From NCBI GenBank assembly GCA_963788655.1, contig CAWBHS010000002.1:1-64000 (forward strand): a stretch of 64,000 nucleotides of DNA, read 5' to 3'. This stretch comes from an uncultured Verrucomicrobiae bacterium. Lineage in GTDB: Bacteria > Verrucomicrobiota > Verrucomicrobiia > Limisphaerales > JAFGQR01. The notes beneath the pieces were generated by a model. That model searched no databases. It was not told the origin of the DNA and saw only the letters and a list, made by a program, of their open reading frames with translations. Position 1 is the first letter of the stretch; each line of letters begins with the position of its first letter. Positions 1 through 64,000 of this stretch are shown in pieces. The position numbers and the translations under genes were made by a program.

Positions 1-1850
1 ATCACTCCTTCTGGGCAGACTGCGAATCTGAGCAATCCTCCATTTTCACTCGCTTTGCTAAAACCATCTCTGAGTTGCCTGAGTTTCGCGTCTTCCATTT
101 TGGCGATTATGACGCGGCTGCGATAAAGCAGGTCGCAGCGGATTTGCCCGACGGTCCACGCCAGCAGCTAAACGTCATTCTCAAGAATTGCGTCAACGTT
201 CTTTCTCTCGTTCATCCGCATGTGTATTTCCCGACGTACTCCAATAGCCTAAAGGACATCGGCCAATATCTCAGTGGTGAAACCTTTGGCGACAAAGTCA
301 CCGGTCTTGAAAGCATCATTTGGCGGCACGCCTGGGAAAAGGGAGGTGATGCCGGTCTGAAGGACGGACTTCTCGATTACAACAGAACCGACTGCCTGAT
401 GCTGAGAAAACTGACCGACTTCATTGCTCTGCAAACTTCACCAGCAAGTGAGGGTGAAAAGAATGAAAGCAAGGTCAGCCGCACGAGTGACTTGAGCATG
501 GCCCGACCACGGTGGCGGATGTTCGCTCAACGGGAGGTACACGCTCAAAGACTTGGAGCACGTCACAAAGTGTTCCTACTTCGATTATCAGCGTGAAAAA
601 GTCCTCGTCCGAACAGACCGTCAACTCAGGACTATCAACAAGAAGCACCGGAAGCTTCAGCGCACTAAATCTCGCCCAAACAAAATAGTCGAGCTGCACG
701 TCAAGAAATGCGTCGTCTGCCGGAGTAGAAAAGTCACGTCGCGGCGAGTTTGCGAACGCTGGCTATTCGATCTGAAATTCTCAAAGAGCGGAGTCAAGCG
801 ATGGATAACCCAAACCAAGTTTTCTCGGTACTATTGTTCAAAATGCGGTCGAGAACTCAGTACATGGCCTGGAGAGCGCCACCCCTCGAAGTACGGACAT
901 TCCTTGGTGACATGGTGCATCTATTGGCATGTGATTGGAGGTTTGAACATGCGTCGAGTGAACAGGTCGCTCGGTGATTTTTTCGGGTTGTTCGTACCCT
1001 GAAGCCGAAAGCCACCGATTCAAGGCCGATATGAAAGCGATGTACGAGCCACTTTACGCTGAAATCCAGGAAGCATTGCTTCGCGGCTCAATCCTCCACA
1101 TTGATGAAACCACTGTGAACTTACGTGGAAACGCAGCGGGTTATGTGTGGGTTCTCGCGACCACGGACAAGGTGTACTTCTTCTTCAGACCCTCGCGCGA
1201 AGGGGACTTTCTCGAGCAGATGCTCGCCCCCTTTCAAGGCGTCCTGATTTCCGACTTCTTCACGGCATATGATTCCATGCCGTGCCGACAGCAAAAGTGT
1301 CTGGCGCATTTAGTCAGGGACATCGACGAAGACCTCTTTCGGAATCCATTGGACGCCGAATTGAAGGGAATTGCTCAGAATTTTGGAACGTTGCTGAAAT
1401 CCGTTGTGGGGACAATTGACAAGTACGGTCTGAAAAACAGACACCTTCAAAAGCACAAGCGCGAGGTCCGCCGTTTTCTCGATTCCGTTGCGGCAACCGA
1501 TGTTAATTCCGAACTGGCGACCAAATACAAGAAGCGCTTCGAGAGAAGTGGTGCGAAAATGTTCACGTTTCTGGATTACGACGGAGTGCCTTGGAACAAC
1601 AACAGCGCCGAGCACGCCATTAAATTCTTTGCCAAGTTCCGACAACACGCAGACGGACGTTTCACCGAAAGTTCGCTCCGCGACTATCGCGTCTTGGCGA
1701 GTGTCTTCACGACCTGCGAGTTCAACAACGTGAATCCGCTCAAATTCCTCCTGTCAAAAGAAACCACATTGGACGGACTGTTACGCATGGCAGGGCGGAA
1801 GGCCCGGCCTTCAAACTTGCCGGACGATGATGCCGGAAACACGCTTGAGA
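1..1850 (+). mobile_element. TM0106-type RNase H-like nuclease domain followed by/fused to an IS66-family transposase; 5' end outside window, 2 frameshifts, 3' end ill-defined
   Basis: Frame from nt 3 reads HSFWAD...FHFGDYD...YFPTYSNSLKDIG...DYNRTDC (RNase_H_2-like). ORF 553-1002 has CxxC...CxxC. ORF 974+ has IS66 motifs HIDET, VLISD, QKCLAHLVR, NNNSAEHAIK. Visibly lower GC than the rest of the window. Confidence 0.8.
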
Positions 1851-1862
1851 CGCCGTCTTTCT

Positions 1863-1960
1863 GCCCTTACAGGGCTTGCTTAATTCTTCACTTCGTTACC
1901 CAGGGCGGCGCTTGTATCACTTCGCTTGTCCTGGGCTATTATCTTTCGGGCTTTCAGCCC
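1863..1960. repeat. Composite palindromic REP-like element with three hairpins
   Basis: GCCCT-tac-AGGGC (1863-1875), CCCAGGGC...GTCCTGGG (1899-1935), GGGCT-ttc-AGCCC (1948-1960). Confidence 0.65.
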
Positions 1961-1990
1961 TTTCATTTTGCAGCCCACTTACGTCGGCGG

Positions 1991-2153
1991 CTACGGATTG
2001 AAAAGCTTTTCCACCTTCGCCTTCACCGCGGCATCCATCTTGATGAGCGGCGGCCAGGGGCGTTTGAAGCCTTCGCCCGGCAGTTTCTTCGTCGCGTCAA
2101 TGCCCAGTTTGCTGCCGCTGGCGATTTCGCTGGTGGCGTGGTCGAGCACGTCG
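1991..2153 (-). pseudogene. Orphan ubiD 3' fragment no.1
   Basis: Encodes DVLDHATSEIASGSKLGIDATKKLPGEGFKRPWPPLIKMDAAVKAKVEKLFNP*, homologous to the C-terminus of 10924-12490; no start or 5' part. Confidence 0.92.
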
Positions 2154-2161
2154 ATGTTAAT

Positions 2162-2270
2162 TGTAGCAGCCGACGTGAGTCGGCTCACTATTTTTCCGAT
2201 CCGTTTTCCGATCCGTTTCGCTGGCATGGGCATGTCGTTATGTTTGAGCGGACTCACGTCCGCTGCTACA
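2162..2270. repeat. REPIN: inverted pair of GTAG-type REPs
   Basis: TGTAGCAGCCGACGTGAGTCGGCTC (2162-2186) and GAGCGGACTCACGTCCGCTGCTACA (2246-2270). Confidence 0.85.
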
Positions 2271-2272
2271 GG

Positions 2273-2887
2273 TCAAAATGACGGTCGAATGGTGCTGCGG
2301 GCATTTGCTGCCAGATTTGCGGAATAGATTTTCCAGAACGTCGGCCAGAAATCTTCCTCCATTGGATGCATGGCAGGGTAACCGGGGATGACCGCACCGC
2401 AGAAACTCCATTCCTTGAGATGCCCCACCAGACCTTCCTTCCGCGCGTTGTCGATGATGTAGAAGCAAACCTTGGCGAAAGCATTGCGTTTGCGTTGTTC
2501 GGCTCTCAAAACATGATCGTGCGCCTGGTGTTGGAAACGGTGCGGGCGCAATCTTGGTCCGAGGTGTTCACGCAGGAACTTCATCGCATTCTTTTGGTCC
2601 GTTTCGCGCCGCATTCCCATCCAGACCAGGTGAATATGATCCGGCATCAGGCAATAGGTTGGGCAGAAGAGTCCCTCGCGGGCTGCGGCGTGGAGCATGA
2701 CTTCACGACAGTGGGCGTGAAACGCGTCGTTCAGCCACCCAGTGCCACGCAGGGTGATGGGCATGGTCCAATGAACGACCGCATCGGCCTGGTAATATTC
2801 GCGCGGCAGACGTTGCAGGTAGAAACACCGATTTGTGCCTGAACCGCTGGAAGGTTTTGCGGCTTCAGGTTGATCGGATGGTTTCAT
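2273..2887 (-). CDS. REP-associated tyrosine transposase (Y1/HUH, RAYT-like)
   Basis: YCLMPDHIHL (HUH), HDHVLR, YIIDN (catalytic Tyr); flanked by GTAG REPs. Confidence 0.85.
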   Translation of the reverse strand: MKPSDQPEAAKPSSGSGTNRCFYLQRLPREYYQADAVVHWTMPITLRGTGWLNDAFHAHCREVMLHAAAREGLFCPTYCLMPDHIHLVWMGMRRETDQKNAMKFLREHLGPRLRPHRFQHQAHDHVLRAEQRKRNAFAKVCFYIIDNARKEGLVGHLKEWSFCGAVIPGYPAMHPMEEDFWPTFWKIYSANLAANARSTIRPSF

Positions 2888-2894
2888 TTAGTCA

Positions 2895-2922
2895 GAGCGG
2901 ACTCACGTCCGCTGCTACAGGT
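2895..2922 (-). repeat. GTAG-type REP; identical 28-bp direct repeat of 2246-2273
   Basis: GAGCGGACTCACGTCCGCTGCTACAGGT at both positions. Confidence 0.9.
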
Positions 2923-3638
2923 TGAGAATTTTCGCCATGCGCGCTTTCACGCTTTCATCCATGCGAATCAGCGGCGGCCAGGGGCGTTTGAAACCTTCGC
3001 CCGGCATTTTCTTCGTCGCGTCAATGCCGAGTTTGCTGCCGCTGGCGATTTCGCTGGTGGCGTGGTCGAGCACGTCGGACGGGCCTTTGGTGAAGATGCT
3101 GTCGCGTTGCGGATCGGTGTTGGCGCAGAGGCGGAAGAGGACTTCGCTGGTGTTGTGCACGTCCACGTCGTCGTCCACCACCATGATGTATTTGGTGAAC
3201 ATCATCTGGCCCATAGCCCCAGAGGCCATGCATGATTTTGTAGGCTTGCATCGGGTAGGTCTTCCGGATGCTCACGAAGACGAGGTTGTGGAAGACGCCT
3301 TCCGCCGGCAGCGCGATGTCCACGATCTCGGGGAAGTTCATCTTGAAGATGGGCAGGAAGAGTTTCACGGACGCGCCGCCGATGTAGAAGTCTTCCATCG
3401 GCGGGATGCCGACGATGGTGGCGGGATAAATGGCGTCTTTGCGATGCGTGATGGCGGTGACGTGGAAAACCGGATACGGCTCGCCCCGTGGAATACCTCC
3501 ATCTGCAGCTTCCAGCCGGGAATCACACATTATTTCACGGGGCGAGGGCAACGTGTAATAGCCGGTGTGGTCGCCGAACGGACCTTCGTCGCGCAGCGGT
3601 TCGGTCGGATCAAAGTAGCCCTCGATGACGCAGTCGGC
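2915..3638 (-). pseudogene. Orphan ubiD 3' fragment no.2 (~3' half of gene, with a 63-bp palindromic insertion)
   Basis: Runs from about [28 protein letters not shown] to ...PPLIRMDESVKARMAKILNL*; nearly identical to 11130-11590. Confidence 0.92.
3481..3545. repeat. MITE-like palindromic insertion (CCCCGTG family)
   Basis: TCGCCCCGTGGAATA...TATTTCACGGGGCGA; absent at the equivalent site of full ubiD (~11496). Confidence 0.85.
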
Positions 3639-3707
3639 CTGCCTTGCCGAAGCCTTGTGCGAAGGCAGGCGTTGGACAAAACGGTATTCAATTCGGACAA
3701 AATGTTT

Positions 3708-4103
3708 TCATGCCCGCAACTCAATAAGCTTCTCTCCCTGCTCCAATCGTTTCACAGCGTCGGGCCAGAGCGGTTCGAGCCATGCGAGCAACGCCCGGTT
3801 CGAACAATTTCCTTTCCGAATCCAGACCAAGGGGACCGGTTGGTTGCTCAAGAGCCAATGGTCCACAAAATCTTCGTCCTTGCTGATTATGACGGCCTGG
3901 TCGCTTCGGGCACGTTCCCAAATGACCGGATCGTCAGCGGTGTGGAATCCCAAGTCGAAGACATGCGTGGCTTGATGACCTTGGCTGGCAATCCATCGCG
4001 CCAGCGCGGGCGGGAGTTGCGCATCAATGAGGAAGTGGATGTTCTTTCTTTCCGGCAAAGACCGTAAGTATTCCTCCGGATCGATATCGTCTGGGTCTGT
4101 CAC
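3708..4103 (-). CDS. DUF5615 PIN-like toxin
   Basis: FLIDAQLP...ATHVFDLG...ADDPVIW...IISKDEDF; start overlaps the antitoxin stop (GTGA). Confidence 0.85.
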   Translation of the reverse strand: MTDPDDIDPEEYLRSLPERKNIHFLIDAQLPPALARWIASQGHQATHVFDLGFHTADDPVIWERARSDQAVIISKDEDFVDHWLLSNQPVPLVWIRKGNCSNRALLAWLEPLWPDAVKRLEQGEKLIELRA

Positions 4104-4324
4104 GTTGGTTGCAGAACCGCGTGATCAGACTGCCGGGCGGCATAGGCTAGCGCAGCTTTGATGTCATCCGGCTCAAGATAAGGAAAATCCTTCAGGATTT
4201 CCTCATGCGGCACGCCTTCGGCCAGCATTCCGAGAATGTCTGTGACGCGGATGCGCATCCCGCGAATGCAGGGCCGACCGCCACACTTGCCTGGTTCGAC
4301 TGTGATGCGTTCTAAAAGCTTCAT
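4100..4324 (-). CDS. DUF433 antitoxin
   Basis: [31 protein letters not shown]...[21 protein letters not shown] at 4324. Confidence 0.9.
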
Positions 4325-4371
4325 GCGCGCAAAATACTCCAGCGCGCTCCGCGCAACAAGCCCACAAAGAA

Positions 4372-4648
4372 GCGTCTTTGCGATGCGTGATGGCGGTGAC
4401 GTGGAAAACCGGATACGGCTCGCCCCGTGGAATACCTCCATCTGCAGCTTCCAGCCGGGAATCACACATTATTCCACGGGGCGAGGGCAACGTGTAGTAG
4501 CCGGTGTGATCGCCGAACGGGCCTTCGTCGCGCAGCGGCTCAGTCGGGTCAACGTAGCCTTCGATGACGAAGTCAACCTGTCGCGCCGAAGCCTTGTGCG
4601 AGGCAGACGTTGGGCAAAACGGTTTTCAATTCGGGCAAAATGTTTTCA
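4372..4648 (-). pseudogene. Orphan ubiD internal fragment no.3 plus leader; direct repeat of 3433-3710
   Basis: [30 protein letters not shown][insert][17 protein letters not shown]; carries the same two palindromic insertions and 40-bp leader as fragment 2. Confidence 0.9.
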
Positions 4649-6440
4649 AGTCCCGGCCAACCTCGCGGGACAGAACCCGCGCCCCGCAAAAACGCATCCT
4701 CCCCAGTGCGTGGAACGCCGCTTCAGCGGAGGTTCTCCGCCATGCATACCTACCGCGCCCGCAACCCGCGCCGCTCGCCCCTCTGGCAATGCGCCCGCCG
4801 GCACTTCGCCGAGTTTGTCGCAACCTACCCGCAAGACTACCAGCCCCGCCTCGGCCCCCTGCGCCCTGTCATCCCCCAGGTCGTCCATAAATTCCTCGAC
4901 TGCGGCAACCTCGACCGCGGCTTCGCCCGCATCCGCTGCGACCACTGCCGCCATGAATATCTTCTGGCCTTCTCGTGTAAGAGCCGCTGGTTCTGCCCCT
5001 CCTGTCACCAGAAGAACGTCTAGACCACCGCCGCCTTCCTCACCGCCCGCGTCCTGGCCCCCGTGCCCCACCGCCATTACGTCCTGGCGATTCCGAAAAT
5101 GCTCCGCCCCTATTTCCAGCGGCACCGCCGCCTCCTCAAATGCCTCTGCGCCCTCGCCCACCAGAGCCTCACCGCATACCTCCGCGCCGCCGCTGCTCCC
5201 TCGCCCCCATCGGGGGAGAGGGCCGGGGTGAGGGGGCAAAACGATTCCTTCCACCCCGCCCTCATTCTCACCCTTCACACCTTTGGCGAATACCTCGACT
5301 TCCATCCGCATGTCCACGCCCTCGTGGCCGACGGCCTCTTCACCCGCGACGGCACGTTCCACCCGCTGCCACCGTTGCCGCTCAAGGCGCTGGAAGAACT
5401 CTTCCGCGCCCATGTCCTCAAATTCCTCGTCACCCTGAAACTCCTCCCGCCCGAGCGCGTCCAAGTTCTCCACTCCTGGAAACACTCCGGCTTCAACGTC
5501 CACCACGGCGAACCCGTCCTGCCCGAAAACAAGGCCGAACTCGCACAACTCGCCCAATACATCCTGAGAAACCCCTTCTCCGTGAAAAAGATGACCCTGG
5601 AATCCCCCACCGACACCGTCATCTACCGCTCCCGGTTGAATCCCAAAATCAACCGCAACTTCGAGGTCTTCACCCCCACCGATTTCCTGGCCGCCATCAC
5701 CCAGCACATCCCGGACAAAGGCGCGCAAATGGTCCGCTACTACGGCTGGTATTCCAACAAAATGCGTGGCCAGCGCCACCGCGCCCAAAATGGCGGCGCG
5801 GCCTCCGTCCCCTTGCGTCCGCCCAGCACCCCGCCGCCGCCCGCCAAACTCCCCTCCAAAAAGTGGCGCGACCTCATCCTGCAAGTCTGGCACACCGACC
5901 CGCTCATCTGCCCGCAATGCCAGCATCCGATGCGCGTGATCGCCGTCATTGACCAGCGCGAAGTCGTGGAGAAAATCCTCCGCCACCTCGGCCTCTGGAA
6001 TGGCACGCCCTTGCTGGCCCCGGCGCGCGCCCCGCCAGAGGCCGACGCCGGGCCATGGACCCGCTTGCCCCATGAGATGAAGCAAGCTATCTCACAGGGC
6101 GAGCCGTGCGACGACGTGGACCCCATGCCCGACTACGAAAACGTCCTCAGCGACTGAGGGCGAATCACCCGCCAGAGTGCTTTTTCCGCCGAACCCCAAC
6201 GACGGTGCGCCGGTGGGGTCTGCCCAGCGCCAGCCGCTGCCGGCCCGTTTTTCGCTGAAGCCCCCCGGCGGACGCCCGCCCGGCCGCGGCCACGACCGCG
6301 CCCTTCGCCGAACCAGCGAAAAAGCCTAAAAACGTGGTTGACACCCGCGCCCGCCGGCAGAAAATGGCTGGAAATGAACCCGACGCAAAAGCAATTCTCC
6401 CTGAACCGCGGAGCGTCAAAAAAGCAAATTCCTATCAGTT
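4649..6440 (+). mobile_element. IS91-like (Y2, rolling-circle) element; boundaries inferred
   Basis: Left boundary where the 277-bp repeat ends (hairpin GTCCCG...CGGGAC at 4650-4671). Right boundary near AAAGCAAATTCCTATCAGTT, where agarase-like coding begins. Confidence 0.6.
4742..6157 (+). pseudogene. IS91-family transposase with in-frame TAG at 5021-5023
   Basis: Zn-binding FLDCG...CDHC...FSCKSRWFCPSC, HUH motif HPHVH, YILR, VRYYGWYSN, C-terminal CPQC. ORFs 4610-5023 and 5063-6157 are in one frame. Confidence 0.88.
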
Positions 6441-8220
6441 TAATCCCGGGGCGGATGGCACGAGGCATTGTGTCACTGGTTCCTTGAGCCTGGATCCTGG
6501 CAAATCCGGCACCCTAAAAGTCGTGCTAAAACGCACAGCATCGGACAAACTGGATGGCAAACTGTTTGGCATGCGAGGCTATCCCGTTTCCGCCGGCGGA
6601 CCGGGCACCGTGGATGCCGCCCACATCACACAAGTGCTTTGCTTTGTAAACAAACCCGCCGTGGACCAGGTATTCGAAATCGATGATCTGCGGGCAGGAG
6701 GCAGTTACACCCCTCCCACCGCGTGGGTGACGGACGCCGATCCGTTTATTCCGTTCATTGACACGTTCGGTCAATACCAGCACAAAGACTGGCCGGGCAA
6801 AGTGCATTCATTGGCTGAATTGCAACAACGTCGAACGCGGGAGGCCGAAGAAATCGCCGCGCATTCCAGTCCGGACCAATGGTGCGAATACGGCGGGTGG
6901 ACCGGCGGCCCTCAACTCAAGGCCACCGGATTCTTTCGGACCGAAAAGCATCGCGGCAAATGGTGGCTCGTGGATCCGCACGGCCATTTGTTCTGGTCAC
7001 ATGGCATTGATTGCGTGCGCATGATCGACACCACACCGGTGGAAGAACGGCTCAATTGGTTTATAAACTTTCCCGGTGGTCAACCGGAGTTCAAAGAGTT
7101 CCTCACCCGCGGCTACACCTTGAAAGGACATTACGAGGGTCGCCGTCCCGAATGTTTTTCGTTTGCCGCTGCGAACATGAAACGCAAATACGGCCCGGAA
7201 TGGCAACAAGCGCATGCCTCAACAGCGCACCAGCGCCTCCGCAGTTGGGGATTGAACACCATCGCGAATTGGTCGTCATCCGAGGTGTTTCTCATGCGAC
7301 GCACCCCCTACACGGACAACCTGGGATCGCGTGGTGCAACCATGATCGCCGGCAGCGAGGGGTATTGGGGGAAGTTCCCGGATGTGTATGATCGAAGTTT
7401 CGCCGAAGGCATCCGCCGCCGCATGGAACGTAAGCAAGGCGGCACGGCCAATGATCCCTGGTGCCTGGGTTACTTCTCTGATAATGAAATGTCCTGGGGC
7501 AATGAAACGTCGTTGTCACTTGCCGCGCTGAGATCCCCGGCCGACCAAGCGGCCAAAAAGGAATTCGTGGCGGATCTCAAAGCCAAGTATCAAGACATCA
7601 GCAAATTGAATGCGGCCTGGAGAACCGCGCACGACTCCTGGGAGGCGCTCCTGGAATCGCGGGATATCCCCGACCAAAAGAAGGCCCATCCGGATCTCAC
7701 TGCCTTCTACACCAAAACCGCCAAGTCCTACTTCCGAATCGTGCGCGAGGCGATCAAATCCGTGGCGCCCCATCAGCTTTACCTCGGATGCCGCTTCGCC
7801 TGGGTGAACGAACTGGCCGCCCAGGCGGCGGCGGATTATTGCGATGTCGTCAGCTACAATCTCTACCGGCGCGAAGTGGCGGACTTCCAATACCCGGGCG
7901 GTGACAAGCCACTCATAATTGGTGAGTTCCATTTTGGCGCATTGGATCGCGGGCTGTTCCACACCGGACTGGTGCCGGTGGAGAACCAGGCGGCGCGGGC
8001 GCAAGCTTACAAGGACTACGTTCTCGGCGCGGTCAAGCATCCGCAGTTTGTCGGCACGCACTGGTTTCAATGGAAAGACGAACCCACGACGGGCCGCGTG
8101 TATGATGAAGAGAATTACCAAATCGGCTTTCTGGATGTCGCCGATACGCCCTATCCCGAAATGATCCAGGTCAGTCGTGACGTGGCGGATCAGTTGTACC
8201 CATTGCGGCTCGCCCCCTAG
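6441..8220 (+). CDS. Beta-agarase-like (GH50/GH42-like) glycoside hydrolase, 5'-truncated
   Basis: FIDTFGQY, ATGFFRTEK...WWLVDP, WGLNTIANWS, GYFSDNE, IIGEFHFGALDRG, GTHWFQ; no signal peptide, the N-terminus of ORF 6334 is IS DNA. Confidence 0.8.
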
Positions 8221-8297
8221 CCCTAAAACAAGCGAGTGATCAGTGATCAGTGACCACTGCCAGATAAACACCGATGTTCGTCCCTCCCTGAATCATT

Positions 8298-9647
8298 ATG
8301 GCGAAATGCATTTTAATCGGCTTCCTGCCACCCGTGGGGGGCTTACCCAAAACGGAAGAATTCTTTGATTACCACGAAGCTCTCATAAACACCGGAGACA
8401 TTGCGTATACCCTGGCGGGCACGCTGCTGGCCGCGGGAAAGAATCATACCGCCTGGAACTTCAGCGCCAGTGCGGAAATCGTGAACGAACATTTCTCGCA
8501 CGTCGTTTTCTTCCTGCCCTGCCGGATCGCCGAGCCACCGTTCCATCTGGATGGTTATCCCTATGCGATGGTCACCGAATTCATCGAGAACCTGAAAATT
8601 CCGTTCACGTCAGTTACCGAATCCATTCAATCGAGCTCCTTCGAATATCAATCGGATTTTCATAAACGACTGGCGCCGGAAGTTGTTCGGTATCTCAAGG
8701 TCATGGCGGACAAATCTCAAATTGTGGGCACCCGCGGCGAGTATTCGGCGGAGGTGCTGAATAAATTGGGCATAACCAATGTTGAACCGGTTGGTTGTCC
8801 TTCCCTGTTTATCAATGGCCCGGCGCTGAATGCTTCGCTCCTGGATAAGAAACCGTTCCGGGATCTGAAGAACATTGCCGTCACCTATTCCAACTATCAA
8901 ATGGGCGAATGCTCGCTTATCCGGGACATACTATCGCTGGCGGTGGCCCACGATTATTATTACGTGGAGCAAAGTTCGAATCTCGTTCCCAAACTGCTCT
9001 ATTATCCGCATAAAATCGAAGCCGCCGATTTCCTGAAGGCCCACCAATGGTATGGCGGACTGGATCAATTGCGCGCCTTGTTCAATCAGAACAAGATTCG
9101 GTATTTTACGAATTACCAGAATTGGAAGGACTTTCTCAGTCAGATGGATTTTGTGTTTGGCGCGCGCATGCATGGACACACCCCGGCCCTGCAATCCGGG
9201 GTTCCTGCTTATTTCATTTCCCATGACAGTCGCACCCGGGAAATGTTTGAATTGTTTAAATTGCCCTTCGCCTCGGAACATAGTTTTTCCGGCACCGGTT
9301 TCAACGCCGAAGATATCTACGAGCGCACGGATTACCACGAAACCGTAAAAGTCTATCCCGAGCGGTATCGAAACTTCATTCGTTTCCTGTCCCGCAACCG
9401 GCTTACCCCGAATTGCAATGAGGATCTGTCGATCAGGGAAACCATCGACGGCAGCCCCTCACCGGGCGTCGAAATGGAAACCAATCCCGCCACCGACAGT
9501 GAGATTAATCAGCGGTTCGCGAACGTGATCTTTAATCTCGGGCAATCCATCGCGCAACAAGGTAAGGTGGATGGATATGAACGTCTCGTCGAAACCTGCG
9601 GTCGTCTCTGGCGGGCGAACTCCAGGCGGATGCTTCGGATTAGATGA
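8298..9647 (+). CDS. Polysaccharide pyruvyl transferase family protein
   Basis: NTGD, VGTRGEYS, VGCPS, FGARMHG, HDSRTREM motifs; more AT-rich than the core genes. Confidence 0.75.
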   Translation: MAKCILIGFLPPVGGLPKTEEFFDYHEALINTGDIAYTLAGTLLAAGKNHTAWNFSASAEIVNEHFSHVVFFLPCRIAEPPFHLDGYPYAMVTEFIENLKIPFTSVTESIQSSSFEYQSDFHKRLAPEVVRYLKVMADKSQIVGTRGEYSAEVLNKLGITNVEPVGCPSLFINGPALNASLLDKKPFRDLKNIAVTYSNYQMGECSLIRDILSLAVAHDYYYVEQSSNLVPKLLYYPHKIEAADFLKAHQWYGGLDQLRALFNQNKIRYFTNYQNWKDFLSQMDFVFGARMHGHTPALQSGVPAYFISHDSRTREMFELFKLPFASEHSFSGTGFNAEDIYERTDYHETVKVYPERYRNFIRFLSRNRLTPNCNEDLSIRETIDGSPSPGVEMETNPATDSEINQRFANVIFNLGQSIAQQGKVDGYERLVETCGRLWRANSRRMLRIR

Positions 9648-9671
9648 ACGAGTTTCTGACAGTGAAGTGAA

Positions 9672-9816
9672 TGAAGGGGTCGTGAAGGGGTCGTGAAGGG
9701 GTCGGTCCTCACTATTGACACCAGTGCGCGGTGGCTGGCACTCTCCTGAAGGGGTCGTAAAGGGAAGGGGTCGGTTCTTGATATTGACATAAAGGGGTCG
9801 GTTCTTGATATTGACA
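9672..9816 (+). repeat. Iterated left-end repeats of a Y1 element (GGGGTCGGTTCTTGATATTGACA) and TGAAGGGGTCG units
   Basis: Copies at 9767-9789 and 9794-9816, variant at 9698-9720; TGAAGGGGTCG x3 at 9672-9704 and again at 9747. Confidence 0.85.
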
Positions 9817-9845
9817 TATAACCGGATGACAGGCACTCTCCCGGC

Positions 9846-10869
9846 ATGGCCCGCAAGCTGAGAGTCGAGTATCCCGGCGCGATTTACCCCGTGAGATAAC
9901 GGACAAGCCTTCTGGTTGGGCCTACCGCGCCATTCGCCATTTTCACCTGAGCGTTCGGGTGTCCACCTATCTCACCGGGTGAATCGCGGTGACCGGCGCG
10001 AGCCGATCTTCCTGGATGACGCGGATCGCCAGCGCTTCGTCGAGACGCTGGGCGAGGTGTGCGCCAAAACGGGCTGGCAGGTTCACGCCTACGTTCTCAT
10101 GCCGAATCATTTTCATCTGGTGGTCGAGACGCCGCAGCCGAATCTGGTCGCGGGGATGAAGTGGTTTCTGGGCACTTACACCAGCCGCTTCAACCGGCGG
10201 CACAAGCTGTTCGGGCATCTGTTCTCCGGTCGCTACAAGTCGCTGATCGTGGATGGCTCGGGCAGCGGCTATCTCAAGAGCGTGTGCGATTACGTGCATC
10301 TGAATCCGGCGCGGGCCAAGCTGATGGCGGTGGACGCGCCCTTGAAGAGTTTTGCCTGGAGCAGTTGGCCGGCGTATTTGCTGGCACCGTCGAAGCGTCC
10401 GGCGTGGTTGCGGGTGGACCGGCTGTTGGGAGAGTGGGGCATCCCCAAGGACAGCCCGGCGGGGCGGCAACGGCTGGAGCAGGCGCTGGAAGAACGGCGC
10501 GGGGCGGAGGAGGGCGAGGAGTTCAAACCGATCCGGCGCGGCTGGTGTCTGGGCGAGGAGACGTTTCGGAAGGAGTTGCTGGCGCAGATGAGCGAGCGGC
10601 TGGGGGCGGAGCATTATGGGGAGGAGCGGGCGGAGTCGGCGGAAATGCTGGCGGAACAAATCATTGCGAGTGAGCTGAAACGGCGGCGATGGAAAGAAGC
10701 GGATCTTAAAACTCGGCCCAAGGGGGATGCGGCGAAGGTGGCGTTGGCGGCGCGTCTGCGGGCGGAGACGACGCTGACCGTGGGGTGGATTGCCGAGCGC
10801 CTGGGGATGGGCACGCGCGGGCATTTGAATCACCTGCTGTATCGGCGGCGCAAGGCCGATGGGCAGTAG
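9846..10869 (+). pseudogene. Y1/HUH (RAYT-like) transposase interrupted by a MITE at 9886-9980
   Basis: True start MARKLRVEYPGAIY (ATG 9846) runs into the insertion and stops at TAA 9897. It resumes as NRGDRREPIF...MPNHFHL...DYVHLNP. Confidence 0.85.
9886..9980. repeat. MITE-like palindromic insertion (CCCCGTG family)
   Basis: ACCCCGTGAGATA...TATCTCACCGGGT, 12/13 inverted match. Confidence 0.8.
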
Positions 10870-10890
10870 TCATTATCAAGAACTGACCCC
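10869..10890 (-). repeat. Right inverted repeat of the Y1 element
   Basis: Reverse complement GGGGTCAGTTCTTGATAATGAC matches 9794-9815 at 20/22. Confidence 0.85.
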
Positions 10891-10923
10891 AGTCCGGGCT
10901 TCGGAGCCTTCTCACGTCGGCTG

Positions 10924-12490
10924 CTACGGGTTGGTTTTGAACAGCGTGTCAATTTTTCGGCGGACGTCTTCGCTCATTTTGATCAGCGGCGGCCACGGGC
11001 TTTTGAATCCTTCGCCGGCGAGCTTGCGCGTGGCGTCAATTCCCAGCTTTGTTCCCATCGCGATTTCGGAGGTTGCATGGTCCAAAACATCGGCCGGTCC
11101 TTTTGTGAAAATGTGATCGCGCTGCGGGTCGGTGTTGGCGCAGAGGCGGAAGAGGACTTCGCTGGTGTTGTGCACGTCCACGTCGTCGTCCACCACCACG
11201 ATGTATTTGGTGAACATCATCTGCCCCATGCCCCAGAGGCCGTGCATGATTTTGTAGGCCTGCATCGGGTAGGTCTTCTTGATGCTCACGAAGACGAGGT
11301 TGTGGAACACGCCTTCCGCCGGCAGCGCGATGTCCACGATCTCGGGGAAGTTCATCTTGAAGATGGGCAGGAACAATTTCACGGACGCGCCGCCGATGTA
11401 GAAGTCTTCCATCGGCGGAATGCCGACGATGGTGGCGGGATAAACGGCGTCCTTGCGATGCGTGATGGCGGTGACGTGGAAGACGGGATACGGCTCGGGC
11501 AACGTGTAATAGCCGGTGTGGTCGCCGAACGGGCCTTCGTCGCGCAGCGGCTCGGTCGGGTCAACGTAGCCTTCGATGACGAAGTCGGCGTTGGCGGGGA
11601 CTTCGAGGTCGTTGGTCTCGCACTTGACGAGTTCGACGGATTTTTTGCGCAGATAACCGGCGAGGAGGAATTCATCCGAGTCCATCGGGCAACGGCGCGG
11701 TGGCGGCGAAGGTGAACACGGGATCGCCGCCGAGGAAAATGCTGACGGGCATGCGCGTGCCGGTTTCGTAGTAGCGGCGGCCGTGGCGCGCGCCGACTTT
11801 CTGGAGCTGCCAGTGCATGCCGGTGGTTTTGTCGTCGTAAATCTGGATGCGATACATGCCGACGTTGCGTTCGCCGGTGTCGGGGTCTTTGGTGACGACG
11901 CAGGGCAGCGTGATGAAGCGCCCGCCGTCGAGCGGCCAGCATTTTTGGATGGGAAGATTGAGTAGGGTCGGAGCACTGCGAATGCCGATAACTGATGACT
12001 GATCGACTCTGCGGCTCCTGCCTGACCAGTCATCAGGTGACGGCCTTGGCCACGGTTCGGTGCGGCTGGACGGGGCATCGAATTTATGGATGACTTCCTT
12101 GCACGGGCCGTTCTTCACCGATTTGGGTTTCGCGTGGCGCAGGTCCAGGGCGGTGCCGAGCAGCTTGATCGCTTCTTGAAACGGGTCGGCGGTTTGGCTT
12201 TCATGAGCGCGCCCAGTTCGGCGGCGGCGGCGTCCACGGATTCGGCGCCGAGGCTCAGGGCCATGCGTTTCCAGGAACCCAGCGTGTTGATGGCGACCGG
12301 AAAGGGGCTGATTTCTCCGTTGACGGTGGGCTTCTCGATCAGCAAGTGCCTTGCCGCCGCCGGGCGATTTCATTTGGCGGTCCGCCAGTTCGGTGATCTC
12401 CAGTTCGGTGGCGACCGGTTGCGCGATGCGCACGAGTTCACCGGCGCGATCCAGCGCATTGATCCAGTCCCGAAACGATTCGTAAGCCAT
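10924..12490 (-). CDS. ubiD: UbiD-family decarboxylase (menaquinone-biosynthesis type); 3 apparent frameshifts
   Basis: MAYESFRDWI...[53 protein letters not shown]; pieces lie in ORFs 11672-12532, 12115-12345 and 10924-12078. Confidence 0.9.
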
Positions 12491-12559
12491 GCGCAAGAAG
12501 ATTTCGCCAAGCCGACTGGGAAGCAACCGCAATTTAAAACGAATGGTCTGATGAGCAAC

Positions 12560-13313
12560 TTACGGTAACAAATACATGTCCCACTTTTCCGTTCCAGACG
12601 CGGCTTCGCCTCGCAAAAGAGCCGCCACCGCCAGTAGGGCTTTGCGCGCGTCCCCCAGCGGATAATAGAAGGCATCCCAATTCTCGCTGTCCTCCCCGTC
12701 GTGATTGGGAATCACGTGGTCGAAGTGACGGGCCTCCTGTAATTCCCGGTAGGCGCTACCGGCGCGCCGCTCGATTTCCTCGAGGTCCTTGAGGGACAAT
12801 TCAGTTTTCTGCCGGCGGGTTCGGCGCAGCAGTTTGCGGCGCATCACATCGGTAACCAATCCGGGTACAGGCAGCACTCGTTTCGTCGCGGAGAAAACGG
12901 AGTTCCGCCTGTGACAGCGGTGCCATAAACATGCCGAGCCGTGGCACCTCGCCCAGTCGGGAATGAGTTTGCAGCGTGCGCGCGACAAATGGATTACCCT
13001 CAAAGAACGCATCGCCCTGCGCCAGCAACGCCAACAGATCCTCGAGATCCAGCGCCTGCAAATCACCGCGCACGTCCATGACTACGTAGCGATCCTGATC
13101 CCGCAATTCCTCGATCTGCTGGCGGGTGCGGAAATGGTAGTCCTTGCCGTCACGCTCCCCCGGCCGCGGCGCCCGGGAATTGTGCAGCACGATCGGTTGC
13201 AGACGGTCGCTCAGATCCGGATAGCAACGGCTGAGCGCTTTGGCCAGCGGACTCTTTCCCACACACGATGGCCCGCTTAAGATTACCAGGCGCCCGGAGG
13301 ATTTTGATTTCAT
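12560..13313 (-). CDS. Guanylate-kinase-like P-loop protein (frameshift ~12880)
   Basis: LVILSGPSCVGKS, SRAPRPGERDGKDYHF; C-terminus FDHVIPNHDGE in the second frame. Confidence 0.7.
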
Positions 13314-13421
13314 AACTTGCTTTAGACTTGGGGAACTCTGAAGGTGTTCGGACGGCGCAGGAGCGAGCGATTTGTTCCCGGACGATTCGCCGCACATCCG
13401 CCTCCACTGACTCATTGCTTA

Positions 13422-13500
13422 GAGCCTGTTTTAAAATTCGGCGTGGTCCCCCGTCCAAAATCCCTTGCCGCAGGATCTCGCCCAATTTTAAAACAGGCTC
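13422..13500. mobile_element. 79-bp MITE with 17-bp perfect terminal inverted repeats and TTA target duplication
   Basis: TTA|GAGCCTGTTTTAAAATT...AATTTTAAAACAGGCTC|TTA. Confidence 0.8.
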
Positions 13501-13710
13501 TTAATAAACGAAATGGCATACGTCTTCTTTCGTCGTCACTTTAGGGAGGTTTACAACGAATGCAACCCTCGGAGCGGCGAGGGGTCGGCGGGGTGAGAAT
13601 ACCACCAGGCTGCACGCCGATTTTCATTCTGATGTGTTGCGGACTCGCAGTCCGTTGGACACTGGCCAAATACAGAGGCCATCGGGGTTTTGAACGCCTT
13701 GCTTCCAACG

Positions 13711-13812
13711 AAAGCGGGAGCAAGCTCCACGCACTCTAAACGCTGGCGCGAGGTTCGAATGATCCTCGGAAATCGCGAAACGCTCGGAGTGCGTCCGGCT
13801 TGCCGGCGCTTT
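13711..13812. repeat. Degenerate GGAGTGCG-type palindromic repeats
   Basis: AAAGCGGGAGCAAGCTCCACGCACTC and GGAGTGCGTCCGGCTTGCCGGCGCTTT; related to 40967-41041. Confidence 0.55.
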
Positions 13813-14049
13813 CGTAGGCCAGGCGGTGGGGCAAGGTTGGCAAGTGTAGTTTTTTGATCTGAGACGAGCGGTTCGAAAACGATGGACCACCGCCCGCATT
13901 TCACCGCCTGGCGGATAACCGGATGAGCCCTTGGTCACTGCGCCGGGGCGGGACACCTGAGGCCTCCGACCAACGCATTCGCACACGCAGCTAAAGCGCC
14001 GCAAAGTTTCCCTTAAGTTCATTCCGCCCCCGCCGATGAACCAAGCATT

Positions 14050-14455
14050 ATGATGCGCCGCATCTTTATTGGAATCGGGTTGGTGGCCGGAATCGGCCTC
14101 CTCTGGTGGGTGGTTTCAGCGGTCACCGTGAAGGCCCGCACCTCCAAGTACGACACCGACGTGAACTACCTGTTTGGGGCTTTTCAGGAGGTACAAGGAT
14201 CACGTGGGCACCTATCCCGTTGGCAGCAACGCGGAGATTGCCCGGGCCCTCAAGGGCAAGAACCCCAAGAACGTAATCATTGTGGTGGGACGCCAAATTC
14301 CCATGAATGAAAAGGGCGAATTTGTGGACCCTTGGGGCTCGGCCTTTCGGGTGTATTTCTCGGATACCGGTGTGCTGATCCGGTCAGCCGGTCCCAATAA
14401 ACGCTTCGACGACAGCAGCGCCAAAGACTGCGATGACTTTTTCCGCTCGAATTGA
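14050..14455 (+). CDS. Small membrane-anchored protein with GspG-like C-terminus (frameshift ~14185)
   Basis: N-terminal hydrophobic helix; YKDHVGTYP...DPWG...IRSAGPNKRF. Confidence 0.55.
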
Positions 14456-14696
14456 GCGGATACGTGGGGCGGAGCAATCCGCAAGTGGGAATAAGTCCAT
14501 GGGCTGCCGATCCGCGTGTTGAGGATCGCTCCTTCCAGCCAGGAGCGGTTTATGTCGCCAGACAACACGACACGCGGACCGGCGGCCCGTGGCATTTTTG
14601 CCATTGGCAAACTGCCGACTTTCCCGTTGCCTGCGTCCGGTTGCCTTGCTACGGTGCCAATCGACGCGACAACATACAAACAATCCGCCAGCCACT

Positions 14697-15605
14697 ATGA
14701 AACACCCGCAAATTTCCCGCCGCCACTTTATCGAACGCACCGCAGCTTTCACCGGAGCTGCCCTCCTGTCACCGTTGGCTTCGACCGCTGCCCCGGCACC
14801 AAGCACCAAGCGCACCGCGGTGGACCAGGTCGCGTTGGGCCGGACCGGCCTCACGCTCAGCCGCCTGGGTATTGGCACCGGCAGCAACAGTGGCAACGTC
14901 CAGTACGCCCTGGGCAAACAGGGCTTCGACCGGTTGATCCGCTATGCCTACGATCAAGGAATTACGTACATCGATGCGGCCCAAAGCTATCGAACGTTTG
15001 ATTGGATTGGCGCGGCCATCAAAGGTTTGCCGCGCGAGAAACTCTTCCTGCAATCCAAAGTTCCCGGCCAACCGGACAAGATTCTCGAAGTGATTGATCG
15101 GCACCGCAAAACGTTCGACACGGACTACATCGACAGCCTGTTGATCCATTGCATGACCCAGGACGGTTGGACCGATGACTATAAGCGGATCATGGACGCC
15201 TTCAACGAAGCGCAGGACAAGAAAATGATCCGCGCCAAGGGCGTTTCCTGCCACAGCATCCCGGCGTTGCGGACGGCCACCGCCTCGGACTGGACCCAAG
15301 TCCACCTGGTGCGGGTGAATCCGCAAGCGCATTACATCGATGGCATGGAGCAACATTGGAACAAACCCGGCCACAACCTCGATCCGGTCATGAAGGAAAT
15401 TAAAACCATGCACGCCAAGGGCCGGGGAGTGATCGGGATGAAGATCATTGGCAACGGCGATTTCACCAAAGCCGAGGACCGCGAAAAATCCATCCGTTTT
15501 GCCATGTCGCGCCCAGAGATCAACGCCATCGTCATTGGCATCAAAAGCACCGCAGAAATCGACGAAGCCCTCGAACGCATGAACCGGGCACTGGCGGTAG
15601 GCTGA
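14697..15605 (+). CDS. Aldo/keto reductase with Tat signal
   Basis: ISRRHF; LGRTGL, GITYIDAAQSY, DYIDSLLIH, GVSCH, GMKI. Confidence 0.85.
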   Translation: MKHPQISRRHFIERTAAFTGAALLSPLASTAAPAPSTKRTAVDQVALGRTGLTLSRLGIGTGSNSGNVQYALGKQGFDRLIRYAYDQGITYIDAAQSYRTFDWIGAAIKGLPREKLFLQSKVPGQPDKILEVIDRHRKTFDTDYIDSLLIHCMTQDGWTDDYKRIMDAFNEAQDKKMIRAKGVSCHSIPALRTATASDWTQVHLVRVNPQAHYIDGMEQHWNKPGHNLDPVMKEIKTMHAKGRGVIGMKIIGNGDFTKAEDREKSIRFAMSRPEINAIVIGIKSTAEIDEALERMNRALAVG

Positions 15606-15630
15606 AGGGAAGAGGGGCTGGGGGCGGAAG

Positions 15631-15762
15631 GCCGGATGCCGGATGCCGGATGCCGGATGCCCTATGCCCGATGCCGGATGTCAGATGTCAGAGGATGGAC
15701 CGCGATTGACTTCGCGAAACCTGCGTTCTATTTGGCATCGGGCATCGGGTATCCAGCATCCA
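15631..15762. repeat. Heptamer tandem repeat (GCCGGAT)n with an inverted partner
   Basis: GCCGGAT-like units 15631-15690; GGCATCGGGCATCGGGTATCCAGCATC 15733-15760. Confidence 0.8.
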
Positions 15763-15829
15763 TCCAGTGCTGGCTGGCTGCCGTAAGCCGCGCATTGCAA
15801 AGCCGGAATGTTTCCTCCAAGCTTGTCGG

Positions 15830-16378
15830 GTGAGCAGACAGTTTCAAACGGCACTGATGGCGATGGTTTTCGCGTTGGGCTTGGTGGGATGCACCAGGTC
15901 CAACTCGACGATCGCGTCCACCAATCAAACGGCCGCGCCGGTGCTGGTCACCAATTATTACCATCTCAACCATGCCCAAGGCCAATTGCCCACCATCCTG
16001 CTGTGGGTGGGCGACCAGGAACTGAAGACGGAGGTGGCGACCTCGCTGACGGAGATTGCCACCGGCATGATGTTTCGCACCAACATGGCTGAAAACACCG
16101 CCATGCTGTTTGTTTTCGCCCAGCCCGATACGCGCAGCTTCTACATGAAAAACTGCGTGGTTCCGTTATCCGCCGCCTACATTGATTCCCAGGGATTGAT
16201 TGACGAAATCATCAAGCTCGAACCCGGCGTCGAAAAACCAGTGGAGTCGCGCAGCGACGATATCCAATACGTGCTCGAAGCGCCTCGGGGCTGGTTCGCC
16301 CGTCACGGGATCACCACCGGCATGGCGATCAATACGTCGCAAGGACCGTTGAAGAATTTGCGGGGGCGGATTCGTTAA
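15830..16378 (+). CDS. DUF192 domain lipoprotein (start uncertain)
   Basis: Lipobox LVGC; GMMFR, MLFVF, FYMKNCVVPLSAAYID, YVLE. Confidence 0.8.
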   Translation: MSRQFQTALMAMVFALGLVGCTRSNSTIASTNQTAAPVLVTNYYHLNHAQGQLPTILLWVGDQELKTEVATSLTEIATGMMFRTNMAENTAMLFVFAQPDTRSFYMKNCVVPLSAAYIDSQGLIDEIIKLEPGVEKPVESRSDDIQYVLEAPRGWFARHGITTGMAINTSQGPLKNLRGRIR

Positions 16379-16387
16379 TTCGATTTT

Positions 16388-17675
16388 ATGAAGAAACATG
16401 TTCAGTCAGAAGCGTTGTTTGCGGAGGCGTTGCGCTACATCCCGGGCGGGGTGAACTCGCCGGTGCGCGCGTTTCGCGCCGTGGGCGGACAGCCTTTTTT
16501 TGTCCATCGCGCCCAAGGCGCCCATGTGTGGGACGTGGACGACAACCGTTACGTGGACTATGTGGGCACGTGGGGGCCGGCCATTCTTGGGCATGCGCAC
16601 CCCCGCATCATCAACAGAGTAAAACAGGCAGCAGAGCACGGTAACCAGCTTCGGCATTCCCAATCCGTTTGAAGTGGCGATGGCCAAAGCCGTCTGCGCG
16701 GCGGTTCCCAGTGTCCAAAAAGTGCGGATGTGCAATTCCGGCACTGAAGCCTGTATGTCGGCCATCCGACTGGCCCGGGGCTTCACCAAGCGCGATTTGA
16801 TCGTGAAGTTTGCCGGTTGTTATCATGGCCACGGCGATTCGCTGCTGGTCAAGGCGGGCTCCGGCGCGTTGACGCTCGGCCATCCGGACAGCGCGGGGGT
16901 TCCGGCTGATTTCGCGAAGCACACTCTGGTGCTGCCGTTCAACGACGCCGAAGCGGTCAAAGCCGCCTTTGTGGCGCACGGTAAAGAAATCGCCTGTGTC
17001 ATTCTGGAACTGGTCCCGGCCAACGCCGGTTTGTATTTGCCGCGGCCGGGTTATTTGGAATTGCTGCGGCAACTGACCCAGGATCACGGAGCCGTGTTGA
17101 TTGCCGACGAAGTCATGACTGGTTTTCGCGTGAGTTTCGGCGGAGCCCAGGCGGTCTATGGCTTGACGCCCGACCTGACGTGCTTTGGCAAAATCATCGG
17201 CGGCGGACTGCCGGTGGGCGCTTTCGGCGGCCGGAGTGACATCATGGATTGCCTGGCGCCACTGGGACCCGTCTATCAGGCGGGCACGTTGAGTGGTAAT
17301 CCGCTGGCGATGGCCGCAGGCCTGACTGCCCTCGAGGAACTACAGAATGGCCAGGCCTATCAACAACTCGAAAGCTTGGGCGCGCAACTCGAAGCCGGGA
17401 TGCGGGCGGCCGCAGCCGCGGCCAACGTGCCGGTGCAATTCCAACGGATCGGCTCAATGTTCTGCGGCTATTTCACCGACCAGCCGGTCCACAATCTTGA
17501 CGAGGCGATGAAGAGTGACCGCGAACGGTTCGCCCGGTTTTTCCATGGCCTGCTGGAGGAAGGAATTTACCTGGCGCCATCGCAATTCGAAGCGGGGTTC
17601 ATTTCGACGGCGCACACCGCGGCGGACATTGAAACGACCGTTGCAGCCGCGGCGAAGATCCTGAAGTCGCTGTAA
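16388..17675 (+). CDS. hemL: Glutamate-1-semialdehyde 2,1-aminomutase (frameshift ~16645)
   Basis: [50 protein letters not shown]. Confidence 0.93.
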
Positions 17676-17692
17676 TCTAGCCCCCTATTCCC

Positions 17693-18103
17693 ATGCGCAT
17701 CCTGGCTTTGGATCACGGAACGGTTCGCATCGGCGTGGCGCTGAGCGACGAGTTGCAGATAATTGCCCAACCGTTGGAGTTCATTCCGGCGGAACCTTTT
17801 GATGGATTTCTCACCCGGCTCCAGCAGCTCCTGCGGGAAAAAGAGGTCGAGCTGATTCTGATCGGCATGCCCCGCAATATGGACGGCAGCTACGGACCGG
17901 CAGCGCAAAAGGTGCAGGCGTTTGTCTCCCAGCTCAAGGACTGCATCAACGTGCCCCTCAAATTGTGGGACGAACGATTGACCTCCGCCCAAGCCAATCG
18001 CTTGCTGATTCAAGGCAAAGTGCGGCGCGACAAACGCAAACAGAAAGTGGACCAGATGGCGGCAGCGATTCTTTTGCAGAGCTATTTGGATGCGAAAGGA
18101 TGA
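17693..18103 (+). CDS. ruvX: RuvX/YqgF resolvase-like nuclease
   Basis: LALDHGTVRIGVALSD, WDERLTS, VDQMAAAILLQSYL. Confidence 0.92.
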   Translation: MRILALDHGTVRIGVALSDELQIIAQPLEFIPAEPFDGFLTRLQQLLREKEVELILIGMPRNMDGSYGPAAQKVQAFVSQLKDCINVPLKLWDERLTSAQANRLLIQGKVRRDKRKQKVDQMAAAILLQSYLDAKG

Positions 18104-18322
18104 AAAGAACGGTGCGGGGATGAAGAGTTGAAACGTGAAGCGCGAAGCGTGAATGGTGGGTAATGAGAGCACATGATTGCACTTCGTGAGAAGAACGTGA
18201 ACGACTCGAATATTCACCGGGAGAAGAAAACGAGAAGCTCCCGTGAATACCTTTCTTATGTCTTCTTTTCTTTCTTTCGGCAAATTGGCGGCAAACGAAT
18301 GCGGCAAAGTTCTTAGGCGAAG

Positions 18323-19159
18323 GTGGAGACGGTTAAAGTCAAACTCACGATTGCTTACGAGGGCACGCAGTATCAGGGCTGGCAGGTGCAGAAGGTCGGT
18401 CTGGGCGTGCAGCAGAAGGTCGAGGAAGCGCTGGGCCACCTGTTCCCCTCGGTCAAACGCATCTACAGTTCCAGCCGCACGGACACTGGCGTGCATGCTT
18501 TGGGCATGGTCGTGGACTTTAATATCCCCCGCCCGGAATTGAAGATGTCCTTGGGGAAGCTTCCCCTGGCGATCAATGCCTGGCTGCCGGATGACATCCG
18601 CGTGCTGGCCGCCCAACGGGTTGCCCACGATTTTCACGCCCGCTTCGATGCCGCCGGCAAACAGTATCGCTATTATACTTGGAACCACGCGGTAATGAAC
18701 CCCTTGCAGCGCCACCAAGCCTGGCACGTACCGGTGAAGCTGGACGTGCCGGCCATGCGCCGCGCCGCCAGGATTTTGGTCGGGCGCCATGATTTTCGCT
18801 CGTTTGCCGCCCTGCACCATTATCCGGTCGCCGACACGGTGCGCACCCTGACCCGCTGCGATTTGAAGAAGAGCGGTGCCTTGTTGACCTTCGTCATCGA
18901 AGGCGAGGGCTTCCTCTACAAAATGTGCCGCGGCATTGTGGGAACCCTGGTCCAACTCGGCCGCGGCCGGTTCAATGAGGAAGACCTCCAACGCATGCTC
19001 GCGGCCAAGGACCGTCGGCAAGCCGGAATGTCCGCTCCGGCGCACGGATTGGTTTTGTGGAAGGTGTTTTATCGGAAGAAGTCAGCGATCCCCCGGCAAC
19101 CGTCCACCGCCAAGCGTCAGCCCACAACTTCCAGCAATGCCGGAGGCTTAAAGCGATGA
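18323..19159 (+). CDS. truA: tRNA pseudouridine(38-40) synthase
   Basis: IAYEGTQYQGWQ, SRTDTGVHA, FHARFDA, GFLYKMCR, APAHGL. Confidence 0.93.
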   Translation: METVKVKLTIAYEGTQYQGWQVQKVGLGVQQKVEEALGHLFPSVKRIYSSSRTDTGVHALGMVVDFNIPRPELKMSLGKLPLAINAWLPDDIRVLAAQRVAHDFHARFDAAGKQYRYYTWNHAVMNPLQRHQAWHVPVKLDVPAMRRAARILVGRHDFRSFAALHHYPVADTVRTLTRCDLKKSGALLTFVIEGEGFLYKMCRGIVGTLVQLGRGRFNEEDLQRMLAAKDRRQAGMSAPAHGLVLWKVFYRKKSAIPRQPSTAKRQPTTSSNAGGLKR

Positions 19160-19487
19160 ACGGCACCAAGCCAGAGTTGTTCAACCGGCGCGCATGCGAA
19201 TCGCGGCGTTATCAACTGCGAGCGCCCTTCCACGCTTCATTGCCGATCGACGTATCCCCAACCAGGCGGTGACAGCCACCATGCATCCAAGGGACAAGGC
19301 GGGTTCGATAGTTCTTCCCTCTCCTTGGGGAGCGGGCCAGGGTGAGGGGAACCGCCGGCGCCAACCGTTCAATGGCGATCAAGCTTCCGGTTACTGTCCA
19401 AGCCTGGGAGTCCTTCGGCAAAGGCGGAGGTTTTCCTTCCGAATGATCGTTCAAAGGCGCCCGAAACGGTGCCAATTTTAAGCCACG

Positions 19488-19952
19488 ATGCATCTTGTTC
19501 TCCTCGAGCCTGAAATTCCACCGAACACCGGCAATGTGGCGCGCTTGTGTGCCGCCACCCGGACGACGCTGCACTTGATCGAACCGTTCGGATTTCGGCT
19601 CGAGGACAAAGACCTCAAGCGCGCCGGCATGGACTATTGGCAGCAAGTGGAGTGGCGTCGCTGGCCCAATTGGCAGGCTTTCCACGAACATCTGCCAAAC
19701 GGAACCACGCTGTGGTTCGTGGAATCCGGCGGCCCCCGGCACTACGCCGAGGTTCGCTACCTGCCCACGGATTACTTGGTGTTCGGACGGGAAACGGCCG
19801 GCTTACCGAAGACGCTGCTGGCGGACAACCGCGAGCATTGGGTGCGCATTCCGATGTTCAACCCGAACTCGCGTTCGCTCAATCTGTCCAATTGCGCAGC
19901 CCTGGTTCTTTTTGAAGCCCTGCGGCAGCAAGGATTCGTCGGCGAAATCTGA
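19488..19952 (+). CDS. trmL: tRNA (cytidine34-2'-O)-methyltransferase
   Basis: PEIPPNTGNVAR, KRAGMDYW, FGRETAGL, RSLNLS. Confidence 0.92.
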   Translation: MHLVLLEPEIPPNTGNVARLCAATRTTLHLIEPFGFRLEDKDLKRAGMDYWQQVEWRRWPNWQAFHEHLPNGTTLWFVESGGPRHYAEVRYLPTDYLVFGRETAGLPKTLLADNREHWVRIPMFNPNSRSLNLSNCAALVLFEALRQQGFVGEI

Positions 19953-19996
19953 GTCTGCGTTTACCCGAGACCGCGCCGCTTCGCCGTGACTATTCC

Positions 19997-20129
19997 GTAG
20001 GACAGGCGTCCCGCCGGTCCCGAACGGGTGCAAACCAACAACTTGTATCACGGCGCCGTGAGTCTTTCTATGTCACCAAACGGTGAGGATGTCTTGGGCA
20101 ATTCGAGACAGGCGAGACGCCTGTCCTAC
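19997..20129. repeat. REPIN (GTAGGACAGGCGTC family)
   Basis: GTAGGACAGGCGTCCCGCCGGTCC ... GACAGGCGAGACGCCTGTCCTAC. Confidence 0.8.
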
Positions 20130-20195
20130 CACGCCGAACTGCCTCATCGTAGCATCAGCCACTGAATTGATGCGGCCAAGAGGGACGGGCCTCGG

Positions 20196-23028
20196 TTACT
20201 TGGTTGTCGCGAATGGATCTTTGGTTCCGGCTTTAAGGAAGCGCGCCATGCCCCACACAGCATGGTCATACGCATAACCATCCCCGCCGTTGAGGACGCG
20301 CAGGATGATTTCCTTCGCTCCGGTAACCTCCACCGCCAAATCGTGAAGCTGTTTCGGACGCATGACCGGACTTGCCGCTTTCTTCTGTCCATCGACGAGC
20401 ACCTGGAATTGGACGCTGCCTTTTTTGCCCAGGTCATCCAGTCCGACGGAAGCTTTGAAGACCGAAAAATTTCGACCACCGATTTCGAACACAATATCCG
20501 CCGGGTTGGCGTCGTTGAATGCGTGTGTCCAGAGCCCCTTTTCCAGTTGCTGCCCGTTGGTCTTTATTGGATTTCCGTCGAGGTTCTGGTCTCGGCGAAC
20601 CGCTCCGCCGGCACCAAGAGTGGCTTTGGTCCACGGCAGGTCCGATGCAAACGTCACTCCTTGCGCGAGGATGTCCGGAGTGGTGAATTTCTTCATCGAG
20701 CCGTGGTTTGTTGTTATTCCGCCCGGTGCGATGGCTTCGACTTTCCAATAAAACGTGCGGTTGGGTGGAAGTTTGGGAACCAGGAACGGCGGTGCGATGA
20801 CCATCTCGAATGCAATCACCGAAGCAAACTCGGGCGTCTCCGCAACCGTCACCCGGTAACGCTGGGCGTTCTGGCTGGTTTCCCAATTCAGTTCCGCCGA
20901 AACATGAGCCAAGTAGCTGGTAGTCTTCACTGGATTCAAACTGAAATCCTCCGCGGCTTTGAATTCATCCGGTCTGCCATGCGCAGTGTCCTGAAGGAAG
21001 ATGATGTCGCTCGTGTGCGGTTGCGGCAGACCAATGGTCAGTCCCGGTTGCATCAGGTCGGTACCGGCTTGTTCGTGCGGTGAAATGGAGCAGTCCTCAC
21101 CCCAGAGCCAATACGTTGCCTCCGCTTTCAAGCCCTTCAATCGAACGGTGCAAGTGTTGTCTGGGCTGTCGGGACGGAAAACATAAATCGCACCTTTCCC
21201 CGAAATCGGATCGAAGTATTCCATGCCGTCCCACACCTTGTCATCCGGACGCGGAAAGATGTGATAGAGATTGGCCGTGCGAATCAGCGGCCGGAGCCGG
21301 GTTTTGTAGGTGTTCACCGCGTCTTTGATGAGCGCCTTTTGGCGCGCGCTCCATCCCGGGCCGCCGTTGCCACCGTTCGGTGCGTCCGGATGCCAATAAG
21401 CGGCCCCCATCGAGCTCGACCGAAATTCATAGACCGAACCGGTGGCCTGCCATTCCGCCCAGGAACCACATAGCGCCGCCAGTTGCATGGGATGGAGCGC
21501 AAAGGTCGAATCGTAAAACGATTGCCGGCAATCAATCGGGTAATACCGATCCTGGTTCTGGATCTTGAGGCAGCGCTTCAAGATGCCGTAGTCCTTGATG
21601 CGCCCGCCGCCGGAGCAGTTCTCCAAGGAGAAATTCGGGATGGCAGCATACAATGAATCAATGACCTCGTAATATCCCTTGGTCTGCCAATAGCCAACGT
21701 CTTCCGGATAATGGGCGCGAGTGCCGGGACCGTAGCCGCCGGTCTGGAGAACATTGCCGGCCGTGCCGTCGGAACGAAAGAAGTCGATATGGAACTGCTC
21801 ATAGAGCGCCTGGACATCATCCTGCCGATGCTTGATTCCGTCGAGCGTCGTCATTGACGGGTTGCAATTCCAGTAGAGCCCGAAGCGCATGCCGCGCTTG
21901 TGCGCGCAATCCCGCGCGGCAAGAATTCCGGAAGGCCAATCCACAGAGTCGCCCACCGGTGGGTGCGGTTGATGAGTGGTGTCGCCCTGCCACCAGCCGA
22001 CATCCAGCACAACTTCCTCGAATCCCAACGGCGCGATGGCATCAATGAGCGGATAATACTTGGTCTCGGTGGAATCCCAACTCCCCTGCCCTTTGCCAGT
22101 GGCGGCGAACGCATTCCACTCGACCTTCGGATAACGCCGGATCGTTTTTCAGGATCGCCGGCATGGAATAGTTGAACAGGAATTTGCGCAGGCTGTTGCC
22201 GGCATCATCCAAATCGCCTTGATACGCGCCAATGAACGCCGGCGGCACGGCAAAGGTTTCGCCAGGCTCCAGGTCGGTTTTGAAGGTGTCGCCATTGCCC
22301 ACCTTAAGGGAAGCACCGCTCGGCGCGTTATGGGCCGCAATGGTCATGCGCCCGAGACTCCATTCCCAACCGACATAGACACCCTGCATGCCATTGGCGT
22401 CCACCACCGCGAACGGGATGAAGTTCTGCGCCTCGGAAAAGTGGAGTGACTTCAGGTAGCCAGCGGCGAGCTTGTCGTGATAAACACCCGTCGCATCCGG
22501 GATGCTTCCGTCGTCATTGATGTACCACACGCTGGTATCGGTGCCGGGACCAACGACACGGATGTCCAGGCTTTCCTGTTCGCTAATGGTGACAGTTTGA
22601 GCTGAGCAATTCCTGATGAACATCGTGTGTCGCACGGGGCCGGGGCCGGGCCGCGCCTGCCAAATCGAAGTCAATTCCAAGGCCGGATCGACGTTGGTGA
22701 AAGTGAGAATGATCTTGGTGCCATCGCCCTGCTCTTCCTTGCCGGTCAAATACCGCCAGTTCAGAGCGTGTTGGACACCCCGCACGCTTGCATGGGACAT
22801 CAGCGAAAATGGCGAAGGGGAGACTGTCCAATTCCAACCGGCCGGACCGCTGAGTTCGTAAAGGCAAAGCCCACGGTCCGCCCCAGCGCCAACGACCAGC
22901 GTGGTGTCGGCGGTCTTTAACGTCCAGCGCGCGGGCGAAGGGTCGGAGGCATCCGCCGCCTGATCCGCCGCGGCCGCTTGCATAGTGATGGTTGGAATCA
23001 GAGACAGGACTAAGCTGCGGAGAATCAT
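20196..23028 (-). CDS. Secreted alpha-galactosidase-like (GH36-like) protein with C-terminal NPCBM/NEW2 domain (frameshift ~22130)
   Basis: Signal peptide; VVLDVGWW, ENCSGGG; KGLWTHA...FKASVGLDD...SVQFQV...DHAVW. Confidence 0.75.
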
Positions 23029-23155
23029 AGTTTGGCGGACACGTCATGGTTGACATCAAGGATTTCCAAATTGCCGACTCATGCATCGGATCGAGACGGC
23101 TAAATGCGTGAGGAAGTATTTACTGCCAACAAATTGATTCTGGCAAGTGGGTTGA

Positions 23156-23225
23156 CCACGGATTGCAGGGATAACACGGATGCAGGAATTCATTCCTATC
23201 TGTGTTATCCGGGCAACCCGTGGTC
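23156..23225. repeat. ACCACGGA...CCGTGGT hairpin repeat (second copy 27727-27847)
   Basis: ACCACGGATTGCAGGGATAACACGGAT...ATCTGTGTTATCCGGGCAACCCGTGGT. Confidence 0.65.
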
Positions 23226-23675
23226 TCAACTTCGCGGAAGAACGGTTACTTCTGGGAACGAACATGCTTACGGTTAGTTGCCTTTCGGAGCTTTGGCCGG
23301 CTCGTTTCGCGGGTTTTGGTTCGAACTTGGCCAGGATCTCCAGTGCAAACTCACATTGTTCCGGAAGCAATGTAACCGGAGGTTTCGAATCCATAACTGC
23401 CCAGTGCGAGCAAATTGATACACCTTGGTCAGAGGACGACGGAACGTTTCTTCGAACCATGGATGACCAATCCCTTGGAAGAACTCAAGAATGTGCGACC
23501 AATGGAGTTCAGGTGCTTGGAAGTATCCCGTCCGGACACCATGGCATGGAAACTGCCCAAACATTGACATCACGAAAGAAGTTGAGACGCATTCTGAGCG
23601 CGCCGGTCTTGTACGGCGTAGACAATAGAAATGGCATGTAGTCTCAACCGCAAAACAACGCTGGTTCCCAAAAGC

Positions 23676-25529
23676 ATGAAGTCTCAACCTGAGCCGAACT
23701 GTTCCTCGCCAGTGCTCGATCACTTGGCGCAACTCCACCAGGAACATCGCGGCGTCACCGATGGCCGCGTCGCGGACTACATTCCCGAATTGGCCAAGGC
23801 CGATCCCAATTGGTTTGGGATTTGCCTGGCCACGACGACGGGTGCGGTTTACGAAGTGGGCGATTCCCGGCAGCCGTTCACGATCCAATCCATTTCCAAA
23901 CCGTTCGTCTATGGGCTGGCCCTGGAAGACCAGGGACGCGCGCCCGTCCTGGAAAAGGTCGGCGTGGAGCCCACCGGTGATGCCTTCAATTCGATCAGTC
24001 TCGATCCCGGCACGGGGCGCCCCCGGAATCCGATGATCAATGCCGGCGCCATTGCCACCGCCGGTTTGATTGCCGGCAAAACGCCGGCGATCAAGCTGCA
24101 ACGATTGCTGGACCAGTTCGGGCTTTATGCCGGGCGCTCCTTGAGCCTCGACGAAGCGGTGTATCGCTCGGAAAGCCAGACCGGCCACCGAAACCGCGCC
24201 ATCGGCCACATGCTCCGGAATTTCAACATCCTGACCGACGATCCCACGCCGGTAGTGGAACTCTATTTCCAGCAATGCTCGATTGCCGTCACCTGCCGCG
24301 ATCTGGCCCTGATGGCGGCAACGCTGGCCAACCGCGGCATCAATCCAGTAACGGGGAAGCAGTCGATTCGCGGCGAATACGTGGAGAGCGTGCTCAGCAT
24401 CATGGGCTCCTGCGGCATGTACGATTTTGCCGGCGAATGGATTTACCGCATCGGCATGCCGGCCAAAAGCGGCGTGGGTGGCGGGATCATCGCGGTGCTG
24501 CCGGGGCAACTCGGCTTGGGCGTCTTCTCGCCGCCGTTGGATGAGCACGGTAACAGCGTGCGAGGCATCCGGGTTTGCCATGATTTGTCACGGCATCTTG
24601 ACCTGCACCTGTTCAACCATCCCAGCGCGGGCCGTTCCGCCATTCGTCTGAAGTTCACTGGGGCAGAGCGCAATTCCAATCGCGTGCGCACGCCGGAAGA
24701 AAGCCGCGCGTTGCGGGAATGCGGCGGGAGCATCCACGTGTATCAATTCCAAGGCAACCTGGGGTTTGCCACCACCGAAACCATCGTACGCGAAATTCTC
24801 GAACACCTGGAGGCCACCGAACATCTGGTGCTGGATTTCAAGCGAGTGCTGGACGTGAACGACAGCGCCTGCCGTTTGTTTTACGAGCTGCTCATCAAAT
24901 TCAACAAGTTGGGCAAAACCCTCCTCTTCATCCACACCGGCCATCTGCCGTTGTTGCGGCGCGTCATGAAGGCCAAGTTGGGAGCGCGTTGTGCGGAATT
25001 GTTTCGCCAGCTCGAGGACAACGATCCAGCCCTCGAATGGTGCGAAGACCGACTGCTGGAGGCCACGCTGCCCGGGCACATTTCCAATGGCCGGGCCAAG
25101 CCCACCGAATACGAACTGTTCCAGGGCCTGAGCCCGGAAGAACTCGAGGTGGTCACAAGCCACTTGCAGCGTCGCCGTTACCAACGGAGCGGAGTGCTCA
25201 TGAACGTGGGTGATGAAGCACGCGACCTGTTCTTCGTCGTGTGCGGAAGCGTCAGCGTGCTGGTCAATCTGGCCTCCGGTGCACGCAAACGGCTGGCGAC
25301 GTTTTCCGCGGGCATGGCCTTCGGGGAAATGGCGATCATCGACCGGGCGCCCCGTTCCGCCACCATCGTCGCCGACACGGAAGTCGAATGCGACTTGCTC
25401 GCGCTCGACGCGTTCGAGGGTCTGGGAAAATCGCATCCGGAAATTCGGATCAAATTGCTCGAAAACCTCAGTCTTGGCTTGTGCCGCAAACTCCGGAAAG
25501 CTAATCGCGAACTCAGCGTGTTTGATTGA
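23676..25529 (+). CDS. glsA: Glutaminase A with STAS-like and cNMP-binding domains
   Basis: VADYIPELA, FTIQSISKP, NPMINAGA, CGMYD, PAKSGVGG; LVLDFKRV; FGEMAIIDRAPRSA. Confidence 0.92.
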   Translation: MKSQPEPNCSSPVLDHLAQLHQEHRGVTDGRVADYIPELAKADPNWFGICLATTTGAVYEVGDSRQPFTIQSISKPFVYGLALEDQGRAPVLEKVGVEPTGDAFNSISLDPGTGRPRNPMINAGAIATAGLIAGKTPAIKLQRLLDQFGLYAGRSLSLDEAVYRSESQTGHRNRAIGHMLRNFNILTDDPTPVVELYFQQCSIAVTCRDLALMAATLANRGINPVTGKQSIRGEYVESVLSIMGSCGMYDFAGEWIYRIGMPAKSGVGGGIIAVLPGQLGLGVFSPPLDEHGNSVRGIRVCHDLSRHLDLHLFNHPSAGRSAIRLKFTGAERNSNRVRTPEESRALRECGGSIHVYQFQGNLGFATTETIVREILEHLEATEHLVLDFKRVLDVNDSACRLFYELLIKFNKLGKTLLFIHTGHLPLLRRVMKAKLGARCAELFRQLEDNDPALEWCEDRLLEATLPGHISNGRAKPTEYELFQGLSPEELEVVTSHLQRRRYQRSGVLMNVGDEARDLFFVVCGSVSVLVNLASGARKRLATFSAGMAFGEMAIIDRAPRSATIVADTEVECDLLALDAFEGLGKSHPEIRIKLLENLSLGLCRKLRKANRELSVFD

Positions 25530-25539
25530 GCTGCCTGAA

Positions 25540-27696
25540 TTACTGGACGCCAATCCGATAGAAAGCGACCGCGCCTTGCCGCGCCGCCGAAGCCCGGTAA
25601 GCAGAAGCGGAAAGCGGTTGAAACGTCGCACTCGCATCCACCCGCCAGGGACCTTGGGGAGCGGGTGCCCATTCCACCGAAAAACTTTGCGGCGCGCCTT
25701 GGACGATTGTGAAGTCCAACAGGATCCGGTCGCCCGAGAAGACGGGCGCGGCGTTCATGCGGATAACCGATGGCACTTCGCTCGAGGCCTGGACGACGAC
25801 CAGCGGCCCCCAATCCAGTTGGCGCTCGCCCACCTGCGCCCGCACGCGCAGACCATATTCGGTGGCCGCCAGAGGACGAAAACTAAAGGTGGTATCCGTG
25901 GTCGCTGGACTGACGACCGGATCGAGCAGTTCTTCCGCGCCACTGACAGAAACGTCGTCGAAATAAAAGCCGACTCCGGAGCTGGTCTGATAATAATATG
26001 AACCGCCCGTGTACTCGTAGAGAAAGCGCACCTCAAGTTCCTGTCCGGCATAGGCGGTCAACGATATGCTGCTCTGGACGAAGCTCCCCTGGCCACTGGA
26101 ACCCGTGCCCGAGCGCGTGAACACATCCGTCCAATCCGCGCCCCCATTGGTGGACACCTGCGCCCGCGCCACCTGGCCCGCCCCGGCCCAGCCCAGGCGG
26201 CTGGAGAAGGTCAGCTCGCTGCCCGGCCCCGGCCGGATGCGATGATTCAAGCGCACCTCTTGATTTGCTGGTTGTGGATGTGCCAGATGAAAGGATGCGC
26301 CGCCGGAGGCATGGACGCCGGTATCGATCACCGAATAACCGCTGGAGGCGGACACGGCCACGTTACCCAATCCGGCTTCAGCGCCCTCGACCCAGTCACA
26401 GGCCTCGAGTTGCGCATACTCCCATTGATAGCCCGAAGCGGCGCCCACTTCGGTAAAGGCATACTCGTTTTCCACTCCGACCATGGCAGGATTGGGACCG
26501 GAGATGGTCGGCGGTTCGTACGCGAGCACGCAATCCACTTTCACATTTTGCCCACCGTTGACGGCAATGGATTGTTCGCTGGTCGCAAGCCCGGAAGACG
26601 TGAAGCGCACGAGATAACTGCCATTGCCCGGGACGGGCACCGCGTAGCCGCCGCTCGCGGTAGAAATCGCGTAATAGTCCGAACCATCCACGTCCACCTG
26701 CACGCCCGCAAGACCTTCCCCCAGGTCGTAGCCACCGTTCTGATTGAAATCGTAATACACAACGCCGGTGACCAGTGGTGACTGGCCGGAACGTGCGCTG
26801 AAATCCTGGGTGACGATCTGCGGGCCGACACTGCCGCTGGAGCCATTGACAATCCCGATTCCGACTTCCCGATACGCAGCATTATGGATATTGACGCGGT
26901 GCCCCGGAGGATTTTGCATGCCGCCCACCGAACCGCCCCAGTCCACTTCGAAGCCCGCGTGTCCGTGCCTCACGGACTTGGCGTACGCAAATACGTTTTC
27001 TCCGTACCGATTCCAGTTGTAACCCTGGGCCGTAATGCGGTCACCCGGACTGCTACCGTCGGAGCCGAAGTGCCCCTGGAATTCGTTGGTCAATTGGTCG
27101 CCGCTGTGCAAACGCGCCGCCGCCTGCAACCGGGGATTCATGGCCAGCGGAGGGGCCGGCGCCAAGGCCGAAATCTGCTGGACCATCAAGTTCAAATCCA
27201 CCTGGAAATAGTCATACGCATTCAGCACCTCCGGATCGGTCAAATCACGCAACCAGACCGCTTGTGCAGCAGGATTGGCGCGCGCCCGATTGATATACTC
27301 CAGATACAATTGCTCTTCGTCCGTCGGCTCGCCAATCGAATAAAGCGTGGTCCCGGCAAATGCGGCCGGCTGTGAATTGGACACCAACGCTGGACTTTTA
27401 ACAGGGAATTCCGCCTGAATCGCTGGTGGCGGCGCCTGTGGCTGGCTACCAGGCAGCACCGAAAGTTCTTCCTGACCGCGAGCGAATCCAATCGCATACG
27501 CAGAAATACCGAGGCAAATCAGTAACTGCCGGCGTCGCCTTCCCGGCCCGGTGCAGCCTGGCTTATTCGTGAAATTCAATTGGCCGCGTAATTCCAATAA
27601 TGTCTCTCTCATGCTGTTGCTTACCGGATCGCGAATAGCAGCATGCGCGCCATTTTCAGAACCACCGGATCCAGTCCTATCCAGCGGTATCGACAT
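25540..27696 (-). CDS. Secreted CAP/SCP-domain multidomain protein (start uncertain)
   Basis: LEYINRARA, AARLHS, GENV, GHRVNI...EVGIG, TQDF; followed by a VYYDFNQNGGYD repeat-type domain. Confidence 0.75.
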   Translation of the reverse strand: MSIPLDRTGSGGSENGAHAAIRDPVSNSMRETLLELRGQLNFTNKPGCTGPGRRRRQLLICLGISAYAIGFARGQEELSVLPGSQPQAPPPAIQAEFPVKSPALVSNSQPAAFAGTTLYSIGEPTDEEQLYLEYINRARANPAAQAVWLRDLTDPEVLNAYDYFQVDLNLMVQQISALAPAPPLAMNPRLQAAARLHSGDQLTNEFQGHFGSDGSSPGDRITAQGYNWNRYGENVFAYAKSVRHGHAGFEVDWGGSVGGMQNPPGHRVNIHNAAYREVGIGIVNGSSGSVGPQIVTQDFSARSGQSPLVTGVVYYDFNQNGGYDLGEGLAGVQVDVDGSDYYAISTASGGYAVPVPGNGSYLVRFTSSGLATSEQSIAVNGGQNVKVDCVLAYEPPTISGPNPAMVGVENEYAFTEVGAASGYQWEYAQLEACDWVEGAEAGLGNVAVSASSGYSVIDTGVHASGGASFHLAHPQPANQEVRLNHRIRPGPGSELTFSSRLGWAGAGQVARAQVSTNGGADWTDVFTRSGTGSSGQGSFVQSSISLTAYAGQELEVRFLYEYTGGSYYYQTSSGVGFYFDDVSVSGAEELLDPVVSPATTDTTFSFRPLAATEYGLRVRAQVGERQLDWGPLVVVQASSEVPSVIRMNAAPVFSGDRILLDFTIVQGAPQSFSVEWAPAPQGPWRVDASATFQPLSASAYRASAARQGAVAFYRIGVQ

Positions 27697-27870
27697 GACA
27701 CGGGCAAACTAACTGCAACGGTTGAAACCACGGACTGTCCGGATGACGTAGATAGAGCGGTTTATGCACTCACATGCTGGGTTAGGGAATTCAAGATCTC
27801 TTGGCTGGCCAAGTCGTGGCCTCCGTGACATCCGGGCAAACCGTGGTCAATTCAAATCCCAACTCCCGGG

Positions 27871-28632
27871 TCACGGTTTCGCGCTGAGTTTGGTTTGCCA
27901 GACGGCGACGGCCTTTTGGCGATTGGAAGGGCTTTCCCACGGATCCACGTTGAATTCATCTCCGAAACGCGAGCGCAGGAGATTGGCCACCGTAATTCGC
28001 GTAGCAAGGCGGGGATGATTCAGGCCGCCGAGCAACAGGGCGGGATGGTCATTGACCAAGTCCGTTAGCCGTTGCCGGGCCGCTTGTTGAATAGCGGTTT
28101 CGCGGGCGGCACAAAGGTCGAACAAATCTGTGGTGGCCGTCTTCAGTTCAGCGGGGTCATCGGCGTGCAAACGTTGGTCAACTTTGATGAGCGTTTGCGT
28201 CAGGCGCAGCCGCCGGGCAACGGCTTCGCGCGCAACCACCAGACCGTTGGTCAACCAGGCCGTGAATTGGACGTCGTCCTGGTATCCGGTGGCACTGATT
28301 ACTTCGTCGCCCTGCGGCGTGAGAATCTTGAACGTGGGCACCGCGCGAACGTCCAGTTTCTCGGTTTGCCGCGCGAAGAGGTCGATGTCCAGGGCCACTT
28401 TGCTGTAGTCCTTCAACGCGTGCTGCACGGTCGGGTCGGGGAAAGTCGATTGCGCCATGCGCCGGCACGGCGCGCACCAACTGGCGGTGTAATACACCAA
28501 CACGGGTTGTTCAAGCAGTTGCCCGGAGATGATGCCGGCGGTGAGATTGGTGAGCCAGCCAGCCGGGATTTCCGCGCGGCCTGACAGCGGCGTTAGCAAC
28601 AGGAGAAGCGCGAGGTTGCGAATGGTTTTCAT
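27871..28632 (-). CDS. Exported thioredoxin-family protein
   Basis: Signal peptide MKTIRNLALLLLL; ASWCAPCRRM; VRAVPT. Confidence 0.8.
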   Translation of the reverse strand: MKTIRNLALLLLLTPLSGRAEIPAGWLTNLTAGIISGQLLEQPVLVYYTASWCAPCRRMAQSTFPDPTVQHALKDYSKVALDIDLFARQTEKLDVRAVPTFKILTPQGDEVISATGYQDDVQFTAWLTNGLVVAREAVARRLRLTQTLIKVDQRLHADDPAELKTATTDLFDLCAARETAIQQAARQRLTDLVNDHPALLLGGLNHPRLATRITVANLLRSRFGDEFNVDPWESPSNRQKAVAVWQTKLSAKP

Positions 28633-30053
28633 GGCTGACGAAGGGCGGCAGTTTGTGGGTCCAAACCGTGTTGAATTGGCGGCCAGAACTGAGCCCAATC
28701 GAAGGGTCGGCTGAACTCGCCGTAATGGCATTTCTGGCAATCGCCGGCCGCCAAGGGACGGAACTTGAAACTGATCGTGGGATCGCCCTTGCGCTGGCGC
28801 ACGTGCAGGCTGCCCGGCCCGTGACAGCTTTCGCAGCCGACTTGCACAAGCTTGTTTCCCGCATACTCCCGGCGGTAGCCGGACAATGTGCCAAAACCGA
28901 TCGTGTGACAGCCAATGCACTTCGGATCGGCATCGGCTCGCTTGTCCAGCAAGGTGGTGAAGGCGTGGGCGTGACCGGATTTCTGCCAAACCGCCGCCGC
29001 GATATGATGGCATTCCAGGCAACTCTGACTCCCCATGTAAGTGGCGGCCACCCGCACGCCGGGAACCATGTCCGCCTGCAAATGCGCCGGATCGTCCATC
29101 GCCAGCATCGTGCGGCGCACTTCGTCCCGGTAGGTCTGGGCGAATTGTTGGAATTCGGGCGCTTCGGGAATTTTGTCGTGTAGCAGGAAGATTTGGTGTG
29201 CCAGCGCTTGCACGCGAGGCTCGGGCGCCAGCCGAAGTTTGAGAATTCCCAGTGCCCGCGATTCGTTCGTGGTGAAATAAATCAGGCTGCGATTCTCCTG
29301 CTGCAATTCCTGCGCTGGCTGCCGCACCTTGCCGCCCAGGATGACGTTCAATTCGTAAAACTGTTGCGCCAGGCTGGTCAAAGTCGCTTCGTCCGTGAAC
29401 GCCAGGAGAATGATCGCGTCCGCCTTGGACCGCAGCTCGGGCAGCAAGCTGGTGAGCGTGGTGTCCATTTCCGCCACTCGCAAACCTTCCCCGAGATCAT
29501 CGCCCAGGCCGCGGGGATCGAGCACGCCGACGACGGCGATCCGATACGCGCCGCGTGGGAGAATGCGATAAGGCTCGAAGATACATTTGCCGGTCGCGCG
29601 GTCGAGCAGGTTGGCGCTGAGGATGGGAACGGGCGAAGTCTCGCGCAGTTTGCGGAGTTGGGCAGCGGACAATTGGGCTTCGCGGTGGCCAATGTTCAGC
29701 GCGTCGAACTTCATCGCGGCAAAGGCCTGCAACAGGTAGCGGTATTCGATCAGATGGTAATCCTCCTTGCCGGCAATGGCGTCGCCCACGTCGAGGCGGA
29801 TAGCGTCGGGTGGTGCTTCGGCGTCGAGCACGGTTTTCAACCGCGTCATGCCGCCGAATTGGCCGGTAAAACAGCCGCAAGGAACAAGGCGCCCGTGGTT
29901 GTCGCAGGTAAAGTAAAGCGACAGATCGAGCGGCGCGCGGCTGGCGGGATTGTTGCAGCCGGGCATTGCGATAAGGAGAAGGACGCTGAACAGAAGCGGA
30001 CAGGCGAGTTTTCCTGCTTGAATCTGGTTGGTGGCGTCGCTGGTTCTGCCCAT
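28629..30053 (-). CDS. UshA/5'-nucleotidase-like domain fused to a tetraheme c554-like cytochrome; probable lipoprotein
   Basis: CDNHGRLVPCGC, LDVGD, NIGHRE; four CxxCH motifs (CLECH, CIGCH, CESCH, CQKCH). Confidence 0.82.
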   Translation of the reverse strand: MGRTSDATNQIQAGKLACPLLFSVLLLIAMPGCNNPASRAPLDLSLYFTCDNHGRLVPCGCFTGQFGGMTRLKTVLDAEAPPDAIRLDVGDAIAGKEDYHLIEYRYLLQAFAAMKFDALNIGHREAQLSAAQLRKLRETSPVPILSANLLDRATGKCIFEPYRILPRGAYRIAVVGVLDPRGLGDDLGEGLRVAEMDTTLTSLLPELRSKADAIILLAFTDEATLTSLAQQFYELNVILGGKVRQPAQELQQENRSLIYFTTNESRALGILKLRLAPEPRVQALAHQIFLLHDKIPEAPEFQQFAQTYRDEVRRTMLAMDDPAHLQADMVPGVRVAATYMGSQSCLECHHIAAAVWQKSGHAHAFTTLLDKRADADPKCIGCHTIGFGTLSGYRREYAGNKLVQVGCESCHGPGSLHVRQRKGDPTISFKFRPLAAGDCQKCHYGEFSRPFDWAQFWPPIQHGLDPQTAALRQP

Positions 30054-30099
30054 GGGAAGGAGGAATGGAAATGGAAAATGGCAGATGGTAAATACTCAA

Positions 30100-30771
30100 T
30101 CAGTAAAGCACGGCATAAGTGAACACGTTGACATTGACGAGCGCCGGCTTGGCGATTTCGTTGCCGCCACAACAGCAGCACCCCTTGGCATGGGCAACGT
30201 CATTCAGACCTTCGGTCGAATACACCATGACCAGCCGGCCGTTGATTTGCAGCCCTTCGATCATCACCGTCTTGCCATGCTTGTCGGTCAACCGCGGGAT
30301 ACGGTTTACGACATTGAAGATCGGATGATCCATCGGGATACGGGCCAAGTCGTATTGCGGAAAACAGATTTTGATCTCGCGGCGAAAGGCACGATCCCAT
30401 TTGGTGTCCGAACAGCCAGGACTGACCAACAGGAAGCCGCCGTTCAGGAGGTATTTGCGCAACTGAATCCGTTCCCGTTCGGTGAGCGAGAAATTCTCGT
30501 TGCCGGACATCACGGCGAAGGGGTAGTCGAACAAGGCCTCGGAATCCAGACGCACCGGGCAAAACTTCTTGTTGACGCGCAAATTGGTTTGCTGATCAAC
30601 ATCGGTCAGAAAACGGTCAGCGAAACAAACGGAACTTTTGTTGCCGGAATAAATGAGATTGCCGCATTCGAGGAGGGGTGGGGCGGCGGTGGTGGGAAGG
30701 GTGAGTGAGAGCAGGAGGAAGACGCAAAGGGAGAAAAGGCATACAGTCGGTCGGCAGATTGAGAACCGCAC
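30100..30771 (-). CDS. DUF4159 domain protein (start uncertain)
   Basis: LFDYPFAVMSG, ERIQLRKYLLNGGFL, IPMDHPIF; the longer ORF start lies inside repeats. Confidence 0.75.
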   Translation of the reverse strand: MRFSICRPTVCLFSLCVFLLLSLTLPTTAAPPLLECGNLIYSGNKSSVCFADRFLTDVDQQTNLRVNKKFCPVRLDSEALFDYPFAVMSGNENFSLTERERIQLRKYLLNGGFLLVSPGCSDTKWDRAFRREIKICFPQYDLARIPMDHPIFNVVNRIPRLTDKHGKTVMIEGLQINGRLVMVYSTEGLNDVAHAKGCCCCGGNEIAKPALVNVNVFTYAVLY

Positions 30772-30846
30772 GAGGGCGGAGACATTGGTGACGACATAGC
30801 CCGTGCCATTTGAAGGCCGGATGCGATTGGGACAAACGTGCGGTTT

Positions 30847-31049
30847 GTTCCCCCTCACCCTGACCCCCTCCCTCGGGGAGAGGGAACAGCCGGCGTGCGA
30901 CGATTGATGTTCGATTGTGCTGCAATCAGATGGCGCTTGCGCATGCCTTGAAAAAAACGGCGCCGACCATGGGAGGGACTTCAATCGCTGTATCCAACGG
31001 TCGATGGTTCTCCCTCTCCCCATGGGAGAGGGCCGGGGTGAGGGGGAAC
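30847..31049. repeat. Inverted pair of CCCTCACCC/GGGAGAGGG palindromic repeats
   Basis: GTTCCCCCTCACCCTGACCCCCTCCC... and ...GGGAGAGGGCCGGGGTGAGGGGGAAC; relatives at ~5197-5237 and ~19315-19351. Confidence 0.75.
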
Positions 31050-31124
31050 ATACCGTTGAATCTCGATGGAGGCGAACGGACCACCTGTCAACCGCATCAC
31101 AGTTCTCTTTTGTTCGCAAGGTCT

Positions 31125-34034
31125 TCATGGTTTCGGGCGGGCGGTGAGCGTTTCGAAATAGCGCTCGACGATGTCATTGTATTCCTCGATGAGTGACTCC
31201 GAGGACACCGCACCGGATTGGCGGTTGACGGGATTGAGGTTCTTCATCACGTCTGGCTTGTCCGCGTCGGCGACGGCTGAGCCGCCAGGTAAACCCGGTT
31301 CGCCTTTGCCGAGTTTGTTGGACTGGTTGATTTCCTCGCGACCGCGCACAGCGGCCTTCTCGTTGCCGAGCACGTCCAACGTCGAGCCGTCCGTTACGGC
31401 GTAGCCGGAGGTGCCAGCCTCGCCTTCGCCCATGCCACGCTGCATACCGGGCTTCATGCCAGCGCCGCCGAACTTCCGGCTGCGGGCCATCTGCGCGAAA
31501 TTGTTCCCCGGTTTCATGCCGCGCTGGAGGGTCAGGTAGCTGTCCAATTCGTTGCACGACGGACAATTCCCGGAGCCCTGGCACTCGCTGAAGAGGCTCT
31601 CCATGTCGCTGCGCAGGCGCTCCGAACGCTGGTGAGATTGCTCGCCCTGAGCGGCCAGCATCGAGCGGGTCGCGTTGTTGGCCTGAATGTTCAAACGAAG
31701 TTCCTGCATCTGACCGGCCAGGTTGCGGCCGCTCTTGGCGGCCTTGGGGAATTTCTTTTCCGCGGCATCAGCATCCTTGCGCAATTTGTCTTCCAGTTGC
31801 TTGAGCAAACCAGCCACTTGCTGTTCGGTGCCGGCAAAAGACTTCAGGGCCAGTTGCTCTTCGCGATTCAGTTGGCCGGCGCGATTGTAAGCACGGGTCT
31901 GCTCGGCCAGTTCCTGCTGGACGCGATAAAGCGCTTCGAACTGGTTGAAGTCCTTCATCAGTTCCTGCATCTGGCTCATTTCCGCCAGCGTATCGAGAAC
32001 CTGCTGCTGAGTTTTTTGTTGCGCCCCGCCCAGCCGCTCGACTTGTTCCTGCGAAGCCTGCGCGAACTCATCCAGCATCCCCGGCGTCATCTGCCGCGCA
32101 CCGTTGGGCAGCGAACTGCGCTGGGCAATCTGGCCGGCGGTGGCGTTATTGGTCTGCGTGCTTTGGCGGATGGTTTGTGCTTGCTGCTGGAGCAGGTCGC
32201 GCAGTTCCTTTTCCACGTCATACAAGGGGTTTTCCCGGACAAAATTGTCCATACGCTCGGCGTGTTGGTTGAGCTTTTGATTCAACTCATTCTGCCGGGC
32301 CAGCAACTGGTCGAGCTTGCGCGTGAGTTCGTCACGATCCTGCGCGTCCGGGTCAGTCAGTTCTTTTTTCAACCCGTCGGCTTGTTCGCCGAGTTTTTTT
32401 TGCTGTTCGATCAAGTCCTGCAAATCGTCCTTGAGCAAGGCGTACTTGGCCTCGATGTCCGTCAGGTCGGTTTGTTCGCGGAGGAAATTGTTGTAATCCT
32501 CGATGCTGATCACCATCAACTGCACCGTCTGGCTGCGGACCAGGTGCGGTTGCGGCGCGGTATCGATGGCTTCCGCAAACAAGGAAATCACATCACCGGG
32601 CTGAACGCCGAGCGTGGCAAAATCGAACTTCAACGTCTCGCGGGCGTTGCGCGTCACGGTATCGTAATCAATCACCTTGGGCACCGAGTAAACGCCGTTC
32701 AAAGCGCGGTGCAGCCGGACGTGATGCAAACCGTAGTCGTCGCTCGCTTCGATGGTGGCTTCGAGTTTGAAATCCATCGCCACAAAGCAGTCTTTCTCCG
32801 GTTCCACAATGCGCACCTCAGGCGGCAGATCGTGCGTCACCGTCAGAGCGCCCTCCCAATGGTCCTGCGAAGCGATGCGATCCACGTCTGTCAGTTCGAA
32901 TCGCAACCGGCCCGAGCGTTCCGCGGTGAAACTGCCGACCACTTCGTTTTCGTTCGTGGGCGACATCGTGATTCGTTGAGGCGGTTGCTGGCCGCCGGTG
33001 AGTTCCAAGATCCCGTCGTGCAACGGACGATTGGAACGGAGGCGGAATTGGATTTCGCTGCCCGCGAGCGCCTGCACCCCGTCGAAGCGATACGGCTTTT
33101 CCTCCGGCGCCAGACCGGTGTAGGCCGGCGGCGTGACTTTCACAAACGATTGCTCCAACTGCGGCGTGAGGATCAGCCCGATGCGGGTTTTGCGTGAGCG
33201 GCTGAGCCCGTCCTTGGTGTGCGCATACACCACCAACTCGCTGCGGATGTTTTCCAATTGTTGTTGGAAGCCGCCACTGCCTTTGTCGAACATGGGGAGC
33301 GTGATGGCTTGTTCCGGATGCTCGGGTGGATGCGCGGTGAGGTAAGCCTCCTTCGGGTGATGGCCGGAAGCCTGCACTTTGACCACGAAGTTTTTCCCGT
33401 AAATCACGTTGGTACCGGTCGAACCCGGTTCCAGGATTTCAAGTTGCGTAAACGAGTATGGGGGATGGTCCCCGAACGGATCAGCGAACCGCAACACTTC
33501 GACGGCCGTGACTTTAAAGAAGCCCGCCAGGAAGGCAACGAACAGCAACAGGCCCCACGCGGCGCGGCGCAGTTGCCGGCGCACTTCGTCGGTGCGCGCC
33601 AAGCGGCGGAAATCCATGTCCATGAGATTGACCGCGTAGTCATCGACTGCCAGTTGGGCCAATCGCCGGGTGGTAGGAACGAGGTTTTGGTCGGTGGTTT
33701 GGGTCTGCAATTGCAGCAGGTTGATGAGCTTCGAGCCCATGGCTTCGTCGCGACTTTCGAGGAACCGGGCGACGCGCTCCAAACGATTGCGACGGACGTA
33801 AGCAACGTAGGCGCCCGCGGCGAACAACAGTGCCACACCCGCCGCGAGCCCCGCCAGCAACGACAGCCGCCAGCCAGCGTTCAAGTGCAACGCCACGTCG
33901 AGGATGAAACAGGCCAGGATGAAGGCGAGCACGAACTTCACACTGCGGAGCAACAGGCTGCCTCCCGCCTCCTTTTGGTGGACCCGGTCCGCCCAGGCGA
34001 GCCGGTTCAGAATCTTTTGCGCATCGCTTAACAT
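31125..34034 (-). CDS. Large membrane-anchored coiled-coil protein (DUF4175-like)
   Basis: N-terminal TM helices, TPPAYTG, DLPPEV...ASDDYGL, long Gln-rich coiled coil, EEY...VERYF terminus. Confidence 0.65.
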   Translation of the reverse strand: MLSDAQKILNRLAWADRVHQKEAGGSLLLRSVKFVLAFILACFILDVALHLNAGWRLSLLAGLAAGVALLFAAGAYVAYVRRNRLERVARFLESRDEAMGSKLINLLQLQTQTTDQNLVPTTRRLAQLAVDDYAVNLMDMDFRRLARTDEVRRQLRRAAWGLLLFVAFLAGFFKVTAVEVLRFADPFGDHPPYSFTQLEILEPGSTGTNVIYGKNFVVKVQASGHHPKEAYLTAHPPEHPEQAITLPMFDKGSGGFQQQLENIRSELVVYAHTKDGLSRSRKTRIGLILTPQLEQSFVKVTPPAYTGLAPEEKPYRFDGVQALAGSEIQFRLRSNRPLHDGILELTGGQQPPQRITMSPTNENEVVGSFTAERSGRLRFELTDVDRIASQDHWEGALTVTHDLPPEVRIVEPEKDCFVAMDFKLEATIEASDDYGLHHVRLHRALNGVYSVPKVIDYDTVTRNARETLKFDFATLGVQPGDVISLFAEAIDTAPQPHLVRSQTVQLMVISIEDYNNFLREQTDLTDIEAKYALLKDDLQDLIEQQKKLGEQADGLKKELTDPDAQDRDELTRKLDQLLARQNELNQKLNQHAERMDNFVRENPLYDVEKELRDLLQQQAQTIRQSTQTNNATAGQIAQRSSLPNGARQMTPGMLDEFAQASQEQVERLGGAQQKTQQQVLDTLAEMSQMQELMKDFNQFEALYRVQQELAEQTRAYNRAGQLNREEQLALKSFAGTEQQVAGLLKQLEDKLRKDADAAEKKFPKAAKSGRNLAGQMQELRLNIQANNATRSMLAAQGEQSHQRSERLRSDMESLFSECQGSGNCPSCNELDSYLTLQRGMKPGNNFAQMARSRKFGGAGMKPGMQRGMGEGEAGTSGYAVTDGSTLDVLGNEKAAVRGREEINQSNKLGKGEPGLPGGSAVADADKPDVMKNLNPVNRQSGAVSSESLIEEYNDIVERYFETLTARPKP

Positions 34035-36226
34035 AGACCCCACCGTCTTCTTAAGAACCAATCAACGCCGAACAGTAACCCAGCCAGATAAAAAACCCAA
34101 GTCTCATTCCAGATCGGACACAACCGCGTTTTCGGCGTCAAATCCGCCGTCTGGTTGCCCAACTCCACCATCAACTGCTTGAGTTCGTCCTGGTTCAACA
34201 ATCGCCCGCCGCTGGTTTCGCACAACCGCCGCAAATAGGCAACATCGGTGGCCACTTCGGTTTCCTCGAAGTTTTCCGTAAACACGATGAACCGCGATTC
34301 CTGTCGGGTGCCGTCCGGGAACTTGGCTTCGACCCGATAGCGGCCCAATTGCGTCGGCAGAAACTCGGCCACCAGCCGCGTCGAGTCGCCGGGCGTGCCC
34401 ATCAGGTTGGCCCGGCCGGCTTCCTGGTCGCGATAATAAATCGTGAGCGGCACGGATTTCACACTGGGATCCGGCCGGCGCAGGACCAGGCGGAAGTAGA
34501 TTTTTTCTCCCAACAGAATGTTCGCGGAACTGGTGCGAAACGAAAACTGTGCGGAAGGAATGAAGTCGCGGCCCGCGAGCAGCCAGAGAATGGTTTGGTC
34601 CCAGAACCGGTCGAAGGGCGTGTTGGCGCCTTCGACCTTGGCGTTCAAACCCCAACGCCACAAACCGGCCACGGCGATGCTGACCACTTGACCCCGCCCA
34701 TAGCGACGATGCACCAGGGCGGGCACTGGCTTGCCGCCGTAACGATCGGCGGCCAGCGCGAGCGTGGAGGTCAATGGCTTGGTTTCTTTGGCCTCCTGGA
34801 CGGAGAGCACTTCGGGCAATTCTTCAAGGCCGCCGGCGTTCTGATTCAACGATTGCAATGCGGACGCATTACGGCCTTCGGCGGTGGCTTCCAGGCGCAG
34901 GTCGCGGCCGGTGCTTTGGCCCCAGATGACGGGTTCTAATTCGCTGCCCGTGCCGCCGTTGGCGAAGGCCGGTCCGCGACTGAAGATGACCGTGCCGCCC
35001 AAGTCTTTCACGCACTGTGTAAGCCCGTCGATTTGTCGGCTGTTCAACAGGCTGTCCACGGCGCGGCCCAGAATGATCACGTCGTAGTGATTAAATTCTT
35101 CCGCCGTGGTGGGCACCACCAGTTCGCCGGCGTTTTCCGCTTTGCGAATGGCTCGGAATTTGGAACGTCCATAACTGACAAGGGAATCCACTTCGAACTT
35201 GTCGTTGCGCATCAGCGAACGCTGGAGAAACGTCGTGTCCCAGTACGGATCGCCTTCGAGAATCAGCACGCGGATTTGCTGGTCGATCACGTTGAGGTAG
35301 GTGATGGCGCTGTTGTTGTCGTTATCGACCTCGTGGTCCAGCGGTTGCACGCGCACCTCGTATTCGTATTGGCCGGTTTCGGGTTCGATGACTTCAAACT
35401 CGACCGGCAGCTCCTGAAACTCATCGGCGTTCAACCGTTTGGTCTGCACCACCTGACCCTGCCGGAGCAATTGGACGTTGAGCTGCTCGTATTCGCAACC
35501 GATCAAACGCAAGCCCGCCGTGATGCGCGCTTGCTGCTTCACGTAACAGTAGGGTTGAAAGCTCGTGATGCGCGCCGAGACATCGCGGACCTTGCCCTGT
35601 TTGCCAATCGGCACGGCGTAGATTGGTGTCTGGCGGCTGCGCGCAGCGGCGCCGGTTTTGGCGGGATTCATCAATTCAAAATCGTGACCGTCAGTAAGCA
35701 GGATCAGGGCGTTCGCGGCTTCGTTCCGGGCCAGCGTGCTGAGAGCGGTTACGACCGATTTGTGGAAGTGCGTGGTCTTGTCGTGCGATGCCAGGTCGAA
35801 CACCGAGGTGTTGACGGGGCGAGTGTCTTCACCGAACTCGAACAGCCGTACTCGCGGGTCTTCCGGCAGTCCGGATTTGGGCAGCGCTTCGGATTCGAGC
35901 AGAATGTTCCGCGCCGCTTCGTAACGGGTGGCGCCGTTGACGTCCCGTTGTTTCATGCTCAATGACGTGTCCAGCGCGAGCAAGGTCACGCGGTTTTGGG
36001 TCGGCGGGGGAATCTTTTCGACGCGTGAAGGTTGCAGCAACAACAACAGAATGACGATTATCCCGGCCAGCCGAAACACGAGCAGCGCCCCATTCTGCCA
36101 GCGTCCAATCGCCGTCCCCACGCGCAAGTACAGCCGCACCGTCAACACCGCCATCACCAGCGCCAGCAGGACAATCACCGGCACCGGCAGGATCGGATCG
36201 AAGACGATGTTGGTTGCGGAGGGCAT
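34028..36226 (-). CDS. vWA-domain membrane protein
   Basis: LDTSLSM (MIDAS), LLTDG, RRYGRG, WFLRRRWGL terminus. Confidence 0.75.
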   Translation of the reverse strand: MPSATNIVFDPILPVPVIVLLALVMAVLTVRLYLRVGTAIGRWQNGALLVFRLAGIIVILLLLLQPSRVEKIPPPTQNRVTLLALDTSLSMKQRDVNGATRYEAARNILLESEALPKSGLPEDPRVRLFEFGEDTRPVNTSVFDLASHDKTTHFHKSVVTALSTLARNEAANALILLTDGHDFELMNPAKTGAAARSRQTPIYAVPIGKQGKVRDVSARITSFQPYCYVKQQARITAGLRLIGCEYEQLNVQLLRQGQVVQTKRLNADEFQELPVEFEVIEPETGQYEYEVRVQPLDHEVDNDNNSAITYLNVIDQQIRVLILEGDPYWDTTFLQRSLMRNDKFEVDSLVSYGRSKFRAIRKAENAGELVVPTTAEEFNHYDVIILGRAVDSLLNSRQIDGLTQCVKDLGGTVIFSRGPAFANGGTGSELEPVIWGQSTGRDLRLEATAEGRNASALQSLNQNAGGLEELPEVLSVQEAKETKPLTSTLALAADRYGGKPVPALVHRRYGRGQVVSIAVAGLWRWGLNAKVEGANTPFDRFWDQTILWLLAGRDFIPSAQFSFRTSSANILLGEKIYFRLVLRRPDPSVKSVPLTIYYRDQEAGRANLMGTPGDSTRLVAEFLPTQLGRYRVEAKFPDGTRQESRFIVFTENFEETEVATDVAYLRRLCETSGGRLLNQDELKQLMVELGNQTADLTPKTRLCPIWNETWVFYLAGLLFGVDWFLRRRWGLC

Positions 36227-36368
36227 GGGAGACAATTCAGGTTAACCGTAGATGGAGGCGATGCGGCAACGCCGTGACCGATGTGGTTGAAACGTTAAAG
36301 AGTTGGAGGATTGAAAAGGCAGAGAGTCTGCGAAGGCGGTGCGATTCTCCAGTCCAAGCCAGCGATCA

Positions 36369-36538
36369 GGTAGGGCGAGACTCCGTCGAGCCCTGATTTC
36401 CCTGAGCGCGTTCGTCAACAAACAACCGTTCGAAGGGCAATCCTTGACGGTCGAACGCCAAACACGTCCCACGGTATCGCTATCGGGTACACTAAAACGA
36501 TGCGGGGAAGTCAGGGCTCGACGGAGTCTCGCCCTACC
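36369..36538. repeat. REPIN with perfect 28-bp arms (GTAGGGCGAGACTC family)
   Basis: GGTAGGGCGAGACTCCGTCGAGCCCTGA at 36369-36396 and its reverse complement at 36511-36538. Confidence 0.88.
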
Positions 36539-36612
36539 TTTGGTGATCGCTCGTGAATTGGACATTGGGGTCTTGGACATTCTCTGGAACTTGGTCATTG
36601 GTCATTGGTCAT

Positions 36613-38694
36613 TCATCCGCCGATCTTCCGCACCAGGTATTGGAATCCGGTTTCGATCATCAGGAACAGCATTCCGGCCAGCAGAAACCAATGGAACATG
36701 GGCCGGCCTTTGGCCAATTCTTCAAAATCAGCCTGCCCAGCCACAAAATGCGCCGGCCGGTTTGCGGCGAATTCAGTGGGCAACACTTCCTTGTCAATCG
36801 GCCGCAAATCCGCTTCGTCCGGGCTGGTGTTCACTGCAAACGCATAATGCGGCCGCGGCCGGCCCAGGGTGTAAAAGCCGAGTTGGTCCGGCGTGAAAGA
36901 CAGGCTGTAGCGGTCGCCCTCGACTTCGCGTTTGACGGTGACGCTCGTGCCGGCCGGGCTGAGCAAGTCGGCGTCTTTCATTTCGCGACGCCAGACTTCG
37001 GTGTGCAGCGTGTCGCCAATCGTGTAGGCCGCGGGCGGCGGTTCGTGCATTGAGACCGCTTTGACCAGGTCCTGCACCCACGCGGGGAAAATGCGTTGCC
37101 GGGCGAGGTTGCTGGAAAATTCGCTCGCGGAAAAATTCAGCAGCACCAGCGTGCCCAATCCATGGTGCATCACGGCCATGGCGGGCGATTCGTCCGCGTA
37201 GTACAACAACACATTGCCGGCGCCGGTCGCGCTGCCCTGGTAATAATCGTAAAACTCCAGCAAGCCCAGATCCTGCCGCGTGGCGCCGCGGAACAGTTTC
37301 AAATAGCGCGACCGGAAATCGCCGCGGACAATCTGTTGCGCGCCGGTGACCACGTTGGTGGCGGTACGTTTCTGCGTCAGCACGACCGGCATGGTGTCCG
37401 GTGCAGTGGCTTGTTCGAGCGCTTTCAAGTTGTCATTGTCGGCAATGCCATCAAGGAAATAGATCAAGCCGCCGCCTTGAAACAGGAAGTGCGCCAAGGC
37501 CTTGCACGCCTCCGGCGGCAAATAGTTCACTTGGGTGAAGAACACTTTGCCCACGCCGGCCAGCCGACTGGACGACAGTTCCTTGGACGGAATGATGCGC
37601 GGGAGCAACGAGCCACCTTCATTGGCGAACGGGTTGAGCGCGGTTTTGAGAAAGAAACTGCCGCTGCGGGTATCCTGCGGACCATCGGTAACGATCAATA
37701 CTTCCTCTTTTTCCTGCACGGCAATGGTGAGAAAGAAACGGTTGTCCAACTCGAGTGCATCGGGCGGCAGCCGGACTTCGCACGTGTGCAGTCCCGGACT
37801 GCCAGCGGGCAGCGGCAGGGTGACTTTGCCTTCGGACCAGGGCGCAATCGAAACGGTCTGGTCGAAGCTGAACCGTTCCTCGAGGACGACGGTCACCCGG
37901 TCATTGAACAGTTCGGCACTGAAGTTGCCGACGGTGACCTCCAGCATCACCGTGTCGCCGGCGAGAATCTGCGATTGATTCAACCGGGCATCGAGGATGG
38001 CGCGGTTGGCGCGGCGGGTGGGGCCGACATCGACGAAATACAATTTGGCTTCCGGCGGCACGGACGTGAAGTCGGCATTGGCCCAGTTCTTCCGCTGGAA
38101 ATCGGAAATGTAATAGACTTCGGGCCGCGGCGTTTTGCGGGAGAACAACCGTGCCGCCGTGGCATTGGCCTGGTTGACGTCGCCACGGCCGAGGCCCGGT
38201 TTGAGCAGCGCCAGGAAACGTTTGGCTTCGGCGTGGTCCTTCGAGAAGTTCACGAAGCATGTCGAGGGACTCTGCTCCATCAGCAGAATGTTCACGAGGT
38301 CGTTGGCGCCGAGGGTTTCGATCAGCTTGCCCGCTTCGTGTACGGCGCGCTCCCGCGACGAGGGCCCATCGCCCTTGTGCTCCATGCTCACCGAATGGTC
38401 GAGTACGATCAGCACGTGTCGTTCGCCTTTGGCATTGGGATCGGCGCCGAACCGGCGGAGGATCGGTTGCAGGAAAGCGAGCAGGAGCAACAAAATAAAC
38501 GCCGTGCGCAACAGCAGCAGAATCAGGTGACGCCATTTGTGAAGTTTTGACCGCTGCGCCATGGTTTCCTTGATTAGTGCCACCGACGGAAACTTGAAAT
38601 GCCGCGGGAACCCTTTGTTCAACAGATGAATCACCACCGGCAACGCCAGCAACGGCAGCAACGCGCTCAACAAGGCTGGGCTGAGAAAGCTCAT
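36613..38694 (-). CDS. BatA N-terminal + vWA domain protein
   Basis: MSFLSP...LPVVIHLL...FPS...LLLLR; VLDHSVSM; ISDFQ. Confidence 0.85.
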   Translation of the reverse strand: MSFLSPALLSALLPLLALPVVIHLLNKGFPRHFKFPSVALIKETMAQRSKLHKWRHLILLLLRTAFILLLLLAFLQPILRRFGADPNAKGERHVLIVLDHSVSMEHKGDGPSSRERAVHEAGKLIETLGANDLVNILLMEQSPSTCFVNFSKDHAEAKRFLALLKPGLGRGDVNQANATAARLFSRKTPRPEVYYISDFQRKNWANADFTSVPPEAKLYFVDVGPTRRANRAILDARLNQSQILAGDTVMLEVTVGNFSAELFNDRVTVVLEERFSFDQTVSIAPWSEGKVTLPLPAGSPGLHTCEVRLPPDALELDNRFFLTIAVQEKEEVLIVTDGPQDTRSGSFFLKTALNPFANEGGSLLPRIIPSKELSSSRLAGVGKVFFTQVNYLPPEACKALAHFLFQGGGLIYFLDGIADNDNLKALEQATAPDTMPVVLTQKRTATNVVTGAQQIVRGDFRSRYLKLFRGATRQDLGLLEFYDYYQGSATGAGNVLLYYADESPAMAVMHHGLGTLVLLNFSASEFSSNLARQRIFPAWVQDLVKAVSMHEPPPAAYTIGDTLHTEVWRREMKDADLLSPAGTSVTVKREVEGDRYSLSFTPDQLGFYTLGRPRPHYAFAVNTSPDEADLRPIDKEVLPTEFAANRPAHFVAGQADFEELAKGRPMFHWFLLAGMLFLMIETGFQYLVRKIGG

Positions 38695-39749
38695 TTTACC
38701 CGTAGCGAATTCCTTCCGCGGAATCCCAGATACGCCTCGATGGCGTCCACATACGGATTCTCCGTACTGACCAGCGCATGGCTGACCTGACGTTCGTTGG
38801 CGCCGCGGGCCAGGTCATCGATGCTTTGGCGCACCCGTTCGCGGTAGGCTCGGCGAATTTCCTCCGGTTCGACCTCGACCAATTCGCGCGTTTCCATGTC
38901 TTCGAAACGCGCGGCGTTCACCGAAGGCAGATTCAGTTCATCCGGATCAACGACGTGCAGCAACAGGATTTCGAACTTGCGATAAATAAACTGCCCCAGC
39001 GCCTCGAAGAATTCGGGCTGGTCGGTCAAGAAATCCGAGAGGATGACAATGCGCCCGCGCTTCTTGAACAGCGGATTGCACTCCTGCAACGCCTGGGCCA
39101 TGCCGGTCGTCGCGGAAGGCTGCACGCGCTCCAGTTCCATGACCAGGCTGTGCAAATGCCGGCGGGTGCCGCCGGGTGCCAGGAACTGGTTGACGGTCTC
39201 GGCAAACAGCGCCAGCGCCGCTTTGTCGCCCTGATGGATCATCAGGTAAGCCAGCGCTGCCGCAATCTTCGCGGCGAGCAGATACTTCGACTGCCGTCCG
39301 GTGCCGGCGTAATTCATCGACGCGCTCACATCCACCAACAGGTAGATCACCATGTCGGTTTCCTCTTCATACTGGCGCACGAACAACCGGCGGGTCCGAC
39401 CAAACACACGCCAATCAACCCGCTTGAGTTCGTCGCCCGGAACGTATTCCTTGTAATCGGCGAACTCGACGGACGAACCGTGGTACGGTGACTTGTGTTT
39501 GCCGGTGAAATAGCCTTCAACAGTCGCACGTGCGAAAACCAGGAGATCCTTGAATCGGTCCAGTTCCCCCGGGGTCAGGATCTGGACTTTGCGCGGCGGC
39601 TGGAACATCGGCCACGACGGCTTGAGATGCGCCGGCAACTGTACCTTGAGCGGTGCCTTGGTCGCGTTCGTCAACACCGGCGGAACGCGTGGCGGCACGC
39701 TGCCGATGATGGGTGGTTTGGGAAGGGAATCGGGCATTGCAGACGTCAA
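38691..39749 (-). CDS. DUF58 domain protein
   Basis: GKHKSPYHGSSVEFADYKEYVPGDE...VDW; DVSASM; LSDF. Confidence 0.9.
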   Translation of the reverse strand: MTSAMPDSLPKPPIIGSVPPRVPPVLTNATKAPLKVQLPAHLKPSWPMFQPPRKVQILTPGELDRFKDLLVFARATVEGYFTGKHKSPYHGSSVEFADYKEYVPGDELKRVDWRVFGRTRRLFVRQYEEETDMVIYLLVDVSASMNYAGTGRQSKYLLAAKIAAALAYLMIHQGDKAALALFAETVNQFLAPGGTRRHLHSLVMELERVQPSATTGMAQALQECNPLFKKRGRIVILSDFLTDQPEFFEALGQFIYRKFEILLLHVVDPDELNLPSVNAARFEDMETRELVEVEPEEIRRAYRERVRQSIDDLARGANERQVSHALVSTENPYVDAIEAYLGFRGRNSLRVK

Positions 39750-40730
39750 TACGACTGTTCCTTCACTTGCAAAATCATGCTTTGCACCACGTCACGGGAC
39801 TTCTTACCCGCGCCCGTGGCCCGGTAATTGGTAATCACTCGGTGCTGCAACACGTGGACCGCCACTTCGCGGACATCCTCGGTTTCCGGGCTGATCCGGC
39901 CTTTCAACAGCGCCAGCGCTTTGGCGCCGAGGATCATGTATTGCGAGGCGCGCGGACCGGCGCCCCATTCCACATAATCGCGCGCGGTTTGCAAGGCGTG
40001 CGGACTGTTCGGGCGGGTGGCCGCCGCCAACGACACCGCGTAGTCAATCACGTGATCCGACACCGGCGCCGCCAGAACCAGCCGTTGCACCCGCAGCAAT
40101 TCTTCACCGGCGATGGTCGGCGTGAGGGTCGGCAGTTCGCGCAACGTGGTTCGCTTCACGATTTCCATTTCCTCCTCCTTGTTCGGATAGTCCAGGTGCA
40201 AGGAATACATGAACCGGTCGAGTTGCGCCTCGGGCAAGCGGATAGGTGCCTTCCTGCTCGATGGGATTCTGCGTGGCGACGACCAGAAACGGGTCCGGCA
40301 ACGCCCGCGATTTGCCGGCGATGGTGACCTTGCGCTCTTGCATCGCCTCGAGCAGGGCGGCCTGCGTTTTGGGTGGGGTGCGATTGATTTCGTCGGCCAG
40401 GATGAGATTGGCGAAGATCGGGCCCTGCTGATATTCGTATTCGAGGCGGCTGTCGCGTTCCTGCAACACTTCCGAACCGATGATGTCGCTGGGCATCAGG
40501 TCGGGGGTGAATTGGATACGCTTGAAGCTCAGTTGCAGGATCTCGGCCAGCGTCTTGACCAGCAGCGTCTTCGCCAGACCAGGCACCCCGACCAGCAGGC
40601 AATGCCCGCGGGAAAACAGGCTCGCCAGCAGCAACCGCACAATCTGCTCCTGGCCGACAATGACCTTGCTCAATTCGTCCGTGATCCGCTGATACAGCGC
40701 GTTGATCTCCCTGGGTGAAATGTCGTTCAT
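39746..40730 (-). CDS. moxR: MoxR-family AAA+ ATPase (frameshift ~40235)
   Basis: [53 protein letters not shown]. Confidence 0.92.
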
Positions 40731-40828
40731 GTTATCGTTTCTTGTGCCGATCTTGTGCGCGAATTTTATTCCCACCCATTGGACAAAGCCAATGACAAAC
40801 TGGGTCGGAAAATATTAATGACCGACGA

Positions 40829-41041
40829 ACAATGACTCAATGTCCAATGGCCAAATCCCAGAGAAGGGCCAAGGCCCAAACTCCAATGGCCGAATGGTAG
40901 GGCAAGACTCTGTCGAGCCCTACCGGGAGGAAGTTGAGGGTGCCAGGCATTAGCGCGCCAGCGTCCTGGAGTGCGGCAGTCCTCTGCCGCTTTCGAATAG
41001 CAGCGGTGCCTCCGAAAGCGGCCGAGGACTGCCGCACTCCA
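40829..41041. repeat. Repeat cluster: CAATGNC heptamers, GTAGGGC REP, GGAGTGCG REPIN
   Basis: Heptamers 40829-40896; GGTAGGGCAAGACTCTGTCGAGCCCTACC 40896-40924; GGAGTGCGGCAGTCCTC...GAGGACTGCCGCACTCC 40968-41040. Confidence 0.8.
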
Positions 41042-41144
41042 AAACTTGGCGGACATACGGATCGGTTCGCGGGAAGCCGAGCTGGCGGTGACACAACCGC
41101 GGGCTCGTTCACCTTGGGCGCCACCGGCAGGTCGGCGACTCAAC

Positions 41145-42701
41145 TCAACCGGCTGCCAGCTCGCATTCCACGGCGGTGACCGAAGCAGCAGGGAAGGTCC
41201 AAATGCCGTTCGGAGGCAATGATCGTTCTGTAAGCTGCACCACATCCGGGTTGGTTTCGATGATTTCAACTTCGGGATCGGCAGCCAGGGTGAAGCATTT
41301 GCCGCGGCGCAGCTTCTGCCAGCCGGCGCCCAATCGGGTCGTCACCGAACGGGTGCGGTGGGGATTGACGACGTGAAGAAAGAGGCGTTGGTCTGTGCGG
41401 CTGGCGGTCACGTCGAGGTCTGCCGGCGCATGGGTCACCGAGCAGGCTTGCTGGCCGGTGTGGTGACGGTACAGCGCCATCACCAAGCCCACCGGCATCA
41501 GGTACGCGTGCCCACCCGGCACGGGGATCATGAGGGCATTGACCTGCCAGCGCGTGCCGCAGAAGTCGGCGAGCGTGGCGATCTTGAGCACATCACCATG
41601 GCGCTCGTGGACGTTGAGGAGCCGGGCGTTGGCCACGCCGGCGGCCCAGGTGGAAAGCACTTCGCAGCGGTTGCGGCCGGGGAGCGCGAAATGGCATTCC
41701 GTGAGCGCCAGCGGGGTCTTGAATTTCCCCACTTGCGCGCGCATTTGCCGGATGCGGGCGTCGTGCGGTTTCCAGGCGGCCATCAGGCTGGCCCAGGTGC
41801 GGTCAGGATCCTGGCGGTAGGCATTGCCCCGGAGCGGCGAATCGGGCCGGCGGTCGGGATTGAACATGTGGTGAAACGCGATGAAGTCGAGCTGTTCGTC
41901 ATTGGCTTCGAGCATGTGCGGCGCCCAACCGCTGTCACCCCAGCCGATGAGTTGGATCGTGGGATCGGCCTTTCGCATGGCGGTGATAAATGCACTGGTC
42001 TTGCGAACGGCGGTTTCCCGATCAAACCCGTTACGATCGTAGGAAGTCTCGTTGCCGATTTGCCATAGCGGTACGCGTTGTGGATCGGGGTAACCGTGCC
42101 GCCGGCGTTCCTCGTTGGCGGCATCGTTGCAATAGCTTACCCAGGCCGCCGCTTCCTCCGGTCCCGCCGAGCGGATGTCGCCGTTCGGCAGCTTGGCCCA
42201 GTGCTTGCGGCCATCGGATTCGAAGTTCACGCAAATCAATGCCGCTGCGCCGGTCGCCTGACAAAACTTCACAAACTCGATGGTGCCCACCTGATTTGGT
42301 TCGATACCGCCCCAGAGCAGGTTAATCATAGGCCGTCGGGCGGAACGCGGACCAACGCCTTCCTGCCAGCGGTAATACGAGGAGAAGCAGCCGCCCCAAC
42401 GTATAAGGGTGGGGCTGAGACTGCGGGTGGTTTCGATCACGTCGGCGCGCCAGCGATTGTTGAGGAAATCCCACGCCGCCGCCACGGAACCGTCGGTGGT
42501 GCCCAGCGGTTCCATGAACTGCATGTAAAGATACGGCGAGAGCTCGAACCGCGGGGTGGAATCGATTTCGAGGCCCGCAGTGGCCTCACGTTCACGGGCG
42601 CTTTCCGCCGCCATGGTGCCCAATCCGACGACCGGCGCTGCCGCTCCTAAAACTTCGATGAATTGGCGACGGGTCAGATTGGTTGGCTTCGAGGTGTCCA
42701 T
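41145..42701 (-). CDS. Alpha-L-arabinofuranosidase-like (GH51) with Tat signal
   Basis: TRRQF; QFMEPLG, IRWGGCF, NQVGTIEF, WQIGNE. Confidence 0.8.
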   Translation of the reverse strand: MDTSKPTNLTRRQFIEVLGAAAPVVGLGTMAAESAREREATAGLEIDSTPRFELSPYLYMQFMEPLGTTDGSVAAAWDFLNNRWRADVIETTRSLSPTLIRWGGCFSSYYRWQEGVGPRSARRPMINLLWGGIEPNQVGTIEFVKFCQATGAAALICVNFESDGRKHWAKLPNGDIRSAGPEEAAAWVSYCNDAANEERRRHGYPDPQRVPLWQIGNETSYDRNGFDRETAVRKTSAFITAMRKADPTIQLIGWGDSGWAPHMLEANDEQLDFIAFHHMFNPDRRPDSPLRGNAYRQDPDRTWASLMAAWKPHDARIRQMRAQVGKFKTPLALTECHFALPGRNRCEVLSTWAAGVANARLLNVHERHGDVLKIATLADFCGTRWQVNALMIPVPGGHAYLMPVGLVMALYRHHTGQQACSVTHAPADLDVTASRTDQRLFLHVVNPHRTRSVTTRLGAGWQKLRRGKCFTLAADPEVEIIETNPDVVQLTERSLPPNGIWTFPAASVTAVECELAAG

Positions 42702-42723
42702 GCCAGCTAGGAGTGGTTGCCAA

Positions 42724-44817
42724 CTATTGTTTTTTGACCCAAACATAGTCCAGTCCCACCGAGCCTGCTTGCACACATTTCAGGCTGAGTTCGTGCGGTC
42801 CGGCCTCAAGCTCCACCGGTTGGAAATTCACGTTGAGCACGCGTGGCGCATGGGCCGAGTGCAGACGGATTTGTTCGGTGCCGCCGGCGACCGGGAGTGG
42901 TTTACCATCCAGCAGCGCTTGCACTGTGGCGCCATCCGGACGATGGACCGCAACCAAATGGATGGCCGCGCGACCGGCACGTTCGACCGGCAGTTTGATC
43001 TTGAGTTGGTCACCTTGGTTCGCCTGCCAACGAGCGATTTGGAGTTGCGTGGCCAGGGGACATGGCACGGTTTCGACGCGCCCGCCGGTGGCCTGCAAAT
43101 CCAGTTGGGCAGGCAGGAAGAACCGGGCCCCGCTCGCGCCACCCGCCGCCACGGGCACACGCTTGGGCAGCGGATCAACCGTCAAATCCGCCGGCATGAG
43201 ACCGCGGTGGTCATCGATGGCATTGGGACGCGCGTAATGATAAACGATCCGTGCGTAGCTCAGACCAGGCGTGCGATTGTGCGACCAGAGTTCGAGGAAG
43301 ACCGCCAGGGATTGCGCGAACGGAATCGCGTCCATTACCTGGAAGCGATGGTTCGAGACATAACCCGAAGTGTCCGGGCCGGAATCCAGCGGTTGCCCGC
43401 AGTACGGATGGGTAAACAAATCCGACCGGCTCCACGAGTAATTGAAGTAGTCCTCGGACCCAGTGCCGAACGTCGAGGGTTTGGATTCGCCGTCAACCAG
43501 GATCTTTTCATCACCTTCACCCCACCAATTGCCGCCGGCGGTCGGCACCCCGGATGGATTCATGATCATCGCGGCGCACCCGGCGAACACGCCTTTCCCG
43601 ATGGCGACCAGGTACGGCAGGTCAATGACGCCCGCGCCCGCCAGCAGGTCGTGGTCAACGCGCCACTTGGCCCGGAAATAGAGTGACCGGTCGTTCCACT
43701 GCCACGGAGAAAATCGCACCGAGCCGTCGAGGCGGACCGGGGCTGGCGTGAAGTTGGCGATTTCGATCCGCACCGATTTTTCGTAGGGCATGACAAACCG
43801 GCAGGTCATCAGGCCATCCGCCGCAACGGAGAAAGGAAGACTGGCAAACGAATTCACGCCGGGCCCTGAAGCGAAGAAGTCGCCCACGGGCACGTCAACT
43901 TGCGGACGTTGCGCGCCGTCGAAGGCAATGCGCAGCCGACAGCCGCGCAACGCCGCCTCCAGGGTGTCAGCGTGCAGACGAAGCTTCAGTTCCCGGATGG
44001 CCCCGGGCCCTTTCGTCTCAGGCGCCCAGGTCCAGTTGCGGCCCGGTTGAATGGTGCCTTCCAGCGCGACGGGTTCGTTGGCCGACTCGACGGTCGGTTG
44101 CGTAAGACCAGTAACGGCGGCGCGGAGTTGCGGCTCGAATTCCTGGAGGTCCTTCTTGGGATCAAAGGTCCGCACGGCGGTGCCCGCCGGATAACAACGA
44201 ACCTGGAGATGATAGAAATGCAGTTCGTTGAGTTTGCCTTCCCAAGTGACTTTCAGGCCGTGCGCAAACGGAATGGGCAGGTAGTCGGCGTCATTCTGGC
44301 TGAAGGCGTCTTTGGCCTCCAGGTCAATTCCAGCGGATTTGAGATATTGGCCCGACCGCCGGGCGAGGAAATCGTAGCCGGAACCTTCCCAAACGAGTGT
44401 CCCGGCGTCCGCCTTACCATCGTTGGCGCCGGGATCAAGATAAACTCGCAGCACACCGCCCATGCCGGCCGACCAGCCGCGAACGATGGCACCAGGACCG
44501 GTCACCTCGGCCAGCAGATACCGGCCCGCCTGATCCGCCGGCGGTTCCCGCAGGACTTTCAGAAATCCGGGAATTGGCTCGCGGCCAAAGCCGTCGGCAT
44601 TGGAGAACCAGCCGGGCGCTTCGCTGGTGGTCGAACGCCGGTCGTAACTGGAGAATTGGATGGTTCGATAGGCCGGTACCGGCCAGCGGGCCAAGCGTCC
44701 CAGGTCGGTCATTTCCGCGAGCAAGGAACCGGTGGTGATGGGGGGCGAACCCGGTTCTGCGGCCGGAATTGAAATGGCGAAAAGGCCCAGGAAGACAAAG
44801 GCAGCAAATTGTTTCAT
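42724..44817 (-). CDS. DUF2961 (GH172-like) secreted protein
   Basis: QFSSYDR, GPGAI, VPVGDFF, WWGEGDEK, GTGSEDYF. Confidence 0.8.
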   Translation of the reverse strand: MKQFAAFVFLGLFAISIPAAEPGSPPITTGSLLAEMTDLGRLARWPVPAYRTIQFSSYDRRSTTSEAPGWFSNADGFGREPIPGFLKVLREPPADQAGRYLLAEVTGPGAIVRGWSAGMGGVLRVYLDPGANDGKADAGTLVWEGSGYDFLARRSGQYLKSAGIDLEAKDAFSQNDADYLPIPFAHGLKVTWEGKLNELHFYHLQVRCYPAGTAVRTFDPKKDLQEFEPQLRAAVTGLTQPTVESANEPVALEGTIQPGRNWTWAPETKGPGAIRELKLRLHADTLEAALRGCRLRIAFDGAQRPQVDVPVGDFFASGPGVNSFASLPFSVAADGLMTCRFVMPYEKSVRIEIANFTPAPVRLDGSVRFSPWQWNDRSLYFRAKWRVDHDLLAGAGVIDLPYLVAIGKGVFAGCAAMIMNPSGVPTAGGNWWGEGDEKILVDGESKPSTFGTGSEDYFNYSWSRSDLFTHPYCGQPLDSGPDTSGYVSNHRFQVMDAIPFAQSLAVFLELWSHNRTPGLSYARIVYHYARPNAIDDHRGLMPADLTVDPLPKRVPVAAGGASGARFFLPAQLDLQATGGRVETVPCPLATQLQIARWQANQGDQLKIKLPVERAGRAAIHLVAVHRPDGATVQALLDGKPLPVAGGTEQIRLHSAHAPRVLNVNFQPVELEAGPHELSLKCVQAGSVGLDYVWVKKQ

Positions 44818-45008
44818 GGGCTCCGAAATAAAGGAAAATCCGGAGGGACACCAGACTAATTACTTTTGAATACCCTCCCTGGAATTCGGTCCAAACCTAA
44901 CGGGTTGCGGAAGTCCGCATTCGAGGTTCGAAAACCGGACAGTTCGTTTGGAAGTGTTGACCGGATGTCGCCAGGAACTGGGATGTGTTTGGCTTAAGGC
45001 TGCTGTCT

Positions 45009-45767
45009 ATGAATCCATCTAAACTACACGCAAGGGCATCGGAAGAGCCGCGTCGGAAGTCTGGGCGCGCGTTTACGCTCATCGAACTACTGGTGGTCAT
45101 TGCCATCATCGCCATTCTGGCGGCCATGCTGCTGCCCGCGCTGGCGTCGGCCAAGGAGTATGCCAAACGCATCAGTTGCATCAATGGCATCCGGCAACTC
45201 AACCTCGCGTTGAGAATGTACGCCGATGACCATGAAGGCCATTTTCCCACCCGGCCGATCCAAAGCGACCGAGGGGATCGCTGGCCCACTCTGCTCTTTG
45301 GTTATTACCAGAACCTCGAGTTGTTGAAGTGTCCCTCCGATGTCCCCAATCCGCCCACCAACGCCCGCGACGAAGCCGGCGCGGCGGCGCCGGATCGTGC
45401 CGATCGCAGTTACATCTTCAATGGTTGGAACGATTGGTTCGGCGGCATGTATCCCACGACCAACCAGCCTTACATGACGGAAAACGCCATCCGGGAACCG
45501 TCCGCCACGGTCACCTTCGGCGAAAAGGAATCCACGTCCGGACATTTCTGGATGGATTTTCTCGAAAGCGCTGACGGCAACGATTTCACCGAATTGGAGC
45601 AAAGCCGCCACAGTTCCGGCCGGCACAGCGGCAACCGGACGGGGGGCTCAGTGTTTGCCCTCGGCGACGGCAGCACGCAATATCTGAAGTATTGGGCTTC
45701 CCTCACACCGATCAACATGTGGGCCGTCACGGAACAGTGGCGAACCAACGCGGTCATGATACCTTGA
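45009..45767 (+). CDS. Prepilin-type N-terminal cleavage/methylation protein (DUF1559-like)
   Basis: [31 protein letters not shown]...[10 protein letters not shown]. Confidence 0.88.
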
Positions 45768-45774
45768 GCCCACC

Positions 45775-47179
45775 ATGATCCGTTATCAATGTTCCTTCGT
45801 GGCCGCCGGTACTGGCCTTCGCCGGATTCCCGCAACCGGGGATCGCCCAATCCTTCCAAGCCGCCCCACCAACGTTCGACGCGGCTGGGGCCGTTATCCA
45901 ATGGTCGCCCTTAGCTACCGCCCAAGGGTATCGCGTCGAGTACCGCGACGGCACCCTCGCGGGCCCCTGGTTACCGTGTCCCCCGCAGGATCAGTGGCCC
46001 ATCGACACCACGTCCTGGACCGATCCCCGGCCGTTGGACACGGACGCGCGTTACTATCGGGTGATGGCATTGCAGGCGGTTCGCGGAACAGTGGTTGATG
46101 CGGTGTCCGCCGGCATCACACCGGCCTCGTTCGTGAGCAGTATCGTCGATTTGCTGGATCTTCCCATCACTCCTGTGCATGACGTGGATGTTTACCAGGT
46201 TTCCTACCAGACGATTACTCCCGACGGCGCACCGACGATGGCCACCGGCGCCTTGATGTTGCCCAATGGGGTGACCCAGGCTGTGCCGTTGCTAAGTCAC
46301 CAGCATGGCACGGTGATCCTCACCAACGAAGTCGCCTCGCAAGGCCAGGGTGAATACCTTCTGGGATTGGTTTGGGCGTCCATCGGCTATGCGGCGGCCA
46401 TGCCGGATTATCTGGGCATGGGGGGCGGCTCTGGTTTGCATCCCTACGTTCACGCGCGCTCCGAAGCGACCGCGGTGGTGGATCTGCTGCGCGCCAGCCG
46501 CACGATTTGCGCGCAAGCCAACGTGATGCTCAACGGGCAGGTATTCCTGATCGGTTATTCCCAAGGCGGTCAAGCCACCATGGCGGCGCACAAAGAAATC
46601 GAAAGCTGCTGCACTGGCGAATTCACCATTACTGCCTCCGCCCCGATGGCCGGACCGCACGATATGTCGGGCACGATGGCGGACATGCTGGCGTCTGATC
46701 AGCCTTACGGCAGCCCCTTTTACCTGCCCTACACGCTCTTTGCATATAACAGCGTTTATCGCCTGTACGATTCGCTGACCAATGTTCTGCGTGTGCCGTA
46801 TGCCACCACGCTGCCGCCGTTGTTCGACGGTCAACATTCGGAGAGCCAGATCAACGCCGTCATGCCCTCCGTGCCCAGCCAGATTCTGCGGCCGGAATAT
46901 CTCGAAGGCTTCCGCAACGACCCGAACCACCCGTTCCGCGTGGTGTTGCGCCGCAACGATCTTTACAACTGGACGCCGCACGCGCCCATGCACCTGTATC
47001 ATTGCCACGGCGATACCACCGTGCCCTTCGTCAATTCGCAGATTGCCTACGATCATTTCCAGACGAACGGCGCCCCGCAGGTAATGTTGATCGATCCATA
47101 CATGCAAGGCACCCACAGCACCTGTGTCACCAACGCGTTCGTAGCCGCCAAGGAGTGGTTTGACACGTTGAAGAATTAG
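45775..47179 (+). CDS. Secreted lipase-like alpha/beta hydrolase (N-terminal frameshift(s))
   Basis: HQHGT, PDYLG, GYSQGG nucleophile elbow, GDTTVP, H near the C-terminus. Confidence 0.75.
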
Positions 47180-47219
47180 CCCGCACGTTTCACCCGTCGC
47201 ATGAACCGCCGACACACCT

Positions 47220-47288
47220 TAGCCGCCGACGTGGGGAGGCGGACCTGAAGCTTCAGACCGTGTTCCGCCTCCTCACGTCGGCGGCTAC
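47220..47288. repeat. REPIN (same GTAG family as the ubiD-associated REPs)
   Basis: TAGCCGCCGACGTGGGGAGGCGGA...TCCGCCTCCTCACGTCGGCGGCTA. Confidence 0.8.
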
Positions 47289-47412
47289 TAAAGAGGGTGC
47301 GAAATATTCAGGTTAACGGTTGCCGTCGCCCGATGTAGCCATTAAAAGAAGGTCCGAGCCCGTACCAACTTCGGTGCGAGGGCGATCAATTAAAACACGC
47401 AACCATTGATTC

Positions 47413-48277
47413 ATGACGCAACATCGCATTGGCATGATTGGCGGCAGCGGACTGTATCATCTCGAAGGCTTCACCCACCAAAAATGGGTGAAGATCAAAA
47501 CACCGTTCGGCCCGACCTCGGATGACTTGCTGACCGGCAGATTGCCGGGCGCGACGTCGTCTTTCTCCCGCGACACGGGCGCGGCCATCGCATTTGCCCA
47601 GCGAACTGAACCATCGCGCCAACATATGGGCGCATGAAAAAACTCGGCGTGGCCTGGATCATCAGCGCCAGCGCCGTCGGCTCCCTGCAGACGAAATACA
47701 AGCCGTGCGACATCGTGCTGATCGACCAGTTCCTCGACCGCACCAAGCAAGCGGCGGACCACACGTTCTTCGGCCGCGGCATCGTCGCCCACGTTGCGTT
47801 TGCGCATCCCGTCTGCGAGGAACTGCGGCAGATCCTGCTCCGCAGCGCCCGCGGCCTGCAAAGCCCGCGCTCACAACGGCGGCACCTACGTCAACATGGA
47901 AGGCCCCGCTTTCAGCACTCGCGCCGAATCACTGACCAACCATCGCGCTCGGGTACGATGTCATCGGCATGACCAACCTCGGCGAAGCCAAATGCGCCCG
48001 CGAAGCGGAAATCGCCTACGCCACCATGGCCATGGTCACCGATTACGATTGCTGGAAAGTGGACGAAGCCCACGTGACCGTTGAGATGGTGCTGGAATAC
48101 CTGCACCGCAACGCCGCCATGGCCCAAAAAATCATTCTTGAAGCGATCCCCCAAATACCTGCCGAGCCGGATTGGCCAGCGCATCGCGCCCTCCAAAACG
48201 CCATTTTGACCGACAAAAAACTCTGGCCGGCAACGACCCGCAAGGAACTACGCCCCATTTTGGGAAAGTACTGGTGA
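47413..48277 (+). CDS. mtnP: S-methyl-5'-thioadenosine phosphorylase (several frameshifts)
   Basis: [49 protein letters not shown]...ARE, VTDYDCW. Confidence 0.88.
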
Positions 48278-48394
48278 GAGCTGTTTGAGACAGGTCGCCG
48301 CCGACGTGAGAAGGCAACTTCATTAGCGCAACGGTCCACCTCCACATGTCGGGGTGGCTACTGCCTGTCGGCGTTCTAATCGAGGTGTAAAATA

Positions 48395-52880
<4,486 letters not shown>

Positions 52881-52965
52881 ACCCAACCGTTGGTCACCAA
52901 TCTTGAAACCGCGCAACAGGAGAACTCTTTACTGTTGAGTCTTCGCCGCGCTGGCGGAGCCACGT

Positions 52966-53541
52966 TCAAACGCGCTTGGCCAATTCAGCCTGGCTGGCGG
53001 CGAAGACTTCCTGGTGCAACGAACGACCGTGCGAATCCATGGTGACCACCGCCGGGAAATTCTCGACGGCGAATTCCCAGATAGCCTCCGGCGCGCCGAA
53101 CTGGTCCATCAGATAAACGCCACGCACCTTCTTCACGCATTCGGCCAGCACCTGCGCGGCGCCGCCAATGGCGTGCAAATAGACACAACCAAATTCCTGA
53201 CACGCCGCCAGCGTGCGATCGCCCATGCCGCCTTTGCCGATGACGCCCCGCAGACCAAACTGCTTGATCAATTGGCCCTGGTACGGTTCTTCGCGGATTG
53301 AGGTCGTGGGGCCAGCCGCCACTACCTTCCATTCGCCCCGTTCGTCTTTGATGACCACCGGGCCGCAATGGTACAGGACGCCGTCGCGGAGGTTGACTTC
53401 CGGGGGCAACTCGCCGCCTTCGTGCAGGTATTTGTGAACCGCGTCACGGCCCGTGAAGAGCGTGCCGGAGATGATAATTTCATCGCCAACTTTGAGTTCG
53501 CGGATGGCGGCTTCAGGAATGGGCGTGGTCAGGGAGGTCAT
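52966..53541 (-). CDS. Fe-S fumarate/tartrate hydratase beta subunit
   Basis: TGRDAVHK, YHCGPV, AGPTTSIRE, IGKGG, MDSHG. Confidence 0.9.
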   Translation of the reverse strand: MTSLTTPIPEAAIRELKVGDEIIISGTLFTGRDAVHKYLHEGGELPPEVNLRDGVLYHCGPVVIKDERGEWKVVAAGPTTSIREEPYQGQLIKQFGLRGVIGKGGMGDRTLAACQEFGCVYLHAIGGAAQVLAECVKKVRGVYLMDQFGAPEAIWEFAVENFPAVVTMDSHGRSLHQEVFAASQAELAKRV

Positions 53542-53639
53542 GGGGAAAACGTTGTTCAGTGGTTGAGCGTCAAATCGAAATGCCTTCGCGGATTGTAAAT
53601 TCCATTATCCCTGCATCGGCGGGTTTCCATCGGGAGTCG

Positions 53640-54519
53640 TCAATACAGCCATTTTTGGATGTTGCCGCCGTCATTGAGCATCACTCCCTGGCGCCGGTAA
53701 GCCCAGCACATGTAACTGACGCTGACGAAATACGAGGCCGGCAAGCGGTTGGCCGCGCCGATCTTCACCCCCAGCAAGGTCGTCTTGCCGCCGAAGCCCA
53801 TCGGGCCGATGCCCAACTCGTTGGCGGTGGTCAGGATGTCCTGCTCCAATTGATCGAGCTCGGGCACCGGATTGCGGTCGCCGAGTTTGCGGAGCAATTG
53901 CGTTTTGGAGAACTCGTAGCTGGTGGCCCGATCGCCACCGATGCACACCCCCAGGATGCCCGGACCGCAGCCTTTGCCCTGCGCCTGGAGCACGGCATCC
54001 AAAATTGCCTTGCGGCAACCGTCGAGATCGCGATTGGCTTGGAGCTTTTCGTTGGGCAAGCGAGTACTGGGCGCCGACGTTTTCGCAGCCACCGCCTTTG
54101 AGGATCAGGCGCACGCGCACGTCGGGCGAACGCTGCTGGTGGAAATGGAAGCTCGGCGCTCCCGGCCCCACGTTGGTGCCGTCATTTTTGCCGGTCAGGG
54201 AGTCCACCGAGTTTTGCCGCAAGTAACCTTTCTTCGTTGCCAGCGTCACGGCTTCCCGTGCCACGTCCGCGAATGCGATCTGGTCAAAGCCCACCGGGCA
54301 ATCCACGTAAAACAGGATGCTCCCGGTGTCCTGACAGATGGGTTGGGATTTCTGCCGGGCCAACTCGATATTCCGGTCAATGATCTTGAAGGCCGACTCG
54401 GCGATGGTGCCTTTCTTTTCTTTTTCCAAAGCAGCCAAAATGGCCGCCTGCACGTCGTCGGGAATTTCAACCGACGTGCGGCGAATCAATTCGAGCAAGG
54501 AATCGTGCAATGAGTTCAT
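53640..54519 (-). CDS. Fe-S fumarate/tartrate hydratase alpha subunit (frameshift ~54055)
   Basis: PICQDTG, KGGGCEN, GIGPMGFGG, CWAYRR. Confidence 0.9.
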
Positions 54520-54530
54520 GCGATGACGGA

Positions 54531-54559
54531 ATCGTAGGGGTTGACGGCGGAGGTGTCAA
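54531..54559 (-). promoter_or_regulatory. Sigma70-type promoter for the fumarase genes
   Basis: TTGACA-N17-TACGAT on the minus strand, ending 11 nt before the ATG at 54519. Confidence 0.7.
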
Positions 54560-54583
54560 ATGAAGCGTGGGAGTGAACGTCCA

Positions 54584-55375
54584 TCATCGTTTAATCACCA
54601 CCGTGCCGCAGATCATGTCCGTCAACGAACGCTTCCGCTGGTCGAAAAACACCGTCAAATGACCCAGCCCAGCGGTAAACGTATTGACCAACGCGATTAC
54701 CAGAATCCGCGCCAACGCCCGCCACGTACCGACCATGGCGCCCGACGGAGTGACGATCTGGAGCCGGAGGAGTTTCATCACCGGCGTAGCCCCCTCCCGG
54801 CCAATGCGGCCGACGAAATAGTTCAAGACCCACAACAACGCACAGACCGCGCCGATCAGCATGATGCCCAATTGAGTTTGTCGCTCGGGGAAATAATTCG
54901 TGGCCAACCAATACATACCAAACAGAAAGGCGCCGGCCACCGCGTTGCAAACAATTCCATCGAGCACAAACGCCACCAGACGCAGGATGGGACTGGCATA
55001 GACCATTGGCGGTCCTTCTCCGCGAAGCTGCCGCTCGTAGCCCACCTGGCATTTCGGGCACAAGGTCATGGTGCCGATGGTGACCGTTTGACTGGCGGGC
55101 ACCTCGGCGCCGCAACGCAAGCAAGTGACCAGGGGTTTGGAAACCGCAGCCGGGGTGGTGGTGATCTCGATCTTCACTTCGGGCGCTGGGGGCGAAGTCG
55201 GCGGGACTGCTCCCGCTTGGCTGGCGGACACCTCCCGGTACCTTTTCCAATCCGTCATGCCGTCGGCCCAAACGTAAGTATCCGGTCCGATCGTCCCGCG
55301 CTGGGCGAGTTCGGTCAATTCGGGTTCGGTGACCGGGCCGCGTTGTTCGCTGTTTTCAAGGTAATACCAGTTCAT
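54584..55375 (-). CDS. GYF_2 (DUF4339) + RDD family membrane protein
   Basis: WYY...QRGPV...[37 protein letters not shown]. Confidence 0.85.
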
Positions 55376-55602
55376 GGCAAGGGAATCAGTCGGCCCCGAT
55401 TCGTGACTCTGCGATCAGTAGTTTCATTCTTTTGATCAAGAGCAAGCTTGTTTCCCAGTTTGCGGGAATGCAAAGCAAAAGCGTGAAGCGAGACGACCGC
55501 GAAAGCGGCAGCAAACTCCGTGCGTCTCCATACGCTTCGCGGCTTCGCGGCTTAGCAGCGTTTCTTGACATCGAGAGGCGGTTCACAGACAGTTTCCGGC
55601 TT

Positions 55603-57051
55603 ATGGCTGACACCAAAAGCAATGATTTGATGGAGAAAATTGTCTCCTTGTGCAAGCGCCGTGGCTTCATTTTCCAGTCGTCCGAAATCTACGGTGGCAT
55701 CAACGGCTTCTGGGACTACGGTCCGCTCGGCGCCGAGCTCAAGCGGAACATCAAGGATTGCTGGTGGCGCAGCATGACCCAGCAGCGTGACGACATAGCC
55801 GGCCTGGACGCCACCATCATCATGCACCCCAACATTTGGAAGGCTTCCGGACACGTCGATACGTTCACCGATCCGATGGTCGATTGCAAAACCTGCAAAG
55901 GCCGGTTCCGGGCCGATCAGTTGGCCGAAACACCCTGTCCGGAGAAGCCCAGCCGAATGGTGTCCCAATGCCATGGGGAGAAAACGGAGGCGCGCAAATT
56001 CAACCTGATGTTCAAGACCTATGTCGGTCCGGTTGAAAGCGAAGACAACGTGGCGTATCTGCGTCCCGAAACGGCCCAGGCCATTTTCGCGCAATTCAAG
56101 ACGGTGCTGGAAGTTTCCCGCCAGAAGGTCCCGTTCGGTATTTGCCAAGTCGGCAAAGCCTTTCGCAACGAAATCAATCCCCGCAACTTCACCTTCCGTT
56201 CCCGCGAGTTCGAGCAAATGGAAGTCGAGTTTTTCATTCGGCCGGACGAGGTGGTGCAGCAAGTGTCCGGCTCCGTAGCCGCGCTGGCCGATCAACCGGA
56301 CCTGACGGCGCCGCAAGCGAACTGGGGCTGGGAAGTCTGGCACAAGTATTGGGTCGAGGAACGGATTCGCTGGTATGAAAGCATCGGCCTGCCGCGCGCC
56401 GCGTTGATCGAATACTGGCAGCAGAAAGACGAACTGGCCCATTACGCCAAAGCCACGGTGGATATTCTCTACAAGTTCCCCTTCGGCGACCAGGAACTCG
56501 AGGGCATTGCCGCCCGCGGCGATTTCGATTTGACCCAGCACCAGAAGTTCAGCGGCAAGTCCCAGGAATATTTCGACGATGAAGCCAAAGTTAAGTATCT
56601 CCCGCACGTCATCGAGCCCAGCGCGGGCGTGGACCGCCTGGCCCTGGCGCTGATCTGCCAGGCCTATTGCGAAGACGAGGCGCCCAACGAAAAAGGCCAG
56701 ATGGAGAAGCGCGTGGTGATGAAGTTCCATCCGCGCATAGCGCCCATCAAGGTGGCGGTACTGCCCCTGCTCAAGAATCGTCCCGAACTCGTCGCCAAGG
56801 CCCACGAAGTTCGCAACCTGCTGCGCCCGCACATGTCGGTATTCTACGATGATGCCGGCGCGATTGGCCGCCGTTACCGCCGTCAGGACGAGGCGGGGAC
56901 GCCCTTTGGCGTGACGGTGGACTTCGACACGCTCGGCGAAAAAGGACCGGAACTGAAGGACACCGTAACGCTACGCGACCGCGACACCATGAAACAGGAA
57001 CGGATGAAGATCGACGAACTGGTGCCGTTCCTGGTGGCGCGGATTCGGTAG
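55603..57051 (+). CDS. glyQS: Glycine--tRNA ligase (alpha2 type)
   Basis: [61 protein letters not shown]. Confidence 0.95.
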
Positions 57052-57096
57052 CATCGCCGGCCCCGCAAGCAGGTGGCAGCCGACGCAGAGAATGAA

Positions 57097-58152
57097 ATGA
57101 GCAACCCGGCAAAAATCTCGTATGCGTTCATCGCGCTGCTGCTGTTGTTGGTCTGCGTGCTGCACCTTTCGACGCCGTTCATCACGGTGCTGTTCTCCTA
57201 TTTCGCGCTGAACAAACTCCGGTTCGGCCGCGGGAAAGGATTGTCGGTTGTATTGTTCCTGTTGCTGGTGCTGGCCTTGGGATACGGCTCTTATTATTTT
57301 GTGAAGAAGGCCTACGTGGCGTTGCCCAAGATCGCCACCACCACCATCCCGGTGATCATCGAATACGCGGAGAAACAAGGCGTCGAACTGCCCTTCACGG
57401 ACTACCAAAGCCTCAAGGTACAGGCGGTGGAAAGCATCAAGACGAAAGTGGCCGGCCTGGGGCAATACGCCAAGCACGTGGTGATGGAGGTGGCGGCGTT
57501 CCTCATCGGCTTGGCCGCCGCGGTCAGCTTGTTCATCAATGCCCGCTGGCAAACGGAACCCACACCTCGGGCCGCGCGTGACAATTTGTACACCTCGAGT
57601 TGGAAGGAAATCTCGAAACGGTTTCGGACGTTTTACAGCAGCTTCAGCAAAGTCATGGGCGCCCAGATTGTGATCTCGGGCATCAATACCTCCCTCACCG
57701 CCGTCTTTCTCCTGTGGAACCAGTTTCCTTTCGCCGGCGTCATCATCGTGCTGACGTTTCTGTGCGGCCTGCTGCCCATCGTTGGCAACCTCATCAGCAA
57801 CACCCTCATCCTCGGCGTCGCGCTGACCATTTCCCCGAAGCTCGCACTGCTGGCCTTGATCTTCCTGGTGGTGCTGCACAAGCTCGAGTATTTCCTGAAC
57901 AGCAAGATCATTGGTGACCGCATCAAGAATCCCATGTGGTTGACGTTGCTGGGTTTGATCCTGGGCGAAAAACTGATGGGCATTCCCGGCATGATCCTGG
58001 CCCCGGTGATGTTGCATTACATTAAGATCGAGGCCTCGCGCGGCCGGGTTTCCGCGCTGCGCACAAGTCCGGCGCCGTCTGCGCCCGCGAACAATCTCTC
58101 CGAACTACCCCGGGACAGGGTGACGCAAGGCGTTGCAGAGTTGAAACGTTAA
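57097..58152 (+). CDS. AI-2E family transporter
   Basis: Multiple TM helices; LLPIVGN, KLEYFLNSKIIG, GIPGMILAP. Confidence 0.85.
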   Translation: MSNPAKISYAFIALLLLLVCVLHLSTPFITVLFSYFALNKLRFGRGKGLSVVLFLLLVLALGYGSYYFVKKAYVALPKIATTTIPVIIEYAEKQGVELPFTDYQSLKVQAVESIKTKVAGLGQYAKHVVMEVAAFLIGLAAAVSLFINARWQTEPTPRAARDNLYTSSWKEISKRFRTFYSSFSKVMGAQIVISGINTSLTAVFLLWNQFPFAGVIIVLTFLCGLLPIVGNLISNTLILGVALTISPKLALLALIFLVVLHKLEYFLNSKIIGDRIKNPMWLTLLGLILGEKLMGIPGMILAPVMLHYIKIEASRGRVSALRTSPAPSAPANNLSELPRDRVTQGVAELKR

Positions 58153-58180
58153 TCGGGGTAAAAGGAAGAAGCCCCATGAT

Positions 58181-58353
58181 GGTAGGGCGAGACTCCGTCG
58201 AGTCCTGATTTCCCCGCATGGCTTCCGAATACCTGAATCCTAAAATCGCCGGAGGCGTTTTGCCGCTCGAACGCTATGGATTTCCCCTTACAAGCCATTC
58301 AATTGACGAATGCGCTCAGGAATTGTCAGGGCTCGACGGAGTCTCGCCCTACC
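58181..58353. repeat. REPIN (GTAGGGCGAGACTC family)
   Basis: Arms 58181-58208 and 58326-58353, nearly identical to 36369-36538. Confidence 0.85.
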
Positions 58354-58521
58354 AGGAATCTGGCGATGGTTCGAAATGGGATCCGCATTCGGAAATCGGA
58401 AATCGGATTTCGTAATTCGGTCTTCGGGCTTTAGTGCGCTCCATCGCGGCTGAGTCGGTTCCAGGTTTGCGGTTGACGAACTCCCTGCCCCCGGCTTTGA
58501 TGCCCGCAACTTCAATCCATT

Positions 58522-60165
58522 ATGAAATCAGAACGAGCATTCTCGGTAAGTCCTGAAGGCGAAAAGTTCTTCCTCCCTTCCCCCACTGACTACAAGAAAG
58601 AGTTCGCCCGTCTGCAACGACTGGCGGCGCAAAACCGCAAACAAGGCAAGGAAATCGTGGTGGTCGTTGGCCTCGGTTTTGTGGGCGCGGTGATGGCCGC
58701 CGTCGTCGCCGATGCCAAGAACAAGGAAGGCCACAGCACGAAATTCGTCATCGGCATGCAACGGCCCAGCAGCCGAAGCTACTGGAAGACGCCGTTGCTC
58801 AATCGCGGGGTGTCGCCGGTCAAGGCCGAAGATCCCGAGGTGGCGATGATGATTGCGCGCTGCGTCAAGAAGCAAAAGACGCTGGTCGCCACCTATACCG
58901 AGGAAGCGTTGAAACTAGCCGACGTGGTGGTGGTGGACGTGCAATGCGATTACCTCAAGGAATCGCTCGGCAATGTCCGCACCGGCGCCGCGGACATGGA
59001 AGCCCTCGAGGCGTCCCTGGGCACCATCGCCCAGCACGTCCCGCCGGAGGCACTCGTATTGATCGAAACCACCGTGGCGCCCGGGACGACCGAGCAAGTG
59101 GCCTATCCGATCATGAAGAAAATCTTCGAGCGCCGCGGGATCAAGTCCGAACCGTTGCTGGCGCACAGTTACGAGCGCGTCATGCCAGGCCGGAATTACG
59201 TGGCCTCGATCCGCGATTTCTGGCGCGTGTGCAGCGGAATCAACGACAAGGCTCGTAAGCGCGTGGTGCGATTTCTCACAGACGTGCTCAATACCGAGCA
59301 ATTCCCGTTGACGGTCCTGGACCGCCCCATTGAATCGGAAACCGCAAAGATCGTGGAGAACAGTTATCGCGCCACGATCCTGGCGTTCCTGGATGAGTGG
59401 TCTTTGTTCGCCGAGCGCAACGGGGTGGACCTCAAAAAGGTCATAGAAGCCATCAAGGTGCGCCCGACCCATTCGAACTTGATTTTCCCCGGCCCTGGCA
59501 TCGGTGGCTACTGCTTGCCTAAGGACGGCGGACTGGGCATGTGGGCTTACAAACACATCTTTGGCTGGGAAGATGACATCTTCAAAATTACCCCGGCCGC
59601 GGTGGACATCAACGACACGCGCTCGTTGCATCCGCCGCAACTGGTCCGCGATGCCCTCCGCAACATGGGCAAGCCGCTGGCTGCCGCGGACATCCTGTTA
59701 TTGGGCGCCTCCTACCGGGAGGACGTTGGCGACACGCGTTACAGTGGCTCGGAGATCATCGTGCGCAAGCTCGTGGAAATGGGCGCCAACGTCACCGTAC
59801 ATGATCCCTACGTCGAGCATTGGTGGGAATTCGAAGCGCAGGATGGTTACCCGTCCACCGGCTATAGTTTGTCGCGATTCTTCGCCCGCCAGGATGGTCT
59901 AAAAGATCTGCGCATCGAACCGGACCTTGGGAAAGCGCTGAAAGGCGTGGATGCCGTCGTGTTAGGGGTGCGCCACAAGGATTACCTGACGCTCAATCCC
60001 GACAAAGTGTTCAAGTGTGTCGGCCGGCCGTTTGCCCTAATCGATTGCTTTTGCATCCTGAACGACGACCAAATTCGCCGCTACTTCGAATTGGGCTGCG
60101 AAGTCAAAGGCATGGGGCGCGGGCATATCCGGCGAATCAAAGACAGCGTGCGGGCCCAGCGGTAA
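58522..60165 (+). CDS. Nucleotide-sugar dehydrogenase (UDP-glucose/GDP-mannose DH family)
   Basis: VGLGFVG, ETTVAPGTT, ERVMPG, AKIVENSYR, PGPGIGGYCLPKD, GDTRYS. Confidence 0.9.
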   Translation: MKSERAFSVSPEGEKFFLPSPTDYKKEFARLQRLAAQNRKQGKEIVVVVGLGFVGAVMAAVVADAKNKEGHSTKFVIGMQRPSSRSYWKTPLLNRGVSPVKAEDPEVAMMIARCVKKQKTLVATYTEEALKLADVVVVDVQCDYLKESLGNVRTGAADMEALEASLGTIAQHVPPEALVLIETTVAPGTTEQVAYPIMKKIFERRGIKSEPLLAHSYERVMPGRNYVASIRDFWRVCSGINDKARKRVVRFLTDVLNTEQFPLTVLDRPIESETAKIVENSYRATILAFLDEWSLFAERNGVDLKKVIEAIKVRPTHSNLIFPGPGIGGYCLPKDGGLGMWAYKHIFGWEDDIFKITPAAVDINDTRSLHPPQLVRDALRNMGKPLAAADILLLGASYREDVGDTRYSGSEIIVRKLVEMGANVTVHDPYVEHWWEFEAQDGYPSTGYSLSRFFARQDGLKDLRIEPDLGKALKGVDAVVLGVRHKDYLTLNPDKVFKCVGRPFALIDCFCILNDDQIRRYFELGCEVKGMGRGHIRRIKDSVRAQR

Positions 60166-60334
60166 CGGCGCACCTTACCCGGAACATTTGATTTCAAACC
60201 GGCTGCTCAAGGTGAGCCGTCGGACGGAGTGCCGATGGAAAGCTTGGGTGTTGAAGCAAGTGTTTGCGCTCTTCGTGCCTTGGCGGTGAATAGAGCCAAT
60301 TGCCTGCAACTCACCTCAGTAGCGGGACCTACCC

Positions 60335-62962
60335 TCAAATGCCCAGTGGGCGCTTCAATCGCACTACCTTTTTCACGGTTCCCTTGGTCGGTAGTTCCAA
60401 CGTGCCTGTTTGCCCGGACCAACCGTCGAGATGCCACACGATCTTCTCCGGTGGATTACGGCGGGGTGGGGTCAGGCGCAAGCGGCCTTCGGTGCCGTCC
60501 TTGGTCACTTCAAACTTAAGGCTCAACGGACCAAACTCAGTCGCAATCTCTTTCATTTCGGTCACGGCGCCGGGGCGGCGCCCATTTGGCCGGGAAACCT
60601 TCGAACAAGTGCAGTTGGTTACCCCGTTCCAAGGCCAGGCAGTGGCGCGTCAGCGGATGAACTCGGCGCTGGCCCAATTGTGCGGCATGTCGCCCACCAT
60701 CTGGTCGCCCTGCCCTTGCGGCTTATGCTCCTCGCGCCAGCACAGCAGTGGCGACGCATGATTGCCGAAGGCGTACAACGTGCGCACCGCCTTTTGGCCG
60801 TCGCCCAACCACAACCAGGCGTGTCCGTAAAACGAGCCGAAGTAATTCCAAATCCCGTTCTTCAGCCAACCGGTATCGAGTACCAATCCTTCCTTTTCCA
60901 CGGCGCGCAACATCGCCATGTTGCCGCGAACCAGCGGATCGTCCGGCGGAAAAACCTGGCCGGGATACACGGCGTGCAGGAAGGCCCATTGCGCTTTCTG
61001 CGGCGGAATGCCTTCGCCCTTCGCCATGCGAATGGGCAGGTAACGGTTGCCGTGCGTGTCGATCTTCATATCACGTTCGGCGGCCCGGCGGAAGGTCGCG
61101 TAGAAGTCGTCGTATTCCTTTTGCCAGGCGGCCGATTCATCCGTTTTGCCCAGCCAACGCGCGGCGCCAACGGCGGCGCGCATCCCGGCCATGGTCCAAT
61201 AGATGTTCGTGTATTCGGGCACGCGGTCGGACAGACCGCCGTCGCTGAAACCATCAGGAATCAGCCCCGCGTTCGGCGCGTCGGCGGGGGGCATCTGACG
61301 CATCTTCTCGATGAAGGCAAAGCCGCGTTCGACCTTGGGCCAGACTTCGCGCAGCCACGCCTGGTCACCGGTCAAGCGCGCATGGCGCGTCACGGCCCAG
61401 AGAACAATCCCGGTTTCCTTCCAATGACCGTTGATCAACATGAAGCTGCCATCGTCGCGCTGGAAATTGAGCAAATACTTGATGCCGGCGCGCGTCTCGT
61501 CCGCCCGTCCGAGATACGTTATCGCCTCCAACAGAAACGAACCATCGACCACCCACAATCCGCGGTAGCACGTCGGCCCCACCTGGAACGCGGGCAGTCC
61601 CTGTTTGATCTCACGCGCCTGGTAAATGTTGCGAATCGAAGAATCCAGCAGCGCCTGCACCCCGGCATCCGGCACCACCAGACGATCGTAAGGCAGGTCG
61701 GATTTGGCCCAATACTTCTCGGCTTTCTTCCGGGCGGATTGGGCGTCGGCAACGCTCGTGGGAAACACCGCCGGATCATCACCGCGCCCAATGCCGAACA
61801 CCAACGTCCGCGTGCCTCGCGGCGGCAGGCTGAACGGCGCGAACACCGGACCGCCTTGCTTGTCGGTGGTCAGCCAACCGCCGGGAATGAAGAGCTTCGT
61901 ATCCGATCTCACGCGCACAAGGTTGTCGTAAGGATTGGGCCAGACGGGACCATCGGTTTCGAGGCGCAGCCGGGGCGCGACCTTGACCGCCTGGCCCGAG
62001 GGATTGCGCAACGTCACGATCATCAGATCATGCCGCGGCTTCTGGCCAGTGGGCAGTCGATCCACCCCACACGCCACCCGCACCAGCGGTGCCTGGTCAA
62101 ACGGCCCGCCGCGCATGACTGTTTCCGTCGCGGGCGTTTCACCGGCGCGAAACACCCAGAGCAGGTTGAGAATGGTGTTCTTGTCCGGAGAATCTTTGGC
62201 CGCGGCCACAGCGAGATTGACATAACCATCCTCATTTTCGTCCTGCGCATCGAAGCTGAAGACCGCGGAGATATTGCGGCCTTTCTCCTTCACCAGATCG
62301 ACCGTTTGGCGGGTCTTGCCTTCGACCTGGAGGTCCAACACCCGCGCGCCGCCATTGGTATGGTAACCTTCGCACAAGCCGAACATCACCGTGAACCGTT
62401 CGCCCGGCTTGGCGGGAAAACGATATTCAATGGGGCCGTTCCAGCCGATGGCCACGTGCCCGAAGTCCGGATCGCACGGCCCCTGGGGATTCGCCCAGTC
62501 GCGCTGCCCGGTGTTGGCGCCGGTTCGTTGGATGAGCAGGGCGGGGGCGTTGGCCTTCTTGATCGGCGGAATCAAGGGAACGACGGCAAAAGTTTCTTCG
62601 AGAATTTCGATGGGGCCTGCGGTTTTGAACGTGCGCACAATTGGAATACGCGGCGCCAACAACTCCTGTTTAACCCAGGTGGTATTCTCGCCCAGATCAA
62701 AGGTGATTTTTGTTCCAAACCCGGCGTGCTTGCCGGGATAGTCGTACAGCAGTCCGCCGTCTTTGGCGACCAGCGTCTTCTGCCAATCGTCCGGCAGGCA
62801 GATGGATGTCTGCCACTGCGGCGGCGCGTAGCGGAAATCGACGGTGCAAGGATCATCCGCCGCCGCGCAGGTCGGCTGCGGACCAGCCAACACGACCAGC
62901 CAGCCAAGGCAATAGGTCAGTGCAAAAGTCAGCGGGAGGGAATTCCATTGGGATCGTTTCAT
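60335..62962 (-). CDS. Secreted six-hairpin glycosidase-like protein with malectin-like domain (frameshift ~60650)
   Basis: Signal peptide; GARVLDLQVEG; YRGLWVVDG; GDMPHNWASAE; C-terminus continues in ORF 60335-60565. Confidence 0.65.
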
Positions 62963-63096
62963 TGCTGTCTCTCCAGAGCGGCGCGGCAGCTTTTGGGCCG
63001 GAGACTGAATTGTTCGTGTTGCCATGATGGTTGAGAATACATAATCGTCAGCCCATCGTGCAATGTTGACGATTTTGGCAGTGCGTTCGGAAGACC

Positions 63097-63286
63097 GCAG
63101 GAAAGGCGTCTCGCCTGTCCTGAATTTCCCGGCACGGTCTGTATTACGGAAAAATCTACATCATGGCTGCTGAATGGCACCAAGCCGGTAGCACAGCATG
63201 TCCTCCATTTCCGTCAGCCCATTCAACCTTGATTGCAACAAAGGACGTGCTTTGGACCTTCGGGACAGGCGAGACGCCTGTCCTAC
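63097..63286. repeat. REPIN (GTAGGACAGGCGTC family)
   Basis: GCAGGAAAGGCGTCTCGCCTGTCC ... GGACAGGCGAGACGCCTGTCCTAC. Confidence 0.75.
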
Positions 63287-63336
63287 GTGTAGCGCTTCAC
63301 TGGCTGCGGTGGTTCAAATGGCGAAGTGGACCGGTT

Positions 63337-64000
63337 TCAAAAACTGAATTTGAAGCTCACTGCCAGGGTCCGGCTGCGCGGCAGGTAGGCGGTCAGGTTT
63401 AAGGGATTCAGTCGGTAGTTCTGGTCGGTGAGGTTGAGCAGACCGAGTTGGAGTTCGGCCTGACGGCGGGGGAAGCGGTATCCGGCAAAGAGGTTGAATT
63501 GCCAGAAGTCGTCACCCGGACGGGTGCCGGAGTAGCCGTGGTTGCTCTGGTGGTTCCACAGCGTTTCGAACGAGCCAAAGAAACCGCACGGATGGTAGTA
63601 GTGCGCGGCGAGATGGACCTGGTGGAGCACCGCTTCCCAATCGTAATCCCGCTGCCCACCTGCCGGAAACATGGCGCTGGCCGGGACGTCGGTGAGTTGG
63701 TAATTCAGTTCGGCCTGGCTCAACCGGTAGCGCGCGCCGAAGGACCAGTGATTGCCCACCAGTTGGTTGAACGTGAATACCAAAGTGCGTTCGTCGAAGT
63801 CGAGATGCTCGCGCATTTGGCTGGGGCTGATGGTGAACGAGGTTGCCAACAAATCAAACGCTCCGAGCTTGCGTCCGACCTCCGAGTGCAGCCATTCGCC
63901 GGAAAGTCCCAGGAACGTGCCACGTCCGACGCGCTGTTCGAGCGACAGCCCCCAGGTTTCAAACTTGGGCGCGGCGTTGGCACCGGCGACCGCTTCCGGA
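63337..64000 (-). CDS. TonB-dependent receptor-like beta-barrel, C-terminal part (truncated by window)
   Basis: Amphipathic strands, NLFAGYRF...LLNLTDQNY, terminal FKFSF. Confidence 0.7.
   Translation of the reverse strand, partial: PEAVAGANAAPKFETWGLSLEQRVGRGTFLGLSGEWLHSEVGRKLGAFDLLATSFTISPSQMREHLDFDERTLVFTFNQLVGNHWSFGARYRLSQAELNYQLTDVPASAMFPAGGQRDYDWEAVLHQVHLAAHYYHPCGFFGSFETLWNHQSNHGYSGTRPGDDFWQFNLFAGYRFPRRQAELQLGLLNLTDQNYRLNPLNLTAYLPRSRTLAVSFKFSF

Follow-up and report, generated by a model that had tools for sequence, protein, structure and literature searches.

Prophage e14 enters icd in an integrase-mediated reaction and brings a replacement 3′ end for the gene with it; islands at tRNA genes are likewise integrase-borne. 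Tycheposons, which accrete at tRNA genes, show, as far as their description reaches, tandem accretion, partial target copies, and degenerate remnants (bioRxiv 10.1101/2020.12.28.424599). Both e14 and the tycheposons share with the locus described here an incoming element that supplies the 3′ end, while earlier elements move outward and partial copies of the target separate one from the next. In the account of Jackson et al. (2009, PMC2935791), the tips of rhs genes are displaced through homologous recombination with circular intermediates, a route proposed there, as here, with no dedicated recombinase; in both cases, 5′-truncated fragments in the same orientation follow a full-length gene, each of them joining part of the conserved region to a different C-terminal tip, and taxa share tips with one another. 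A third parallel comes from the complex class 1 integrons with ISCR1, which, in the portions described in PMC7707992 and PMC13181058, carry an IS91-family element and cargo between direct repeats of a conserved segment, where that segment flanks the tnpA-upstream (terIS) end while oriIS faces variable DNA, just as in our locus. One-ended transposition and circular intermediates are described for IS91 (PMC13181058), and insertion of an ISCR1 circle into the 3′-CS via homologous recombination is described in PMC7707992, so far as these accounts go; the proposed route of run-through replication, circle formation, and rescue by homologous recombination is the one that we propose below.

The locus studied here lies in a 64,000-nt stretch (the window) of a 72.7-kb contig from the metagenome-assembled genome of a soil Verrucomicrobium (8.96 Mb, 86% complete, 5.6% contamination). 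At the contig end, fragments of a menaquinone decarboxylase gene of the ubiD family are stacked behind a full-length copy with unrelated genes between them (Table 1). We read this stack, with slightly better than even confidence, as an array produced by C-terminal displacement at the decarboxylase gene. The full-length gene is present as originally called, but as assembled it is not an open frame because of three single-base indels relative to intact homologues (near 12346, 12185, and 11682). These are probably sequencing or assembly errors, since the rpoB and class-I aminoacyl-tRNA synthetase genes of the same assembly are likewise frame-broken.

Table 1. Features of the ubiD stack, in window coordinates.
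Feature	Position	Strand	Details
TM0106-family RecB-like nuclease, C-terminal piece	3..596	+	Pfam RNase_H_2 9.7e-15
IS66-family transposase	974..1849	+	DDE_Tnp_IS66 2.3e-27
Imperfect REP-like hairpin	1960..1998	-	its GTAG holds the F1 stop codon
ubiD fragment F1	1991..2153	-	last ~55 codons, tail MDAAVKAKVEKLFNP
Inverted REP	2163..2184	+	~10 nt upstream of F1 boundary
REPtron	2235..2922	-	RAYT-like Y1 gene 2273-2887 between two direct REPs
ubiD fragment F2	2915..3638	-	residues ~34-255 of C-terminal 255 aa, tail MDESVKARMAKILNL
72-nt motif, copy 1	3639..3710	-	non-ubiD; adjoins F2
Toxin-antitoxin (TA) cargo	3708..4324	-	DUF433 (4324-4100) + DUF5615/PIN-like (4103-3708)
F3, internal ubiD piece + 72-nt motif	4372..4655	-	duplicate of F2 5′ end
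72-nt motif, copy 2	4578..4655	-	within F3 entry
IS91-family (Y2 HUH) rolling-circle element	4655..6441	+	tnpA 4745-6157
Glycoside hydrolase	6441..8220	+	without ~105 N-terminal residues
Polysaccharide pyruvyl transferase (cargo)	8298..9647	+	PS_pyruv_trans 1.2e-20
Y1 (IS200-like) transposase gene	9916..10869	+	Pfam/NCBIfam
REP-like sequence	10893..10931	-	its GTAG holds the stop codon of full ubiD
Full-length ubiD-family gene (menaquinone biosynthesis decarboxylase)	10924..12490	-	tail MSEDVRRKIDTLFKTNP

The original prediction described three orphan 3′-end fragments in the orientation of the parent gene, together with three different C-terminal peptides. The stack is real, but its description needed correction. 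The peptides are present as stated, self-BLAST places every copy on the minus strand, and F1 (whose tail type also occurs in several other genomes) and F2 are true 3′ tails. F3, however, had to be rejected as a tail: its ubiD part is internal (residues ~34-82 of the C-terminal 255 aa) and, with the adjacent motif, repeats the 5′ end of F2. The two duplicate copies form 278-nt direct repeats that bracket the TA pair (3433-3710 and 4372-4648, 92.8% identity, E 1.6e-115) and have in common a 62-nt palindromic insertion (3484-3545 in F2, which also has one frame change, and 4423-4484 in F3); the 72-nt motif always adjoins ubiD at residue ~34. Further self-matches join F2 to the full-length gene (2967-3483 with 10982-11497, 89.7% over 517 nt, E = 0) and F1 to F2 (1961-2153 with 2882-3077, 82.1% over 196 nt, E 6.6e-51).

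Domain searches agreed with most of the other assignments, namely the Y1, RAYT (weak match), IS91-family, TA, pyruvyl transferase, IS66, and TM0106 genes. The TM0106-type gene is cut by the contig start and matches TIGR03491 (8.3e-20) below the cut-off, as does the IS66 gene, the distal edge of the stack, with NF033517 (4.3e-40). The "truncated agarase" kept only half of its name: the truncation is supported because ~105 N-terminal residues of a paralogue on contig C80 are absent, whereas the sole domain match, a weak one to Glyco_hydro_42, falls short of confirming an agarase.

A chimeric or mis-joined contig running across the conserved ubiD genes of co-occurring organisms would also produce such a stack, and the incompleteness and contamination of the genome, the position at a contig end, the indel-prone assembly, and the near identity of the ubiD 3′ part in many soil and sediment organisms are all compatible with it. 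In none of the sequencing runs searched did more than 10% of the sampled words turn up, and four runs yielded only short contigs of relatives. Nevertheless, we hold such an artefact to be very improbable: the window copies are only 77-93% identical to one another and each has unique flanks, several of their junctions recur in independent assemblies (G026:C190, G004:C503, and G026:C214), and equivalent stacks are found in dozens of other assemblies.

Tail numbers vary among relatives. At least three ubiD matches occur in 9 of 41 relatives, the source genome (G000) counted, and a 108-aa tail query gave at least two matches in 60 of the 301 genomes of the order, at least three in 34, and at least four in 20, counted by hand and as HSPs rather than copies. 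G001, of the same genus, has a single copy. The array of G085 lies in the interior of a contig of 165 kb (C111): behind an intact 511-aa gene come six tail fragments, all co-oriented, in a span of 14.5 kb. A seventh match there (L052:13325-13396, 72 nt) was too weak for the 1e-4 threshold and was left out of the count. Fragments are all co-oriented in 12 of the 13 loci with at least two of them, and 36 of 37 lie on the majority strand. In length, the displaced copies range from 48 to ~700 nt; on a 255-aa query they begin at residues 20, 26, 34, 80, 96, 112, 120, 131, 151, 168, 181-186, 190-196, and 200-217, so there is no fixed crossover site. Loose clustering of the starts around residues 181-186 and 196-204, a point against displacement, may mark preferred sites or may reflect common descent. 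Between tails lie TA pairs, ATPases, regulators, transporters, glycan enzymes, and IS elements.

As originally noted, no tyrosine or serine integrase is visible. Among the 224 ORFs of 24 fragment-bearing loci, no match to Phage_integrase, resolvase, large serine recombinase, or rve is listed (32 of the ORFs without assignment were re-scanned at E ≤ 0.5), and PF00589 and PF07508 have no match on the whole 72.7-kb contig. This bears on the idea that integrase-borne islands integrated successively into the ubiD 3′ end and that their integrases were since deleted or lie off-contig, for which the tycheposons offer a precedent. Most relatives are fragmented metagenome-assembled genomes with many fragments at contig ends, where off-contig integrases are possible; the window itself begins at a contig end, and PF00589 has 20 matches elsewhere in the source genome, some near contig ends. 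Against this, the 24 loci without an integrase include the complete G085 array, the varied lengths and starts of the displaced copies reveal no common att core, and what lies between tails is in some cases no more than one small gene or a ~115-nt palindromic element. We therefore consider integrase islands quite unlikely; in both respects, the missing integrase and the scattered starts, the ubiD loci differ from e14 and from tycheposons as described.

Much the same low probability attaches to a purely local history, in which the ubiD 3′ end was duplicated in tandem long ago and the copies, later interrupted by unrelated insertions (IS91, REPtron, TA), decayed without horizontal exchange of cassettes. 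The displaced tails of G085 are 86-97% identical to the resident gene, and fragments carry the insertions and deletions typical of pseudogene decay, both of which would fit. Vertical descent, however, does not account for the exchange of ubiD DNA between families. Over 969 nt of the 3′ part, 12 genomes of other families are at least 85% identical to the window gene (maximum 92%) while G001 reaches only 79%; over a 969-nt rpoB control, the same-genus genome comes closest (83%), no genome attains 85%, and there is a single real match per matching genome (the one addition, in G002, is 28 nt long). In 100-nt bins, ubiD identity to other families rises to 97-100%, and the bins in which F2 is 74-88% identical to its own full copy reach 93-99% with the full-length genes of two genomes from other families, G023 and G039. 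The same tail types, and whole units as well, recur in different families: a DUF4143 ATPase joined to a tail from residue 131, with indels in common, is found both in G073 and in G085 (where the copy agrees, in its 3′ part, with the genome's own gene, itself a mosaic), the order IS91, 72-nt motif, ubiD piece, TA in the source genome and G026:C190, its TA, motif, and ubiD piece also in G004:C503, and the unit of tail A, REP, and Y1 in the window and G026:C214 (Y1 87% identical in amino acids). No cargo gene is duplicated, contrary to what tandem duplication predicts. The phylogenetic incongruence of the ubiD 3′ part, with the recurrence, co-orientation, and shared cassettes, fits the proposal that cargo arrives with a replacement tail and pushes older tails downstream.

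REP-like elements are prominent in the window, where the TAG stop of each tail falls within the GTAG of a REP-like hairpin and five REP-like sites lie in 11 kb, compared with 307 in the 8.96-Mb genome. The REPtron has its direct REPs at 2235-2273 and 2884-2922, its RAYT is one of four paralogues in the genome, and the REP at 2235-2273 forms a REPIN-like pair with the inverted REP at 2163-2184. A so far unrecognised, trans-acting, site-specific system might move "cargo + tail" cassettes using the ubiD tail or the REP/GTAG end as its site, with a RAYT/Y1 HUH enzyme cutting REP hairpins or a host recombinase as candidates, much like an integron without a linked integrase. A RAYT also lies beside the TA pair in G004, the junction of tail and inverted REP (~11 nt upstream of the boundary) at F1 recurs in G023, and a 30-nt stretch right before the variable end, conserved in nearly all tails, could be used by such a system and counts against displacement. 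Co-oriented cargo ORFs end within 60 nt of 19 of 36 fragments (28% at random positions); in G085 the cargo ORFs have that orientation and stop at tail boundaries. We nonetheless regard this system as unlikely, given that 5′ boundaries fall at many different positions, that switch points in the mosaic tails vary from copy to copy, and that REPs and RAYTs occur throughout this genome as ordinary populations, most contigs having REPIN doublets. The six-tail G085 array has no RAYT/Y1 gene and no perfect GTAG-plus-hairpin REP; a degenerate GTAG stands at the end of just two of its tails. The "gene tail + REP + passenger" module thus fits the findings as recombining, integrase-free cargo with a replacement tail, but loses REP as a general part and F3 as a tail. 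As in known REPtrons, the RAYT-like gene lies between REPs, and the genomic sites are largely inverted doublets, with REPs at gene ends; in ubiD arrays, however, these elements are not universal and do not set fragment boundaries. They appear to be secondary colonists or passengers.

C-terminal displacement would proceed as follows. A non-replicating DNA circle carrying a ubiD 3′ part and passenger genes would integrate when one homologous crossover of the RecA type joins it to the resident ubiD. The gene would be complete again, but with the tail brought in by the circle; the passengers would land behind it, and a 5′-truncated copy with the old tail would be left further downstream. Repeated rounds, recombination between direct repeats, and deletions would give the stack its form, with REP/RAYT, small palindromic elements, the TA pair, and IS66 as later insertions. 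Such displacement would work because families of the order hardly differ in the DNA of the 3′ two-thirds of ubiD, a part that can serve as a universal homology anchor.

For the window, we infer circles, a crossover, and run-through of the IS91-family element, a rolling-circle transposon whose one-ended transposition can supply such circles, a role that the original prediction had overlooked. Its tnpA has an in-frame stop (5021-5023); its oriIS-like end (6424-6437, then GTTT) adjoins the truncation point of the hydrolase gene, and its tnpA-upstream side adjoins ubiD at residue 34. The circle was probably made by this element: transposition would have started at the oriIS-like end, passed through the element and beyond its tnpA-upstream end, continued through ubiD (residue ~34 to the tail), REP, Y1, and pyruvyl transferase, and stopped inside the hydrolase gene. 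Recombination of that circle with a resident ubiD would give exactly the order seen. Oriented alike, oriIS-like remnants lie just upstream of tails at L028 (with a tnpA C-terminal piece), L030, and L014; the source genome has only 7 sites matching the oriIS-like query, 2 of them within ~2 kb of ubiD fragments, and 5 of the 7 relatives with tnpA (of 41) are among the 9 multi-fragment genomes. The element ends are drawn from two copies and remnants only, and the flanking tetranucleotides (GTTT, ATTC, GTTT, GTCA) are only loosely similar to the CTTG/GTTC of studied members. Compared with ISCR1 as described in the sources above, the repeat here is a housekeeping gene 3′ part rather than the integron 3′-CS, the element lies beside the distal truncated copy rather than the proximal one, and many relatives' arrays have no IS91 piece. 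Neither that piece nor the 72-nt motif was found in the G085 array, the largest; therefore, IS91 is not the general vector. New joints of cargo and tail in G085 fall outside the IS91 explanation, and identities of 77-93% between window copies are low for efficient RecA recombination; both count against the model.

Relative to rhs as presented in PMC2935791, the anchor is a core metabolic enzyme gene instead of a polymorphic toxin, unrelated cargo replaces immunity genes between the tips, and the anchor DNA is itself exchanged between families; ubiD varies at its tip over ~16 residues only, for which no function is evident. The presence of the same integrase-free stacks across the order suggests that homologous recombination docks foreign DNA at this conserved gene.

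Downstream of its full-length ubiD gene, which encodes menaquinone biosynthesis decarboxylase, the window on contig C2 carries co-oriented, 5'-truncated ubiD pieces (F1, F2, and F3) in which conserved sequence is retained. The assembly of G000, the Verrucomicrobiota MAG from which the window comes, holds no second full-length UbiD locus, and the intact homologue of a relative (G006) matches TIGR03701, the menaquinone biosynthesis decarboxylase model, with 587 bits against a cut-off of 495.9. The original observation that the window copies encode three differing C-terminal peptides is borne out in the sequence, and tips of the MDAAVKAKVEKLF type and of the MSEDVRRKID type are also found in other genomes. 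The reading of F3 as a tail did not hold, as F3 and the start of F2 are 278-nt direct repeats flanking the TA pair. F2 and F3 also have in common a 62-nt palindromic insertion, a MITE-like, perfect-ended element at the same ubiD position (3484-3545 in F2, 4423-4484 in F3). Upstream of the Y1 transposase gene, a unit of ~44 nt occurs three times as direct repeats ending TTGACA (9677-9816). A fourth ubiD tail lies alone on contig C57 of G000, far from the ubiD locus (C57:347538-347666; L029:7539-7661 in the fetched locus), with a DDE (ISAZ013-type) transposase fragment adjoining it and an oriIS-like remnant 2.1 kb off; a second RAYT with its own REP type lies 8.5 kb beyond this region.

Table. 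Members of the ubiD stack in the window and cargo between ubiD tails (fragment residues are numbered on the C-terminal 255 aa of ubiD)
Feature	Position	Strand	Description
Full-length ubiD-family gene	12490-10924	-	
F3	4577-4372, plus 72-nt non-ubiD motif up to 4655	-	92.8% identical to the F2 5' end over 278 nt
F2	3638-2915	-	Residues ~34-255 of the C-terminal 255 aa; 89.7% identical to the full copy over 517 nt
F1	2153-1991	-	Last ~55 codons; 82% identical to the F2 tail
Cargo between window copies			Y1 transposase gene, pyruvyl transferase, glycoside hydrolase
Cargo between window copies			IS91-family element; DUF433 + DUF5615/PIN-like pair (TA)
Cargo between window copies			RAYT-like gene flanked by two REPs; inverted REP
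Stack boundary	Contig start		IS66 element and TM0106-type nuclease fragment
Cargo between tails of G085:C111			DUF4143/AAA ATPase, PIN protein, LysR regulator, DUF234 ATPase, unassigned ORFs

G000 is an 8.96-Mb assembly of 115 contigs (C2 is 72.7 kb, of which the window is the first 64 kb), 86% complete with 5.6% contamination, and a stack of repeats could be an artefact of such an assembly. Against this, the window copies are 7-23% apart, each with unique flanks, and parts of the arrangement are reproduced in independent assemblies: IS91, the 72-nt motif, a ubiD piece, and the TA pair in G026:C190; the TA pair, motif, and ubiD in G004:C503; and tail A, the tail type joined to REP and Y1, with both of these partners in G026:C214. 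From four metagenome runs, each containing at most 0.10 of the sampled words, the ubiD pieces, IS91, Y1, and the REPs were covered by short contigs that came from relatives; in these runs the stack junctions were unbridged and the cargo uncovered, which is neutral on assembly and habitat. The full ubiD copy itself has three 1-nt indels relative to intact homologues. These are probably errors, because rpoB (C45) and several class-I aminoacyl-tRNA synthetase genes of G000 are likewise broken over reading frames, and pseudogenisation of the full copy was dropped on the same ground. The genes split over two or three frames lie at C45:53000-54700 (L055), C55:87406-89413, C81:15118-17064, and C88:293619-295393. 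MqnA/MqnD-type and UbiX-type genes are found in G000, so a working decarboxylase is expected. Single-base indels are frequent in the G000 assembly, in its conserved genes at the least, and apparent pseudogenes in it are not trustworthy without reads.

The stack had been expected to recur in relatives with varying numbers of fragments, and this is what is seen across the order. In a panel of 41 genomes (G000, one congener, and 39 from other families of the order), all 41 have ubiD and 9 have at least three matches; a 969-nt rpoB control gives one real match per genome in the 35 of 41 with a match, G002 adding a 28-nt match. The 108-aa tail is matched in 258 of 301 sampled genomes of the order, with at least two matches in 60, at least three in 34, and at least four in 20 (hand count from the table of matches); each match is an HSP, which need not be a separate copy, and two full genes occur in a few of the genomes. 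Co-orientation is complete in 12 of the 13 fetched loci with at least two fragments, and 36 of 37 fragments lie on the majority strand. On the 165-kb contig C111 of the relative G085, an intact 511-aa ubiD is followed by six co-oriented fragments within 14.5 kb; a possible seventh (L052:13325-13396 in the fetched array) is a weak 72-nt match that failed the 1e-4 threshold. The ubiD stack is a real, widespread structure. Between or inside the ubiD tails of several genomes we also observed a palindromic element of ~115 nt, whose inverted termini are rich in G+C and which contains an inner hairpin (L017:8390-8510, L052:9935-10050, and tail flanks of L024 and L020). In G005 this element is the sole sequence separating two tails.

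The stack had been proposed to be integrase-free, and the claim stands for the loci covered. A Pfam scan (E ≤ 1e-4) of 224 ORFs from 24 fragment-bearing loci, which left out 16 listed ORFs (7 of L029-L032 and 9 of L053-L054), lists no tyrosine/serine recombinase or rve-type integrase; no recombinase emerged either when 32 unassigned ORFs next to tails were scanned again at a lenient E ≤ 0.5, and PF00589 and PF07508 have zero matches on the whole of contig C2. The displaced copies start at residues 20, 26, 34, 80, 96, 112, 120, 131, 151, and 168, and further at 181-186, 190-196, and 200-217; these many start positions, at least 10 in all, do not fit a single att core. The stacks differ from integrase-borne islands in that neither a recombinase gene nor one shared att core was found in these loci. 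They also differ from an integron: C2 has no PF00589 match, and the repeated units consist of ubiD coding sequence that varies in length. A dif/Xer-type site in the tail was set aside on inspection, no palindromic core being evident in a conserved 30-nt stretch, and homology-facilitated illegitimate recombination of linear DNA was rejected by reasoning, since it yields substitutions or deletions, not direct duplications. Two copies of an adjacent tyrosine recombinase trio (recombinase-in-trio type) lie elsewhere in G000 (C13:837-3335 and C51:10493-12992), one of them at a contig end.

Across a 969-nt stretch of the ubiD 3' part, identity to G000 is 85-92% in 12 genomes from other families and 79% in the congener G001; across 969 nt of rpoB, the congener ranks first with 83%, and no genome attains 85%. 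In 100-nt bins, the full copy attains 97-100% identity to G023, G025, and G006, and its 5' third stays near 61-83% identity to all genomes compared. In bins where F2 is only 74-88% identical to its own full copy, it matches the full-length ubiD of G023 and G039 at 93-99% identity. A DUF4143 gene joins ubiD at the identical nucleotide in G085 and G073, with shared indels, and the 3' part of the DUF4143-joined copy in G085 is identical over long stretches to that genome's own ubiD, which is a recombinant mosaic. On sequence comparison, the cassettes travel together with their tails. For 19 of 36 displaced fragments, the start lies no more than 60 nt from the end of a co-oriented ORF of at least 70 aa; the share at random positions within these loci is 28% (binomial p about 0.002).

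One candidate vector is the IS91-family element. In its studied members, as described in PMC13181058, oriIS is found downstream of tnpA beside the target tetranucleotide and terIS on the upstream side; in 1-14% of events or more, termination does not occur and DNA past terIS is mobilised, and circular intermediates are formed. For ISCR1, the model presented in PMC7707992 has an aberrant rolling-circle product entering the integron 3'CS by homologous recombination. The window element encodes a Y2 HUH transposase (Y2_Tnp 1.3e-25, Zn_Tnp_IS91 2.2e-14) with one in-frame stop in tnpA; the C-terminal 364 aa alone score 124.1 bits against NF033538 (cut-off 125). Its right end reads ...TTCCTATCA, then GTTT or ATTC (from comparison of the C2 and C49 copies), and the oriIS-like flanks of the C2 and C49 copies and remnants, for the right end only, are GTTT, ATTC, GTTT, and GTCA. 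This end faces the hydrolase gene, which is truncated as claimed: ~105 N-terminal residues, comprising the signal peptide and part of the first domain, are gone relative to the C80 paralogue, and the break point is exactly the IS91 right end. The tnpA-upstream side faces the 72-nt motif and then ubiD from residue ~34, a joint that is also present in G006, G004 (twice), G026, and G073 and that appears as a loose end in metagenome contigs. An ISCR-type layout fits, with captured DNA on the tnpA-upstream (terIS) side and the IS and cargo bracketed by a duplicated conserved segment. Remnants of the oriIS-like end with the same polarity closely precede tails in L028 (together with a C-terminal piece of tnpA), L030, and L014. 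In G026:C214, such a remnant is directly joined to tail A, REP, and Y1, an arrangement resembling a form that has not recombined and has undergone an internal deletion. An oriIS-like query finds only 7 sites in G000, 2 of them within about 2 kb of ubiD fragments, and tnpA is present in 7 of 41 relatives, 5 of these 7 being multi-fragment genomes. Because the G085 array has no IS91 trace, we regard IS91 as one vector and not as the general cause. The oriIS-like end (window 6372-6444, ~70 nt) is far commoner than the rest of the element in soil/sediment metagenome contigs, the summed depth in run X1 being about 3305 at 6418 versus about 100-150 over tnpA, and G031:C131 has three tandem copies of it.

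REPs and RAYTs are a further candidate for the engine of the stack. About 307 REP-like sites, belonging to three or four types and mostly arranged as inverted doublets, occur in G000, as do four RAYT paralogues with REPs flanking each; the first 11 kb of C2 contain five REP-like sites versus about 0.4 expected. The TAG stop of each window tail sits inside a REP GTAG, and an inverted REP just upstream is common to F1 and a G023 tail. REPtron features are present, as the RAYT-like Y1 gene of the window (Y1_Tnp E 0.01, NF047646 4.6e-10; both below cut-off) has flanking REPs identical over 28 nt, a type with 26 perfect copies in G000. Most boundaries, however, lie off REPs, and perfect GTAG+hairpin REPs are absent from the G085 array, where two of the tails end in degenerate GTAG remnants. 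REP/RAYT are therefore unlikely to be, and do not look like, the engine of the stack; we read them as having colonised a non-essential region rich in recombination, and as belonging to two widespread tail types.

We propose instead that a circle with a ubiD 3' part and passengers enters the resident ubiD by a single homologous crossover, which would displace the old tail downstream. In the window, an IS91 run-through would start at oriIS, cross the element, ubiD (residue 34 to tail), REP, Y1, and the pyruvyl transferase, and end inside the hydrolase gene to give a circle. A single crossover of this circle with the resident ubiD would produce exactly the observed order: full ubiD, REP, Y1, pyruvyl transferase, truncated hydrolase / oriIS, IS91, motif, truncated ubiD. 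Homologous recombination is the best supported reading, and given the anatomy and comparison on which it rests we consider it somewhat more probable than its opposite. More tentatively, and on balance doubtfully, the order may possess a recombinase-free "pseudo-integron", in which the ubiD 3' end would serve as a universal docking site, circles of cargo and tail would move in and out by host recombination, and cargo might be read through. Constant exchange would then keep the ubiD 3' end near-identical across families, and new co-oriented cargo would arrive directly behind a constitutively expressed housekeeping gene, where read-through transcription is possible.

Among known systems, the ubiD stack resembles the integrase-driven accretion of e14 in icd. 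It similarly resembles that of tycheposons, as described in bioRxiv 10.1101/2020.12.28.424599; unlike integrase-driven accretion, the ubiD stacks have neither an integrase found nor a fixed core. Truncated co-oriented copies, differing tips, and tips common to several taxa are shared with rhs "C-terminal displacement", for which PMC2935791 describes displaced tips with partial cores piling up downstream and proposes homologous recombination with circular intermediates. Unlike in rhs, the anchor is a metabolic enzyme gene (TIGR03701) rather than an rhs/polymorphic toxin gene with an immunity gene per tip, only ~16 residues make up the variable tip, and the cargo is general and heterogeneous. 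The ubiD stack thus appears to operate in the manner of an rhs array without being an rhs locus. Our literature search found no paper on ubiD as an integration site or genomic-island insertion hotspot, and a search on IS91 gene capture in Verrucomicrobia gave nothing relevant among the matches listed.

Self-comparison of G000 gave 263 local low-copy repeat pairs; clusters on C111, C78, C90, and C37 were annotated, and those on C49, C50, C18, and C60 were fetched only. The same pattern had been anticipated at other housekeeping genes of G000, and none was seen in the four annotated clusters. Contigs C111 and C37 of G000 do carry another kind of gene-fragment stack, at defence loci, in which 5' fragments of type I restriction-modification genes are stacked together with defence-type cargo. 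These hsdM/hsdR stacks (C111:3800-16200, L033; C37:5100-9800, L036) are interleaved with DruA-like, DUF3800, TIR, AbiEii, and IS genes.

Arrays of the ubiD kind disrupt metagenome assembly and can distort gene trees and ubiD-family annotation. If the model is true, it would explain why families resemble one another far more closely in the ubiD 3' part than in rpoB, and it would show, in a concrete case beyond clinical integrons, an IS91-type rolling-circle element supplying the circles for homologous recombination. "C-terminal displacement", as in rhs and CDI toxin genes, would extend to housekeeping genes and to general cargo, which in ubiD arrays includes TA pairs, defence-like ATPases, regulators, transporters, and glycan enzymes. 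A core metabolic gene would then be a common, order-wide landing pad for foreign DNA with no dedicated integrase, in an order of abundant soil and sediment bacteria.
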